Shown: positions 1-64,000, numbered from the stretch's first letter. The stretch: 64,000 bases of DNA from an uncultured delta proteobacterium (GCA_963808625.1 CAWEHK010000023.1:32687-96686), one strand, 5' to 3'. The notes: generated by a model from the sequence alone, not told the origin. Made by a program: numbers and translations.

Positions 1-294
1 TCGGGTAAAGCACCGGCCCCGATTCGGTAGGGATGTAAACGGCACTTGGTGGCAGTGCAAGCCTCAACCTCCCGGCTTTGTTCGTTGGCGCACCAGAGGC
101 ATTTTGCTCTGATTCCTCGAAGAGGTTGCCACGATAACTGGTACCCGGACCGTTTTTTCATCTTGCTCGTGAGTTTGGATGTTCGCAAAGGCAAAGCGGT
201 GCTCTGATAGCCACGACACACCTTGCCGCCGGATCGCTACGACCATCCATCCTACCCAAAAAAGACTCTGGGGGCAAAGCCTGAGGACGAAGTG

Positions 295-903
295 ATGGAA
301 AAAGAGCTACAGGAACGCTTCTGCGACCTCGTGCAGATCGCCCTGAGAGAGGGGGCGAAAGCTGCACGAATCATCTCAGCGCGGATGGTGGTTGTTGATG
401 AACGGGTTCGTTTGAAATGTGAAGTCCCCAGGTGCGGAAAATTCAACCAGTACCTCACCTGTCCCCCCTACGTGATGGATGTGGCGGCCTTTTCCAGAGT
501 CCTCACCCACTACGAATGGTGCCTTTTGGTGCAGGTGGAGGCGGAAAACGTCGACTCAAGGGACAAATGCGCCGGCCGGATTACCGGATCGGTCCTGAAA
601 GAAAATCTAAGGCGTCATCACCCGTATCAGCTGAAGCTCCTCAATATTATCGAGATGGTGGAGGCGGCGGCATTTAAAAAAGGGATGCATTTTGCTGCGG
701 GCTTTACGGGAGGGGAGTGCATTCTTTGTGAACACTGTGTCGACAACAAACTGACCGATCCTTGCCGGCACCCGTTCCGAGCCAGGCCCGCGATGGAAGG
801 GGTTGGGATCGATGTCATCCGAACCGCAGAAAATGCCGGACTCCCCATTCATCTATCGTCATCGCAAAATGTTCTCTGGACCGGTCTCGTGCTCCTCGAA
901 TGA
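295..903 (+). CDS. DUF2284-like predicted metal-binding protein
   Basis: Cys-rich pattern C-x3-C...CPP...CxxCxxC...PCRHP.RARPAMEGVGIDV; ATG at 295 inside ORF 223..903. Confidence 0.75.
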   Translation: MEKELQERFCDLVQIALREGAKAARIISARMVVVDERVRLKCEVPRCGKFNQYLTCPPYVMDVAAFSRVLTHYEWCLLVQVEAENVDSRDKCAGRITGSVLKENLRRHHPYQLKLLNIIEMVEAAAFKKGMHFAAGFTGGECILCEHCVDNKLTDPCRHPFRARPAMEGVGIDVIRTAENAGLPIHLSSSQNVLWTGLVLLE

Positions 904-934
904 TGATTCGTTAGCCTCGAAGATTTTTACTTTC

Positions 935-1005
935 CCCGCCGAGGCGCAAAGTTCGCAGAGATGATAGAGGCTTATTCTCTGCGTTCTCTGTGCCTCTGCG
1001 GTGAG
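935..1005. repeat. Imperfect palindrome of the CGCAGAG/CTCTGCG repeat family
   Basis: ccgccgaggcgcaaagttcgcagag...ctctgcgttctctgtgcctctgcggtgag; the same family recurs at 58594-58731. Confidence 0.6.
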
Positions 1006-1034
1006 GATTTATGCCTTAAGCGAAGGACCTGGTC

Positions 1035-1721
1035 CTAAACGATCGCCCCGGTCGGCTTCTCCCAGCGCACGACGAGAAAGGCGCCGGTCTCCAACCCTCG
1101 GGCGGCGCCGTCCCTCTCGATGGCCTTCGCCGCCTCGGGATCATCCTGCTTCTGAAAGTGGACAGCCGTTCTTACCGAAGCCGGGACCGCCGCCAGGTCC
1201 GCCATCTCCGCCGGCGACCGGAAGCGGGCGTGCTCGAAGATAGCGTGCCCCTCTTTGGCCGCAGCCTTCCGCCTGGTCGCCCAGGGGCTGAGGCTGTTCA
1301 AACAGGCAACGACAACGAGCCCACCCGGCCTGGTGACCCGGAAGAGTTCGGCAATTGCACTCCGGGCATCCTCGATGAATTCGATGGCGGTGACCGAAAT
1401 GGTCTTGTCGAACGCGCGGTCGGCAAAGGGAAGCCGGCGCATGTCGCCTTGCACTGGGCAAAAAGGCCAGCCCATGGTCTTTTTGCGAGCCCGCCCCAGC
1501 ATGGGGAAAGAAAGCTCCAGTCCGACGACGCGCGCACCAGCGGCGAGGAAATCCAGGGTGAAGATGCCGGTGCCGCAGCCCACATCCAAGATGGCTTCCC
1601 ATTGGGACGGACGGGCCAGGTCGAGAAGAACTCGGCTCTCATACTCACGAACCAGCCTGCCGATGGGACTCTCAAACCACTGGTCGTATTTCTCCGGCCA
1701 CTCGTCGAAGATTGCCGCCAT
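1035..1721 (-). CDS. Class I SAM-dependent methyltransferase
   Basis: ILDVGCGTG motif I and GDMRRLPF motif; real start MAAIFDEW at 1721, as the upstream ORF extension runs through a MITE. Confidence 0.85.
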   Translation of the reverse strand: MAAIFDEWPEKYDQWFESPIGRLVREYESRVLLDLARPSQWEAILDVGCGTGIFTLDFLAAGARVVGLELSFPMLGRARKKTMGWPFCPVQGDMRRLPFADRAFDKTISVTAIEFIEDARSAIAELFRVTRPGGLVVVACLNSLSPWATRRKAAAKEGHAIFEHARFRSPAEMADLAAVPASVRTAVHFQKQDDPEAAKAIERDGAARGLETGAFLVVRWEKPTGAIV

Positions 1722-1742
1722 TCGCTGCCTTCTCCCTGCTGA

Positions 1743-1880
1743 GGGGGTATCCAAAAATAAAAGACCTTTTTTACCATGAAGAACACGAAGGACACGAAGT
1801 GATTTCTTCGTACTCTTCGTGTTCTTCGTGGTTCGAAAAAAGGCCGAATTGAGTGCAAGCTGTTTTTGGACAGTTACTAA
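1743..1880 (+). mobile_element. MITE family A copy (GGGGCGTCCAAAA...TTTTGGACAGTT ends, internal CACGAAG palindrome)
   Basis: ~135 bp element that recurs near 25651, 35329, 47916, 54401 and 59896. Confidence 0.8.
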
Positions 1881-1916
1881 GTTCAACCATCCTTTCCGGT
1901 CTCGTGAACCGCTGGC

Positions 1917-2332
1917 CTAATGACCCAACGCCAGCGCCTTGTCCGGCCTGCTTTTCTGCGCCGGGGTCCACGCGAGCAACGCCTGCACCACGGGGATGGT
2001 GGATTTCGCCTTGCGAACCTCGATGAAGTGACGGGAACCGTTATGTGCATCACTGGCCATACAAAAACCAATGTCATCGCCGTATTTGGCCTCTGCCACA
2101 AAAGATACCGTCAAAGAGCTTATCTGCTGTTTCCGGTGATGTTCCTCCCCGTAGCAATCCAATAGAAATTCAATGTACCTGGCGTTGTTCACATGAACAT
2201 GCCCTGCTTCAATATCTCTTCAATACCGACACCCAGGGCTTGGGCGTGAACCGCAGCAACATTCTGGATGTGGTTGAAGACCGAGCTTACTTTCAGCCTG
2301 CCGGCACTGTCCGTATCGTAAGCGAGAGGCAA
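1917..2332 (-). pseudogene. Acyl-ACP thioesterase remnant with a large internal deletion
   Basis: N-terminal YDTDSAGRLKVSSVFNHIQNVAAVHA..LG joined out of frame directly to C-terminal HVNNARYIEF. Confidence 0.7.
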
Positions 2333-2344
2333 TGCTCCCCTCTT

Positions 2345-3747
2345 TCAAAACGTGCTCGAACCGTCCCAGCAATGCGTGCAGAGTCTTTCCTTGGGTAGCC
2401 CGATAGCGGTCACCAGGTCCTCCAGCCGCTGGTACTTCAGGCTGGTCAGCCGAAGCCGCCGTCGAATTTCGTCGACCATGGCCCGGTTCCCTTCCGACCC
2501 GGCCCTGGCGAAGGACTCCAAATCAATGTCTTCAGGCCTTGCGAGCTCATGGATTACCTTACGTCCCACCAGGTCCAAAGTGGAACGGGAGGTCGAGAAG
2601 TTCAGGAACTCGCAGGGGTAGATCAACGTCGGGCACGCCGGTCTCATGTGCACCTCGCGGGCCCCATAATCGAACAAGATCTGGATGTTGTCCTTGAGTT
2701 GCGTACCGCGCACGATGGAGTCTTCGCAAAACAGCAGGCGCTTGCCTTCGATCAGCCGGCGGATGGGAATCAGCTTCATTTTTGCCACCAAGTCCCGCAA
2801 TTGCTGGTTTTGCGGCATGAAGCTGCGCGGCCAGGTGGGCGTGTACTTCACGAAGGGACGGCGGTAGGGAAGTCTCCTCTCGTTGGCATAACCGATCGCA
2901 TGCCCGATCCCGGAATCGGGGATACCGGCCACGTAGTCGACCGCGGCGTCGTCATTGCGGGCCAGGGCTGCGCCGCAAGCGTTGCGGACAAACTCCACGT
3001 TGATCCCTTCGTAATCCGATGCAGGGTAGCCGTAGTACACCCAGAGAAAAGCACAGATCTGCATCAAGGGGCCCGGTGCTTGGCGCTGCTCGAAGCCGTC
3101 GGCAGTCAGCAAAAGGATTTCGCCTGGACCCGGAAAGCGCTCGGTTTCAAAGCCCAGATTGGGGAAAGCACAGGACTCGGAACTCACCGCCAGCGCCCCG
3201 GCACGGCGGCCGACCACCAGGGGGGTCCGCCCCAGCCGGTCCCGGGCAGCATAGATACCGCGCTCGGTGAGCAGGAGCAACGAGCACGACCCCTGGATGG
3301 CTGCCTGCGCGGAACGGATGCCGTCCTCGAAATTCTCTTCGGCACAGATCAGCTTGGCTACCATTTCAGTGGGATTGACCGCGCCGCCGGTCGTGCTGAA
3401 AAAGCTGCGTCGCCGGCCAAAAGCTCGTCGCACGAGGTCTTCCAGGTTGTTGATCTTGCCTACGGTGGCGATGCCAAAGGTGCCCAGATGAGAGCCGACA
3501 ATCAGTGGCTGCGGATCGGTGTCGCTGATCACCCCGATGCCGCTGTTTCCTTGAAAGCGTGCCAGCTCGGATTCGAATTTGGCCCGGAAGTACCGGTTCT
3601 CGATGTTGTGGATGGCATGCCGGAAACCATGGGGGCCGAAGACCGCCATGCCGGCGCGTCGGGTGCCGAGGTGGGAGTGATAGTCGGTTCCGTAAAATAC
3701 CTCCGAAACGCAGTCTTCTTTTGACACAAACCAAACAATCCGCCCAT
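2345..3747 (-). CDS. purF: Amidophosphoribosyltransferase, MGG-start subfamily; 1-nt frameshift near 3730
   Basis: YGTDYHSHLG, IPDSG, PRPP motif EDSIVRGT, C-terminal LCTHCWDG; start MGGLFG at 3747 is in another frame. Confidence 0.9.
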
Positions 3748-3989
3748 GCCGCCTGTCTCTCCCTTATCGGTCCTGGATGGTTCTTTTGCTCTCCTGAATA
3801 TGACGCACCCTCAGTCCGGTCTCTCGGCATCTCCTCCCAAGGCTGCGTCAGTCGCGCACGCCGGTCAGGGGGGGATGATAGCACCGAGGAGGGGATCGTG
3901 TCCAGGTTCTGCATCCTTATCCTCCCTGTGATCTTTGATCTTCCCAATGAGGCCCCAGTCTATTACCCTTGTGGAGCGCCTTGATATAA

Positions 3990-4047
3990 AAAGGCCCGGG
4001 AAATGAAAATTTAAACCACCAAAGGAGGGCGGGTTTTCCAACCCGCG
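3990..4047 (+). repeat. REP-like GGGCGGGTTTTCCAACCCGC repeat
   Basis: The same unit with a similar upstream flank occurs at 8748-8812 and inverted at 40261-40285. Confidence 0.6.
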
Positions 4048-4048
4048 T

Positions 4049-4207
4049 TAAGGACAGCGCCGCAGAATAGAGTGTCCCTTACCCCCGGTCGTCATTCCCG
4101 CATGCCTTTAGCGGGAACCCAGAGAATTTGCCAGCCTGGATTCCCGCCAGAAACACGCGGGTTGACCGGCTCGAATTCGGATACTTTTTTATGCGGAGGT
4201 GTTCTAA
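4049..4207 (+). mobile_element. MITE family B copy (GTACAGCGCCGCA-type ends, GTCATTCCCGC REP cargo)
   Basis: Similar to copies at 28347, 35181, 37043; TAA at both flanks. Confidence 0.7.
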
Positions 4208-4480
4208 GAGGCTGTCTGGAAATTCCCCCTAGAGCTGGTTCCCAAGCTCTGGCCTTGGGACCCACCTCCTTGGAAGCATCAGCTTCGTTGGAGTTGTGGA
4301 TACCATATGATACTCAAGACGCACGGGAAGCTGGAGCTTCCGTGCCTGCGTTCCCAAGCTGGAGCTTGGGAACGAGCGAACGAGCGAACGAGCGAGCGAG
4401 CTCCCCTTTTTTTAAAGGTGGGTCGGAGGGATTCTTCCTTCGAGTTTTGCGCAAAATTTGAATTTTCAGACAGCCTCTAA
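4205..4480 (+). mobile_element. MITE family C (GAGGCTGTCTG..AAA/TTTTCAGACAGCCTC TIRs)
   Basis: Terminal inverted repeats flanked by TAA; internal TTCCCAAGCT..AGCTTGGGAAC palindromes and (GAACGAGC)n. Confidence 0.7.
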
Positions 4481-4521
4481 GGATATAGAACATCGAGACG
4501 ATACCTCGGAAGGGCCAGGAA

Positions 4522-5272
4522 ATGAAGCTTTCAATGCCTATCTTGCCAAAGATTGTTCTCATTGTATTTATTTGTGAAGGACTGCTGGCCTATCCGCTTC
4601 CGGCAGACAATCAAAGCGAAGCGGTCTTGACCTTATTAACTCAGATGGAATCAAGCTACGCCCGGGTTGAAGACTATGCCGCCGCTTTCCACAAGCAGGA
4701 GAGGGTCGAAGGGAAACTCTTTCCCTGAGCAGACAATCCTCCTCAAGTTCCAAAAGCCCCTCAAGGTCTACATGAAATGGATCAAAGATCCGCACCGGGA
4801 TCGAGAAGTTCTTTATGTGCAAGGAAAAGATGACAACAAAGTGGTCGCGCACGAGGGCGGCATTTTGGGGTTCGTGACGCTCTCATTGGACCCGCGAGGT
4901 TCGATCGCCATGAAGGACAGCAGACATCCGATTACCGATGTCGGTTTCGATCATTTGCTCAAGATGCTGCGCAAAGACATTCAAATCGCAGTGGAACATG
5001 ACGAACTCGAAATCATTCGGACCGGTGAGGAGCCCTTTCACAACCGGCCCAGCATCGTTGTTGAGGCCAGATCGATCCCTCGTGGGGGACGGAAGTACTA
5101 CGCCTCACGCATGGTCCTGCACGTGGACAAGGAACTCACTGCTGCCCGTCGGTGCCGCCTTCTACGACGCCGGGACGAGCTCTTCGAAAAGTATGCCTAC
5201 ACGGACGTAAGACTCAACGTCGGGTTCACCCCCAATGATTTTGATCGAGACAACCCCGCGTACCGTTTTTGA
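4522..5272 (+). CDS. DUF1571-like / LolA-fold exported protein (frameshifted near 4724 and ~5140-5170)
   Basis: Signal peptide, DY.A.FHKQERV, KFQKPLKVYMKW, SRHPITDVGF, terminal DFDRDNPAYRF. Confidence 0.7.
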
Positions 5273-5551
5273 GCGAAGGGCAGCGGCCCGTCTGATGCAT
5301 TTGACCGTTATCCCATGGCCATGGTCTTCCCACCCTCGACCGTTGTCCCAAACTAATCTGAGCTTGATGCATACGGGAAAGCCCGCCTCTGCTCCTTGCC
5401 GTGCCCAAGACCTCGCCAAGATTCGGTCTAATCGGCCTAAAAAGAACGTTCATTTTTTCCCATCTTGTTTTATCCTTTGTCTCCCCATGGGGCAGGAAAA
5501 CGTCGCTCGAGAATCTCGGGTCTTTTGGATATCGGGGTAGAAGGAGAACGT

Positions 5552-6520
5552 ATGCAGGTGTCAAAAGAAAAGAAGGTTGAAATGCTTCGCTCGATGCTCC
5601 TCACGCGTCGCTTTGAGGACACGCTGGTGGAACTCTGTAAGGTTCAGGGGAAGGTCCCCGGCATGATGATCCTGTGCACCGGCCAGGAGGCCGTAGGATC
5701 CGGAGTGGGCGCCGCCCTGGGTCCGGAGGACGTGATCATTTCCAATCATCGCGGTCACAGTCATCTCCTCGCCAAAGGAGCCGATCCCGGAGCGCTCATG
5801 GCGGAGATCTACGGCAAGCGGACCGGGTGCAACAAGGGCAAAAGCGGCACCCTGCACCTGGCCGTTCCCGAGGTCAATGCGCTCTGCACCACGACCGTGG
5901 TTGGGGGAAGCCTTCCCATCGCGGTGGGAGTTGCCTTCGCGCAAAAGTATCAAAAGGAAGCCAAAGTCACCATCTGCTTTTTCGGCGATGGCGCCGCCGA
6001 TGAGGGCTCATTCCACGAGGCCTTGAATCTGGCCAGCCTGTGGACGCTCCCCGTCGTTTTCGTCTGTGAAAACAACGTGTACGCCGGCGCCCAGCGCTAC
6101 GAGGAACACACGAGAGTGAAAAACATTGCCGACCGGGCGGCAGGCTATGCGATGCCCGGCGAGGTGGTAGACGGCAATGACGCCGTGGCGGTTTATCAGG
6201 CTGCCCACAGGGCCCGGGAGCGCGCCCTTGCGGGACATGGTCCAACCCTCATCGAGTGCAAGACTTACCGCTGCCGAGGGCATGGCGAAGCTGACCACCA
6301 GCACTACCAGCCCAAGGATGAAATTGCGGCGTGGCAGGAAAAGTGCCCGCTGCCGCGGCTGAGCGGCGAGATGCTGGCCGAGGGACTGATCACCGGGGAG
6401 GAACTGCGAGAGATGGAGACGATGGTTGCCGCCATAGTGGAGGAGGCGGTGCGGTTTGCCGAAGAGAGCCCCTATCCCGAGGTGGAAGAAGCACTCGAGG
6501 ATGTGTTGGTCTCGTCATAA
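5552..6520 (+). CDS. TPP-dependent 2-oxoacid/acetoin dehydrogenase E1 alpha subunit
   Basis: GQEA, HRGH, TPP motif GDGA..EG...ENN, TYR.RGHG; RBS AGGAG. Confidence 0.9.
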   Translation: MQVSKEKKVEMLRSMLLTRRFEDTLVELCKVQGKVPGMMILCTGQEAVGSGVGAALGPEDVIISNHRGHSHLLAKGADPGALMAEIYGKRTGCNKGKSGTLHLAVPEVNALCTTTVVGGSLPIAVGVAFAQKYQKEAKVTICFFGDGAADEGSFHEALNLASLWTLPVVFVCENNVYAGAQRYEEHTRVKNIADRAAGYAMPGEVVDGNDAVAVYQAAHRARERALAGHGPTLIECKTYRCRGHGEADHQHYQPKDEIAAWQEKCPLPRLSGEMLAEGLITGEELREMETMVAAIVEEAVRFAEESPYPEVEEALEDVLVSS

Positions 6521-6561
6521 CCGTTCTGAGTCCGATTTTACCTTGCGGAAAGGACCTAGAC

Positions 6562-7539
6562 ATGCAGCAATTAGGAATGGGACAGGCCGTTAAACAGGCT
6601 CTGCAGGAAGAGATGAGCGAGGACCCCAAGGTGTTCATTGCCGGTGAAGGAGTAGGGGTGAGCATCCACGATAATCCCATGCTTCCCACCGCCGGGTTGC
6701 TGAAGGAATTTGGGCGCGAGCGGGTGCTGGACACCCCGGTCTCGGAGGCTGCCATCGCGGGATTGGCGGTTGGTGCTGCCGTCTCGGGACTCCGGCCGGT
6801 CGTCGAGATCATGTTCAATCCCTTCTTTACCCTGGCCTCGGATATGATCGTCAATCATGCGGCCAAGCTGCGCTATCTCTCCGGCGGGAAATCCACCTTT
6901 CCCATGGTGGTCCGCATCAAGACCGGAGCAGGTTTTGGCGCCGGCTGCCAGCACTCGCACAACCTGGAAGCATGGGTGGCCCATTGCCCCGGGCTCAAGG
7001 TCGTCATGCCCGCCACCCCCGCTGACGCCAAAGGGCTTTTGAAATCTGCCATTCGTGACGATAATCCCGTCATCTTCATCGAAGACATGATGCTCTACTT
7101 CGTTCCCGGTCCCGTTCCCGAAGAACCTTACCTGACCCCAATCGGGAAGGCGGAGATCAAGCGTGAGGGGACGCATGTGACAGTGGTGACATGGTCCAAG
7201 ATGCTGGGGGTTGCCCTGTGCGCGGCGGAACGGTTGAGTGCGGAGGGGATCGAGCTGGAAGTGCTGGATCTCCGCACCCTCGTGCCGCTTGACCGGGACA
7301 CGCTGCTCGCCTCGGTTGCGAAAACCGGTCGCCTGATCGTCCTCCATGAAGCCACGCGAACCGGTGGGTTCGCCGGAGAAATCTGCGCCGTGGTGACCGA
7401 AGAAGCCTTTTCGTCCCTCAAGGCGCCATTCAGGCGCGTTACCGGCCCGGATATCCCCGTGCCCGTCAGCCCTCCCCTCGAGCGCTTCTACATCCCGAGT
7501 GAAGACGGCCTGATCCGTGCCGTTAGAGAAATCCTCTAA
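6562..7539 (+). CDS. 2-oxoacid/acetoin dehydrogenase E1 beta subunit
   Basis: DTPVSEAAIAG, RPVVEIMF, QHS, DLRTLVPLD. Confidence 0.9.
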   Translation: MQQLGMGQAVKQALQEEMSEDPKVFIAGEGVGVSIHDNPMLPTAGLLKEFGRERVLDTPVSEAAIAGLAVGAAVSGLRPVVEIMFNPFFTLASDMIVNHAAKLRYLSGGKSTFPMVVRIKTGAGFGAGCQHSHNLEAWVAHCPGLKVVMPATPADAKGLLKSAIRDDNPVIFIEDMMLYFVPGPVPEEPYLTPIGKAEIKREGTHVTVVTWSKMLGVALCAAERLSAEGIELEVLDLRTLVPLDRDTLLASVAKTGRLIVLHEATRTGGFAGEICAVVTEEAFSSLKAPFRRVTGPDIPVPVSPPLERFYIPSEDGLIRAVREIL

Positions 7540-7561
7540 GAGCGAAAGAGGAAATACGATA

Positions 7562-8620
7562 ATGGGGGAGAAGATCCGGTTCGAAAAGCATTTTCAGCAG
7601 TCGTCCTTCCACAATCCCATGCTGGGCGGCAAGCTGGACATCCAGGAGCTGGAAATTCGAAGGGACCCTCTTACGGGGCGGCAGAGCGTCTTCAACGCGA
7701 ATCTGGGAGACAAGGTGGCCCTTTTCTTCGCTCCTTCCGACCCGGTTCTCATCGAACGACTCGCCCGCGAGAGTGAAGCCAGGTGCTTTCTTTGCGGGGA
7801 CCAGTGGAAACAGGCAACTCCGCTCTATCCGGAAAACATCGTGCCCGGGGGACGGGTAGAAGTGGGCGATGCCGTGCTTTTTCCCAATCTGTTCCCGGTC
7901 TCGCAGGTGCATGCGGTCATTCGGGTTGGCTCGAGCCACTATCTTCCGCTTCCGGATTTATCGTCTTCCCTCATCGGAGAGGCTTTTCAGGCGTCGAGGG
8001 CCTTTATCGAACTCCTCTTCCAGGCCGATGAAGCGGTCCGCTACCTGACTCTCAACGGCAACTATCTCGGGCCCGCCGGCGCCAGCATCCACCACCCTCA
8101 CTTCCAGGTGCTCGGGGGCGACCTCCCCTGGACCCATCTCGAAGAACTGCTCGCCCGCAGTGCGGACTATCGCAAGGAACACGGCACCTGCTACTGGACG
8201 CACCTGGTGGAGAAGGAACAGGAGCTCGGCGCTCGTTTCATCGCCAGGACCGGGGGCGTCAGCTGGATCACCAGCTTCTCTCCTCAGGGAACCAACGAGG
8301 TTTTGGGCATCCTCACCGAAAAAAGAGATATCCTGGAAATGGAGGAGCAGGATTTCGCGGACCTCGCCGAGGGCTTCGCCGCGGTCCTTCGTGGATACGC
8401 TGCCCTGGGAATCTCGACCTTCAATTTCACCCTCTACTCCGGCCCCCTCGGCGCCTCCGATGACGCGTTCCGCTGTTTTCTGCGCGTCATCTCGCGCCAG
8501 AACGTATACGAAAACTACCGCACGGACGACTACTTCCTGCAAAAGTTGCTGCGGAACGAGCTCATGCTGAGCACTCCCGAAAGTCTGGCTTCAGCTTTAC
8601 GACATGCCTTTCGGACATGA
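7562..8620 (+). CDS. GalT-like HIT-superfamily nucleotidyltransferase
   Basis: EIRRDPLTG, CxxC, FPNLFP, catalytic SIHHPHFQ (HxHxQ). Confidence 0.75.
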   Translation: MGEKIRFEKHFQQSSFHNPMLGGKLDIQELEIRRDPLTGRQSVFNANLGDKVALFFAPSDPVLIERLARESEARCFLCGDQWKQATPLYPENIVPGGRVEVGDAVLFPNLFPVSQVHAVIRVGSSHYLPLPDLSSSLIGEAFQASRAFIELLFQADEAVRYLTLNGNYLGPAGASIHHPHFQVLGGDLPWTHLEELLARSADYRKEHGTCYWTHLVEKEQELGARFIARTGGVSWITSFSPQGTNEVLGILTEKRDILEMEEQDFADLAEGFAAVLRGYAALGISTFNFTLYSGPLGASDDAFRCFLRVISRQNVYENYRTDDYFLQKLLRNELMLSTPESLASALRHAFRT

Positions 8621-8859
8621 AGATAAGAGAAAGCAGTGGACGGGAACGGCCCAGTGGGCCAGGGCGACAGAACTGGTCCGAATCCGTCAGCCTGTGCCGT
8701 GTCTTGAGAACCGGCAAGCCTGGTGAACGATTACGCTCGAGATACAAGAAGGGCCGGGGTAATGAAATCGGTAACGACCAAAGGAGAAAGGAGAGCGGGT
8801 TTTCCAACCCGCCCTGGATGCCTCGATGATATCTGAGAAGGGCTGCCAGGGCCGAGGAA

Positions 8860-9360
8860 ATGAAGTACTCCAGCGCTATCTTGTGTCAGGCCAATTTCGA
8901 ACCCCCCAGTCAAGGTGTCCTGACCCTTGTCCCCTGCAAGCAGGATTTGCGTCAGGATCGCTCGCCGACCTGTACCAAAGCGAAATTCGACATCTGGAAT
9001 TCGAACGAAACCAAATTCACCGGGGCCTATCAGTGTATTAAGTGCTGGTATGAAGGTGTCCTCGATGGTATCAAGGCCCCGTCAGGATTTGGTGGAGAAA
9101 AGTTCACCTTCCACTCACTCCATACTTATGCCGCTCGCTTCCGCGTGCAGGGCATCGCGAGCTCAGTGTGCCAAGGGCAGCCCACAGCGGCTTGTACGAC
9201 TAGTCAGGCTGCGCCTCTGATTGGCCTGTTCGCGTACGCCCTTGGTGGAACTGATGGAACCTCATGGGGCGGATACATGCCTGCCGGCGGCGGTATTGAT
9301 ACTTCCGGGTTCGTTTACTGGGATAAGGGAGATGGACCTCAGGAAAGCCCGAAACGTTAG
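8860..9360 (+). pseudogene. C-terminal half of an unknown Cys-rich protein, paralog of 15125..16213
   Basis: Shared motifs LTL..C...LR, C.KAKF.IWN..E.KF.GAYQC...WYEG.LD, AARF.V.G, DTSG; lacks the signal peptide and N-terminal half. Confidence 0.7.
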
Positions 9361-9386
9361 ACTGAATTTCCTTTCAAGAATTTAAG

Positions 9387-9428
9387 GCATGGGGAATGAA
9401 GGCAGCTTCGTTCCCCATTTGCTTTTTC
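9387..9428 (+). terminator. Probable intrinsic terminator
   Basis: atggggaatgaag-gcag-cttcgttccccat hairpin followed by a T-rich tract, between convergent genes. Confidence 0.55.
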
Positions 9429-9570
9429 TCACTGGTCCTACGAACCCTGACGGTACCCGATGGTCGGCTTGTTACCACGTCGATCGGCCCCCAAGTGACC
9501 ATCTCTGAAACCTCTTACTATGAGCATTTCCGGAGGGCCAAAATACGCTCAGGGATTCAATGTATTCGTT

Positions 9571-12500
9571 TCAAGTCAGGCTCCCCAAAGCTTCCTTTGC
9601 TTTCTGCAAATAGAGATCGGCCTCGCATTCCTCAAACGTGTGCACCGCGCCGGCCAGGCATTCCCGGGCTTGTGGATATCGGCCTTTGGCCCTGTGCAGC
9701 AACCCCAGCGTCAAACTGGCGCGTCCCAAAGTGTCTCTTGCTCCCATCTCCGTGGCAACCTCGATGGCGTTGGTCAAATGCTGCAAAGCCTTCCGGTCGG
9801 CGAAGGGAGCCTTGGTGATCAAGAAACCAAGGTTCCTGAAAAGGATGGACCATTTCTTTTCCCCGGCACCCTGGGCGATAGCCGCATAAATTCTGCCCAT
9901 AACCAGTTGCGAAACGGCATAACGCAATTTGCTGCCGGACTGCAACCAGATTTCAGCAATTTCTTCCAGGTATTTCATGCCCTTGCTGAGCTCACCATGG
10001 GCCACCAGCACTGCTCCCAACAGAAACTTGGCCGGCGTCCCGACATATTCGGCGCCACGTTCTTCGCTAAACGAGATCATCCGCTCCAACGTCTCCTGCT
10101 GCCCGTCATAATCGCCATGGGCGATGCGTGCATAGGAGAGCGCCAAACTTGGAAACTGGGAATACCAGGGATCGGCCGAAGTCCGAATCGCCTCTTCAAA
10201 ACATGAGGTCGCCGCAGCTATATCCCCACCAATCATATGGCTGTATCCCATGAAGCAGCAGCCCATGACCATACTGCGAACATTGGAGTGCTTCCGGCCA
10301 AAATCCAGAAGGGTCTGTCCATGCTCAAAAGCCTTGCGTGTTTCCCCCCGGTGAAAATGCACGTACGCCAGACCCGCGAGAGAATTAAAATAAAGGAAGT
10401 GGTCCACATCGGCCGCCTGGCACAGCACCTGAGCTTTGCCAGCAAACCTTGCAGCCTCATCCAGGCGTCCCAACTCCATCGATGTCCAGGTCAGCCAGGT
10501 GTAGGCATAACCCATCAGCAACTGGTCCCCGGCCTCTTCGCCCAGCTTAAGCGCGCGGGAAAGATACTCATAGGCCTCGCGCCCCATCTCGCGATGCCAC
10601 ATGGCACAACTGAGCCAGGCGTAGTACATCCCCAGCTGGCTCTGGTCGGTCAAGGTCTCAGCGAGAGCCTGGTGCTCTTCGAGCAATTCCTGAAGTTTTC
10701 TATACTCTCCGCCGTAGTAATAGACGAACGCCCACTTAATCAGGACGTCGACCAGCAGGTCCTTGTCGGCTTCATCCCCGGCACCGTTCTCAGTGAGCAG
10801 CGCATAAGCCTCCCGGAAATACTGGTGGGACTCCTCCAGCGCATATCTTCTCAAGCTCTTTTCCCCGGACTTCACCAGGTAATCGACGGCTTTGCGAACG
10901 GAGTGGCCCTTCTTATAATGAAAGGCCAGCGTTTCATACATTTCGGGAAGGCGGTCACAAAACACCTCCTCCATCGCCTGACCGATCCGCTCGTGGACAG
11001 CCTGTCGCTCCTTCTTCAGGAGCCCGTTGTAAACCACTTCCTGAGTCAAGGCGTGCTTGAAAGTATACTCAAGGTCAGGGTGAATGGATTTGGTGCGGAT
11101 CAGGTCAAGCTGTTCCAGGCCACCGAGACAATCCTGGAGGTAGTCTTTGGGCTCGGAAATACGTTCAATGATTGCATAATGGAAATTCCTCCCGATAACT
11201 GAAGCTTCTTGTAGTGCCCTCTTCATCTTCACGTTCAGGCGGTCAACCCTCGCCGCAATAACGCCGTGGATGGTTGGGGAGATGCCGGATTCGCTCAACC
11301 CTCTCGTGAGTTTCCAGCTCCCATCGTCCTGTACCAGGGTCTCTGATTCAATCAAAGAGTTGACCACCTCTTCCAGATAGAAAGGATTGCCCTCGGTCTT
11401 TTCGTGAATGAATTGCTTTAACTCAAGGGGAATCGTCCTGATCCTCAGGAGAGATTCCATCATTTGTTGAGCTTCAGCAGGAGAGAGGTCCTGTAAGTGA
11501 ATCTCGTGGCGCGAATTCCCTGCAATATTAAGCTGCTCGCTCGTGAACAGCTTGAAAGGAGGTCTGTAGATGCAGAGGAAAATGGCAGGAATGGTCGCAT
11601 CGGACAGAATAAACCGTAGGAGATCCAGGGAGGGTGGATCTGCCCAATGAAGGTCTTCCAGGCAAATGACCGTTGCTCTCGCGTTGGCGGAAGCCGCGAG
11701 AATATTCCTGATGGCCTCAAGCAACTGCGCCTTCCACAACTCGGGACTCACACTTTCGAATCCGGGAAGGTTCGGATCATAAAGATTACCAATCACTGAG
11801 CAGACGTTCTCTGTTGCGCCCAAGATCCCGTACACACACAACTCGATCTTTCGCCTGATGAACTCTGGCGAGTCTTGTTCGTCGATTTTCCAGATCCGGT
11901 TTAGGAGATCGATCAAGGGCCAATAGGGAATATTCTGGGTGTAACCGTAACAATGAGCTCCAATCCATTGAAATTGCTTTCTATCCAGAGTCGCTCTGAA
12001 TTCCTCAACAAGTCTGGTCTTTCCGGTGCCGGGGTCACCGCAGATAGAGACGATCGAACGCTGTCCCTGCTGCAGCCTTTCAACAGCCTTTGCAAACAGA
12101 GTCATTTCGGATTCACGGCCAACAAGCTTAGCCTGCAATCGATGGGGATGGCGGATTTCCTCTGGTGTTTCCCTGGGTGTTAAGAGCTCGTAAGCCTCCA
12201 CTAGTTCTGCTTTCCCTTTGACTTCAAGCAGTTCGCATTGTTTGAAAGTGAAATATGGCTGCGCTGGATGATGAGTGTCGGACCCGACAAGGATACTCCC
12301 AGCTTTGGCCAGAGAGCACAGCCTCGAGGCCACATTGACCGTGTCGCCGGTAAGCTCACCTGCCGCTTTGTCAGAATCGAGCCCACTTATAACCACAAGC
12401 CCGCTATTGATGCCGGTATGCATGGCCAAAGGCCCGCCGATCTTGGTTTGATAATCCGGGCTCATCGCTTCAACAGCAGTGTGAATTTGCGTGGCTGTTC

Positions 12501-12846
12501 TGATCGCCCGCACGGCATCGTCTTCGTGGCTGTTGGGAAAGCCGAAGAGGATCATGGCGGCATCACCCAGGAATCTGCCAATAGTGCCATCGTATTTCTT
12601 CACAATCCGGGTGATGGCCTCGAAGATCCGGCTCATGATCTCCTTCACTTCTTCCGGGTCCAGTTCCTCGGTCATGCGGGTATAACCGCTCAGATCGGAG
12701 AACATAACGGTGACTTGTTTGCGTTCACCGGTGATTGATGGGATTATCCCCTCGAATGCCAACGCAGCATGTAACAGCGTAATCCCGCATTCCCCACAGA
12801 ACTTTGCTTCATCTCGACTGTCAAAGTGGCAGTTTGGACAACTCAC
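9571..12846 (-). CDS. Zn-ribbon + class III adenylate/guanylate cyclase + STAND/AAA ATPase + TPR protein
   Basis: CPNC..CGEC, ERKQVTVMFSDLSG, FLGD, GDTVNVASRL, Walker A GDPGTGKT, Walker B LEDLHW, helical repeats. Confidence 0.9.
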   Translation of the reverse strand: MSCPNCHFDSRDEAKFCGECGITLLHAALAFEGIIPSITGERKQVTVMFSDLSGYTRMTEELDPEEVKEIMSRIFEAITRIVKKYDGTIGRFLGDAAMILFGFPNSHEDDAVRAIRTATQIHTAVEAMSPDYQTKIGGPLAMHTGINSGLVVISGLDSDKAAGELTGDTVNVASRLCSLAKAGSILVGSDTHHPAQPYFTFKQCELLEVKGKAELVEAYELLTPRETPEEIRHPHRLQAKLVGRESEMTLFAKAVERLQQGQRSIVSICGDPGTGKTRLVEEFRATLDRKQFQWIGAHCYGYTQNIPYWPLIDLLNRIWKIDEQDSPEFIRRKIELCVYGILGATENVCSVIGNLYDPNLPGFESVSPELWKAQLLEAIRNILAASANARATVICLEDLHWADPPSLDLLRFILSDATIPAIFLCIYRPPFKLFTSEQLNIAGNSRHEIHLQDLSPAEAQQMMESLLRIRTIPLELKQFIHEKTEGNPFYLEEVVNSLIESETLVQDDGSWKLTRGLSESGISPTIHGVIAARVDRLNVKMKRALQEASVIGRNFHYAIIERISEPKDYLQDCLGGLEQLDLIRTKSIHPDLEYTFKHALTQEVVYNGLLKKERQAVHERIGQAMEEVFCDRLPEMYETLAFHYKKGHSVRKAVDYLVKSGEKSLRRYALEESHQYFREAYALLTENGAGDEADKDLLVDVLIKWAFVYYYGGEYRKLQELLEEHQALAETLTDQSQLGMYYAWLSCAMWHREMGREAYEYLSRALKLGEEAGDQLLMGYAYTWLTWTSMELGRLDEAARFAGKAQVLCQAADVDHFLYFNSLAGLAYVHFHRGETRKAFEHGQTLLDFGRKHSNVRSMVMGCCFMGYSHMIGGDIAAATSCFEEAIRTSADPWYSQFPSLALSYARIAHGDYDGQQETLERMISFSEERGAEYVGTPAKFLLGAVLVAHGELSKGMKYLEEIAEIWLQSGSKLRYAVSQLVMGRIYAAIAQGAGEKKWSILFRNLGFLITKAPFADRKALQHLTNAIEVATEMGARDTLGRASLTLGLLHRAKGRYPQARECLAGAVHTFEECEADLYLQKAKEALGSLT

Positions 12847-13063
12847 AAGGACCCCCAGAAGACCTCAAAAAATAAATGATTCAAGCGATATTGGCGTTTC
12901 TCAAATCCTCTTGACCTTTACTGGTAACGCCGCACAATTAGATCTACTTGTAATTCCTCCCTGCCATTGTCTTTCCGCATAGAAGGGCATCTCTATAATA
13001 AACTCCAATTGGTTTTCTTGATCATAGTGTCCACCTTTGTCTTCCTTTATTGGCAATTGGTCT

Positions 13064-13104
13064 AAAAAAGAAAAAGCCGAATTACCCTCTTCCAGGTAAC
13101 CCGG
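13064..13104 (-). terminator. Intrinsic terminator of the riboswitch expression platform
   Basis: Minus strand gccgggttacc-tggaagag-ggtaattcggc followed by tttttctttttt; overlaps the aptamer 3' end. Confidence 0.7.
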
Positions 13105-13172
13105 CCCGGCTGTCTTTATAACCCCTGGTTTCCCGTCCCCACCTCATGATGGGTTTGGTTTTTCTTTGTTAT
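13095..13172 (-). ncRNA. GEMM-I (c-di-GMP-I / cGAMP) riboswitch
   Basis: Minus strand ACCAAACCCATC-ATGA-GGTGGGGACGGGAAACC...GACAGCCGGG..GTTACC matches GEMM-I P2/P3 architecture. Confidence 0.75.
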
Positions 13173-13676
13173 TGTATGTAGCACGGATGAACGGATGCTC
13201 CAATAGGGCAAAATGCGTAGTTCATTGGAGGAAAGACTGTAGTTGAGGGGGCGGGTTCCTCTACAATCGAAAGTTGGTATAGGCATCGGTAAAAGGAATC
13301 AGAAGGAGTTGTCGAAGTATTATAAACCGTTACACCTGGAGCAAAGGAGACTACCGATATCTGCCTTGAAGAGCCAAAAACCAAATCGTCAGAAGTTCAA
13401 GATTCAAAAACCATATCCTTCATATTTTGATTGAACCTCGCAGCCTTGGCTGGGATTGAGATCCATGAGGACTCGCCCCAGCCAACGGGGACTACTTAAC
13501 CGTAGAGGTCTTCAATCCATCTTTTTGCCTCAGCATCATTGACCTTCCCGAGAATATCTCTGCGTCGTGGCTAAATCTAATGGACCAGAAGCAAATAATC
13601 ACATAAATAACTTAATAAAATCCATATTAATATATTATTACTTTTAACTAAGTCTAATAAATATAATATTTACGTA

Positions 13677-13704
13677 TTGACAATATGAATAAGACCCTTA
13701 TTTT
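13677..13704 (+). promoter_or_regulatory. Putative sigma70 promoter of the ADH gene
   Basis: TTGACA-16 nt-TATTTT within a very AT-rich tract upstream of the RBS AGGAG. Confidence 0.45.
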
Positions 13705-13812
13705 AGATTAGTAAGATATTTCATAGATATTTAAATTTCGTGTTTTCATGATGATTGTCCGGATTAACTTTGGACAAAAAAACTAAACAAGATCCTGAGA
13801 AGGAGAAACACC

Positions 13813-14979
13813 ATGGCAGTTGGCGAACAAGTATTCGGATTTTTCATTCCTACGGTTACCCTGATGGGCGTAGGCGCTCACAAAGAAATCGGCAAGCAGG
13901 TAAAGGTTCTTGGCGGCAAGAAGCCTTTTATCTGTACCGACAAGGGCCTTACCAAGTTCGGCGTGACCCAGCAGATCGTTGACCTGGTCAAGCAGGATGC
14001 GGGCGTTGATTGCGTGGTATTTGATGAAACCGTGCCCAACCCGACCGACACGAACGTTCATGACGGCCTCAAGGTTTTCCAGGACAAGAAGTGCGACCTG
14101 ATCATCTCCCTCGGTGGCGGCAGCTCCCATGACTGCGCCAAGGGGATCGGCATCGTTTCCACCAACGGCGGCAATATCCGGGACTACGAAGGCGTTGACA
14201 AATCCACCAAGCCCATGCCGCCTTTCATTGCCATCAACACCACCGCCGGCACGGCCAGCGAAATGACCCGCTTCTGCATCATCACCAATACCAGCAACCA
14301 CGTGAAAATGGCTATCGTTGACTGGCGGGTAACCCCCAACCTGGCGATCAACGATCCTTTGCTCATGGCCGGCATGCCTCCCGCACTGACCGCGGCCACC
14401 GGAATGGACGCCCTGACCCACGCCGTTGAAGCCTATGTTTCGATCATCGCCACTCCGGTAACCGACGCCTGTGCGATTAAGGCGATCGAGTTGATCGCCG
14501 GCAACCTCCGGGCCGCCGTGGCCAACGGCGCCGACATGCTCGCCCGCGACAACATGGGGTATGCCGAATACCTGGCAGGCATGGCGTTCAACAATGCCAG
14601 CCTGGGCCACGTGCATGCCATGGCTCACCAGTTGGGTGGTTTCTACAACCTGCCTCATGGTGTCTGCAACGCCATCCTCCTTCCCCACGTTGAGAGATTC
14701 AACCTGATTGCTAAAGTTGAGCGTTTCGTCGATATCGCCAAGGCCATGGGCGAGAACGTGGAAGGTTTGGCGCCTCGTGATGCGGCTGAAAAAGCCCTCG
14801 AGGCGATCAAGAAACTCTCGGCTGATGTCGGTATTCCCAGCGGCTTGACGGAACTGGGAGTCAAAGAGAAAGACCTCAAGACGATGGCTGAAAATGCTCA
14901 GAAGGATGCCTGTGGGTTCACCAATCCTCGCTGCCCCACCCTGGATGATGTGATCCAGATCTACAAGTGGGCGATGTAA
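13813..14979 (+). CDS. Iron-containing alcohol dehydrogenase
   Basis: GGGSSHD, NTTAGTASE, GMDALTHA.E, HAMAH, LPHGVCNA. Confidence 0.95.
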   Translation: MAVGEQVFGFFIPTVTLMGVGAHKEIGKQVKVLGGKKPFICTDKGLTKFGVTQQIVDLVKQDAGVDCVVFDETVPNPTDTNVHDGLKVFQDKKCDLIISLGGGSSHDCAKGIGIVSTNGGNIRDYEGVDKSTKPMPPFIAINTTAGTASEMTRFCIITNTSNHVKMAIVDWRVTPNLAINDPLLMAGMPPALTAATGMDALTHAVEAYVSIIATPVTDACAIKAIELIAGNLRAAVANGADMLARDNMGYAEYLAGMAFNNASLGHVHAMAHQLGGFYNLPHGVCNAILLPHVERFNLIAKVERFVDIAKAMGENVEGLAPRDAAEKALEAIKKLSADVGIPSGLTELGVKEKDLKTMAENAQKDACGFTNPRCPTLDDVIQIYKWAM

Positions 14980-15008
14980 TCTACCGCACGCTGTAGGACG
15001 TTGAAGCG

Positions 15009-15042
15009 ATTGGGGGGAGGCCGGCGCGGTCTTACCCCCAAT
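15009..15042 (+). terminator. Stem-loop downstream of ADH
   Basis: ttggggggaggcc..ggtcttaccccaa inverted repeat; poor U-tract. Confidence 0.4.
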
Positions 15043-15124
15043 CCGTCACCATGCCGCAAACTCCAGGGGTAAGGAAGAATAGTCAGAATCGATACGAAAA
15101 CCTATGACATACAAGGAGGAGAGT

Positions 15125-16213
15125 ATGCGGAAAAGAATGGCATTTTTTTCCTTGGCAGTTCTCTTTGCTCTTGTGGTTATGGCTGGCTCCGCCGGGGCTG
15201 CAGCGGTAGCCAACACGTCCCAGAAGGGGAGCCTTCTGATTTTCCCGAAGATCGTTGCTAAAGGAAGTCAAACCACTGGTGAAGCCATCGTGGATACCAT
15301 CATCTACATCGGCAACGACAGCAATATGGAAGTCTGGCTGAAGTGCTTCTGGGTGCCGGAGGACGGAGGTCCCATTGATTTTCTGTTTAAATTGGCTCCC
15401 AACCAGCCAGCCGCCTTTTCCGCCTGGACCGGCCTGGGAACGGTCTTGGCTCCGCCATTTTTTGGAGGTGAGGGTGAATTGGTGTGCTGGGCAACTGATC
15501 CTGGCGCTACCACACAGATTCAATTCAACCACCTATATGGCAGCATCCTGATCAAATCTCCCTTCGCCCTTGTGGGTTCCAACGCCTGGTCGTTTCGAGC
15601 CCTAAAAGATCCCAGCCCCGCCAAGGGAGGAATTCCGGGCAAGTTGCCGCTTGATGGTGTGACTTATGATGCCTGCCCCCAGTATCTGGTCGCCAACTTC
15701 TCGCCGGCGGAACAATTGCCGATGGGCCTTGAACCGGACCTGACTCTGTCTCTCTGCCGAAAGAATTTACGCAGTTATGAAATCCTTCCTTGCGCGAAAG
15801 CCAAATTCGAGATCTGGAACGCCGACGAATCGAAGTTCAACGGCGCCTATCAGTGCCTGAGATGGTGGTATGAAGGACTGCTCGACCGGATGGGAAACGA
15901 CCCAAACCAACACGGGCCAGGATCTGGCGGAGATAAATTTGCTTTTGGTTCACTCAAGACCTTTGCGGCCCGGTTCCAAGTTCGGGGCGTCTATGGCGCC
16001 GGATGCGCTGGTAAGACCGACGGTTGTTATCCCGCTTCCTGGGGAGACAAGGGAAAAACCACCCCCTTCGTCGGCCTTATGCTTTATTCATTTACCATAC
16101 GTTCTGATGATACCTTGATTACCATCCCTTATACGGCATACACGCTCAATGGGGCATTTGCCGATACGTCCGGCATCATCCTGTGGAATCCGAGCCAGGT
16201 GATTCCTGAATAG
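15125..16213 (+). CDS. Secreted Cys-rich protein of unknown function
   Basis: RBS AGGAGG, Sec-type signal peptide, ANTSQKGSLLIFPKI start of the mature chain; paralog at 8860. Confidence 0.8.
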   Translation: MRKRMAFFSLAVLFALVVMAGSAGAAAVANTSQKGSLLIFPKIVAKGSQTTGEAIVDTIIYIGNDSNMEVWLKCFWVPEDGGPIDFLFKLAPNQPAAFSAWTGLGTVLAPPFFGGEGELVCWATDPGATTQIQFNHLYGSILIKSPFALVGSNAWSFRALKDPSPAKGGIPGKLPLDGVTYDACPQYLVANFSPAEQLPMGLEPDLTLSLCRKNLRSYEILPCAKAKFEIWNADESKFNGAYQCLRWWYEGLLDRMGNDPNQHGPGSGGDKFAFGSLKTFAARFQVRGVYGAGCAGKTDGCYPASWGDKGKTTPFVGLMLYSFTIRSDDTLITIPYTAYTLNGAFADTSGIILWNPSQVIPE

Positions 16214-16417
16214 GCGCCAAGGCGCTAAGAGGATTTGCTCCACACGATCAAGAAGCAAGGGATTGGAACCGGTCTTCATTCCCTTGCGTTTCTTCAGCAA
16301 TTCGTCGAACTGAGTGGACGGTCACCTCATCACAGAACGATATCGTCAACAAATGGTCGGCGTTCTCAACAGACTCGCATCAGTCCACGGTATGAGCTTC
16401 AGCCTCGCGAAAGGGAC

Positions 16418-17190
16418 CTATGGCGATAGCTCTCTAACTGATGCACTTTCTCTAAGAGAATCTGACTGGAGAATGACTCCCTGATCGCCCACGGCAACGA
16501 ACGATTTATTGTCAAAGGTTATCGCATTCATAAACGTTGCACCAACTCCAGCCGATCCCTGAGTCCAAAGCTTCCCGTCTGGCGATGTGAGGCGGAACCG
16601 TCTACTCTTATTGCAAGGAATGTTTTGTTGCCGTAAGCAATTCGGTAGATTCTTTTATCACTGGTTCCAAAAAATCTGTTTGTCCATGTTCTTCCGTTTT
16701 TTGATGTAAGAATCGTGCCCTCTTCGCCAACCGCAACGAATATTCCGTTGCCGTAGGCTATGTCATAGAGCCCCTTGGCAATTCCTGATGATGTTTTGGC
16801 CCATTGTATCCCGTCTGGTGATGCGACGATGGTGTCGCACTTCTTCTGACGGTCGTACCTAACACCTACAAATACTTTATTGCCATAGGCCATTATTTGA
16901 TGTGGTTGATTCGTGGCATACCGATATGTCCACGTTTTCGCGTCTGTGGAAGTCCAAAGTTCGTGGTACAGCGTCTCCGTGTTGTCTCCATACCAAGATG
17001 ATGTGGCAACAAATGTCTTATTGCCATAGACTATAGCGTTGAAGTATCCTTCACCCCCACTGGTATTCGTCCAGAGTCTCCCATCCTGGGAGGTGATAAT
17101 TGTCCCGCCATCACCAAAAGCAACGAGGGTGTGATTACCGCAGGCTATGCCCCCTAGGTCGTAGTACCCCGTGTGGTAGCTCCAGTCGGG
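16418..17190 (-). pseudogene. 5'-truncated beta-propeller (BNR/YVTN-like repeat) protein
   Basis: Repeats IAYGN..FVAVG..GTILTS.DG..WT; continues after a frameshift to ..GDQGVILQSD..; 5' end replaced by IS66 sequence. Confidence 0.7.
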
Positions 17191-18457
17191 ACCTGCCAAA
17201 GAAATCTTACGCCGGACCTGATTCGTTTTATCCTCTATCAGCACCACCATTGCCACGTGACCCAACCCCTTTTGCTGGAGCAACTGTGCGAACTGGGTAT
17301 AGACATTTCCGCAGGGCAGATCAGCAATATCCTCATCGAGGGAAAGGACGATTTCCACCAGGAAAAGGATGCTGTTCTGGCGGTTGGCCTTGAAGTGTCG
17401 AGTTATGTGAGCGTCGATGATACGGGAGCGCGTCATCAAGGGAAAAACGGCTACTGTACGCATATTGGAAACGAGTGGTTTTCCTGGTTTGAAAGCACAC
17501 CCACTAAGAGTCGGATCAACTTTCTGCGGCTGCTTCGGGCTGGACGCACGGATTATGTCATTAATAGTGATGCTGTGGCCTACTGGGAAGCGCATAAACT
17601 GCCACGGGCAGTACTCGATCTTTTGTCCGTGGATCAGCCCAGAGTTTTTGCCGATGACGCTCAGTGGGAACAATATTTGAAGGAAAAAGGCGTTCAAGGC
17701 GCTCGGCACATACAAATTGCCACGGAAGGCGCATTGATCGGGACCATCATTGAACACGGTATTTCAAGGAATTTGGTTGTTGTCAGTGATGATGCCGGTC
17801 AGTTCGATGTTCTGTTACACGGTCTTTGCTGGATACACGCCGAAAGAAGCATCAACAAAATCATTCCAATGAGCGAGCAGGGCAGAGACGATTTGGAACA
17901 GATACGCAAGCAGCTCTGGCAACTTTATGCGGACCTCAAAGCCTACAAGGTGAATCCCCAACCGGCCGAGGCGGAACGTCTGGATCGGGTTTTTGATCAG
18001 ATTTTCACGACGAAAACTCATAGTGTGTCATTAAACAACGCCCTCAAACGAATTTACGAGAACAAGTCTGAGCTTCTGTTGGTGTTGCGACACCCGGAAA
18101 TCCCGTTGCATAATAATCTCAGCGAAAACGCCATCCGCGAGTATGCGCAAAGACGGAAGATAAGCGGGGGAACACGAAGCGAAGCCGGTCGACGCAGTCG
18201 AGATACATTCACCACCTTAAAGAAGACATGCCGAAAACTTGGTGTTTCTTTTTGGCACTACCTCGGCGACCGGCTTGGCAAAATCGCATCCATTCCAAAG
18301 CTTGGCTGATCTGATTCGCTGCCGAGCCCTCGAACGGGGATAAAGAAACCTGACTTCTCCAAAACATTTGGGCTCCCTCCTCACACAACAACACGCGCTG
18401 TGGGCCCATTTCATCATCCATCTCCATACTTCATACCCGCACTTATTGAGAAGTTAC
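17190..18457 (+). mobile_element. IS66-family element, left part missing
   Basis: Transposase motifs VDDTGARH, SDDAGQF, LCWIHAER, PLHNNLSE, GGTRS..G; right end ..CTTATTGAGAAGTTAC (GTAA-type IR). Confidence 0.85.
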
Positions 18458-18550
18458 GTTTCCATACCTCCATGAGACGACCCCCCACCGTCGTTAGGTG
18501 GTCTACTCAGGGAGAAGAGGAGTTGGAGGGAAGAACAGGAGGAGGAGAGC

Positions 18551-18934
18551 ATGGCTAAGATTTTGATTGCAGACGATGAGCCTCAAGTCAGGGAAATGCT
18601 TGAAGAGACCCTTGAAGAGCTTCATGATCAGGGGGTCGAGCTGATCATTGCCGGCAACGGGATGGAAGCCCTGGAGGCGATCCGCCAATACCGGCCCGAG
18701 CTGGTCTTCCTCAACGTGCTGATGCCGAAGATGAATGGTCTCGAGGTATGTGATGCAACCAAAAACCAACTCGGGCTGAAAGACGTTCACATCGTCATGC
18801 TTGCCTCACCGGGGCAGGAATATGAACACCAGCGGCTGAGGGAAGTGGGAGCCGACGACTTCATCGAGAAGCCCCTCGATCCTGACAAAGTGTATGAAAT
18901 GGCTGCAGCAGCCCTGGGGCTGTCGGGGATATGA
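18551..18934 (+). CDS. Single-domain receiver protein, atypical
   Basis: KILIADDE...LVFLNVLMPKMNG...EKP; Asn at the phospho-Asp position. Confidence 0.85.
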   Translation: MAKILIADDEPQVREMLEETLEELHDQGVELIIAGNGMEALEAIRQYRPELVFLNVLMPKMNGLEVCDATKNQLGLKDVHIVMLASPGQEYEHQRLREVGADDFIEKPLDPDKVYEMAAAALGLSGI

Positions 18935-19036
18935 TCTGAACCAACAGGGAGGCACGCGGCGAGGGACAAGGAGGCACGAGTAAGAGAGGAAGCAGTGACC
19001 TGTCGAAAATAGATCATCTCCTGATCAGTTTAGGCA

Positions 19037-19954
19037 TCAGTCCCGTCTCTTCTGTAGCCACGCGGCATAAGCCCTTAAAAAGACGATCGAGCAAAAGAAC
19101 GGAACGCAGTAAACCATGGCGACGAGGGGCTCGAGGGGACCGAAAAATTCCGAACTGAACACGACCACCAAAATGTTGTTGATGAGTCCGAAGCTGATTA
19201 CGCCCGAAAGCCTCTCGCCCGGCGGTTGCCCGAGCGAGGCCAGGGCGCCCGCCCCAAAAGAAAACACGGCCAGCACCACCGAAACCACCACCGCCTCCAG
19301 GATGACTGACGGTTTGTGATAGAAAAAGTCGGCGTACCGCGAGACGACGCCGAGAATAATCGCAATGCAGAGGGCGAGGGAGAGCCCATAATGATTCCGG
19401 GAGATTCTCTCAGCCGTGCGGGAAGAGAGGAACCTGACGAGCTCTGCGGCAACCAGCGGCGCGAAAATGACCTGGGCAAGAAGCCGAACCATGGCCGGCA
19501 GCGAAATCACGAGGGTTTCTCCCGCCAGCGTGCGCACGAGGACCGGCAGGGTAAAGGGCACTAAAATCGAGCTTGCGGTAACCATCATGATCACCAGGGC
19601 GGTATTGGCCTTGAGCAGGGTCGAGAAGAAAGGGGAGACAACGCCGCTCGAGATGCCTCCCAGGAGCAGGGCCGTCAAAGCGTATTCGGGAGCGATCGCC
19701 CGCGTCAGGTAAAAGAGCCCTACCGGCAGGATCACCAGCTTGAGTACAACCCAGCCGCACAACCGCAGCCCATAGCCTCGGGCCGCCTGGAGGATGGATT
19801 CCATGGGAATGGAAAGGAAGCTGAGGAAGAGCAGCACCATCATGAAGACCATCGGATACGGGCTGAAAGGCGCCCCGGCTTGCGGCCAGAGGATACTCAC
19901 CAGCATGGCACCGAAGATGGCGGCGAGCATAACCCAGTCTTTGGTTTGAATCAT
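19037..19954 (-). CDS. Bile acid:sodium symporter-like membrane transporter
   Basis: ~9-10 hydrophobic segments, ANTAL, SF.L.N motifs. Confidence 0.7.
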   Translation of the reverse strand: MIQTKDWVMLAAIFGAMLVSILWPQAGAPFSPYPMVFMMVLLFLSFLSIPMESILQAARGYGLRLCGWVVLKLVILPVGLFYLTRAIAPEYALTALLLGGISSGVVSPFFSTLLKANTALVIMMVTASSILVPFTLPVLVRTLAGETLVISLPAMVRLLAQVIFAPLVAAELVRFLSSRTAERISRNHYGLSLALCIAIILGVVSRYADFFYHKPSVILEAVVVSVVLAVFSFGAGALASLGQPPGERLSGVISFGLINNILVVVFSSEFFGPLEPLVAMVYCVPFFCSIVFLRAYAAWLQKRRD

Positions 19955-20058
19955 TCGAATTTGCTCCCGAAAGTTCGCTTAAGGGGCCGGTTCAGATGAG
20001 GCTGCCGGAGTGGCGCCGGTTAAAGGTGACTTCAGTTAGTTCCAGCCGCCGCTTTCCT

Positions 20059-20113
20059 GTAGGAGCGCCTCTGAGGCGCATTTCAAAAGGTCGCGGCAGA
20101 GTGCCGCTCCTAC
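20059..20113. repeat. GTAG-type REP doublet
   Basis: gtaggagcg...cgctcctac inverted pair. Confidence 0.6.
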
Positions 20114-20486
20114 GGGAAGCAGATTCCAAACCTCACGAGTATATGGTAGCAGGGTTGCGGTGCAAAAGAAATTGCCGGCGGCCCTCGTCAGGCTGAGGCG
20201 ATGGTAAAGGTCGGGCTGCAAGCGACCCAGCAGAGAAGCTTTGATCAGCAAGAATAACAGCCATAATGGAGGCCGAGCCAAAGAATTGGCGGGTATTTCA
20301 GGCCGGCGAACTCAAATGATTTCATTTATGGAGAGTTCTTGTTAGCATAACAAGCCCGTATATAGAACCAGTCAGATTCCAGGGCGGCATTCTTCGATCG
20401 GAATGGCCGCCCGCAGACTTTCGCTTTTGACCAATCCGCAGGTAAGACTGACGTTCCGGAAAGCCTTGACGCGAAAAAGGGGACAA

Positions 20487-23099
20487 ATGAAATCACGGGA
20501 AAAAAATACCGAGAGCAAGGTCTTCCCCATCGTCGGAATTGGGGCCTCCGCAGGGGGGCTTGAGGCTTTCGAACAATTCCTGCGCAGCACGCCACCCGAC
20601 ACCGGCATGGCCTTCGTCCTGGTCCAGCATCTCGACCCCACGCATAACGACATCATGGCCGAGCTCCTGCAGCGTGTCACCAAAATGAAGGTTTTTCAGG
20701 TCAAGGATGCGACCAGGGTTGAACCGGATTGCGTCTACGTGATCCCACCCAACAAGGACATGTCGATCCTGCATGGTGTTCTCCACCTCATGGAACCATC
20801 TGCCCGGCGCGGGCTGCGTCTTCCCATCGATTTCTTTTTCAGACACCTGGCGGAGGATCAGAAAACGAGAAGCATCGGCGTCATCCTCTCCGGCATGGGA
20901 ACGGACGGCACCCAGGGGCTAAAGGCGATCAAGGAAAAGATGGGCATGACCATGGTGCAGGATCCCGCCTCGGCCAAATTCGGCGGCATGCCCGGCAGCG
21001 CCGTCGATATGGGTCTTGCGGATTACATCGGCCGTGCCGAAGACCTGCCGGCAAAACTGCTCGCCTATGTCAAACACACGGCTGCCTCGAAAGCGCGGTT
21101 AGCCGCCGAGGAGAAGACTTCAGGCGCCCTGGAGAAGGTTTGTATCCTACTGCGAGCCCATACCGGCAATGATTTCTTCCTCTACAAAAAGAATATGCTC
21201 TACCGCCGCATTGAAAGACGGATGAGCATCCACCAGATCGACAAGATTCTCCTCTATGTCCGTTTTCTTCAGGAGAATCCCCAGGAACTCGATTTGCTCT
21301 TCAAGGAGCTGCTGATCGGGGTGACTAATTTCTTCCGGGATTCAGACGCCTTTGAGGTACTGAAAGCAAAAGCCATCCCCATGCTCTTGAAAAACAGGAT
21401 GCCGGATAACACCCTGCGGATATGGGTCCCGGGGTGTTCCACGGGGGAAGAGGCTTATTCCATGGCCATCATCCTGAGAGAGATGCTGGATGAGGTCAAA
21501 AGCAAATCCAGGTATAAGGTCCAAATCTTTGCTACCGACATTGACAAGGACGCGATTGATAAAGCCCGTCACGGTATTTATCCGGGCAGCATTGCTGCTG
21601 ATGTGTCTCCGGAGCGGTTGAAGAAGTTCTTCGTCAAAGAGGACGGCAACTATCGGGTCGGCAAGGAAATCCGGGAGATGGTGATCTTTGCGCCCCAGAA
21701 CGTCACCACGGACCCGCCCTTCACCAAGCTCGACCTGATCAGTTGCAGGAATCTCCTGATCTACCTGAACCCTGAACTGCAAAAGAAGCTCCTCTTCCTC
21801 TTTCACTACTGCTTGAGGCCCGAGGGTATTCTCTTTCTCGGTCCATCCGAGACCACAGGGAGCCTTACCGACCTCTTTGGCGCCCTGGAGGTCAAATGGA
21901 AGCTTTATGTGCGCCGGGAGTCTGCTGCTGCCATGATGCAGGGACTCGAGTTTCCCGCCTCCCTTTTCTCTCCTGAAACGGTTGAAAGGGAAGGGTTGAG
22001 AAGAGGTGAGGGCGCCCTTGCGAGCAACCTTCAAGATCTGGCTACCCGGCTGTTGCTCCAGGACTTTACCCCACCAGCCGTGCTCATCACCGACCAGGGT
22101 GACATTCTTTATATTAGCGGGCGTACCGGGAAATACCTCGAACCTGCGGCCGGGAAGGCCAATCTGAATATCTATGCCATGGCGCGTGAAGGGCTGCGAT
22201 ATGAACTGGGAAGCGGGGTGCAAAGAGCGTTAGCGGAGCATGAAGTCGTCGTCATTAAGGGGCTCACAGTAAAGACCGACAGCGCCCACCAAACGATCAA
22301 CCTCACCATCAAACCGGTAACTGAGCCGGGAGCGCTGAAGGGGCTCCTGCTGGTCGTCTTTGAGGATGTGGCAGGACCCCTGGTGACAAAACGGTCGCGC
22401 GGCCTAAAAATGGTCCCGGAAACCTTCCATGACGACAGGGTTGTCGAATTGGAAAGGGAACTTCAGTATACCAAACACAATCTTCAGAAAACCCTCGAAG
22501 AAATGCAGACTTCTCAGGAAGAGCTCAAGTCAGCCAACGAGGAGTTGCAGTCAACCAATGAGGAACTGCAGAGCACCAACGAAGAGTTGACCACATCCAA
22601 AGAGGAGCTGCAGTCCCTGAACGAGGAGCTGATGTCGGTCAATGCCGAGCTGGAGACCAAGATCGATGAACTGACCCTCACTCACGACGATATGAAGAAC
22701 CTCCTCAACAGCACTGACATCGCGACCCTCTTTCTTGACGGTGATCTGAACGTGAGACGCTTCACCCCGCAGGCGACCAACATCATTAAGCTGATAAGAA
22801 GCGACATCGGGAGGCCCATCACCGATATCAGGACGAGTCTTCACTATGACGCTCTGGTGGACGATGTGAAGGAGGTGCTCGAGACTCTTGCTTTCAAAGA
22901 AGTCCAGGCAATGACAAAAACCGGGCAGTGGTACACGGTGCGCATCATGCCTTACCGCACCCATGAGAACGTTATTGACGGCGCGGTGATTACCTTTGTG
23001 GACATTACGGCATTGAAGCAACTGGAAATATCGCTAAGGGAAAACGAGGAGCACTTGCAGGCTCTTCTGAGCTGCCAAAATCCGGAGATGCGAACATGA
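20487..23099 (+). CDS. CheB methylesterase-CheR methyltransferase fusion with coiled coil and PAS
   Basis: [41 protein letters not shown]; (EELQS)n coil. Confidence 0.9.
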
Positions 23100-25595
23100 C
23101 AAAAGATAAACCAAACTCACCGGACTTTTCCGCACTGCGCCGCGAGGCGGAAGAGCGGTTCGCGGAGAGACGGCGGGAGACCGGTCAACCCCCGGGTTAC
23201 GTTGAAAAATTGTTGCACGAATTACAGGTTCACCAGATTGAGCTCGAACTACAGAATGAGGAGCTTCGCAGCACCCAGGTGCAACTTCAAGAATCCCTCA
23301 CGCAGTATTCAGATCTCTATGACTTTGCGCCGGTAGGCTATTTCACCTTAAATGAAGAGGGACTGATTCTCAGGGCAAACCTTGCCGGGGCCACGCTCCT
23401 GGGTGTGGAGCGGCGCAATCTCATGAACAAGCCGCTGCGAACTTTTATTGCAAATGAGTCCCGGACAGTTTTTGATGATTTCCGTAGGACCCTCTTCAAA
23501 ACGTTGACCAAGCAACTGTGTGAAGTGAAGCTTTCGAGGGAAGGAAACCTCTCAGCCCATGTGCTGGTCGAGGGCATGGTCATCGAGGATACGCAAGGGA
23601 GCGGAAAACAATGCCGCATAGCAATCATTGATATCACCGGCCGGAAGCATGCCGAGGTGGCCCTTCGCCATGCTCACGACGAGTTGGAAGAAGGCGTGCG
23701 AGAACGCACCGCCGAACTGGTGGCTGCCAACCAGGAATTGCAGGCCGAGATCGCCGAGCGCAAACAGGTGCAGGAGGTCCTGAGCAAAAGCGAGGAACGC
23801 TTCCGCTCCCTGGTAACGGCCACCTCACAGATCGTGTGGACCACCGACCCAATGGGAGAGGTAGTGGATGATCTCCCCGCATGGCGTGTTTTCACCGGCC
23901 AGAGCGAGGAGGAGTACAAAGGTTCGGGCTGGAGTCAAGCGCTGCACCCGGAGGATCGCCGGCGAACCGCGGAAATCTGGAAGCAAGCCGTAAAATCACG
24001 AACGATCTATGATACCGAGTATCGCTTGCGTCGTTATGATGGAGAATATCGGCACGTTGCCGCGCGAGGTGTGCCGGTGCTGGACAAGGATGGCAGCATC
24101 CGGGAATGGGTAGGGACCTGTACCGACATCACCGAACGAAAGCGGGCAGAGGAAACCCTGAGGCGATACGCATTGCTCTCAAAACATGCTCGCGAAATCA
24201 TCCTCTTTATCTCTCAAGATGGGCGCATTTTGGAAGCCAATGAAGCCGCCTGTGCAGCATACGGGTATGATCGGGAAACTATTTTAGCCTTGACTGTTAA
24301 CGATCTTCGAGCTCCTGAGACGAGAGCATCAGATACCGGATCAAATGGAGAAAGCCTTCAGCGAGGGGAATTTTTTCGAGAGCAGGCACGTGCGAAAGGA
24401 CGGCAGTGTCTTCCCGGTTGAGGTAAGCTCCCACGGTGTCGAATTCGGTGAGGAGAAAATCCTTCTGAGCATTATCCGGGACATCACTGAGCGCAAACAG
24501 GCGGAAGAAAAGGTAAGCAGCGCCAAGGCAATGCTGCAGACGATCTTCGACGGTATTTCAGATCCCCTGTTAATGGTTGCAAAGGATTTTACCGTCAGGA
24601 TGCTCAACGAAGCTGCATCGAGATACTATCGCATCGCCGACAGCGAAGAGACGGTACGGAAATTTTGTTACGAACTGGCTTTTGGAAAACATGAACCCTG
24701 TGACGGTTGCGTTGTGCGTTCGGCCATGCAGGAGGGAAAGAGTACAATCTGGGAGCGGAAAGGACTCTTCGATTCGGAGCGTACCGAAGAAGTGGTAGTT
24801 TACCCTGTAGACGAGGCAGATAGTGGGTTTTCCGGCGCCATTATCCGAATCAGTGACATCACCGAAATCAGGAACTTGGAGAAACAGATGATGCGTGCGG
24901 ACCGGCTCTCTTCTCTGGGACAGCTTTCAGGTGGCATCGCCCATGAAATCCGAAATCCTTTGGCTGGAATAAGCCTCTTTGTCGATGTCCTCAGGAACGA
25001 AGAAAAATTCAGTCGGACCAGCCAGGAACAAATTATTTTTGAAGAGATCAAGCACAACATCCGGAAGATTGACGGGATCATCAAAAGAGTCCTGAGTTAC
25101 GCCAGGCAGTCGGGTGATACCAGCCAGAGCAGGCTGGAGGTGCGCCGACTGATTGAGGAGGGCCTCAAGCTCTGGCGCTTAAGGCTGGAGAACGATGGCA
25201 TTCAATTGAGATTGTCCCTTGAGGAGGACCTTCACGAGGTCCTTGGAGATCCCATTGAAATCCACCAGGTCCTGACTAACCTGATTCAGAATGCCCTTGA
25301 GGCTATGGACAAAGAAGGCACCCTCAGCATCAGCGTTCAAAATGGAAGCCTCTCCTGTGATACGAAACGCCCAGCGGTGATCATAAAGGTCGAGGACTCC
25401 GGCCGGGGAATTCCATTCGACCAGCAAAAGCACATCTTCAATCCGTTTTTCACCACCAAGCATACCGGTACGGGGTTGGGGCTGGCCATCTCGCACCGGA
25501 TCGTTGCCCGCCACGGGGGGCTCATCTCATTCAAGAGCGTACCCGATGGGGGAACGACATTTACGGTTGAACTTCCCGCTGCACCAAGGGGTTGA
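23096..25595 (+). CDS. Multi-PAS sensor histidine kinase (frameshift near 24335)
   Basis: [13 protein letters not shown]-terminus, PAS repeats, H-box [11 protein letters not shown] boxes GTGLGL; overlaps the cheBR stop. Confidence 0.85.
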
Positions 25596-25650
25596 AGCGT
25601 CAGACGCACAACCGCTGCCCATAGTCCTGGGCCGCGTGCAGGATGGAGCG

Positions 25651-25793
25651 TTAGAGACTTTCCAAAAACAACTTGCCCTCATTTCAGCCCTTTTTCGAAC
25701 CACGAAGAACACGAAGAGCACGAAGTAATCACTTCGTGCTCTTCGTGTTCTTCGTGGTAAAAGAGGGCCTTTTATTTTTGGACGCCCCCTTAA
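25651..25793 (-). mobile_element. MITE family A copy
   Basis: Reverse-orientation copy flanked by TTA..TTA. Confidence 0.8.
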
Positions 25794-25810
25794 GGACATG
25801 AGGTGCGGAT

Positions 25811-27012
25811 TCAAGAGGAGACGCTTCCCCTCCGTTCCCGGGGAAGGTTCCTGAGAAAAAGGTAGGAAAGCGGCGGCAGGAGGATGAGAAAGCCGTAGAG
25901 GAGTAGATGGAAGGTCTCTTGCACCGCCACCTGGTCGGCCAGCCTGCCGACAAGGGGGCCGGTTATGATGAAGGCGACACGGAACGCCAGGGCCTGGAGG
26001 GACAGGATGCTTGCCCGATTCGCCGACGGGCTTTCGCCCTGGGTATGGCTGAGGAACATCGGCCCCCGCAGCCCCCGCATGCTGGTCAGGAGGTAGTAAA
26101 AGAGGAAGCCGAAGGCCCCCCCGATGAGCCCGAGTCCGCAATAGCCTGCCAGGATCAGGGCGATGCAGAGCAGGACCATGTTCCGGTCCCCGAGGGAAGC
26201 GTGCACCCGGTGGCTTGCCAGGGCAAAGATTGCTACCGTGAGATTGGCCCCGGTCCAGACCGGGCCGAACCAGGCCAGGGGCACACCGTGCTGCTGCATA
26301 TAGGGCTGGATGAGCCAGACCGGATAGAAGGAAGCGAGCCCGAGGAACGTGTTGAGGAGGATGGTGGCGCGCAGGCGTCGGTTTTCAACGAAGGCGTAAC
26401 GGGTGATCCGGAGGGCTTCCGCAAGGTGCGTGCGGGTAAAGAGCACCTGATCCCGCGGAGGTTCGTGCAGGGTGCGGGTAACGGAAAATGCTATGACCCA
26501 TACCCCGATCTGGAGGAAAAACGGGAGGAGGGGAGCGGAGGCGTACAGCACCCCCGCAAACAGCGCCCCCAATGCCTCGCCCGTCTGGGCGAAGCCGTTC
26601 ATACGTCCTTCGTAGCGGGCGTAGAGATGCTCCGCTCCTTGGCCCGCAGCGACTCATAAAGGAGTGCGCTATCGGAGCCGCTGATGAACGACAAGGCGGT
26701 GCCGAGGAGGATTTCGGCGGCCAGAACGTCGGCAAACGAGTCAGCTATCGTGTAGATCCCCCACCCGGCGGTGCCGAGAACGGTGGCGATGGTGAGGGCG
26801 TTGCGGTAGCCGAGGCGGTCGCTGATGTAGCCGGAAGGGTATTCGAGGACCACGGTGGCGGCGGAGAAGATGCTCTGCAAGAGGAGGATTTCCGTCAGGT
26901 TCAGGCCGATGTGGTCTTTCCAGAAGAGCGTGATGATCGCCATGGGGAACAGGGTCTTCTGGAGGAAGGAGAACGCGTAGAGTTTACCAATATTTGCGTG
27001 GAGTTTTGTCAT
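25811..27012 (-). CDS. MFS transporter (frameshift near 26620)
   Basis: LEYPSGYISDRLG, SGSDSALLYESL, RASILS motifs; two ORFs join. Confidence 0.85.
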
Positions 27013-27570
27013 CGGCCTATGAGGTTCACGGAGCACCTAGAAAACTTGCTCATCCGTGCCACCGGGTGAGCCCATAGCATTCATCTAATCCATGAATGTT
27101 TCATCTTACACCCACATAAAATCAAGGGCAAAGGTCAGAAGGGGCCTCTATTCGGAAACAGATTTTGGCGGGAACGACCCACCGATCCTGCGGGGATTTA
27201 AAGTATGTCAAATTTTTGACTTCAATTGGCATAATGTGCTGATTGCAAATATGGGGTCGCCTGTTTCTCGAGGACATTTTCCCTTTGACAACGGTGTGTG
27301 GCTGCCTATACTGAATTCGGCCGCTGTCTGAAGGAAGGCGGGCCGGAGAATCACGCGCTGCTTTCACCGTCAGAGCACATCCTCCAAAGTGAAATTTCTG
27401 TCGCCTCCTTTTCGATTGCCTTGCATTGTCCATTCTTCTTTCTATCGTCCTTGCAGACTCTCCGGGAACGTTAAACCGGCTGTGAAAGGGGGTGATGGAG
27501 GGGAAATTCAATCAGGCAGGACTCGTTCGTTGGTACCCATTTGAATGAACATTGGTGGAAAGGAGCGAAG

Positions 27571-27957
27571 ATGAAGAGAATTTTAGCGGTATGCGTTGTG
27601 TTGATCATGGGCTTGCTGCTGGTTCACAATGTCTATGCGGCGGACAAGGACGCCATCAAGAAGCAAGTGGATGAGATTGTCGTCGCCATCGACGGAGGGA
27701 AGAAGGCTGACGATTTCGCCGATGCAGCCAAAAAGGACCCCTACGTTTTCATTCTCGGAGCAAATGACATTCTTCTGGTTCACCCCTCTCTGGCCGGGCA
27801 AAACCTGAAAGAAAAGGCGGAGCCGATTTACGTTTCCGTGATCAAAGCCACGCCCGAGGGAGGGTGGGTTGAGTACGTATGGCAAGGCAAGCTAAAACAC
27901 ACTTATGTGAAAAAAACCAAGAGTAATCTGATCGTGGGAAGCGGTTATTCCGACTAG
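27571..27957 (+). CDS. Stand-alone periplasmic single Cache domain protein
   Basis: Signal peptide, YVFI...HPSLAG.N, GGWVEYVW, K.TYV, VGSGY. Confidence 0.75.
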   Translation: MKRILAVCVVLIMGLLLVHNVYAADKDAIKKQVDEIVVAIDGGKKADDFADAAKKDPYVFILGANDILLVHPSLAGQNLKEKAEPIYVSVIKATPEGGWVEYVWQGKLKHTYVKKTKSNLIVGSGYSD

Positions 27958-28346
27958 CTTTCTTAACCGTGGCCTACGCCGTATGCGGGTTGGCAGGAGA
28001 CCGGTTGAGTTGGAAAACACCGACGTCCGGCCCTTCCAGTATGTAGAGCTGAGGCTTCCCCCCGCACCTGTCACCTTCAATTTGTTGTTCATCGCTTATA
28101 ATAGCTGACCGTCTGGCTGCTGCGGTTTCGGATCTGTCCGCCGGCGGAGTATGCGCTTGCAGTTTTGCTGTGCTGCTCCGCCAATCTTTTTACACAGGTT
28201 TGGTTAATCTTGGCGCGGTGCATCTCCCGGAGTGGTTCTCACCCTCCTCCGCAAAAGGCCTGTCGGCCTGTAAAAAAAACAAGCCACCCAAGGCCGAACA
28301 ACCGCTTCCATACAGGTTACACGCATCAGCGGCCTCTGCCTGACTC

Positions 28347-28507
28347 CTAAGTACAACGCCGCATAAATAAGTGTCCGAAGTCGACGCGTCATTCCCGCGT
28401 GTTTCTGGCGGGAATCCAGGCTGGGCAAATTCTCTGGATTCCCGCTAAGCGCATGCGGGAATGACGACCTGGGGTAATGGACATTCTCTTATGCCGAGCT
28501 GTAATAA
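28347..28507 (-). mobile_element. MITE family B copy
   Basis: ctaagtacaacgccgcataa...ttatgccgagctgtaa with a GTCATTCCCGC/GCGGGAATGAC core. Confidence 0.75.
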
Positions 28508-28662
28508 GGTTAAGGATTTGAGATTCGCAACATTCTGCTACAATATTCATGCTAGGGTATTCTCTTGGGACCCGGAAGGTGTGTCCAATTGGGAAGCCAG
28601 GTTTGAGTGACAAACGGGCAACCGGACAAGGGCCATCATCCCGCAGTGCAAAGGATCATTAC

Positions 28663-29916
28663 ATGGCGTCACGAAAGGGCATCATTGTTCTCATGGGTTC
28701 CGGAGAACTGACGGCAACCATGGTTGAAGTCCATAAAGAATTGCTGGCGCGGGTCCCTGCTCCGCCGCGCGCGGTTTTTCTCGATACGCCTGCGGGCTTC
28801 CAGCTCAACGTAGACCAGTTGTCGCAGAAAGCCGTCGAGTATTTTCACGACCGTATCCAGCAACCCATGGCTGTCGCTTCGTTCAAGGCAAAGGAGGCGA
28901 TCACGCCAGACGAAACCGAGCGAGCCTTCCGCACCCTGCAGGACGCCAATTTTCTCCTTATTGGTCCCGGAAGTCCCACCTATGCGGTGCGCAACTGGCG
29001 GCAGACGCTCATTCCGGAACTCCTCACGAGAGCGATCGAGCGAGGTGGCTGCCTGATTGCGGCCAGCGCCGCCGCGCTTACGGTGGGAAGCTTTTCCCTT
29101 CCCGTCTATGAGATCTATAAGGTGGGCGAGGACCTGCATTGGGTCGAAGGAGTGAACATCCTTGCCCATTTTGGCTTCAACCTCGCGGTGATTCCCCACT
29201 GGAACAATGCCGAAGGGGGTACGCACGATACGCGGTTCTGCTACATGGGGGAGGCGCGCTTCGAGAAACTCGAGGCCCTTTTGCCGGAAGACGTTGCCAT
29301 TTTTGGCCTGGATGAACATACCGCATGTCTGATGGACCTCGAGACCGACGAGGCGGTGATCAAGGGCATCGGCCGGGTAACCCTGCGACAGCGCGGTTCC
29401 GAGATCACTTTCGAGAAGGGGGAGCGCTTTTCGCTGGATCTCCTGCGCGGTGACAAGACCCACAAGGCATGGAAGGCGATCACCCCGCAGGCCGCCCCGG
29501 TGGAGCTCCCTGCGGGTGTACGGCAGGAGTCTTTCTGGGACCGGATTCATGCGCTCGAGGCGGTCTTTCATGCCGGTTTCGAGCAATATGAACTGAAAAC
29601 CATTACCAGCACCCTGCTGGAGCTGGATCGAACGATCTGGGAGGCCCATCAGGACCTTGAGAGTACGGAATTCATCTCCCAGGCGCGGGAGATATTGCGG
29701 GAGATGATCGTCCTGCTCGGGGTGAAACTGGACTCTGCTCCGCAGGATAAGACCGCATGCGTGGCCCCTCTCGTTGTGGAAATGATCGCGTTGCGGGAAA
29801 GATTCCGACAGGGGAAGAAGTGGCAGGAGGCCGATGCGGTTCGTGAAAGCCTGCAACGTGGGAACATCATTGTGGAAGACACCAAGGATGGTCCTCGCTG
29901 GCACGTGGGGTCTTGA
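28663..29916 (+). CDS. Peptidase S51/class I GATase-like domain fused to a CysRS C-terminal anticodon-binding domain
   Basis: MGSGE, GPGSP, nucleophile elbow ASAAA, IPHWN, GLDEHTA; C-terminal R.RFR....W..ADAVR..L...NIIVED...GPRW. Confidence 0.8.
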   Translation: MASRKGIIVLMGSGELTATMVEVHKELLARVPAPPRAVFLDTPAGFQLNVDQLSQKAVEYFHDRIQQPMAVASFKAKEAITPDETERAFRTLQDANFLLIGPGSPTYAVRNWRQTLIPELLTRAIERGGCLIAASAAALTVGSFSLPVYEIYKVGEDLHWVEGVNILAHFGFNLAVIPHWNNAEGGTHDTRFCYMGEARFEKLEALLPEDVAIFGLDEHTACLMDLETDEAVIKGIGRVTLRQRGSEITFEKGERFSLDLLRGDKTHKAWKAITPQAAPVELPAGVRQESFWDRIHALEAVFHAGFEQYELKTITSTLLELDRTIWEAHQDLESTEFISQAREILREMIVLLGVKLDSAPQDKTACVAPLVVEMIALRERFRQGKKWQEADAVRESLQRGNIIVEDTKDGPRWHVGS

Positions 29917-29989
29917 GGGCCGGGAGCCGGGAACCAGCTCATCGCAATCTCCCTATGGTCTGATTCGGTTGTAACGGAGGGCTTCAAAC

Positions 29990-31642
29990 ATGATCTGTCA
30001 TCCTGCCATGTCAGTCCTCTTTGTGGCTGATCATAGCGATGCACCCCTGAAGGCCCTGTTGACTTCCCTGCAATCCATCCGGCATGTCGCTCTCACCGTC
30101 GTCCCGGAAATGCCTCAGGATTTGGGCTCTTACGGCGTCGTTGTGACGGCAAACACCGGGGCTTTCGCTGCCGGCTACGATCGCCTGGTGCACTTTGTCC
30201 AGGCCGGCGGGGGGTGGTTGGCGCTGGTTCCCCTGGCGGAGAGGCCCCTTCCGGATCTCTTTGGGGCGCAACCAGCCCTGCCCGGACCGCTCGCAGAGTT
30301 GCGCGTTTTCTTTCAGAATGTCAGCTCTCCATTTACCGCGCGCTTACCCGAGGCTATTTATCTCCATAGCTGCTATCAGCCCCTGGAAAAGACCGCGGAA
30401 GACACGGAAATCGTCCTGGGTGCCGATTGGCACTACGGCAAGAGACCGGTTTTGGTCCAGCGGCAGGTGGGCAACGGGCGGGTCGCGTGCACTACCTTGC
30501 AGGCCTATGACCATCCTGCTTTTCAGCGCATCCTCTACCGTCTGCTCTACCATTTATGCCGCCGATGCCTGGAAGAGCGGACCCTGCGCGTGGGGCTGCT
30601 CGGCTACGCGCCATCAATCGGTCAAATCCATGGTGTGAGTGTCGAAGCTACTCCCGGTCTGGCTCTCCGTGCCGCCTGTGATTCGAACCCGGAACGACTC
30701 AGACAGGCGCAGCGGGATTTCCCCCACCTCAAGAGCTATCCCTCCGCCGACCTCCTTGCCGAGGATCGCGATGTGGAAGTGGTGATCGTCGCCACACCAC
30801 CGAATACTCATGCCGGTCTCGCTCTTGAAATGATGGCCGCCGGCAAGCATGTGGTTTGTGAGAAGCCCCTGGCTTTGAACCTCAAGGAAACTACCGCGAT
30901 GGCAGCTATGGCCGAAAGACAACGCGTCCATCTCGGTTGCCATCAAAACCGACGCTGGGATGTCGATTACCTCGCGATCAAACAGGCCCTCGCCGATGGG
31001 CTGATTGGTGATCTGTTCTACATGGAGACCTTTGTGGGTGGTTTCAGGCATCCCTGTGGCTACTGGCATTCGCACGCTCCCATTTGTGGGGGCACGAGCT
31101 ATGACTGGGGGGCCCATTACCTTGACTGGATGGTAAGTCTCATGCCTGACCGGGTGACAGCGGTAATCGGTACACGCCACAACCGGATCTGGCACGATAT
31201 TACGAACGCTGATCAGGAACGCATCCAACTGCGCTTTGCAGGAGGGCAGGAAGCGGAATTCATCCATTCCGATATCGCCGCCGTGTCCAAACCGAAGTGG
31301 TATCTGCTGGGTACCGAAGGCGCCATCATCGGCCACTGGAAGGATGAAACGATTTGTGAGCTTGACCCGGTGCTCTGTTTTCAACAGCATCCCATCCCGG
31401 TAACGGAAATGCCGCCCGACTTAACCCTTCATCGTCGACACCACTCGGGACAGATCGTCGCCCAAAAACTGGCAATGCCCAGGCGCGAACCTTATCTTTT
31501 TCACTGGAATCTCGCTGACCACCTGCTATGGGGCGAACCCATCGCAGCGCCACTCGAACATTCGGTGCAGGTGGTGGCAATTTTGGAAGCGGCAGCACGG
31601 TCGGCCGAGAAGGGCGGTACGGTGGAGGAACTGAATGGCTGA
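29990..31642 (+). CDS. Gfo/Idh/MocA oxidoreductase with an N-terminal ThuA/GATase-like domain
   Basis: FVQAGGG and G.GRV in the N-domain; AGKHVVCEKP, NRRWD, DWGAH. Confidence 0.8.
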   Translation: MICHPAMSVLFVADHSDAPLKALLTSLQSIRHVALTVVPEMPQDLGSYGVVVTANTGAFAAGYDRLVHFVQAGGGWLALVPLAERPLPDLFGAQPALPGPLAELRVFFQNVSSPFTARLPEAIYLHSCYQPLEKTAEDTEIVLGADWHYGKRPVLVQRQVGNGRVACTTLQAYDHPAFQRILYRLLYHLCRRCLEERTLRVGLLGYAPSIGQIHGVSVEATPGLALRAACDSNPERLRQAQRDFPHLKSYPSADLLAEDRDVEVVIVATPPNTHAGLALEMMAAGKHVVCEKPLALNLKETTAMAAMAERQRVHLGCHQNRRWDVDYLAIKQALADGLIGDLFYMETFVGGFRHPCGYWHSHAPICGGTSYDWGAHYLDWMVSLMPDRVTAVIGTRHNRIWHDITNADQERIQLRFAGGQEAEFIHSDIAAVSKPKWYLLGTEGAIIGHWKDETICELDPVLCFQQHPIPVTEMPPDLTLHRRHHSGQIVAQKLAMPRREPYLFHWNLADHLLWGEPIAAPLEHSVQVVAILEAAARSAEKGGTVEELNG

Positions 31643-32645
31643 ACGCATCAGGTGGGGGATTTTGGGGAACGCCAACATTGCCCGGGTATGCGTGATCCCC
31701 GCGATCCAAAAATCACGTAACGGCAGGGTCCGCGCTTTGGCAACCAGATCGCCGCAATTGGCCGAAGAGGTCGCACTCCAGCACCACATTCAGTGTATTT
31801 ATGAACACTATGAGGCCTTGGTGATCGATCCTGAGATCGATGCTCTTTATCTTCCTCTGCCCAATCATCTCCACCACGAATGGGCAATCAAGGCGCTGCA
31901 GGCCGGCAAGCATGTGTTGTGCGAAAAACCGCTCGCATGCACTGCCGGCGAGGCTCAGGAAATGGCTCAAGCCGCGGCAGACAACCGTTTACTGCTGATG
32001 GAGGCGTTCATGTATCGCTTCCACCCCCGGATGCAGCGGATCAAGGGTATGGTGGGCGAGGGTCTGATTGGCGCACCGTGCTTTGTGCGGTCGGCCTTTT
32101 GCTACCACATGGGAAATGATGTGCTCGCATGCGGCGATAATATTCGCCTGAAAGCTGAGATGGGCGGCGGCGCGCTCCTGGACGTAGGATGTTACAGTGT
32201 CAGTGTTGCGCGATGGCTGCTGGGGCAGGAACCGACACACCTGCAGGCCCACGCGGTTTATCATCCGGGCGGGGTTGATCTGCATTTTGTGGGGTTGATG
32301 CGTTTCCCCGGCGGGGAACTGGCCACCCTGGAAGCGAGCTTCGCCTCGGCCTTGCAGCAAACTTTCACCATTGTGGGCAGCGAAGGGGCGATCGAACTTC
32401 CCCATGATGCCTTCATCCCCTGGGAAAAGGACGCCGTTCTCATCCTGCGCGGCCAGAAGGAGGAGGTGGGGCGGGAACAGGTCATTCCCGGAGCTGATGA
32501 ATATCGGCTTATGGTTGAACATTTTGCTGATGCGGTTCTGGGGAAGACAGCTCTGGCCTTCACCCCGGATGAGAGTGTTCGCAACATGCGCGTGTTGAGT
32601 GGGCTGGCGGAAGCCGCGCACACCGGGAGAACAATCATTTTGTGA
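31635..32645 (+). CDS. Gfo/Idh/MocA family oxidoreductase
   Basis: IRWGILG.A.IA, AGKHVLCEKP, MEAFMYRFHP, GGGALLDVGCY. Confidence 0.9.
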   Translation: MAERIRWGILGNANIARVCVIPAIQKSRNGRVRALATRSPQLAEEVALQHHIQCIYEHYEALVIDPEIDALYLPLPNHLHHEWAIKALQAGKHVLCEKPLACTAGEAQEMAQAAADNRLLLMEAFMYRFHPRMQRIKGMVGEGLIGAPCFVRSAFCYHMGNDVLACGDNIRLKAEMGGGALLDVGCYSVSVARWLLGQEPTHLQAHAVYHPGGVDLHFVGLMRFPGGELATLEASFASALQQTFTIVGSEGAIELPHDAFIPWEKDAVLILRGQKEEVGREQVIPGADEYRLMVEHFADAVLGKTALAFTPDESVRNMRVLSGLAEAAHTGRTIIL

Positions 32646-32736
32646 TGAGGTGCTCCGCTTGCTTTCTGGATAACAGCATAGGATTACCAGTAGGGTGAAC
32701 AACAGGCTTGGACAAGAACTGCGGGAGACAAGGCTG

Positions 32737-33740
32737 ATGACATCGGAAGGGACTTACGCCGTGACCGCAGAGACTTTCAAGAGCGTCAGTTCGTGCTGGC
32801 TCGACTCCGGGAGTCGCTTGAAATGGGATTGCCTCTTCGTTCTGCCCGCCTGGTTGAGAGTATGGTGGGATTTTTTCGGCGGCGGCCTGACGCCATACCT
32901 CCGGAGTGTAAGGCGGGGAGGGGAGGTGATCGGGATCGCCCCCCTGGTGCTCCAGGAGGACACGGCAAACTTCATGGGCAGCGCTGAGGTCTGCGATTAT
33001 CTGGATTTCGTGGTGGCCCCGGGCAGAGAACAGGAGTTTTTTCGGGCGCTCATCGAGCACTTGAAGCGGGAGGGGGTCACTCACCTGGATTTGGGGCACC
33101 TGCGCCCTGACTCGACCGTGCTTACGGCTCTCGCACCGGCAGCAAAGAACCTGGGATGCGAGTTTTCCTGCCACCAGGAAGATGTTTCCGTGGAGCTGGA
33201 CCTGCCGGCGACGTGGGAAGGATTCCTGTTCAGTTTGACGGGGAAGGAACGCCACGAGGTGCGACGCAAGCTCAGGCGACTGGAGGAGGCCGCGAGCATC
33301 CAGTTTCGCGTCCTTGACGAGACGCAAGAGATCATGAGGGCGATGGACACTTTTCTGACGCTCTTCAGATTGAGTCGTCCGGAAAAGGCCGCCTTCATGA
33401 CCTTGCGCATGGCTGCATTTTTTCGATCCCTGGCCGAGACCTGGCTGAATTGAAGATTTTGAAGCTCTCTTTCCTCGATCTCGACGGGACCCCGGCTGCT
33501 GCGGCCCTGTGCTTTGATTATGAGGCCACCGTCTATCTTTACAATAGTGGGCATGACCCCCGCTTCCGGGGGCTGAGCGCAGGCCTCCTCGGCAAGGTGT
33601 TCAGCATCCGGGACAGCATTCGAAGAGGCCGGAAGAAATACGATTTTCTAAAAGGAGCCGAAACCTACAAATATCGCCTGGGGGGGAGGCCGGTCCCCTT
33701 GTATCGTTGCCAGGTCGAATTACGTGGCAAAGGGGAGTAA
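32737..33740 (+). CDS. CelD/BcsL-type double-GNAT (FemAB-fold) acyltransferase (frameshift near 33440)
   Basis: W...WW, GIAPL, DYLD, LPATWE.FL, YLYNSG, YDFLKG.E.YK. Confidence 0.8.
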
Positions 33741-33742
33741 TC

Positions 33743-34990
33743 TTGGGAAGACGTCCGCTTAGAATCGCAGTGCTCAGCGTCCATTCCAGCCCTATCGGGA
33801 AACTGGGCACCAAGCATACCGGCGGGATGAGCGTCTACATCCGGGAACTGGCAAGGATGCTGGGAATACGCGGTCATCGGGTTGATATCTTTACCCGCCT
33901 TCAGGATCCCGAGGGAACCCAGTGTGTTCAATTGTACGAAAATGTGCGGCTGATCCATCTGCGGGCCGGAAATGAAGGGCCCATGCCAACTCTGGCCCTG
34001 TATCCCTATCTGGACGATTTCTTCCGCGAAATGGAACGATTCCGGGCCGGCGAACAGCGTCATTATGACCTCATCCACAGCCATTACTGGCTCTCCGGTC
34101 AGGTGGGCAAATGGTTGGGGGAGCGCTGGAATGCCCCTCACATGGTCATGTTCCACACCCTCGCTGCGTTGAAGAACACGACCGTTCAAGAGGAGCAGGA
34201 ATCAGAGCTTCGCATCGCCACGGAAAGGGACCTGGCGCAAAGCTGTCAGCGCATCCTGGCGGCCACCGCAAGGGAGAAAGAACATTTGTCGCACTACTAC
34301 GGAGCGCATCCCGAGAAGATCGGGGTGGTGCCCTGTGGCGTGGACCTCGAGCGTTTTTGCCCGATGGATAGAAAGATCGCGCGCAGGCAGTTGGGATTTG
34401 CCGACGATGAGTCGATCGTGCTCTTTGTCGGCAGGCTTGCGCCCATCAAGGGAATAGATCGGCTCCTGCGGGCCATGACCTACCTCAAGCCGCTCAAACC
34501 CATACGGCTGGTAATCATTGGCGGTGATGACCACCACACACCCGAATCGCAGGACCTGCACCGCCTGGCCGTGGAGTTGGGTGTGCAAGATGTTGTGGTA
34601 TTTCTGGGCAGAGTGGAACATGAAGCGCTGCCGCCCTATTACTGCGCTGCCGACGTTGTGGCGCTGCCGTCCCATTACGAAACCTTCGGGCTCGTGGCGC
34701 TGGAAGCCCTCGCCTGCGGGACGCCGGTCGTAGCAACCCCGGTGGGCGCTATGGAGACGATCCTCCGGGAAGGTGAAACCGGACGCGTCGTCGCCAATGG
34801 CGCGCCGCAAGACCTGGCTGCAGGGATTGACGAGTTCACTGCAAAAACGGTTGCGGGGGAGCTATCGGTCGCTGCCATTCGCGGGTCGGTCCTGGGATTT
34901 GGCTGGGACCATGTGGCCACAGCAATAGTTGACCAATACGCAACCCTGCTGCGGCAACATCGCGGTGCAGTGAGTGCCGGCGATTCATAG
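33743..34990 (+). CDS. MshA-like GT4 glycosyltransferase
   Basis: LSVHSSP..GGMSVY, VDIFTR, YDLIHSHYWLSG, FHTL, GRL.P.KG, PSHYETFGLVALEA. Confidence 0.85.
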   Translation: MGRRPLRIAVLSVHSSPIGKLGTKHTGGMSVYIRELARMLGIRGHRVDIFTRLQDPEGTQCVQLYENVRLIHLRAGNEGPMPTLALYPYLDDFFREMERFRAGEQRHYDLIHSHYWLSGQVGKWLGERWNAPHMVMFHTLAALKNTTVQEEQESELRIATERDLAQSCQRILAATAREKEHLSHYYGAHPEKIGVVPCGVDLERFCPMDRKIARRQLGFADDESIVLFVGRLAPIKGIDRLLRAMTYLKPLKPIRLVIIGGDDHHTPESQDLHRLAVELGVQDVVVFLGRVEHEALPPYYCAADVVALPSHYETFGLVALEALACGTPVVATPVGAMETILREGETGRVVANGAPQDLAAGIDEFTAKTVAGELSVAAIRGSVLGFGWDHVATAIVDQYATLLRQHRGAVSAGDS

Positions 34991-35180
34991 CCGTTCAGGG
35001 GCCAACGATTCAGACTAGTGAACAAAGGTTTCGTGCATAATCACGACAACGGAATTTCAAGGAAGTTTCAAACTGTGTCGGTGCAGATTTATCCAGCCTG
35101 CCATGCCGAAACGGCGAAAAGGCAGGTTGGAAAGCCTGCATCCACAAATCGAGGCGCCGTGAGGAAACTTCATTGTAGTA

Positions 35181-35331
35181 TTAGTACCGCACGGCAGAAT
35201 AAAGTGTCCATTATCCCCGGTCGTCATTCCCGCATGCTCTTAGCGGGAATCCAGCAACAGAGCCTGGATGCCCGCCTTCGCGGGCATGACGACTGGAATT
35301 CGGACACTCATTTATGCTGAGTTGTACTTAG
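35181..35331 (+). mobile_element. MITE family B copy
   Basis: ttagtaccgcacggcagaa...ttatgctgagttgtacttag, flanked by TTAG at both ends. Confidence 0.75.
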
Positions 35332-35463
35332 GAGACGTCCAAAAATAAAAAACCTTTTACCACGAAGAGCACCAGACACGAAGTGATTACTTCATACTCT
35401 TCGTGTTCTTCGTGGTTCGAAAAAGGGCTGAACTGAGTGCAAGTGGTTTTGGACAGTTGCCTG
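35329..35463 (+). mobile_element. MITE family A copy abutting the family B copy
   Basis: ggagacgtccaaaaa...ttttggacagttgc. Confidence 0.75.
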
Positions 35464-35490
35464 ACGGCTAAGAGGAGGAGGTTCAGTTTG

Positions 35491-36190
35491 ATGGAGAAAG
35501 TTGACGCTGATGTCATGGTGGTATCACCTCATCCGGATGACGCCGAATTCGGTGCGGCAGGGACGGTCGCCCGCTGGACGAGGGAAGGAAAGCAGGTGGT
35601 TTACGTGATTTGCACCAACGGTGAAAAGGGCACCAGCGACCACACCGTGAAACCCGAACAATTGGCTGAAATGCGCCGGCAGGAACAGTGGGCGGCCGCC
35701 AGGGTCCTGGGAGTAAGGGACGTGATCTTCCTGGGATACCCGGATCAGGGTCTCGAAGACACGCCGGCGTTCCGCAAGCAAGTTGCAAGGTTGATCCGCA
35801 CCTATCGACCAACCATCGTGGCGACGGCAGATCCTTACCGGCGCTATATCTGGCATCGCGATCATCGCATCACCGGCCAGGTGGTCCTGGATGCGGTTTA
35901 CCCTTTTGCCCGCGATCATCTGGCCTACCCTGATTTGCTCGAGGAAGGGCTGGAGCCTCACAAAGTGGAGGAAATGCTCTTCTGGGGGGCAGATGAAGTG
36001 AACTATTGCTCTGACATTACGGACACTTTTAGCCTGAAGCTTGAAGCCCTGCTCTGTCATGAAAGCCAGGTCAGGGAGTTCCGGACCCCAGACCTGGAGG
36101 GGTGGCTGCGGCAGCGCTGCCAGGCAATGGCCGAGGGCCAAGAGCTTCGAGCTGGCCGAGGCTTTCCACCGGGTGGAAATCACGTGGTGA
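35491..36190 (+). CDS. PIG-L/LmbE family deacetylase (MshB/Mca/BshB-like; frameshift near 36140)
   Basis: PHPDDAE, CTNGEKG, RRQEQ, HRDH, HESQ; corrected C-terminus ..LAEAFHRVEITW. Confidence 0.85.
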
Positions 36191-36282
36191 TCTTCGCGCC
36201 GAAGTCCGAAGCATGCGCACACAAATAGCACCTTCTGAAAGCCGGATCGCGTTTCAGCTCAATTGCTCCTTGCTCTCGGCCA

Positions 36283-36363
36283 CCAGTCATCAACCGTCAA
36301 CCAGTCAACCGTCAACCATCAACCATCAACCATCAACCATCAACCACTAGCCACTAACCACTA
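36283..36363. repeat. Heptamer tandem repeat (CATCAAC/CCACTAA-like)
   Basis: catcaaccgtcaaccagtcaaccgtcaaccatcaaccatcaac...ccactagccactaacca. Confidence 0.75.
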
Positions 36364-36999
36364 CATATCCCAAAGCACATCTCCGCAAAGGTCCGCTGGG
36401 TGGGGTCGCGCCGAAAAGATCTGGAACGCCTGCCTTTCCCTCCCAACGATCGTCGCTTCGCCATGGCCGGGGTAAACCAGCGTCTCATCGGGGAGGTCAA
36501 AAATCTTTCGTTCGAGGGTTTCAATGATCTGATGGAAATCGTCAGGCGAGCGGGTGTGACCCGGGCCTCCTGGAAACAGCGTATCGCCCGCGATGAGGAA
36601 ACGACCGGTAAGGAAAGAAATGCTGCCCGGCGTGTGTCCTGGTGTGTGCACCACCCGCAGGTGAAGCGCCCCACAGGAGACGATATCTCCATCCTGCAGC
36701 AAGATATCGGGCGGCAAGGGCAGCACGGGAGCGTCGGCCGCATGGGCGGCCACCGGCACCCTCAGCAGAGCTTTAAGCTCGACGAGTCCACCGACATGGT
36801 CCGGGTGGCCATGGGTAATCAAGATGTAGTGGGGATGAAATCCCTCGAGGCCGGCCAAAATCTTTTCGGACTCGCCCGGGGCGTCAATCACGACACAGGC
36901 GCCGGTCTTCCTACAGCTTAAAAGGTACGTGTTGGTTCCATACTGACCCAGTTCGAGTCGTGCGATTTCGATCATGCTGTTCTTCTCAACGGTCGCCAT
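36361..36999 (-). CDS. MBL-fold metallo-hydrolase (glyoxalase II-like)
   Basis: THGHPDH, HTPGHTPG, GDTLF, YPGHG. Confidence 0.9.
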   Translation of the reverse strand: MATVEKNSMIEIARLELGQYGTNTYLLSCRKTGACVVIDAPGESEKILAGLEGFHPHYILITHGHPDHVGGLVELKALLRVPVAAHAADAPVLPLPPDILLQDGDIVSCGALHLRVVHTPGHTPGSISFLTGRFLIAGDTLFPGGPGHTRSPDDFHQIIETLERKIFDLPDETLVYPGHGEATIVGRERQAFQIFSARPHPADLCGDVLWDM

Positions 37000-37042
37000 C
37001 TTTGCCTCGTGTCGCCTGGCCTTGGCGGATGCCGAGTGCCCA

Positions 37043-37203
37043 GGGTGCAGCACAACATAATAATATGTCCACATTCCCTCGGTCGTCATTCCCGCATGCT
37101 CTTAGCGGGAATCCAGAGAATTTGCAGAGCCTGGATTCCCGCCAGAAGCAGGCGGGAATATCGAGTGGAATTCGGACAGCCAGGTATGCGGGGCTGTACT
37201 AAG
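37043..37203 (+). mobile_element. MITE family B copy
   Basis: gtcattcccgcatgctcttagcgggaatccag core; ..atgcgggctgtacttaa end. Confidence 0.7.
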
Positions 37204-37237
37204 GCCCCGGCTTGGGTATTTGAAAGAAACACCATGG

Positions 37238-39175
37238 TCATGAGTAAGAATTAAGGCGTTCTTTCAGTTTTGGGAAAAGGCCAAGATCGGTATGGGGCAA
37301 GAATAGGGCTGCCACATATCGATTCATATAGGAAGGTGTCTCCGAAAGTTCGAAATTTGTCATTTTCCTCATTGCTGTCACGACATCTTTTCTGATTCGA
37401 TTGGTGAGGCAACAGATCCTTGCCCCCATCAACGATCCGTTTCCAATGTAGGTAATCTTGTCGGGATCGATTTCAGGCAAAAGTCCGATAGTCATCGCCT
37501 GCTCGATATCCACATGGCTTCCGAATCCTCCGGCAAGAATGATCCGGTCCAGATCGGAGATGCTCAAACCCACTTCATCGAGCAGGGTTTGACATCCACT
37601 GTAGATGGCGCCCTTTGTGCGAATGAGATTGACGATGTCGATCTCAGTCAACACGATGTCTCTGTCAATCTGCGTTTCATTCTTCCATGCCAGAACGTAC
37701 TCATATACACTGTCTATTTCACGAATTCGGTTTGAGTTTAAGTCTCGATTGAATTTTCCACTGCCGTTGATAATTCCGCTTTCAAACAGATTAGCGACGA
37801 TATTGATCAGTCCTGAACCGCATATGCCTTTGGGCCTGACATTGCCAATAGTCATATTCATTGGCTCGAGGGTGAGCGGGTCAATTGAAAAATATTCAAT
37901 GGCGCCTTCCGTAGCCCGCATGCCGAACTGGATCCCGCCGCCTTCGAAAGCCGGTCCCGCCGAACAGGCGGCACAGGCAAGCCAGTCCTTGTTGCCGATA
38001 ACGATCTCAGCGTTGGTGCCGATGTCGATGTATAGTGTTAAAAGATCTGATAGGTAAATACCTGATCCCATTACACCGGCAACAATGTCACCGCCGACAA
38101 AACTTGAGATATTGGGATAAACCAGTGCCGTCGTATGATCGGCCAGATCCATGCCTAAATCAACTGCCCGGATCAGTGGATAGAGCGTCGATGCCGGCAC
38201 ATACGGCGATCGTCTAATGTATCGAGGATCTATATTTAATAGGACCTGTGTCATGGTGGTGTTGCCGGCTAACGTGATGGTCGAGACTTCGTCGCGGTTA
38301 ACACCGGAACCTTTAACGATTTTGTCGATAACTCTATTAATGGTTTGTGTGACAACTTCATGAAGTTTTTCCAATCCGCCCGGTTTTTCGGCAAACATGA
38401 TCCGGGAGATGATATCCTCTCCATAACTGATCTGACCGTTAAAATCGCCATACTCGGCGAGGATGTCTCCCGTGATGAGATTGATCAGTTGGCCGTAGAC
38501 GGTTGTTGTGCCAATATCGATGGCTATGGCAAAGTTCCTGTCGGTGGTGTCTCCAGGTTCAATATTGATGATCTGGGTCTTACCACTTTCCACAACGGGT
38601 CTTGCCAATGTTGCCGTGACCTTAAAGTCGGCTTTTCTTAAAATATCTGGAAGCTTCCGAATAACGGGCAGGGAAACAACCAACCGATGCTCGTCATAGT
38701 TGAGTTTCAAGAAGCTGATCAGACGGCTGGTGTCCGCAAGATTATCTCGTGACGAAGGTTCGGGGAGGTCCAGGTACCTCTTTTCAACCGGTGGGATGAA
38801 AAGGCCTCGATCTTTCAAATCGTCAAGATTGAGCTGTTGAATTCGTGCGGTTCGCCTGGTGGGCCTGTATTTATTTAAGACACTGGTGTCCACTTCCGAT
38901 TCCACGGGAATGCGCACCACGAGGTCACTCGTTACTCGCGAAAGGCAGGCCAGCCGATAGCTCTTATCAAGATCATCCTGGCTCAGTTGTTCTGAAATGC
39001 CATCGTCAACACTCCCCTTTTCAATAATTACCCGGCACTTGCCGCACTGCCCTTCACCCCCGCATGAAGCATTCACATGAACCCCCGCTTCCATCGCGGC
39101 CTCCAAAAGACTCCCGCCATCAGGAGAAGCGATCTCTCGGTTGTGCGGCAGGAACATTACTTTATGCGTGATCAT
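37238..39175 (-). CDS. ASKHA/DUF4445 [2Fe-2S] reductive activator of corrinoid enzymes (RACE-like)
   Basis: CGGEGQCGKC..LAC, DIGTTT, DIGTNAE, SAGPAFEG, GICGSG, AGGFG. Confidence 0.9.
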   Translation of the reverse strand: MITHKVMFLPHNREIASPDGGSLLEAAMEAGVHVNASCGGEGQCGKCRVIIEKGSVDDGISEQLSQDDLDKSYRLACLSRVTSDLVVRIPVESEVDTSVLNKYRPTRRTARIQQLNLDDLKDRGLFIPPVEKRYLDLPEPSSRDNLADTSRLISFLKLNYDEHRLVVSLPVIRKLPDILRKADFKVTATLARPVVESGKTQIINIEPGDTTDRNFAIAIDIGTTTVYGQLINLITGDILAEYGDFNGQISYGEDIISRIMFAEKPGGLEKLHEVVTQTINRVIDKIVKGSGVNRDEVSTITLAGNTTMTQVLLNIDPRYIRRSPYVPASTLYPLIRAVDLGMDLADHTTALVYPNISSFVGGDIVAGVMGSGIYLSDLLTLYIDIGTNAEIVIGNKDWLACAACSAGPAFEGGGIQFGMRATEGAIEYFSIDPLTLEPMNMTIGNVRPKGICGSGLINIVANLFESGIINGSGKFNRDLNSNRIREIDSVYEYVLAWKNETQIDRDIVLTEIDIVNLIRTKGAIYSGCQTLLDEVGLSISDLDRIILAGGFGSHVDIEQAMTIGLLPEIDPDKITYIGNGSLMGARICCLTNRIRKDVVTAMRKMTNFELSETPSYMNRYVAALFLPHTDLGLFPKLKERLNSYS

Positions 39176-39259
39176 TTCGCCCTCCTTATTCTTTCGGTGC
39201 CAATATTACCACGAATCCGGCCAGGGGAGAGAAAAACGCAGATGGGCGAATCCATTTCA

Positions 39260-39748
39260 TCAAACCCGACTGCTGAGAACTACCCCCTGACCACGACCAC
39301 GGAATTCTGCTTCTCCCGCCATTAGCCTATCTACAGACCATTTCCCTCCCCCCGAAATGACGAGTGCCAAGGCCATGGCAATGGCCAGCAAATGATACTC
39401 GAAGCCCTCTCCCGCCTGCTTTCCAAACCAGTTCATAAAAAAGCCATGAGGCCAGTGCACCAAAAAGATAGCCCCGATCATATTGCACATGATCCCGAAG
39501 GCCCCCAGACGGGTCAGGCATCCCAGGACCAATCCGAGGCTTCCGACAGATTCCGCCATGATTACAAAAAAGGTAAGAACCGCCGGGATGTGCAAGTGCT
39601 GCGAAAAGCTCTCAATGGTGCCCAAAAAGCCATAGCCGCCGAACCAGCCCAACAGTTTCTGGGCGCCGTGGGGAAGCATTACCGCCCCGAGGGTGACCCT
39701 CAGGATCAGGTTTTGCCATGAATCGTTCGTCCTGAAAAACCAGCTCAT
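39260..39748 (-). CDS. DoxX family membrane protein
   Basis: LR..LG..M.PHGAQKLLGWFGG, GFFMNWFG, GEGFEYHLL. Confidence 0.85.
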   Translation of the reverse strand: MSWFFRTNDSWQNLILRVTLGAVMLPHGAQKLLGWFGGYGFLGTIESFSQHLHIPAVLTFFVIMAESVGSLGLVLGCLTRLGAFGIMCNMIGAIFLVHWPHGFFMNWFGKQAGEGFEYHLLAIAMALALVISGGGKWSVDRLMAGEAEFRGRGQGVVLSSRV

Positions 39749-40334
39749 GAAGTCCTCCAGTAATCGCAAAAAACGATGCGTGGACATTGAAATGATCATC
39801 GCTACCTGCTCGCTGAGATGAGAAGGCCTGTTTCAAGGTAGACATGGAATTTCGAGATGCAATTGATGTCGACGTGGGAAGGCCTGAACGGCATCAGTCT
39901 GGTGAGCGGGTGCTCGCCTTTGAAGATGGGACGCTGGCCTTCAAGGAAAGCGGAGCCGATCTGTGGGGTACTCTGGATAATGTTGACGACCTGGCCAGGT
40001 GGATCAGTTTTCTGGATAAATTTTCGGAGGGTTGGGAATGTGGACCAACTGCCGATTTTTCGGTGTTTCAGGCCTCCTGAACCTTCGATCAAACTAACCG
40101 CCGCCGTGGCCCTGTCGGGCCACGGCGTAAAGCAACACCCTGCAGGGAAAACAACTTCGTTGGCTCAGGACAAACCGCCTCAGCTTGAACAATCTCCAAT
40201 CTTTTTGATTTCCTGCCCCCGCCGCCGACAGCTTGCCGGGGTCGATAACCCCGGCCACCCGGCGGGTTGGAAAACCCGCCCTCCGTTATGAGCTGTTGCC
40301 GACAGCTTCCCGGTGTCGAGAACCCCCGCCACCT

Positions 40335-40589
40335 TCATTCGCTTGATTCGAAATTCTTAACGAACTGGCCGATCTGAACTCCCAGGTAGATGCACTGAAT
40401 TCCGTCAAGACAGGCTTCCGCATCCTTCCTCTCGAGATGGGTCGTCAATTCATGTTTGCCTTTGGAAAGTTGCACGATCCACGCGTCTTTCTTCTCATCG
40501 AAACACACGGATAGTCCGAGATCGTGTTTCTTGATTTCCGGGTACATCTCGCGCAGTTTAAATTCCAATGCTTTTGGGTCGATATCCAT
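40335..40589 (-). CDS. Small hypothetical protein
   Basis: RBS AGGAG; co-oriented with the rubredoxin/ferredoxin genes; two Cys (CLDGIQC). Confidence 0.65.
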   Translation of the reverse strand: MDIDPKALEFKLREMYPEIKKHDLGLSVCFDEKKDAWIVQLSKGKHELTTHLERKDAEACLDGIQCIYLGVQIGQFVKNFESSE

Positions 40590-40674
40590 GCCTTCTCCTT
40601 TCGTGTCTCATCATGCTCTGCTTGCACTTATCGTTAAGTAAAGCTCATGGCAGCAGGATTAAGGTCTCTTTTTC

Positions 40675-40833
40675 CTACTCCTTCTCGAATTCATCCTTTG
40701 CAACGCCACAGACCGGGCAGAGCCAGTCTTCCGGAAGGTCTTCGAAGCTGGTTCCCGGGGCGATGCCATTATCGGGATCGCCTACCGCCGGATCATAAAC
40801 ATAGTCACAAATCGTGCAGGCATATCTCTCCAT
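40675..40833 (-). CDS. Rubredoxin (52 aa, absent from the ORF track)
   Basis: [40 protein letters not shown]. Confidence 0.95.
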
Positions 40834-40863
40834 CCGCTTATCTCCCTCCCGAGCATCAGTCGC

Positions 40864-41058
40864 TCATTCTTCCCACGCAATACATTCCTCCGGACAGGCG
40901 GTGATGGCCTCATCGATGCATTCTTCGTCCCCCCCTTCGGGAAGGATAACGTGAGCGACCTCACCGGCCTCGTCCATTTCAAAGACTTCCGGGCAAAGCT
41001 CCGCGCAGCTGCCGCACCCCGTACAACACTCTTCGTCAAGAACCACTGTTCGACCCAT
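40864..41058 (-). CDS. Monocluster [4Fe-4S] ferredoxin
   Basis: CTGCGSC...CP..F and distal CP..CI. Confidence 0.9.
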   Translation of the reverse strand: MGRTVVLDEECCTGCGSCAELCPEVFEMDEAGEVAHVILPEGGDEECIDEAITACPEECIAWEE

Positions 41059-41138
41059 GTTCTTCTCCTTGATCTGATGGTTAGGCCATGGAAAAGGTCG
41101 CTAACTCCGGTTCCGGGACATTGGCTTGACGGCCGCCG

Positions 41139-41456
41139 TCAGATGGGCGGGGCAATGGTTACGAGCAGGCGGAGGTCGGTTTTTGCCTTGAGTCCGTGCG
41201 GCTCGCTGATCTCCGAAATGAGTACATCACCCGCTTTTGCCGGAAGCGAAGCTCCGTTGCGACCAAGGAATTCTCCTTCACCCTCGATGATCACAAGGCT
41301 TACCTGGCCCTCTATGTCGTGAGAGTGCACGGGCAGTTCCTGGCCCGCTTTGAAGTTGAAGTTGAGGATCTTAAAATAGGGCGAATCGTGAATCAAAAGC
41401 CTCTTGAACGCCTTGTCATCAAAACCGCTTGCCTCATACAAGTTGATCTTCTCCAT
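41139..41456 (-). CDS. Cupin domain protein
   Basis: GQELPVHSH, EGEG.F, GDVL...EPHG. Confidence 0.8.
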   Translation of the reverse strand: MEKINLYEASGFDDKAFKRLLIHDSPYFKILNFNFKAGQELPVHSHDIEGQVSLVIIEGEGEFLGRNGASLPAKAGDVLISEISEPHGLKAKTDLRLLVTIAPPI

Positions 41457-41669
41457 GACCTCTTCCTTTCTTCTGCATCGTTCTCTCGAAGTCTTCCCCG
41501 TGCGATTGGGCAACTCTTCTGTCTGCCCTATTAAAGCTAAGCAATGTTGAGAACAACGCAAATTCTTTCGATAATTTTCTGAGAACGCTTCTGTTCTGCA
41601 CGGGGCGGCGTTGGTCTCGGCCCTCAGCCGGGGAACTGCCGGAAAACCGCTGTGCTGCATGGCATCCGC

Positions 41670-42450
41670 TCAGGGTTTTGCCCACAATTGCCGGTATGCC
41701 AGGCCCGTTGCGATCACCATGGGCACAACCCCGAAGGCGATGAAGACGACATCACCCGGCATGCGCATCCATTCGATAAAACTTACGAAGCCTTGATTCA
41801 TATAGCATGACTTCGGGCATGCCAGTAACCATTGTTCAGCACATCCCAGAGCTGCAATACGCCGCCCGGGAACAGGCTCAAAATAACCATCAGGGCAAGG
41901 CCGGCATTCAGACCGAAGAAGGCAACCCTGATATACTTTTCAGGTTTCACCCATTGGTCCTCGGTAAACATGGCTGCAAGTGCCATCTTCATGGCCGACT
42001 GGCCGGTCCAATACCAGTGGTGGGCCGTGCCCACAATCCCGCTGCCCAGAAACAGAATGGCATCGAGATAGATCACCCGTACGGCCGTCTTCCTGGAAAC
42101 CATTCCCAGTTGAAAAAATTACCGCAACCGGAACCGTGACGAATAATTCGAAGAAGCCTTCAACCCAGAGGTGGATGATCCAGAACCGCCACATGTCCAC
42201 CACCGCATAATTTGATTTGCTCCCGAAGAAGAATGCAGGCAAATAGAAGAATGGGATGGCGGCGGCGCCAAGCAGGAAAAGCGTCGCGATTTCCCGTCGT
42301 TCGGGGTCTCTCCTTGCGGGGGCAATGGCCCGGTATAGAAGAAAAAGCCAAAAAACCAGCCCGATTGCCAGCAGGACTTGCCATGCGCGCCCCAGGTCGA
42401 GATACTCCCAGCCCTGATGGCAAACCAGAACCAAATCTCCAAGGTGGCGG
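41670..42450 (-). pseudogene. norB: Quinol-dependent nitric oxide reductase (qNor) remnant
   Basis: HQGWEYLDLGR, WIIHLWVEGFFE, GTAHHWYW, GYWHARS, RMPGD; 5'-truncated, frameshifted, internally deleted. Confidence 0.85.
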
Positions 42451-42668
42451 CCAATATAGAAGAAAAGACGATTTCTTCAAGGGCTCGCCCATGGTTTCTT
42501 GCAGGGTGTTTGTCGTATCTCGAAAACAGGCGGCAATTAAGGAGATCTCAGTAAAAAATCATTATGATGCCTCATCGCTCTTCGTTTCAGGGTCGACTTC
42601 CGGAAATCTTTTGACTTGCTCGGTCCTCTAAGATATTTTTCAGCGTTTAAATCACCTGGAGAGAAAAG

Positions 42669-43955
42669 ATGGATTTCAATATTGCTCGAAACAGCCGCAT
42701 GTATCGGCTGCCACCTTATGTTTTTGCACAGGTAAACGCCCTGAAGATGGAACGGAGGCGAGCGGGGGAGGACATCATCGACCTCGGTATGGGAAACCCC
42801 GACCTGGCTACGCCCAAACACATTATCGACAAGCTGGTCGAGGCGGTGCAGAAGCCTCACAACCATCGCTACTCGGCCTCCCGCGGCATAACCAGGCTCC
42901 GCGATGCAATCGCCGGCTGGTATAAGCGCCGTTACGATGTCGATCTCGATCCGGAATCCGAGACGGTGGTCACCATTGGCGCCAAGGAAGGGCTGTCGCA
43001 CCTGGTACTGGTTCTGGTGAGCCCTGGCGATGTGGTCTTTGCCCCTAATCCGACCTATCCCATCCATCCGTATTCGGCGATTATTGCCGGCGGTGATGTG
43101 CGTTCCATCCCCATCGGTCCCGACCGGAATTTCCTGGAAGACCTCGAACATGCCACGAAACAAACGTGGCCGAGGCCCAAGCTCCTGATCATTTCCTTTC
43201 CGCACAATCCCACGACATCCGTGGTGGATTTGGATTTCTTTCGGAAGATCGTTGATTTTGCCAAAGACAATGAGCTCATGGTCATTCACGACCTGGCTTA
43301 TGCCGATCTCACCTTTGACGGCTACCAGGCGCCGAGTTTTCTGCAGGCGCCGGGGGCAAAAGAGGTCGGGGTGGAATTTTTTTCGATGTCCAAAAGCTAC
43401 AGCATGGCCGGTTGGCGGGTGGGTTTTTGTGTCGGCAATGCCGAGATGGTGTCGGCGCTGACTCGCATCAAGAGCTATCTTGACTATGGTGTGTTCCAAC
43501 CGATCCAGATTGCCGCCATCATTGCGCTCAATGAAGACCAGGACTGCGTTGATGACATTGTGTCCATTTATGGGTCTCGCCGTGATGTGCTTGTTGACGG
43601 GCTGAACCGTGTTGACTGGCCGGTGGAGAAACCAAAAGGGACCATGTTTCTTTGGGCTCGTATCCCGGAGCCTTTCCGCAAGATGGGTTCGGTGGAGTTT
43701 TCCAAATATCTGGTCCAAGAAGGCAAGGTTGCAGTATCGCCAGGCTTGGGGTTCGGCGAGTACGGCGACGAGTACGTGCGCTTTGCCCTGGTCGAGAACG
43801 AGCTGCGGATCAGGCAGGCCATTCGCGGGATTCGGCGCGCTTTGCAGGGGACGGTGAATAGAGTGAAGAGTGGAGACAGTGATCAGTGGTCAGTGCGCAG
43901 CCAAAAGCCAAAAGCCAAGAGCCAAGCGAGCCAACAGCTAAGAGCCAAGAGCTAA
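42669..43955 (+). CDS. alaC: Class I/II PLP aminotransferase, AlaC-like
   Basis: [41 protein letters not shown]; upstream of hom. Confidence 0.8.
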
Positions 43956-43970
43956 CAGCTAACAGCCAAA
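43853..43970 (+). repeat. Heptamer repeat tract inside the 3' end of the aminotransferase ORF
   Basis: gtgaatagagtgaagagtg..cagtggtcagt then (AGCCAAA/AGCCAAG/AGCTAAC)n. Confidence 0.7.
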
Positions 43971-43984
43971 GAATTGAGGATGAG

Positions 43985-45307
43985 ATGGGTGACATTGGGG
44001 TAGGATTGATCGGATGGGGAACGGTGGGCTGCGGTGTGATCGAGGTGCTCAGACAGAATGCCGAGGCCATTGAAAACCGCCTCGGGGTGCGTCTCGAATT
44101 GAAGCGGGTGGCAGACATTGACCTGGACCGCCCAAGGCCGGTTGCGGTGCCGCGCGAGAAGCTCACCACCCGTGCCGAAGACATTCTAAACGATCCCGAT
44201 ATCCAGATTGTGATTGAATTGATGGGCGGGCTCGGTGCGGCCAAGAGTTTCATCATTCAGGCCCTCGAAAACAAGAAGCATGTGGTGACGGCCAACAAGG
44301 CGCTGCTCGCTCATGCCGGCAATGAGCTCTTCGAGGTTGCCGCCCGCAATGATCGCACCATCGGTTTCGAAGCCGCCGTTGCCGGCGGCATCCCGTTCAT
44401 CAAGGCGCTTCGGGAAGGGCTTGCCGGGAACCAGATCGACACCATTTTCGGCATTCTCAACGGCACGGCGAATTTCATTCTCACCCGCATGACCCAACAG
44501 GGCCTGTCGTTTCAGGACGCGCTCCGGGAGGCGCAGGAGAAAGGCTACGCGGAAGCCAACCCGGCCCTGGACATTGAGGGTACGGACACCGCTCACAAGT
44601 TGGCCATTGCCAGTGCGATTGCCTTTGGCACGCCAATCCAGCTCGATCAGGTCTATGTCGAAGGGATCACCCGTATCGATCCTATTGATATTCAGTTTGG
44701 TGAGGAATTCGGATATCGGCTGAAGCTCCTGGCCATCGCCCGCTATCGAGACGGCCAACTGGAGATGCGGGTGCATCCGACACTGATTTCCCGTGACCAC
44801 GTTCTGGCGGGCGTCGATGGCGCCTACAATGCGGTGCATGTGCACGGCAATGCCGTTGGCAACATCATGCTGTATGGTCTCGGCGCCGGGATGATGCCAA
44901 CCGGCAGTGCCGTCGTGAGTGATTTGATCGACCTTGCCCGGGACATCCTCGGCAACACCATGGGACGCATCCCGCCCCTGGCTTTCCGCCCGGAAAAGCT
45001 TAAGGAGGCCGTGATCAAGCCCATCTCGGGGGTGACCACCTGCTACTATCTCCGTTTTGCGGCGCTCGACCGGCCCGGAGTCCTTTCGAGGATTGCCGGA
45101 ATTCTCGGCAAGAACCAGATCAGCATCGCATCGGTCATCCAGAAGGGACGGCAGGTGGAGGAGGCCGTCCCGATCGTCATGCTGACGCACGAAGCACTCG
45201 AAAGCTCCATGCAACAGGCGCTTACGGAAATCAACCAACTGGATGTGGTGGCGGGGCCGACCCAGGTCATTCGCATCGAGAATCAAGAAACCGGCAGCCT
45301 CAGTTAA
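43985..45307 (+). CDS. hom: Homoserine dehydrogenase with ACT domain
   Basis: G.GTVG, VVTANK, FEAAVAGGIP, GILNGT.N, GYAEA.P, DRPGVL. Confidence 0.95.
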   Translation: MGDIGVGLIGWGTVGCGVIEVLRQNAEAIENRLGVRLELKRVADIDLDRPRPVAVPREKLTTRAEDILNDPDIQIVIELMGGLGAAKSFIIQALENKKHVVTANKALLAHAGNELFEVAARNDRTIGFEAAVAGGIPFIKALREGLAGNQIDTIFGILNGTANFILTRMTQQGLSFQDALREAQEKGYAEANPALDIEGTDTAHKLAIASAIAFGTPIQLDQVYVEGITRIDPIDIQFGEEFGYRLKLLAIARYRDGQLEMRVHPTLISRDHVLAGVDGAYNAVHVHGNAVGNIMLYGLGAGMMPTGSAVVSDLIDLARDILGNTMGRIPPLAFRPEKLKEAVIKPISGVTTCYYLRFAALDRPGVLSRIAGILGKNQISIASVIQKGRQVEEAVPIVMLTHEALESSMQQALTEINQLDVVAGPTQVIRIENQETGSLS

Positions 45308-45411
45308 AAGGCAGTGAAAAGTGAATAGTGAACAGTGGTCAGTTGGAGATCGGAAAGCCATTTCTGCGGTACGGCACTGAGGGCCAGAAAGCAGCGCAGG
45401 TCGATTGGAAA

Positions 45412-46636
45412 ATGGATAGGAAATATATCATCTTGGTCGGTGATGGGATGGGTGATTATGCCCTTGAGGAACTGGAGGGCAGGACGCCCCTTGAGGTGGC
45501 GCAGACTCCCAACCTGGATCGGCTTGTACCCAAAGGCCGCCTGGGCCTGGTGCGGACCGTTCCCGAGGGGATGGAGCCGGGGAGCGATGTTGCCAATATG
45601 AGCCTGCTGGGCTATGATCCCCGGCAATACCATACCGGCAGGGGTCCTCTCGAAGCGGCCAGCATGGGCATCCATCTCGCCGGCAACGAGGTGGCGTTTC
45701 GCTGCAACCTCGTAAATTTGGAGACGGATGCGTCGGGGGTGATCAGCATGGGTGATTATTCCTCAGGCCACATTACCAGCAGTGAATCGCATCAGATCGT
45801 CGCTTCGCTGCAAAGCGCCATTGCCGGGACGCCTCTGAAGCTTTATCCGGGTGTGAGTTACCGTCACCTCCTGGTGTGGCCGGATGGGCCCGATGACCTC
45901 AAAACCACGCCGCCTCACGACATTACCGGCAAACCGGTGGCATCCTATCGGCAAGGCTGTGTGGAAGAACCCGTTTTGCGCGCCTTCATGGAAAAAGCCG
46001 CCGCCATTCTCGCGGACCATCCGGTGAATCGGGAGCGGCGGGCTGCGGGGAAGCGTCCCGCTAACGCCGTATGGCCCTGGGGGCAGGGGCGGGCGCCCTC
46101 GATGCCCACCCTGAAGGAGCAAATTTGGGCTGACCGGGGCGATGATTTCAGCGGTTGACCTCTTGAAAGGTTTGGGGGTCTATGCGGGCTTGGAGCCGAT
46201 TGCCGTGCCTGGGGTGACGGGATACCTCGATACGAATTACGCCGGCAAAGTGGATGCAGCCATGAAAGCCCTGGAGACGGGGAATTTTGTCTATGTCCAT
46301 ATCGAAGCTCCTGACGAAGCAAGCCATGAAGGCAGCCTGGAGAAAAAGCTCGAAGCGATTGCCGCCTTTGACGAAAAGGTTCTCGGCCCAATGGTGGAAC
46401 GGGCGGGCAAGTTTCCTGAAGTGCGCATGATGGTGGTTACCGACCATCTTACACCGATATCAGTGCGCACCCATGTGGCCGATCCCGTTCCCTTTCTGCT
46501 GGTGGAAGACCTGCACGCCGGCAGTTCGGTGGGCGCACCCGCAGTCAAGTTCTGCGAGCGGACGGCAAAGCACACGGGCTGGCAGGTGAACAGCGGCGCC
46601 GAACTTCTCGAAATTTTTCTCGGCCTGAAGCGATGA
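45412..46636 (+). CDS. apgM: Cofactor-independent phosphoglycerate mutase-like protein (ApgM family; frameshift near 46130)
   Basis: GDGMGD, TPLE.A.TP, PGSDVAN, HIEAPDEASH, TDH.TP. Confidence 0.85.
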
Positions 46637-46645
46637 GGTCAAGCA

Positions 46646-47050
46646 ATGGCTGTTCAAACGGAATTCAGAGTCATCTACGGCGACACCGATGCCATGGGCA
46701 ATGTCTATTATGGCAACTACCTGAGATGGTTTGAGGTCGGACGTTCCGAGTGGTTTCGGAAGAGCGGTATGACCTACCGGGAGCTCGAAAGTGGGGGAGT
46801 TTACCTTCCTGTGGTCGAGGCCCACTGTTCCTACAGCAAACCCGCCTTTTACGACGATCTGCTGACGATTGCGACATCGTTCAAATTCTCGGGTCCGGCA
46901 CGCCTGCGCTTTGAGTACGTAATCAAACGCAACGGGGAAACTCTGGCGGTCGGCTACACCGTTCATGCCTGTGTGAATCGTGAGCGAAAAGTGCTCAAGC
47001 CCCCTGGTTATCTGAAAACCCTGCTCGAATCCCGGCAGGATGCCGAATGA
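46646..47050 (+). CDS. YbgC/4HBT-family acyl-CoA thioesterase
   Basis: RVIYGDTDAMG.VYYGNYLRWFE.GR. Confidence 0.9.
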   Translation: MAVQTEFRVIYGDTDAMGNVYYGNYLRWFEVGRSEWFRKSGMTYRELESGGVYLPVVEAHCSYSKPAFYDDLLTIATSFKFSGPARLRFEYVIKRNGETLAVGYTVHACVNRERKVLKPPGYLKTLLESRQDAE

Positions 47051-47168
47051 TCCCGGTTCGCCGTCAGTTTTGAGAAGGCGAGGGTCCAGGCGCGTCTGAG
47101 ATCCCGGGATTCGTCACGCACGCGATCACGACGCGGTGATTGGATCTGTGGATAAGGATCAAGAGAAA

Positions 47169-47918
47169 ATGATCATTTTTCCGGCAATAGACATTAAGAA
47201 TGGGTTGTGCGTTCGCCTCATGCAGGGGGACCCCGAGCGGGTGACCGTCTATGGCAGAGATCCCGTGGCCGTGGCGCGGCGCTGGGAGGAGGCGGGGGCT
47301 CAGTGGCTGCATGTCGTAGATCTCGATGGGGCGTTTTCCCAGGCCCCGATCAATCATGAGGTCATCGCCAGGATGGTAAAAGCGGTTTCAATCCCGGTGC
47401 AGGTGGGGGGTGGTATTCGGCGCCAGGCAACCATTGAGGATTATCTTACGTCCGGGGTCGAGCGCGTCATCCTGGGTACGGCGGCCCTGCGCGAGCCTCG
47501 AGTTCTGGAAGAGGCGTGTCGAAGCTTTCCCCGCCGTATTGCGCTGGGGATTGACGCCCGCGATGGCCAGGTGGCAATTGAAGGGTGGACGGAAACGACG
47601 GGTACGGATGCGGTTTCGCTGGTCCGCAGTCTTTCGCACCTGGAACTTGCCGCTGTCATTTATACGGATATCCATCGCGACGGCATGCAATCCGGCGTCA
47701 ATGTGCAGGCGACACACACGCTCCTGGAGGCAACGGAGTTGCCGGTCATCGCCTCGGGCGGGGTGGCAACTCTCGAAGACATCGAAGCTCTGTTGCCTTT
47801 GATTCCGCTCGGCCTGCTGGGAGTCATCACCGGGCGGGCTATCTACAATGGGACTTTGGTGCTCCGTGAGGCTCTCGCGCTGGTTCATGAACACCTGGCC
47901 AAACAGCGTGTTTCATAA
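47169..47918 (+). CDS. hisA: ProFAR isomerase
   Basis: IFPAIDI..G.CVRL.QG, HVVDLDGA, VGGGIR, YTDI.RDG, ASGG. Confidence 0.95.
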   Translation: MIIFPAIDIKNGLCVRLMQGDPERVTVYGRDPVAVARRWEEAGAQWLHVVDLDGAFSQAPINHEVIARMVKAVSIPVQVGGGIRRQATIEDYLTSGVERVILGTAALREPRVLEEACRSFPRRIALGIDARDGQVAIEGWTETTGTDAVSLVRSLSHLELAAVIYTDIHRDGMQSGVNVQATHTLLEATELPVIASGGVATLEDIEALLPLIPLGLLGVITGRAIYNGTLVLREALALVHEHLAKQRVS

Positions 47919-48202
47919 GAGACTGTCGAAAAACAATCTACACCCAAGTTGAGCGATTCCTTTTAGAGAGTCTAGTCCAGTCAAACTGGCGCAAGCCGGC
48001 ATCCAGTCTATGGCTCTTCTTACTGGACTCCGTCGTTTTCGCCGAAATGACGTTGGGTTGGCGGCGAAATCGCTCAGATTAGGTTACACTCACTTCAGCC
48101 CTTTTTCGAACCACGAAGAACACGAAGCACACGAAGAGCACGAAGAAGTCACTTCGTGTTACTTCGTGGCAAAAGAATGCCGTTTATTTTTGGCCACACC
48201 CC
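47916..48202 (-). mobile_element. MITE family A copy interrupted by a nested ~145 bp element
   Basis: Family A ends at 47919 and ~48200; insert bounded by acccaagttgagcgatt / aatcgctcagattaggt. Confidence 0.65.
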
Positions 48203-48246
48203 AACACAACACAGCGTGTTTCAACCGACTGAAAGAGAGGTCCCGC

Positions 48247-48693
48247 ATGGAATTGCAGGAACGTATTGAGCAGGCGTTGAAAGCAGCGATCCGCGAGCAG
48301 AGCGAGAACAAACGGAATGCTATCAGGCTGCTGCTCACGGCCATCAAAGTCAAAGAAAAAGAGCTCAAGCGCGCGCTCGCTGAAGCCGAGATACAGCAGG
48401 TGATCGCTTCCCAGATCAAACAGCGGCGGGATTCCGTTGAGCAATATCAAGCGGCAAAAAGGGCCGATCGAGCGGCTGTGGAGGAAGATGAAATCCGCAT
48501 CCTCCAGGCTTTCCTGCCCGAGGCCATGAGCCCGGAAGCTTTGGAGCAGCTGGTCAAGGAAGCCATTCTCGAAGCGGGTGCGCAGTCTGCCAGGGACATG
48601 GGAAAGGTGATGAAGGTGCTCATGCCCAAGGTGGCGGGCCGTGCCGACGGGAAGCAGGTGAACGAACTGGTCCGGGCAAAACTCCAAGGGTAA
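48247..48693 (+). CDS. GatB/YqeY domain protein
   Basis: KQRRDS.EQY, E..IL..FLP, DMGKVMK, GRADGK. Confidence 0.9.
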   Translation: MELQERIEQALKAAIREQSENKRNAIRLLLTAIKVKEKELKRALAEAEIQQVIASQIKQRRDSVEQYQAAKRADRAAVEEDEIRILQAFLPEAMSPEALEQLVKEAILEAGAQSARDMGKVMKVLMPKVAGRADGKQVNELVRAKLQG

Positions 48694-48835
48694 TAGTCTG
48701 TTAACCGGTCTCCGGGAAAATTCTGAGCAAGACCCCTTGATTTGGCAGTTCCCAGCGGATAAAAGTAAACGGATTTGCCGGTAACATTTCTCAGGGGCTC
48801 CTTTGCTGCTGTCCATCAAGATTAGGCTCTTTTAG

Positions 48836-50656
48836 GTGATAGGTTCTGATTTAGCCAGCTTGGTGAAGCAGGCTGTCGATATCGTGGAGGTGGTCGGTCA
48901 GGTCGTTCCTCTGCGTCGAGCCGGCTCCCGCCATGTTGGCCTGTGTCCTTTTCATCGTGAGAAAACGCCATCGTTTTATGTCGATTCGACTAGCCAGATG
49001 TATCATTGTTTTGGCTGCGGTGCGGGTGGGGACGTCCTCAGCTTTGTCATGAAGCATCAAAACCTCCCGTTTGTTGATGCCATTCAGCACCTTGCCGACC
49101 GCTACCATATCAACTTGCCGCAAAGAGACCCCTTGCACCCGGAGGCTGAGAAACATGCCGAAGCGGCCAAGAGTGAGCAGGAACAACTCTACAAGGTTAT
49201 GGACTTGGCCACGGAGTTCTTCTGCCGCCAACTGCACCTCCCTGAGACTGGTAAACCAGCCCGGGACTATCTGCACAGACGGGCACTGCCTGCGGGCCTG
49301 GTGGAAACGGAGCGTTTGGGTTATGCGCTCCCGCAATGGGATGCCCTCTTGAAGCATCTGCAACACTGCAAAATCGATCCTGACCTGGGAGCGAAAGCTG
49401 GACTGCTGGCAAGAAGCGGACGTGACCAGGGCAGGCTCTATGACCGTTTCAGAAACCGCGTGATTTTTCCCATAAAGGATGAGCGTAGCCGGGTGGTCGC
49501 GTTTGGGGGGAGAATTCTCGGCAGCGAGGCTCAAGGCGAACCGAAATATCTGAACAGCCCGGAGCATCCGGTCTTTCACAAAGGACGCTTGCTCTACCAG
49601 TTTGCCAGGGCGCGAGAAGCCTGCCGGCAGGTCCGTCAGGTCGTGCTCGTGGAAGGCTACATGGATTTGCTGGCATTTCATGCTCAGGGGTTCTACCGGG
49701 TAGTAGCGACGCTGGGGACGGCCCTTACGCCGCACCACGTCCGCCTGCTCTCGCGTCACGTCGAGGAAGTGGTCCTGGCCTACGATGGCGACGAGGCTGG
49801 TGACCGGGCCATGCTGCGGGCTTTGCCCCTGTTCCTTCAGGAGGAACTGGCGGTGAGCTGTATCCGGTTCCCGGAACGGATGGATCCGGATGATTTCCTG
49901 CGCAGGCAAGGTCTGGAAGCTTTTGAGGACCTTGTTCAGCGGCGGGAAGACCTGGGTGCTTATGCCATCCGCAAAGCTTTGGAAAACTGGGACGGCACGA
50001 TGGCGGGGAAGGGGAAAGTGCTTGCTGCCTTCCAGCCGATCTATCAGAGCACACGGCAGCCGATGCTGAAAGCCGAATATCTCCGCTTGATCGCCGACCG
50101 GCTCTCGCTTTCGGAAACCGTCATTCAGCAGCAGTTGCAGCATGATGCGCGCCAATTCAGCAAAGCCGCGATGACGCCTCGTGCGCCTGCCCCGCTCAGG
50201 CTTGTCCAGTCGCATTCCCTGGAGGAAAATATTCTCCGGATGATGATTCAACATCCCGACATGATCGGCAAGGTGAAGGACTCGGGGGCCATTGGCGGTT
50301 TTCAGGAAACCGGGCTGCGGTCCATAGCGGAAGTCGTGATCCAGGCCCCCTATCCGCCCGAGGGGGATTTCAGTCCCAGGGCCGTCCACGACCGGTTGCC
50401 CGAATCCGAGCTGAAAGAGTGTTTTACCGGACTCCTGCTCGACCCCTTTGACCTGGACGATGCTCCCTTGCACCTGCAGGACTGGCTGGATGCCGTGCTG
50501 AAGCGCGGCCGCAAACAACGGTGGCTGGATTTGCAGGCGGCCTTGCGCCAGGCCGAGCAAAGTGGCGACCAGCTTCAAATCCGAAGAATTCTGGCGGAAA
50601 TACAGGGCCTCAATGATTTTCAGAAAAGATCTGCGGATACTCGAAGTAACGTTTAG
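48836..50656 (+). CDS. dnaG: DNA primase
   Basis: CPFH.EKTPSF..CFGC, DRFRNR, PKYLNSPE, VEGYMD, YDGDEAG, DPD. Confidence 0.97.
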   Translation: MIGSDLASLVKQAVDIVEVVGQVVPLRRAGSRHVGLCPFHREKTPSFYVDSTSQMYHCFGCGAGGDVLSFVMKHQNLPFVDAIQHLADRYHINLPQRDPLHPEAEKHAEAAKSEQEQLYKVMDLATEFFCRQLHLPETGKPARDYLHRRALPAGLVETERLGYALPQWDALLKHLQHCKIDPDLGAKAGLLARSGRDQGRLYDRFRNRVIFPIKDERSRVVAFGGRILGSEAQGEPKYLNSPEHPVFHKGRLLYQFARAREACRQVRQVVLVEGYMDLLAFHAQGFYRVVATLGTALTPHHVRLLSRHVEEVVLAYDGDEAGDRAMLRALPLFLQEELAVSCIRFPERMDPDDFLRRQGLEAFEDLVQRREDLGAYAIRKALENWDGTMAGKGKVLAAFQPIYQSTRQPMLKAEYLRLIADRLSLSETVIQQQLQHDARQFSKAAMTPRAPAPLRLVQSHSLEENILRMMIQHPDMIGKVKDSGAIGGFQETGLRSIAEVVIQAPYPPEGDFSPRAVHDRLPESELKECFTGLLLDPFDLDDAPLHLQDWLDAVLKRGRKQRWLDLQAALRQAEQSGDQLQIRRILAEIQGLNDFQKRSADTRSNV

Positions 50657-50668
50657 AGAGAGGAACCG

Positions 50669-52468
50669 ATGACGGATAAGGAAATGAAGCCAAGACGCGA
50701 TCCTGCCCTTACCAAACCCGAAATGGACGATATCAAGCGCCTTATCACGGTGGGGAAGGAAAAAGGTTATCTCACGTATGACGAAGTCAACGAGGCCTTA
50801 CCTGAAGATCTGGTGTCTCCCGAAAAAATGGACGACATGATGATGATTTTTGATGAGATGGACATCGAAATTGTGGACTCCGAGCAGCAGGTGCAGGTGG
50901 TGCGGGAGGGGGTTGGTGCGGATTCCGAATCCCTGATTGGGGAAGAGGAGGAAGACCTCCAGCTCGAAGCCGACGTCACCAGCAGGATCACCGATCCGGT
51001 CAAGATGTACCTGCGGGAGATGGGACAGGTATCGCTTCTCACCCGCGAAGGCGAAGTCGAAATCGCCAAGCGGATCGAGATGGGAGAAAGAGAAATCTTC
51101 AATGCCATCATGGAATCGTCGATCGGCATAAAGCAGATCATGAGTCTCAAGGAGAAGCTGGAAAACGGCAGTATGCGGCTGCAGGATGTGCTGCGGGAAG
51201 TTGACGAAGAAATGACGGTCGACGAGGAAGCAGCACAGAAGGCCCGAGTCATCAGCATGCTGGAAGAGGTCAGGCGGTTGGATGAAACCAACAAGGCCAT
51301 GCACACGACCCTGCTCGCACAAGATAGCACCTTGGAGGCGGAATCCGTCCTGAAACACCAGGTTCAGCAGAACAAAGAACAGATCGTGAGTCTGCTCAAG
51401 GGACTGCAGCTTGGAAGGCGCCATATCGACAGCATCATTGACAGGTTGCACATGTGTCTCAAAAAGATTGACACCTGCGAGAAAGACCTGGAGCACTGCC
51501 TGTTATCCTGTGGGAAGCCCTTCCAGGAGTTGAAGCCGCTGTATGATGCGTCGCAAAACGGTGATGAGGCTCTGGATTGCTCAGCAAGAGATCTGGGCAT
51601 GTCGCGTGAAGACTTCGTGGCACTCGTTATCCGTGCGGTCGAGGCGAGAGAAGAGATTACCCGGCTGGAAATGGAAGCCAAGCTGGATGCCAGGTCTCTG
51701 CGGCAAATTCTCCGGCGCGTGGACGAAGGTTTGATTCGCGCCAAGCTTGCCAAGAGCGAACTGATCGAGGCCAACTTGCGCCTCGTCGTGAGCATCGCCA
51801 AGAAATATACCAATCGGGGGTTGCAGTTCCTGGATCTCATTCAGGAAGGAAATATCGGCCTCATGAAGGCGGTGGACAAATTCGAGTATCAGCGCGGCTA
51901 TAAGTTCAGCACCTACGCCACGTGGTGGATCCGCCAGGCCATCACCCGCGCTATTGCCGATCAGGCTCGCACCATCAGAATCCCGGTTCATATGATTGAG
52001 ACCATCAATAAACTCGTTCGCACCTCCCGCTATCTGGTTCAGGAACTTGGACGCGAGCCCACGCCGGAGGAGATTGCGGAAAAGATGGAATTCCCGGTGG
52101 ACAAGGTGAGGAAGGTCCTCAAGATTGCGAAGGAACCGATCAGCCTGGAAACCCCAATCGGAGAAGAGGAGGACAGCCACCTTGGAGACTTCATTGAGGA
52201 CAAGAGGGTGGCTTCTCCGGTAGACGCCGTGATCAACCTCAATCTCAGCGAACAGACCCGAAAAGCCCTGGCAACGCTTACCCCAAGAGAAGAGAAGGTC
52301 CTGCGCATGCGTTTCGGGATTGGGGAGAAGGCCGATCATACGCTGGAAGAGGTGGGACAGGACTTTGCGGTGACCCGGGAGCGTATCCGCCAGATTGAAG
52401 CCAAGGCTTTGCGAAAGCTTCGGCACCCGAGCCGCCGGAAGGAATTGCGGAGTTTTATCGAAACTTAG
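50669..52468 (+). CDS. rpoD: RNA polymerase primary sigma factor
   Basis: [49 protein letters not shown]. Confidence 0.98.
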
Positions 52469-52469
52469 C

Positions 52470-52499
52470 TTGACAATTTCGGGTGTGTCTTTTTATATA
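52470..52499 (+). promoter_or_regulatory. Putative sigma70 promoter of the tRNA
   Basis: TTGACA-18 nt-TATATA just upstream of the tRNA. Confidence 0.5.
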
Positions 52500-52525
52500 A
52501 GTGCATAAATTTTGAGCGGATTTGA

Positions 52526-52598
52526 GGGCCCATAGCTCAGTTGGAAGAGCCACCGGCTCATAACCGGTAGGTCCCTGGTTCGAGGCCAGGTGGGCCCA
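52526..52598 (+). tRNA. tRNA with CAU anticodon, probably tRNA-Ile2 (lysidine); CCA not encoded
   Basis: GGGCCCA acceptor stem, TAGCTCAG D-arm, CCGG-CTCATAA-CCGG anticodon arm, GGTTCGA T-loop; usual position after rpoD. Confidence 0.9.
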
Positions 52599-52748
52599 TC
52601 TTAGAGAAGAGCTGAGCGGTTGAGACTGAGGGAAGAGGTTTTAATCCGAGGATTACGCATGACATGGCTGACTGCCGAGGCTGGTTCCACGCGAGGCAGG
52701 AGCTGGCGGCTGAAAGCTTCGAAAGCTTGCAGCAAAAGGGTTTACAAA

Positions 52749-52782
52749 GGGGGTGTTCGGAACGGAACACCCCTAATTTTTT
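52749..52782 (+). terminator. Probable intrinsic terminator/hairpin
   Basis: aggggtgttc..gaacacccct followed by aatttttt. Confidence 0.5.
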
Positions 52783-52798
52783 GGGGAGACCCTAAAAC

Positions 52799-53630
52799 AT
52801 GTTGTTAGTGCGGGATGTTCTGGACTGGCTTGATTTCTACGCTCCCTTTCGATACGCCTTGTCCTGGGACCATTGCGGCCTTCAGGTCGGTGATCCGGAG
52901 GCCCCTGTGAAACGCATCCTCGTGGCCCTCGATCCCAATACGGCAACGCTGAGTGAAGCGGAAGATCATGAATGCCAGTGTCTGGTGACCCATCATCCCC
53001 TGTTGTTGCACCCCCTGAGAGCGCTGCGCACCGATCAGTTTCCGGGAAGTCTGGCCATCCGGGCGGTGCTCAAAGGAATTCACGTGATCGCGGCCCACAC
53101 CAACCTCGATGTCGCCAAAGGGGGTACTAACGAGCATTTGAGTCAAATGCTTTCGCTGCACACGACGCAGCCTTTGGACCGCGATGACGCAAGAGCGGGA
53201 GAGGACCGCTACTCAGGCATGGGCCTGACCGGATTTCTCTCCCGGGCGATGAGTTTCAGGGCCTTGGTGGAAAAAACGATCAAAGCCCTGGGGGGGATTC
53301 CCGTGAGAGCGGTCGGTAACGCCGACCGGCAGGTCCATCGCGTGGCCCTGTGCACGGGGAGCGGCGGCAGCCTGATGGAACAGGCCATCAGCCAGGGTTC
53401 GGATGTCTTCATTACGGGCGATGTTAAATATCATGATGCCCAACGTGCCCTTGAAGCCGGTCTGGCGCTTATTGATATTGGCCACTTTGCCTCGGAGAGA
53501 ATTATCGTTCGCCCTTTAGCGGCCTTTTTGCGAGTCCGGGCGGCAGGGCGATGGTGAAGCCCTGGAAGTCTTTGAGGCGAGTGTGGAAAGGGACCCTTTC
53601 CAGCATGTGTCGCTCGACGCGACCTATTGA
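52799..53630 (+). CDS. Nif3-like dinuclear metal protein (frameshift near 53545)
   Basis: WD..GLQVG, THHP, HTNLD, GSGG, TGDVKYH, GHFASE; corrected end ..ERDPF. Confidence 0.9.
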
Positions 53631-53656
53631 TCACCCTTTCTTAGAGGAGGTCCAAA

Positions 53657-54403
53657 TTGCTTGAGCAACTCAAGTGCTTGGTTCAATACCAGATATTAGA
53701 AGACAAAAAGGCAAAACTGGTGCGAAGCTCGGAGGAGACTCCCAGGCGAATTGCTGAGATTGAAAAGGAATTTGAGGATTTTGAGTCGGTCTACCTGGGC
53801 AAGAAGGCGGAACAGGAACACGCCAAGAGTTTGCATCACTCCTTGGAACAGGAAATCAGCGATCTCGAGAATAAGATCAAGCGAAGCAAGGTTCGCATGA
53901 GTGAGATCAAAAACAACAAGGAATACCAGGCGGTACTGAAGGAAATCGGCGATCAGCAAAAAGAAATCACCGAGAAGGAAGATAGTGCCCTGGCGCTGAT
54001 GGAAACCATCGACCATCTTGGACGGGAACTCAAAGTACTTGCCAAAGAAGTGAAGCAGCGCAAGGAAAAGATGGAGGAAGACAAGCAGAAGCTGCAGCGT
54101 GAGGCCGACAATTTGCGGGAGCGCCTTGATGAGATCGAGGCTTGGCAGGCAAAAGTGCGGGCGAAACTGGAGCCGGACCTGTGGAAACGCTCTGAGGTGT
54201 TGCTGCAAAAGCAATCGGGCATTGCTGTCGCGCCCGTTGAAGCCGGAGTTTGCCAGGTTTGCCACCTGAACATCCCGCCGCAAAAATTCATTGAACTGCA
54301 GCGCGACGAATCCCTTATGCAATGTCCACACTGCCATCGGTTTATTTATTGGCCGGGACACGAAGGATACTGTGGCTTGGAAGAGGAGTGGGAAGAACTC
54401 TAA
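53657..54403 (+). CDS. Coiled-coil C4 zinc-ribbon protein (DUF164/HP0958-like)
   Basis: Long coil, KNNKEYQA, CQVC..CPHC. Confidence 0.9.
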   Translation: MLEQLKCLVQYQILEDKKAKLVRSSEETPRRIAEIEKEFEDFESVYLGKKAEQEHAKSLHHSLEQEISDLENKIKRSKVRMSEIKNNKEYQAVLKEIGDQQKEITEKEDSALALMETIDHLGRELKVLAKEVKQRKEKMEEDKQKLQREADNLRERLDEIEAWQAKVRAKLEPDLWKRSEVLLQKQSGIAVAPVEAGVCQVCHLNIPPQKFIELQRDESLMQCPHCHRFIYWPGHEGYCGLEEEWEEL

Positions 54404-54541
54404 GGGGGCGTCAAAAGATAGAAGGGCTTCTTTTACCACGAAGAACACGAAGAACACGAAGTGATTTCTTCGTGCTCTTCGTGTCCTTCGTGGTTTGAAA
54501 AAGGGCTGAAATGAGTGCAAGTTGTTCTTGGACAGTTTCTC
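54401..54541 (+). mobile_element. MITE family A copy starting at the upstream stop codon
   Basis: TAA-gggggcgtcaaaa...cttggacagtttc. Confidence 0.8.
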
Positions 54542-54681
54542 GACGCGTCCGTGCTTAAAATCCGCACGGCTGAGGTGGAAAAGGAAAAGGGTTGCGATTT
54601 TGGCTGGCCTGTAATATGAAATTGGCTCCTTTTTATCGGACCTTGAACTGGGTGCACCTTGCGAGAAGAGGGTAGAGTGTC

Positions 54682-55635
54682 ATGGCAACTTATGGTCTCA
54701 GGATTTTCGCTGGCAACAGCAATCCCGAATTAGCCCGACAGATTTGCGAATCTCTGGGGATAGCCCTGGCGCGTTCCCTCGTTTCAACCTTCAGTGATGG
54801 TGAAATCCGGGTGGAGATCAGCGAAAACGTTCGGGGGGCCGATGTTTTCGTGGTCCAATCCGGTTGTCAACCGGTCAATGATCACCTGATGGAATTGCTG
54901 GTGATGATCGATGCTCTGAAACGCGCCTCAGCCAGAAGAATCACCGCGGTCATTCCCTATTACTGTTACGCGCGTCAGGATCGGAAGAACAAGCCGCGGG
55001 TCCCGATCACCGCCCGCCTGGTGTCCGATTTGATCAGCCGGGTCGGCGCCCACCGCATTCTCACCATGGACCTCCATGCGGGCCAGATTCAGGGCTTTTT
55101 TGATATTCCCGTCGATAATCTGTACGCTTCGCCGATCCTGCTTCCTTACATTCGGGAACGGTTCGATAACGACATGGTGATTGTCTCCCCCGATGCCGGC
55201 GGGGTTGCCCGCGCCCGCGCCTACGCCCGGCGTCTTCGCGCCGGCCTCGCCGTGATTGATAAACGCCGCTCCGATGCGAATCAGGCTCAGGCTTTGAACA
55301 TCATCGGGGAGGTTGTCGGCATGACCGCCATTATTTTGGATGATATGGTGGATACGGCGGGGACCATGGTCGAGGCCGTCAATACGCTCTTGGAAAAGGG
55401 CGCGAAAGAGGTCCATGCCTGCGTTACCCATGCCGTTCTGTCGGGGCCTGCGGTGGAACGCATCGAAAAGAGCGCGTTGAAGAGCCTGATCGTTACCGAC
55501 ACCATACCTCTGCGTCCGCAAGTCGCTCAGTGCCGAAAAATCGCTTGTCTGCCCTCCTGCGGACTGTTTTCTGCTGCCATACGCAATATTCACAACGAGG
55601 ATTCCATCAGCACCTTGTTTGAAATTCTCCACTGA
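54682..55635 (+). CDS. prs: Ribose-phosphate pyrophosphokinase
   Basis: [38 protein letters not shown]. Confidence 0.97.
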
Positions 55636-55637
55636 AA

Positions 55638-56963
55638 ATGAAGCCGGAATATATATATGCTGTTGATGATCGCCTGCCCTTCAGGTATGCCTTGATCTAC
55701 GGGCTCCAGTGGACGGTCATCATGTTTCCCGGCTTGATCATCGTGGCGCGGCTGAGCGGCATCGCTCTGCACGCGGACCTCGAAGAGGAAGTCCGTTTCT
55801 TTCAACTCATGCTCTTGACATCCGGCCTCTTTACCGCCATTCAAAGCCTGTGGGGGCACCGCTATCCGCTCCTCGACGGCCCTTCGACAGCGCTGCTGCT
55901 CACCTTGATCGTGCTCGCGCCGTACGGCCTTGCCTCCATTCAAGGGGGTCTGATCGCGGGCAGTGCCGTCCTGATCCTCTTGGTGTTACTCGGCAAATTG
56001 GAGAAGGTTATTGCTTACGCTACCCCGAATGTGGTGGGGGTGATCCTGATGTTGATCGCCTTCTCGTTGCTGCCGCACCTGACCCGGACCATGACGGGAG
56101 TGGACGGTCAACATCCGCATGGAGACATGGGGGTTTTTTCGGTCTGCCTTGTGCTGGTGGTCATCATGGCGAGTTTTTCCCATTGGTTCAAGGGCATTTG
56201 GAAGACTGTCGCCCTCCTGTTGGGAATGTTAGTGGGCACGGTTTATTTCGCTCTGACCGGTTGGCCCGATTATCACGATCTGCAAGCGGCCAGGTGGGTG
56301 TCCTATCCCCCGGCGATCGTCCCTTCCTGGCCGCAGCTCTCCTGGCCGGCCGTTTTGGCCTTTGCCTGCACCTATCTGGCGGTGGCGGTGAACAGCCTCG
56401 GCAGTCTTCACGGGATTGCCAAGCTCACCGATGAGGAACGCCTTCCCGCAGCCATCAATCGCGGCATCTTTATCAATGGGGCGGCCGGGGTTTGCTGCGG
56501 CTTCATGGGGGTGGTCGGGATGGTCAGCTACAGCATGAGTCCGGGAGTAGTCCTGGCGACGCGCGTGTCGAGTCGCTATGCAACAGCCTGGTGCGGAGTT
56601 ATTCTGATCGTCGCGGCTTTTGTCCCGAAACTCGCCGCCTTGCTGTCTCTGATCCCGGCGCCCGTCGTGGGTGCGGCTCTCTTTGTCGCCATGGGAGTGC
56701 AGGTCGGTGCCGGGTTGGGGATGGTGGCGACCGGGGAGATGGCCGGGCGGGATTATTTCGTTGTCGGTTTGCCGGTGTTGCTTGGGACATGTGTCGGGTT
56801 CCTGCCGGAGAAGATGCTGGCTTCAGTGCCGGTCGGTGTGCGGGTGATTTTTGGCAACGGTTTGGTTATCGGCATTCTGTTGGTATTGCTCCTGGAACAC
56901 CTTGTCCTTCGCAAGGCACGGGACCGGAGTTCGTCGGGGAAATCGCAGAGCGCTGAAAAATAA
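55638..56963 (+). CDS. NCS2 xanthine/uracil permease family transporter
   Basis: [19 protein letters not shown]...TRV.SR, PAPVVG. Confidence 0.85.
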
Positions 56964-57000
56964 CCAAGAGCTAAGAAGATCTTCATCAGGAGAAACATCC

Positions 57001-57441
57001 ATGAAGGACCAGAACATCATCCCCTGCCCCAATTGTGGAACAGTCGTCACGGTTTACCGCAATCCTTTCCTTACCGTGGATATCATCATTCGGTTGACCC
57101 GTGGGACCGTGGTTTTGATCGAACGGAAGAACCCTCCATACGGGTGGGCGCTTCCCGGGGGGTTCGTGGACTACGGAGAAAGCCTTGAAACGGCGGCCTG
57201 GAGAGAAGCACGGGAGGAGACCGGGCTGGAAGTGGAGGATCTCGAACAGTTTCGGGCCTACTCCGACCCGAAGCGTGATCCGAGGCATCACACGGTGAGC
57301 GTCGTCTTTACCGGGGTTGGCAAGGGAACGCCAAAGGCTGCTGACGATGCCAAGCGGGTCAGAGTCTTCCGCATCGAGGAGCTCCCCGATAACCTGGCCT
57401 TCGATCATGCAAGGATTTTGGCGGACTATTTTGGTCTGTGA
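57001..57441 (+). CDS. NUDIX hydrolase
   Basis: [23 protein letters not shown]udix box, RDPR, LAFDH. Confidence 0.92.
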
Positions 57442-57470
57442 CAGAAACTTTCGTGAAGGTTGAAATTCTT

Positions 57471-57620
57471 CTTACCGCAGCGTCGCAGAGAACAAGAGTC
57501 CGGATTGTTTTTTCGTCATGCCGGCACTTTGAGCCGGTATCCGGAAGTTTCAAGGTCCGTTAAGGCCTGACGGAATACGCCTCTGAGCAATAGTCACTCT
57601 ATAGTGCGGTGCTGTACTTA
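57471..57620. mobile_element. Degenerate MITE family B-like copy
   Basis: gcagcgtcgcaga..gtccg..gtcatgccggc..; end gtgcggtgctgtactta. Confidence 0.45.
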
Positions 57621-57697
57621 TTGGGCGGGGAATAAGCGGAGGGCACACGAGAGGTTCTATTTGGACAAGCTTGGAAAGTTCGCAGGCTGATAGGTTA

Positions 57698-58540
57698 ATG
57701 GCGCCAATCAAAGAAACGCAAGAATTGATGGAAGCCGATCTTCCGGAAGAGAAGGTGTGTGAGGTCTCGACCTGGGTTTATGACCGCAAAGGCCTGGGCG
57801 TTGAGCGCTCGCAATGGCTGATCAAGGAACAGGCCGTTACCCTGTATTTAAACGGTCGCGAGGTCGTTACGCTGCTTTGCGCCGGTCACCATCTGGGTGA
57901 GTTGGCCGCGGGATTTTTTTTCGCCGAAGGTTTTCTTCAAACGCCGGCGGATGTTGAGAGTCTGGAAGTCAACGAAGCGGAAGGGAAGGTGAACATGACC
58001 GTCCGCAGTGACATGTCGTTGACGGAACGCTTGTGGCAGAAGCGAACGGTCACTTCCGGCTGTGGCAAGGGGTCCCTTTTCTATTACTCGTTGGATGCCC
58101 TGATGAGCAGACCGGTTTCATCAGGCACCGTGAGCCTATCCGTGAACCAGATTGTCGACCGCGTTGAGGACCTCAATCGGCTCAGTAAAACTTATCGGCG
58201 CACTCACGGGGTGCATAACACCGCCGTCGCCGACGGCGATCGCATTGTGCTGTTTCGAGATGATATCGGGCGACACAATGCCGTGGATATGATCGTGGGG
58301 CATTTTTTCCTGAATCGTCTTTCTCTTGAGGACAAATTTCTCATCACGACCGGCCGCCTTACTTCCGAGATCCTGATCAAAGCCGCCAGGATAAGAATTC
58401 CGGTCCTGGTCAGTCGCAACACGGCAACAAGCCTGGCCGTCGACCTGGCAAAAAGCCTGAATATCACCCTGATCGGTTATGCCCGTGCGGGGAAATTCAC
58501 CGTATACAGCGGAGCAGAACGCATAGTACAGAAGCCCTAG
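57698..58540 (+). CDS. fdhD: Formate dehydrogenase accessory sulfurtransferase
   Basis: TSGCG, T.GVH, DIGRHNAVD, TGRL.SE, LIGYAR. Confidence 0.92.
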   Translation: MAPIKETQELMEADLPEEKVCEVSTWVYDRKGLGVERSQWLIKEQAVTLYLNGREVVTLLCAGHHLGELAAGFFFAEGFLQTPADVESLEVNEAEGKVNMTVRSDMSLTERLWQKRTVTSGCGKGSLFYYSLDALMSRPVSSGTVSLSVNQIVDRVEDLNRLSKTYRRTHGVHNTAVADGDRIVLFRDDIGRHNAVDMIVGHFFLNRLSLEDKFLITTGRLTSEILIKAARIRIPVLVSRNTATSLAVDLAKSLNITLIGYARAGKFTVYSGAERIVQKP

Positions 58541-58593
58541 ATGACTTTTCACCGCGGAGAGCAAAGCACGACCTTGGCTGTCACCAAAAAAGA

Positions 58594-58731
58594 CTCACCG
58601 CAGAGACGCAGAGGTCGCAGAGAAAACAAGACGTTAGAGGACACTTGTGAAAAGATTTCTAGAAACCGCACGTTAGCAACGCCGAGAGAATCAGTCGGTT
58701 TTCTCCGCGCTCTCTGCGCCTCTGCGGTGAG
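58594..58731. repeat. CGCAGAG/CTCTGCG palindromic repeat
   Basis: ctcaccgcagagacgcagaggtcgcagagaaa...tttctccgcgctctctgcgcctctgcggtgag. Confidence 0.7.
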
Positions 58732-58757
58732 ATTCTTTTTCTAACAGGGACCCGTGA

Positions 58758-59898
58758 ATGTTCCTTTATCTCGACAATGCTGCAACCACATATCCAAAAC
58801 CCGCTTCGGTTTACGAGGCCGTTCGCCAGGCGCTGGAAGAGGTGGGTGCGACGCCTGGTCGAGCCGCCCATCGCAGGGCCCGGGAGGCCCTCGGGATGGT
58901 TGCGGAGGCCCGCATGAAAGTGGCGCGCATCGCTCGGGGTTGCCAATCCCGACCGCGTTGTATTCACGAAAAATGCCACGGAAAGCATTAATCTGGTGCT
59001 CAAAGGTTGGCTGCGTCCCGGGGACCGTGTCGTGATTTCAGGGATGGAACACAACTCGGTCGTGCGCCCGCTCAAACGTTTAAGCGACGTGGGCGTGGTG
59101 GTCGAAACCGTGCGATGCAGCCCCATGGGGCACATCGACCTCGATGATTTTCACCGCAGGCTTAAACCCCCTCCAAGACTGGCCGTGCTGGTGCACGCTT
59201 CAAACGTCAACGGCGCCCTCCAGCCGGCTCGGGAGGCTGGCGAGCTGTGTTCGGACCAGGGCGTCCCGCTGCTCCTGGATGCCGCTCAGACGGCCGGGAT
59301 CCAACCGATCTTTACCGAAGCCTGGTGTCTTGGCATGTTGGCCTGTTCGGGGCACAAAGCCTTGCTGGGTCCGCCGGGAGTGGGAATTCTATACGTGCGG
59401 CCGGACCTGGATGTCCTCCCGCTGATGGAGGGCGGCACCGGAAGCCGTTCCGAAGAGGTCATGCAACCCGAATTCTGCCCGGACCGGTATGAAAGCGGCA
59501 CTCCCAATCTTCCCGGGATTGCCGGAGTGGCTGCGGGTATTGAGTTTATCCTCGAGCGGGGAATGGATTCCATCAGAGCACACGAACTGGCCCTCGGATC
59601 AATGCTTGAACAGGAACTGTCGGATTTGCCGGGGGTTAGAGTCTACCGCCCGGAAATACGGGGCACCGGTGCCGTATCCTTTACCATCGATGACCTCAAT
59701 CCGAGTGATGTCGGGGCCATCTTGGATGAGGGTTTTGGCATTGGCGTGAGGACGGGTCTCCACTGTGCCCCCCTTGCTCATCAGACCCTGGGCACTTTCC
59801 CCGAAGGGACGGTGCGCGTTTCTCCCGGGTATGCAACCTCTCCCGAAGATATCGCGTATTTTCTGCGCTCCCTTCGTTCTTTGCTGTCGCGCCGGTAA
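58758..59898 (+). CDS. Class V PLP cysteine desulfurase-like protein (frameshift near 58935)
   Basis: YLDNAATT, MEHNS, DAAQ, SGHK, ESGT, RTGLHCAP. Confidence 0.9.
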
Positions 59899-60028
59899 GG
59901 GGGCGTCCAAAAATGAAAGGCCTTCTTTTGCCGCGAAGAACACGAAGAGCACGAGGTGATTTCTTCGTGTTCTTCGTGGTTCAAAAAAGGGTTGAAATGG
60001 GTGCAAGTTATCTTTGGACAGTTTCTAA
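59896..60028 (+). mobile_element. MITE family A copy with TAA target duplication at a stop codon
   Basis: TAA-gggggcgtccaaaa...tttggacagtttc-TAA. Confidence 0.8.
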
Positions 60029-60127
60029 GGTGTGTCAGTTCGTCGCTGATATCGCTGAATTTGGCATGTGCACTCTGAGATGAATATGCAACAACTCTGA
60101 GATGAATATCACAAGGAAGGTCGAGAG

Positions 60128-60589
60128 ATGATCGGTAAAGCCAGAACTGCTCATGTTCCGGTAATTCAAAAGATGCTTGGTGATTTTGCCGGGCAGGGAA
60201 AACTGCTGGCGCGTCCTTTAAGCGAGCTGTACACCAGCCTCCGGGATCTGGTGGTTGCCGTGGACGAAGAGAGCGGAGAGGTCGTGGGCTGCTGCGGCCT
60301 TCATATCATCTGGGAAAACCTTGCCGAGATCCGTTCTCTCGCCGTGTTGGATACCCACCAGGGAAAGGGCATCGGGCGCCGGTTGGTGGAGGCTTGCATC
60401 GCCGAGGCCCAGGACCTGGGTATCGGTCAATTGTTTACTCTCACCTATGAAACGGGTTTCTTTGAACACCTCGGATTCCGCATTGTCGATAAGAATGTTT
60501 TCCCGCAGAAGATCTGGGTGGATTGTCTTCAGTGCCCCAAATTTCCCAATTGCGACGAGGTGGCCCTGGTACTCGATCTGGAGGAATAG
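60128..60589 (+). CDS. Short GNAT N-acetyltransferase, ArgA-like
   Basis: LAEIRSLAV, QGKGIGR, KIW.DC..CPKFPNCDE. Confidence 0.8.
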   Translation: MIGKARTAHVPVIQKMLGDFAGQGKLLARPLSELYTSLRDLVVAVDEESGEVVGCCGLHIIWENLAEIRSLAVLDTHQGKGIGRRLVEACIAEAQDLGIGQLFTLTYETGFFEHLGFRIVDKNVFPQKIWVDCLQCPKFPNCDEVALVLDLEE

Positions 60590-60742
60590 GGGGGCTTTTC
60601 AGTCATCGGGGTGTTTGTCGGCACAGCCTTTGGGCGACATGGGAGATGGTTCTTGGAGTACGGTTTGCAAACGGCTTTAGCATGAGTTATACAACTATCC
60701 ACTTGAGCAAATGAGGGTGCCGATAATGTGCCTTCGTGCTCG

Positions 60743-60880
60743 CTTAGTACAGCTGACATAAAGAAGAGTCCGAGGTCAGGTCGTCATACCGGCGAAAGCC
60801 GGTATCCAGACAGCGTTCTGGATTCCGGTTTGCACCGGAATGGAGCGTCGGGTCTATGGACGCTTTGTTTTGTAACGCTA
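60743..60880. mobile_element. Degenerate MITE family B-like copy
   Basis: ttagtacagctgacataa..gtccga..gtcataccggcgaaagccggtatccag..ctggattccgg. Confidence 0.5.
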
Positions 60881-60934
60881 AACTGGATTGACGATAGCGT
60901 GAATCCTCGAACAAGAAGGAAGCTATTTGCTGAT

Positions 60935-63459
60935 ATGATTGGTGCCGTCCTGAAAAAGATTTTTGGCAGTCAGAATGAGCGAAACCTCAAGCGCATTGTC
61001 CCCCTTGTGGATGAAGTCAATCAATTCGAACAGGCCATCGAGAAATTGAGCGACGACCAGCTCCGAGCCAAGACCGGGGAATTCCGGGAGCGCCTGGCAA
61101 AGGACGAACCCCTCGATGACCTCCTTCCCGAAGCCTTTGCCGTGGCGAGAGAAGCATCGATTCGGACGCTGGGGATGCGTCCTTTTGATGTCCAGGTGAT
61201 CGGTGGGATCGTCCTGCACCAGGGAACCATCGCCGAAATGAAGACCGGTGAAGGGAAGACCCTGGTCGCTACCATGCCGATCTATCTCAATGCCCTGACC
61301 GGCAGGGGAGTGCATCTCGTAACGGTAAATGATTACCTGGCCCGCCGCGACAGCGAATGGATGGGACAGATCTACAGGTTTCTGGGGCTGAATGTCGGCT
61401 GCATCGTTCACGGGCTGGATGATCGCGAGCGCAAGGAAGCCTACCAGGCGGACGTGACCTACGGGACGAACAACGAGTTCGGCTTCGATTATTTGCGCGA
61501 CAATATGAAGTTTCGCATCGATGACATGGTCCAGCGGGACCTCCACTATGCCATCGTCGATGAGGTGGACAGCATTCTCATCGACGAAGCGCGGACGCCG
61601 CTCATCATTTCGGGACCGGCGGAAAAATCGACCGAGCTCTATTACCGCATCAATCGGATCATCCCCCAGTTGCACGCAGAGATTCATTACACCAGGGAGG
61701 AAAAGAGTCGCACCGTGGCCCTGACCGAAGAGGGAGTGGCGCGGTCGGAGAGTCTTCTGGGAGTGGAGAATCTTTACGATCCGCGCAACATCGACATCCT
61801 CCACCATGTGCAGCAGGCGTTGAATGCCCACACGCTCTTCAAGCGGGACGTGGACTACATCGTCAAGGGTGGGCAGGTGATCATCGTCGATGAGTTCACC
61901 GGGCGAATCATGCCGGGGCGCCGCTACAGCGAAGGGCTGCATCAGGCCCTGGAAGCCAAGGAAAATGTCAAGATCGAGAATGAAAACCAGACCCTGGCGT
62001 CCATCACCTTTCAGAACTACTTCCGCATGTATGACAAGCTGGCCGGCATGACCGGCACCGCGGAGACCGAAGCCGCCGAGTTTGCCAAGATCTACAAGCT
62101 GGAGGTCGTGGTCATTCCGACCCACAGGAAGATGATTCGCACCGACTATCCGGACTGCATTTACCGGACGGAGAAAGAAAAATTCCGGGCGGTGGCGGAA
62201 GAAATCAAAGAATTGCATGACATCGGCCGTCCGGTATTGGTGGGGACGGTGAGTATCGAAAAATCCGAACGGCTGAGTGAAATGCTCAAGAGGCAGGGCG
62301 TTCCGCACCAGGTGCTGAATGCCAAGCATCACGAACAGGAAGCGGAAATCGTGGCCCAGGCAGGACAGCCCGGGACCGTTACGATCTCCACCAACATGGC
62401 CGGGCGCGGGACCGATATCGTCCTTGGGTCTGGGCGTGGCTGGCAAGGGAGGGCTGCACATCCTTGGCACCGAACGCCATGAAGCCCGCCGCATCGACAA
62501 CCAGCTCCGCGGCCGCTCCGGGCGCCAGGGTGATCCGGGATCGTCGCGGTTTTACCTCTCTCTCGAAGACGATTTGATGCGCATCTTCGCTGCCGAACGC
62601 CTGTCCGGCCTGATGCAGCGGATCGGCATGGAGGAGGATGAGCCCATCGAGCACCGCATGATCAGCCGTGCCATCGAGAACGCTCAGAGCCGGGTCGAAG
62701 CACAGAACTTCAGCATCCGCAAGCAATTGATCGAATACGATGACGTCATGAACCAGCAGCGGGAAGTGATCTACCGGCAGCGGCGCGAAGCCCTGCAGGG
62801 CGGCGACCTCAAGCCGGTGATCCTGGACATGATCGAAGACTTGGTGAATGGCCTCGTGCGGAATGCACCGCTGAAAAAACCTTCGCCGAAGATTGGGACC
62901 TCGAGAAGCTCAATATCGAATTCGCCCGCTTCTTCGGGATCCAGCTGAACGTGACCGTGGAATCGCTGGGGGATACCAGCCAGGAGGACCTTCTGGACGA
63001 CCTCTGGAAGCCGGTTCGCGAGCGATACGAGGCGCGAGAACAGGAATTCGGGCCGACGGTGATGCAGGACCTGCAAAATTACGTCTTGCTTCAGACCGTG
63101 GACAGCTCTGGAAAGACCACCTCCTCAACATGGACCATCTGAAGGAGGGGATTGGCCTGCGCGGCTATGGGCAGCGGGACCCGCTGGTGGCGTACAAGCG
63201 TGAGGCGCACCAGCTCTTCCAGGACATGATCGAGCGGGTGAAGGAAGAAACCGTCCGGCTTGATCTTTCACATCCAGATTCAGCGCGAAGAACAGGTGCA
63301 GCAGCTGCGGAAGGAACAGGAAGATCAACCCATGTTTTATGGACCGGCCGACGGCGGGGCGTCCGACCGCAGGCTGTGAGAAAGGATCGGAAAGTTGGCC
63401 GAAATGATCCCTGTCCCTGTGGAAGCGGGAAAAAATACAAAAAGTGTTGCGGTAAGTAG
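60935..63459 (+). CDS. secA: Preprotein translocase SecA (several apparent sequencing frameshifts)
   Basis: [63 protein letters not shown]. Confidence 0.97.
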
Positions 63460-64000
63460 AGAGCCATTTGTCGTCCCGGGTTTCGGGTCTCGGCCGCGGC
63501 GTCGGGCATGCGCTATACCGGGCCGGCCGGACCTGGCGCTGATCGTGGCGGATGGGGAAGACGGGCGCGACCGCTGCCGGAGTGTTCACGAAAAACGAGT
63601 TTTGCGCCGCTCCCATCATTGTTTGTGAGGAGCACCTGCGGGAGTCTTTAGCGACGGCGGGGATTCTCATCAATGCGGGCATTGCCAATGCGTGTACCGG
63701 TGAGACGGGGTTGTTGCGGGCCCGCGAGACGGCCCGCCTCGTCGCTAAAGCCCTCGAGGTCCCCGCCGGAAGAAATCCTCCTCGCCTCAACCGGAGTGAT
63801 CGGGATGCAACTGGAGGTGGGACCTGTCGCCCGGTCGCTTCCCGAACTTGTGGGAGGATTGCGGGTTGATGGCTGGGATCAGGTTGCCCGCGCCATCATG
63901 ACCACCGACACGGTGCCGAAACTGGCCAGTGCCCAGGTGGAGATTGACGGGAAGCTTATCACCATCGGAGGAGTTGCCAAAGGGGCCGGCATGATTGCGC
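63446..64000 (+). CDS. argJ: Ornithine acetyltransferase/N-acetylglutamate synthase, partial and frameshifted
   Basis: VPGF, DLALI, AGVFT.N.F.AAP, NAG.ANACTG, STGVIG, IMTTDT.PK, AKGAGMI. Confidence 0.9.

Follow-up and report, generated by a model that had tools for sequence, protein, structure and literature searches.

A conserved gene cluster of Desulfobacterota that may make a mycothiol-type thiol with a Fem-type, tRNA-dependent ligase

The closest described relatives of the locus reported here are the mycothiol pathway of Actinomycetota (Ino1, MshA, MshA2, MshB, MshC and MshD) and the bacillithiol pathway (BshA, BshB and BshC). A passage of PMC6282198 restricts the full mshA-D set to Actinobacteria and describes the small thiol of many prokaryotes as unknown, and PMC9874932 calls low-molecular-weight thiols understudied in anaerobes. 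Our locus shares with the mycothiol pathway an MshA-like GT4, a PIG-L deacetylase and a genomic ino1, together with phosphatase and mycoredoxin-like neighbours, and its ligase slot can be filled by an MshC-type gene. It differs in the absence of MshC and MshD, in a putative Fem-type GNAT ligase, in GT4 and PIG-L proteins that score below the curated cut-offs, in an additional S51-anticodon fusion, and in its hosts, anaerobic Desulfobacterota of the sulfate-reducer type. With the bacillithiol pathway it has in common the logic of GT4, PIG-L and cysteine ligase and, as proposed, an unacetylated cysteinyl-glucosamine product, and its PIG-L finds its best NCBIfam score in BshB1; however, bshC is absent and the GT4 reaches only 111 bits against BshA (cut-off 274) versus 338 against MshA. 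No description of this cluster was found in the literature searched.

The window, a stretch of 64,000 nucleotides from an uncultured delta proteobacterium, contains six co-oriented genes and a convergent MBL gene, all recovered where the initial annotation had placed them and with genes 1 to 5 as tightly packed as it had described:

28663..29916, + strand: S51 (peptidase E/cyanophycinase-like) serine hydrolase with a CysRS helical/anticodon-binding C-terminal module (PDB profile and fold matches)
29990..31642, + strand: ThuA-like domain fused to a Gfo/Idh/MocA oxidoreductase, YdgJ/YvaA-like (Pfam; best PDB matches 3e18 and YvaA)
31635..32645, + strand: Gfo/Idh/MocA sugar oxidoreductase (accessory)
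32695..33740, + strand: Fem-type tandem GNAT (Pfam Acetyltransf_6), proposed Cys-tRNA-dependent ligase (fold matches, conserved residues)
33734..34990, + strand: MshA-like GT4 glycosyltransferase (TIGR03449, PDB matches, residue tallies)
35215..35332, no strand: REP-like palindromic intergenic repeat, with a second copy at 37077-37204 (outside the pathway)
35491..36228, + strand: PIG-L/LmbE GlcNAc de-N-acetylase, MshB/BshB role (PF02585, 2e-36)
36361..36999, - strand: glyoxalase-II-like metallo-beta-lactamase-fold (MBL) hydrolase (TIGR03413, 92 bits, below cut-off)

A gap of 500 bases, which contains the REP-like repeat, separates the GT4 from PIG-L; this repeat occurs at very high depth in unrelated metagenome contigs. 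A promoter/terminator scan of the locus stayed at chance level, and no tRNA-Cys gene was found within the window or in 59 scanned loci. From the folds, the conserved residues, the order and co-occurrence of the genes and a single displacement event, we consider it reasonably probable that the product of the cluster is a mycothiol-type thiol and that the route to it depends on tRNA, with the Fem-type GNAT as the ligase and the S51 fusion as an accessory protein.

Conservation of the cluster and its sugar-processing enzymes

The core of S51-CysRS fusion, GNAT, GT4 and PIG-L is conserved across Desulfobacterota. Within 10 kb of the fusion in the best 80 loci, where many contigs end early, we found GNAT at 61, GT4 at 56, PIG-L at 49, ThuA-Gfo at 40, Gfo at 33 and MBL at 24, so that the linkage of these genes, left to a neighbourhood search by the initial annotation, proved greater than chance at these loci; the genes also co-occur widely across genomes. 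The GNAT is present in 41 of the 43 sampled genomes with an MshA-like GT4, one of 44 matches having been left out (G030; 2.4e-79 as against 8e-100 or better for the others, with a different N-terminal motif and no cluster). Three genomes of genus g49 (95-98% complete) contain S51, GNAT and PIG-L and neither an MshA-like nor a BshA GT4, which counts against a thiol made by the tRNA route. Weaker GNAT matches without an MshA-like GT4 were seen in 15 genomes, and two of those viewed adjoin a divergent GT4 and ino1. In the phylum to which the Nitrospiraceae record L070 belongs, none of 120 further genomes sampled had the GNAT, which is therefore patchy there; searches of plasmids yielded cysS genes, two distant GNATs and nothing more. 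The ThuA-Gfo and Gfo genes are accessory, and the MBL hydrolase is a recurring accessory gene. A mycoredoxin-like/thioredoxin-reductase fusion (TIGR02200, 82.8 bits; cut-off 89.5) lies near nine of the 80 best loci, and such recurring redox partners support a thiol product. An HAD phosphatase is often near the cluster; in this genome it is on another contig.

The NCBIfam and PDB comparisons agree with the earlier view that the GT4 is nearest to MshA, and the MshA-type motifs LSVHSSP..GGMSVY and YDLIHSHYWLSG are present as claimed. Its best-matching model is that of MshA, TIGR03449, at 337.6 bits, below the cut-off of 462.5, and when the best five candidates per genome were scored, none in 301 genomes exceeded this cut-off; the search missed orthologs, and GT4 presence per genome was taken from alignment A3. 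The best PDB match is C. glutamicum MshA (1.8e-69), followed by the sucrose-phosphate synthase Tll1590 (6e-63). At the MshA acceptor site, which we take to comprise H9, D20, K78, Y110, T134 and R154, 53 orthologs have H in 52, D in 48, K/R in 43, and Y, T and R in 53 each, several of these positions being similar in sucrose-phosphate synthase. In the GT4s of the window and of its nearest relative, L006, Asp20 and Lys78 are replaced by His and Thr/Ala (His and Thr in the window), and this counts against a thiol made by the tRNA route. PIG-L scores 101.9 bits against BshB1, 68 against Mca and 48 against MshB (cut-off 224), all below the cut-offs, and the best PDB match of the L006 ortholog is an archaeal diacetylchitobiose deacetylase. 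The below-cut-off scores of GT4 and PIG-L, and sucrose-phosphate synthase as the second-best structure of the GT4, are further points against a thiol made in this way.

Of the four genes that the initial annotation wished to see sought in the whole genome (84.6% complete), ino1 was found (G000:C30), and mshC, mshD and bshC were not; a canonical CysRS is present. Genomes with the cluster contain ino1 more commonly (44/47 versus 25/50), and in five of the 80 best loci it lies within 10 kb of the fusion. An MshD-like gene occurs in one of the 47 cluster genomes, and an MshD-like tandem GNAT (106 bits; cut-off 163) near six of the 80 best fusion loci.

The Fem-type GNAT and its displacement by an MshC-type paralog

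FemABX, Orf11, Sbb17 and Sba18 share with the GNAT a tandem GNAT fold (Z 19.6-21.5), a basic helix and a C-terminal Lys at 11-18% identity, but here we propose Cys-tRNA as the donor and a redox thiol as the product. A model of the intact L006 ortholog (pLDDT 96) was used for the structural work. In the fold searches (VIA and Foldseek), FemA/FemX (Z 21.5) and Sbb17/Sba18 (Z 21.0-21.1) came out on top; rows 1 to 15 of the VIA list, at Z 17.8-21.5, all belong to Fem, Sbb17/Sba18 or MprF/PGS enzymes, whereas MshD appears at row 30 (Z 14.6). The basic-helix residues R173, H174, E175, R178, K179 and R182 and the C-terminal Y312 are present in 50 of 50 sequences, and K313 in 49. FemX has a basic tRNA-binding helix and a C-terminal Lys, according to a passage of PMC12945691, and we infer from the sequences that the GNAT helix and K313 would be the counterparts of the FemX helix and Lys305. 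Passages of the same review describe Orf11 as acylating an amino sugar from Gly-tRNA and name as the sole Cys-tRNA user the PEARL TglB, which has a different fold. Run against the PDB sequences, the GNAT profile gave no match, and a regular expression for the acetyl-CoA motif gave only scattered chance matches, at unrelated places in 29 of 50 rows.

All of the GT4 genomes without the GNAT (G025 and G063) belong to one genus and represent one event, in which an MshC-type CysRS paralog took the GNAT's slot beside a decayed GNAT remnant. The order there is MBL, MshC-like gene, GNAT remnant with stops, GT4, and in G277, G251 and G068 it is MBL, GNAT, GT4, so that in each of these genomes the MBL gene immediately precedes the ligase slot. 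In the GT4 tree, a quick version that lacks rows for actinobacterial MshA and sucrose-phosphate synthase and so cannot test orthology, the G025/G063 GT4s are nested among GNAT-linked ones (SH-aLRT 94). The MshC-like gene is an extra CysRS paralog, both genomes also having a full CysRS. Its product has no anticodon domain and, like M. smegmatis MshC, contains the motifs GITPYD, THLGHA.TY, VQN, E.G.DP, HHE.S and GNLVL; three of these are found in 50, 42 and 45 of 58 short paralogs versus 1, 0 and 1 of the 23 that carry an anticodon domain. The MshC motif terms do not occur in PMC13156731.

Both the fold, nearer to Fem/Sbb17 than to MshD, and the displacement by an MshC-type paralog argue for the double GNAT as a substitute for MshC, one that would use aminoacyl-tRNA, with Cys-tRNA as the proposed donor. 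The initial annotation had cast it as a replacement of MshD, an assignment we reject on the same two grounds, and had called the replacement folds unrelated; the GNAT belongs to the same superfamily as MshD. Against the argument from displacement, the event is single and confined to one genus, and G025 and G063 show 6-8% contamination; the MshC-like protein scores 371-375 against TIGR03447 (cut-off 485), and phmmer scores it higher to CysRS (355) than to MshC (287). MshC-like genes exist in only three of 301 genomes, the third of which, G139, also has the GNAT cluster, to which its MshC-like gene is not linked, another point against. None of the 80 closest metagenome relatives of the MshC-like protein, many on short contigs, is near a GT4 or PIG-L; one lies 6.8 kb from a Fem GNAT. 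The G025/G063 locus singles out the candidate gene and the candidate amino acid.

The S51-CysRS fusion and a proposed pathway

Pfam S51 (PF03575) gave no match to the fusion at E 0.01, and the assignment of its N-terminal domain is based on a PDB profile match to 6nqc (1.2e-8) and on Foldseek matches to 6nqc, PepE and cyanophycinase. With peptidase family S51 (PepE, cyanophycinase, acI peptidase 6NQC) it shares a class I GATase-like fold and a Ser-His-Glu triad, but it is joined to a CysRS anticodon module and has the motifs GPGSP, YEIYK and HDTRFC; we know of no peptide substrate. The S51-anticodon fusions comprise 595 clusters at 50% identity (E under 1e-30). S135, H179, E218 and C193 are invariant (58/58), and among 50%-level representatives the triad is kept as Ser in 148/149, His in 149/150 and Glu in 140/148. 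By alignment, the invariant R378, R382, D391, R394, D406 and W413 correspond to E. coli CysRS R423, R427, D436, R439, D451 and W458, and W387 (52/58) to W432. The residues that read GCA are retained in 136-138 of the 139 representatives covered, which counts for a link to cysteine; roles of the CysRS anticodon-reading residues are given in passages of PMC12684709 and PMC13449415. The Rossmann adenylation domain (HIGH/KMSKS) is absent from the fusion, in which only TIGR00435 positions 361-464 are matched and the N-terminal domain is S51. To judge from the sequence, the fusion is predicted to be an accessory hydrolase or transacylase directed at tRNA(Cys) and not a ligase, and such an uncharacterised enzyme is notable in its own right.

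In the pathway that we propose, Ino1, encoded elsewhere in the genome, would supply inositol phosphate, the MshA-like GT4 would attach GlcNAc to it, an HAD phosphatase would take off the phosphate, and PIG-L would expose the amine, giving GlcN-Ins. The Fem-type GNAT would move cysteine from Cys-tRNA(Cys) to this amine, by analogy with Orf11/Sbb17/Sba18, which move Gly or Ala onto streptothrisamine, and the resulting Cys-GlcN-Ins (desacetyl-mycothiol) would be left without acetylation in most lineages. The fusion may dock on the tRNA(Cys) anticodon while its serine triad acts on the cargo, so as to clear Cys-tRNA that is damaged or blocked or else to pass cysteine on. The likely product is thus Cys-GlcN-inositol, mostly unacetylated. 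Of the two products first suggested, mycothiol or a new cyclitol/sugar-cysteine thiol, mycothiol itself is unlikely because no acetylation step is encoded at the locus, and a thiol of the Cys-GlcN-inositol type is favoured. The pairing of genes with MshC and MshD in the initial annotation was wrong.

The cluster provides a candidate molecule and a candidate enzyme for the small thiol of many anaerobes. If the tRNA route is correct, it would join MshC and BshC as a third means of forming the cysteinyl-glucosamine bond, thiol synthesis would be coupled to the charged-tRNA pool, and surveys demanding mshC and mshD would undercount mycothiol-type thiols. More speculatively, and only as a tentative possibility, the unreported thiol Cys-GlcN-inositol may be made by many anaerobes, among them Desulfobacterota and, going by look-ups in the atlas and by name, Chloroflexota and others, with a Cys-tRNA-using Fem-fold ligase as a non-orthologous replacement of MshC, and the S51 fusion, whose Asp-peptidase-like domain has a Cys and an Arg conserved close to the triad, may perform redox-linked trans-editing, stripping oxidised (Asp-mimicking sulfinate/sulfonate) or blocked cysteine from tRNA(Cys).

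Alternative readings and the state of this copy

The initial annotation took the fusion as the stand-in for MshC. A ligase of this kind would pass cysteine from tRNA(Cys) to Ser135 and then to GlcN-Ins, with the GNAT adding a second acyl group, and would suit the invariant triad and anticodon residues, the position of the fusion as first gene of the operon and neighbour of the GNAT in most loci, and the presence of the GNAT in 34 of 38 fusion-bearing genomes. However, the fusion lacks an adenylation domain and was not found in 11 of the 43 GT4 genomes at E 1e-20, including all six of family f25 (five of the 11, rechecked at E 1e-3, gave C-terminal-region matches only, nearly all in CysRS genes). 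Beside MshC in G025 and G063 the GNAT decayed and the fusion did not, and G043 (97% complete) has the fusion and neither GNAT nor GT4. This role for the fusion is decidedly unlikely. A predicted complex between GNAT and S51 domain scored 0.06, which speaks neither for nor against contact. We also think it unlikely that the Fem GNAT loads GlcN-inositol or some other amino sugar with a different amino acid (Gly, Ala, Ser or similar), yielding a compatible solute or envelope block and no thiol. The nearest structures do transfer Gly, Ala or Lys, the GNAT itself bears no sign of Cys specificity, and the g49 clusters, which lack the GT4, hint at flexibility in the acceptor; yet two cysteine-specific markers, a tRNA(Cys) reader and a displacing CysRS paralog, meet at the operon, and a mycoredoxin-like reductase recurs nearby. 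Aminoacylation of a GlcN-phosphatidylinositol-type lipid by GT4, PIG-L and an MprF-like GNAT would draw on PIG-L family membership, MprF and PGS domains among the fold matches (Z 16.6-18.8) and a weak LPG_synthase_C match, but is highly improbable: no membrane protein or lipid synthase was identified among the recurring neighbours, the GT4 family retains the MshA phosphate-binding positions, and the substrate of MshC is soluble GlcN-Ins.

Compatible with the tRNA route is a further reading that concerns this genome's copy alone, namely that the copy is decaying or changed in acceptor while the interpretation of the family is correct; this we regard as somewhat unlikely. Compared with L006, one base is missing near 33436, which leaves the GNAT as two ORFs (32695-33453 and 33450-33740), whereas it is a single ORF in 59/59 relatives' ORFs, and an additional base near 36138 puts the final few residues of PIG-L out of frame. 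None of the public sequencing runs contains the stretch (best share 0.11), and no RNA run is among the matches listed. Two core genes with one-base breaks less than 3 kb apart, a GT4 with two acceptor-site changes, and the GNAT decay already seen in G025 and G063 would fit a decaying copy. On the other side, four of 50 testable loci in this assembly are frameshifted, GNAT included, which makes an assembly error a plausible cause of the GNAT break; the rest of the cluster has no in-frame stops, and L006 has the same GT4 changes, yet its genes are intact.

Conservation of the cluster

All seven genes of the initial annotation (six on the plus strand and a convergent MBL hydrolase), together with the GT4 motifs quoted there, are present as described. 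The host genome is 4.8 Mb in size and 84.6% complete, and its closest locus is that of a Syntrophobacteraceae MAG. Relative to L006, the nearest relative, one-base indels lie near 33436 in the GNAT gene and near 36138 in the PIG-L gene. In relatives, 59 of 59 GNAT ORFs are uninterrupted, and because frameshifts were recognized in four of the 50 testable loci of the window's assembly, assembly error is plausible for both indels. A PAS histidine kinase (23096-25595), an MFS transporter (25811-27036) and nitric-oxide-reductase-like fragments (41798-42434) in the window likewise look split, consistent with assembly indel errors.

The S51-CysRS fusion matched 407 stretches in GTDB genomes, and the best 80 of these 407 loci were analysed. 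Within 10 kb of the fusion, on contigs that often end early, GNAT was found in 61 of the 80, GT4 in 56, PIG-L in 49, ThuA-Gfo in 40, Gfo in 33 and MBL in 24. The cluster genes thus co-occur widely; the fusion, GNAT, GT4 and PIG-L are the core, and the two Gfo genes are accessory. Also recurrent in the same 80 are a HAD phosphatase (16), a stand-alone S51 protein (8), an MshD-like tandem GNAT (6) and ino1 (5). In nine of the 80 loci (for example, L054:6286-7524), a mycoredoxin-like (WCPDC) domain fused to thioredoxin reductase is encoded just upstream of the cluster, and is a candidate reductase of the thiol.

Among 301 genomes sampled for a phylum profile, the fusion was found in 38, GNAT in 59 (E-value of 1e-40) and GT4 in 44. 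Excluding G030, which has a different GT4, 41 of the 43 GT4 genomes have GNAT and 32 have the fusion; five of the 11 fusion-less ones were re-searched loosely and gave matches to the C-terminal region only, nearly all in CysRS genes. The ino1 gene is present in 44 of 47 cluster genomes versus 25 of 50 without the cluster, counts in which kin are not independent, and an MshD-like gene in one of the 47. In the atlas, look-alikes of both fusion and GNAT occur in Chloroflexota, and those of the fusion in Actinomycetota, with Acidithrix and Ilumatobacteraceae among the fusion carriers by name. In the window's genome, a whole-genome search found ino1 and a canonical CysRS, whereas bshC, mshC and mshD were not found across the 84.6% assembled; its contig C51 carries orthologs of the HAD phosphatase and the stand-alone S51 protein that recur near the cluster.

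A divergent GNAT and GT4 pair, mostly without the fusion, was also observed in two families (L096, L099, L100 and L105; f51 and f30). Two GT4s scored reached about 144 bits with TIGR03449, and ino1 lies alongside in L099 and L100; the pair is possibly a sister pathway.

The proposed cysteine ligase and the fusion

The fusion had been paired with the MshC step and the GNAT with the MshD step. The pathway reading is partly supported, but these roles are reassigned: the GNAT becomes the ligase candidate, and the fusion does not. A structure model of the intact L006 GNAT ortholog (pLDDT 96) gave Sbb17, Sba18, FemA, FemX and MprF as top fold matches, with VIA-align Z scores of 21.5 for FemA and FemX and 21.0-21.1 for Sbb17/Sba18, versus 14.6 for MshD. 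Sbb17 and Sba18 are aminoacyl-tRNA-dependent amino-sugar acylases. Judging from this model, the GNAT is a Fem-type enzyme. Neither its basic helix (R173-R182) nor Y312 varies among the sequences compared, 49 of 50 of which also have K313; we infer that the helix and Lys correspond to those of FemX, for which a review describes such a basic helix and a Lys, as well as acylation of streptothrisamine from Gly-tRNA by Orf11 (PMC12945691).

A natural replacement bears on the same point. None of the 301 sampled genomes passed the MshC cut-off, and the three best matches, all full-length, were in G025, G139 and G063. Two of these, G025 and G063, are the GT4 genomes that lack GNAT. Their gene order is MBL, MshC-like, GT4, where G277, G251 and G068 have MBL, GNAT, GT4, and in both a GNAT remnant with stop codons lies between the MshC-like gene and GT4:

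L098:6378-8102 (G025, contig C163): MshC-type CysRS paralog directly upstream of the decayed Fem-type GNAT remnant, between MBL and MshA-like GT4
L129:1251-3282 (G063, contig C119): the same arrangement

Both genomes have a separate full CysRS and retain the fusion elsewhere. The inserted protein (about 400 residues, without anticodon domain) has six local motifs in common with M. smegmatis MshC, and three of these, when counted, separate 58 short paralogs nearly completely from 23 proteins that have an anticodon domain. Read most simply, an ATP-dependent cysteine ligase has assumed the function of the GNAT. This reading suggests, without reliance on the fusion, that the GNAT is the ligase and that the amino acid is cysteine. 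Against this, the replacement is one event in one genus, in assemblies that are 6-8% contaminated; the inserted gene falls short of the MshC cut-off and has a better overall score to CysRS; conserved neighbours are absent around its 80 nearest metagenome relatives; and G139 has both ligase types, unlinked. Short CysRS paralogs that resemble MshC and have neither an anticodon domain nor conserved neighbours form a widespread family in metagenomes (loci L139-L218).

The N-terminal domain of the fusion has an S51 fold with an intact Ser135-His179-Glu218 triad, and Cys193 is also conserved. Its tail aligns to E. coli CysRS 413-459, so that R378, R382, W387, D391 and R394 match R423, R427, W432, D436 and R439, residues described as contacting the GCA anticodon or as targets for altering how it is read (PMC12684709, PMC13449415). 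Of 150 representatives at 50% identity, 139 cover the four charged positions, and each of these is conserved in 136-138 of them. The fusion lacks an adenylation domain. By its sequence, then, the fusion appears to read tRNA(Cys) but not to be the ligase. Our hypothesis is that the fusion acts as a hydrolase directed to tRNA(Cys) and removes cysteinyl-tRNA that is damaged or blocked; a relay to the GNAT is less favoured, since the fusion is retained in genomes without GNAT (G025, G063 and G043) and GNAT in genomes without the fusion.

Glycosyltransferase and proposed route

Further results that weigh against the pathway concern the GT4. Its best match is MshA (1.8e-69), with sucrose-phosphate synthase (6e-63) not far behind. 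The family keeps what we take to be the MshA acceptor positions, although Asp20 and Lys78 are replaced both in the window's copy and in that of L006. In three genomes of genus g49 (G042, G079 and G258; L219, L220 and L221; 95-98% complete), the fusion, GNAT and PIG-L are kept and neither an MshA-like nor a BshA GT4 was found, whereas G142 of the same genus has an MshA-like GT4; this could reflect recent loss or another acceptor. L063 likewise has the fusion, GNAT and PIG-L without GT4 at the locus.

The route probably runs from inositol phosphate through GlcNAc-Ins-P and GlcNAc-Ins to GlcN-Ins, to which cysteine would be transferred from Cys-tRNA(Cys); the resulting Cys-GlcN-Ins would usually be left unacetylated and serve the mycoredoxin-like reductase and the glyoxalase-II-like hydrolase. 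The two Gfo proteins may act in the interconversion or salvage of cyclitols or sugars; YvaA, among the best PDB hits of the ThuA-Gfo protein, is the scyllo-inositol dehydrogenase IolW. The cluster would work like mycothiol synthesis, but falls outside it on MshC and MshD. We found no description of it in the full-text literature covered, which excludes most subscription journals, nor a mention in the accessible parts of PMC2922099 and PMC9437257. One study found mshA-D in Actinobacteria only (PMC6282198). A Binatota preprint reports mshABC, by annotation, outside Actinobacteria (10.1101/2020.09.14.296780), so that a non-actinobacterial pathway of mycothiol type is not without precedent.

Surroundings of the cluster

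An AcsV/RACo corrinoid reductive activator (37238-39175, minus strand) adjoins the cluster and, being common to the two nearest relatives only, is not part of it. Two copies of a REP-like palindromic repeat (35215-35332 and 37077-37204) and a short tandem run of 7-base units (36283-36353), which separates PIG-L from MBL, are very abundant in unrelated sediment metagenomes. Elsewhere in the window's genome, a CysK-like cysteine-synthase domain is fused to a second CysRS (L002:1025-3210, contig C41); it is two ORFs in this assembly, and similar fusions in L108, L111, L112 and L113 have open frames of 780-790 aa.
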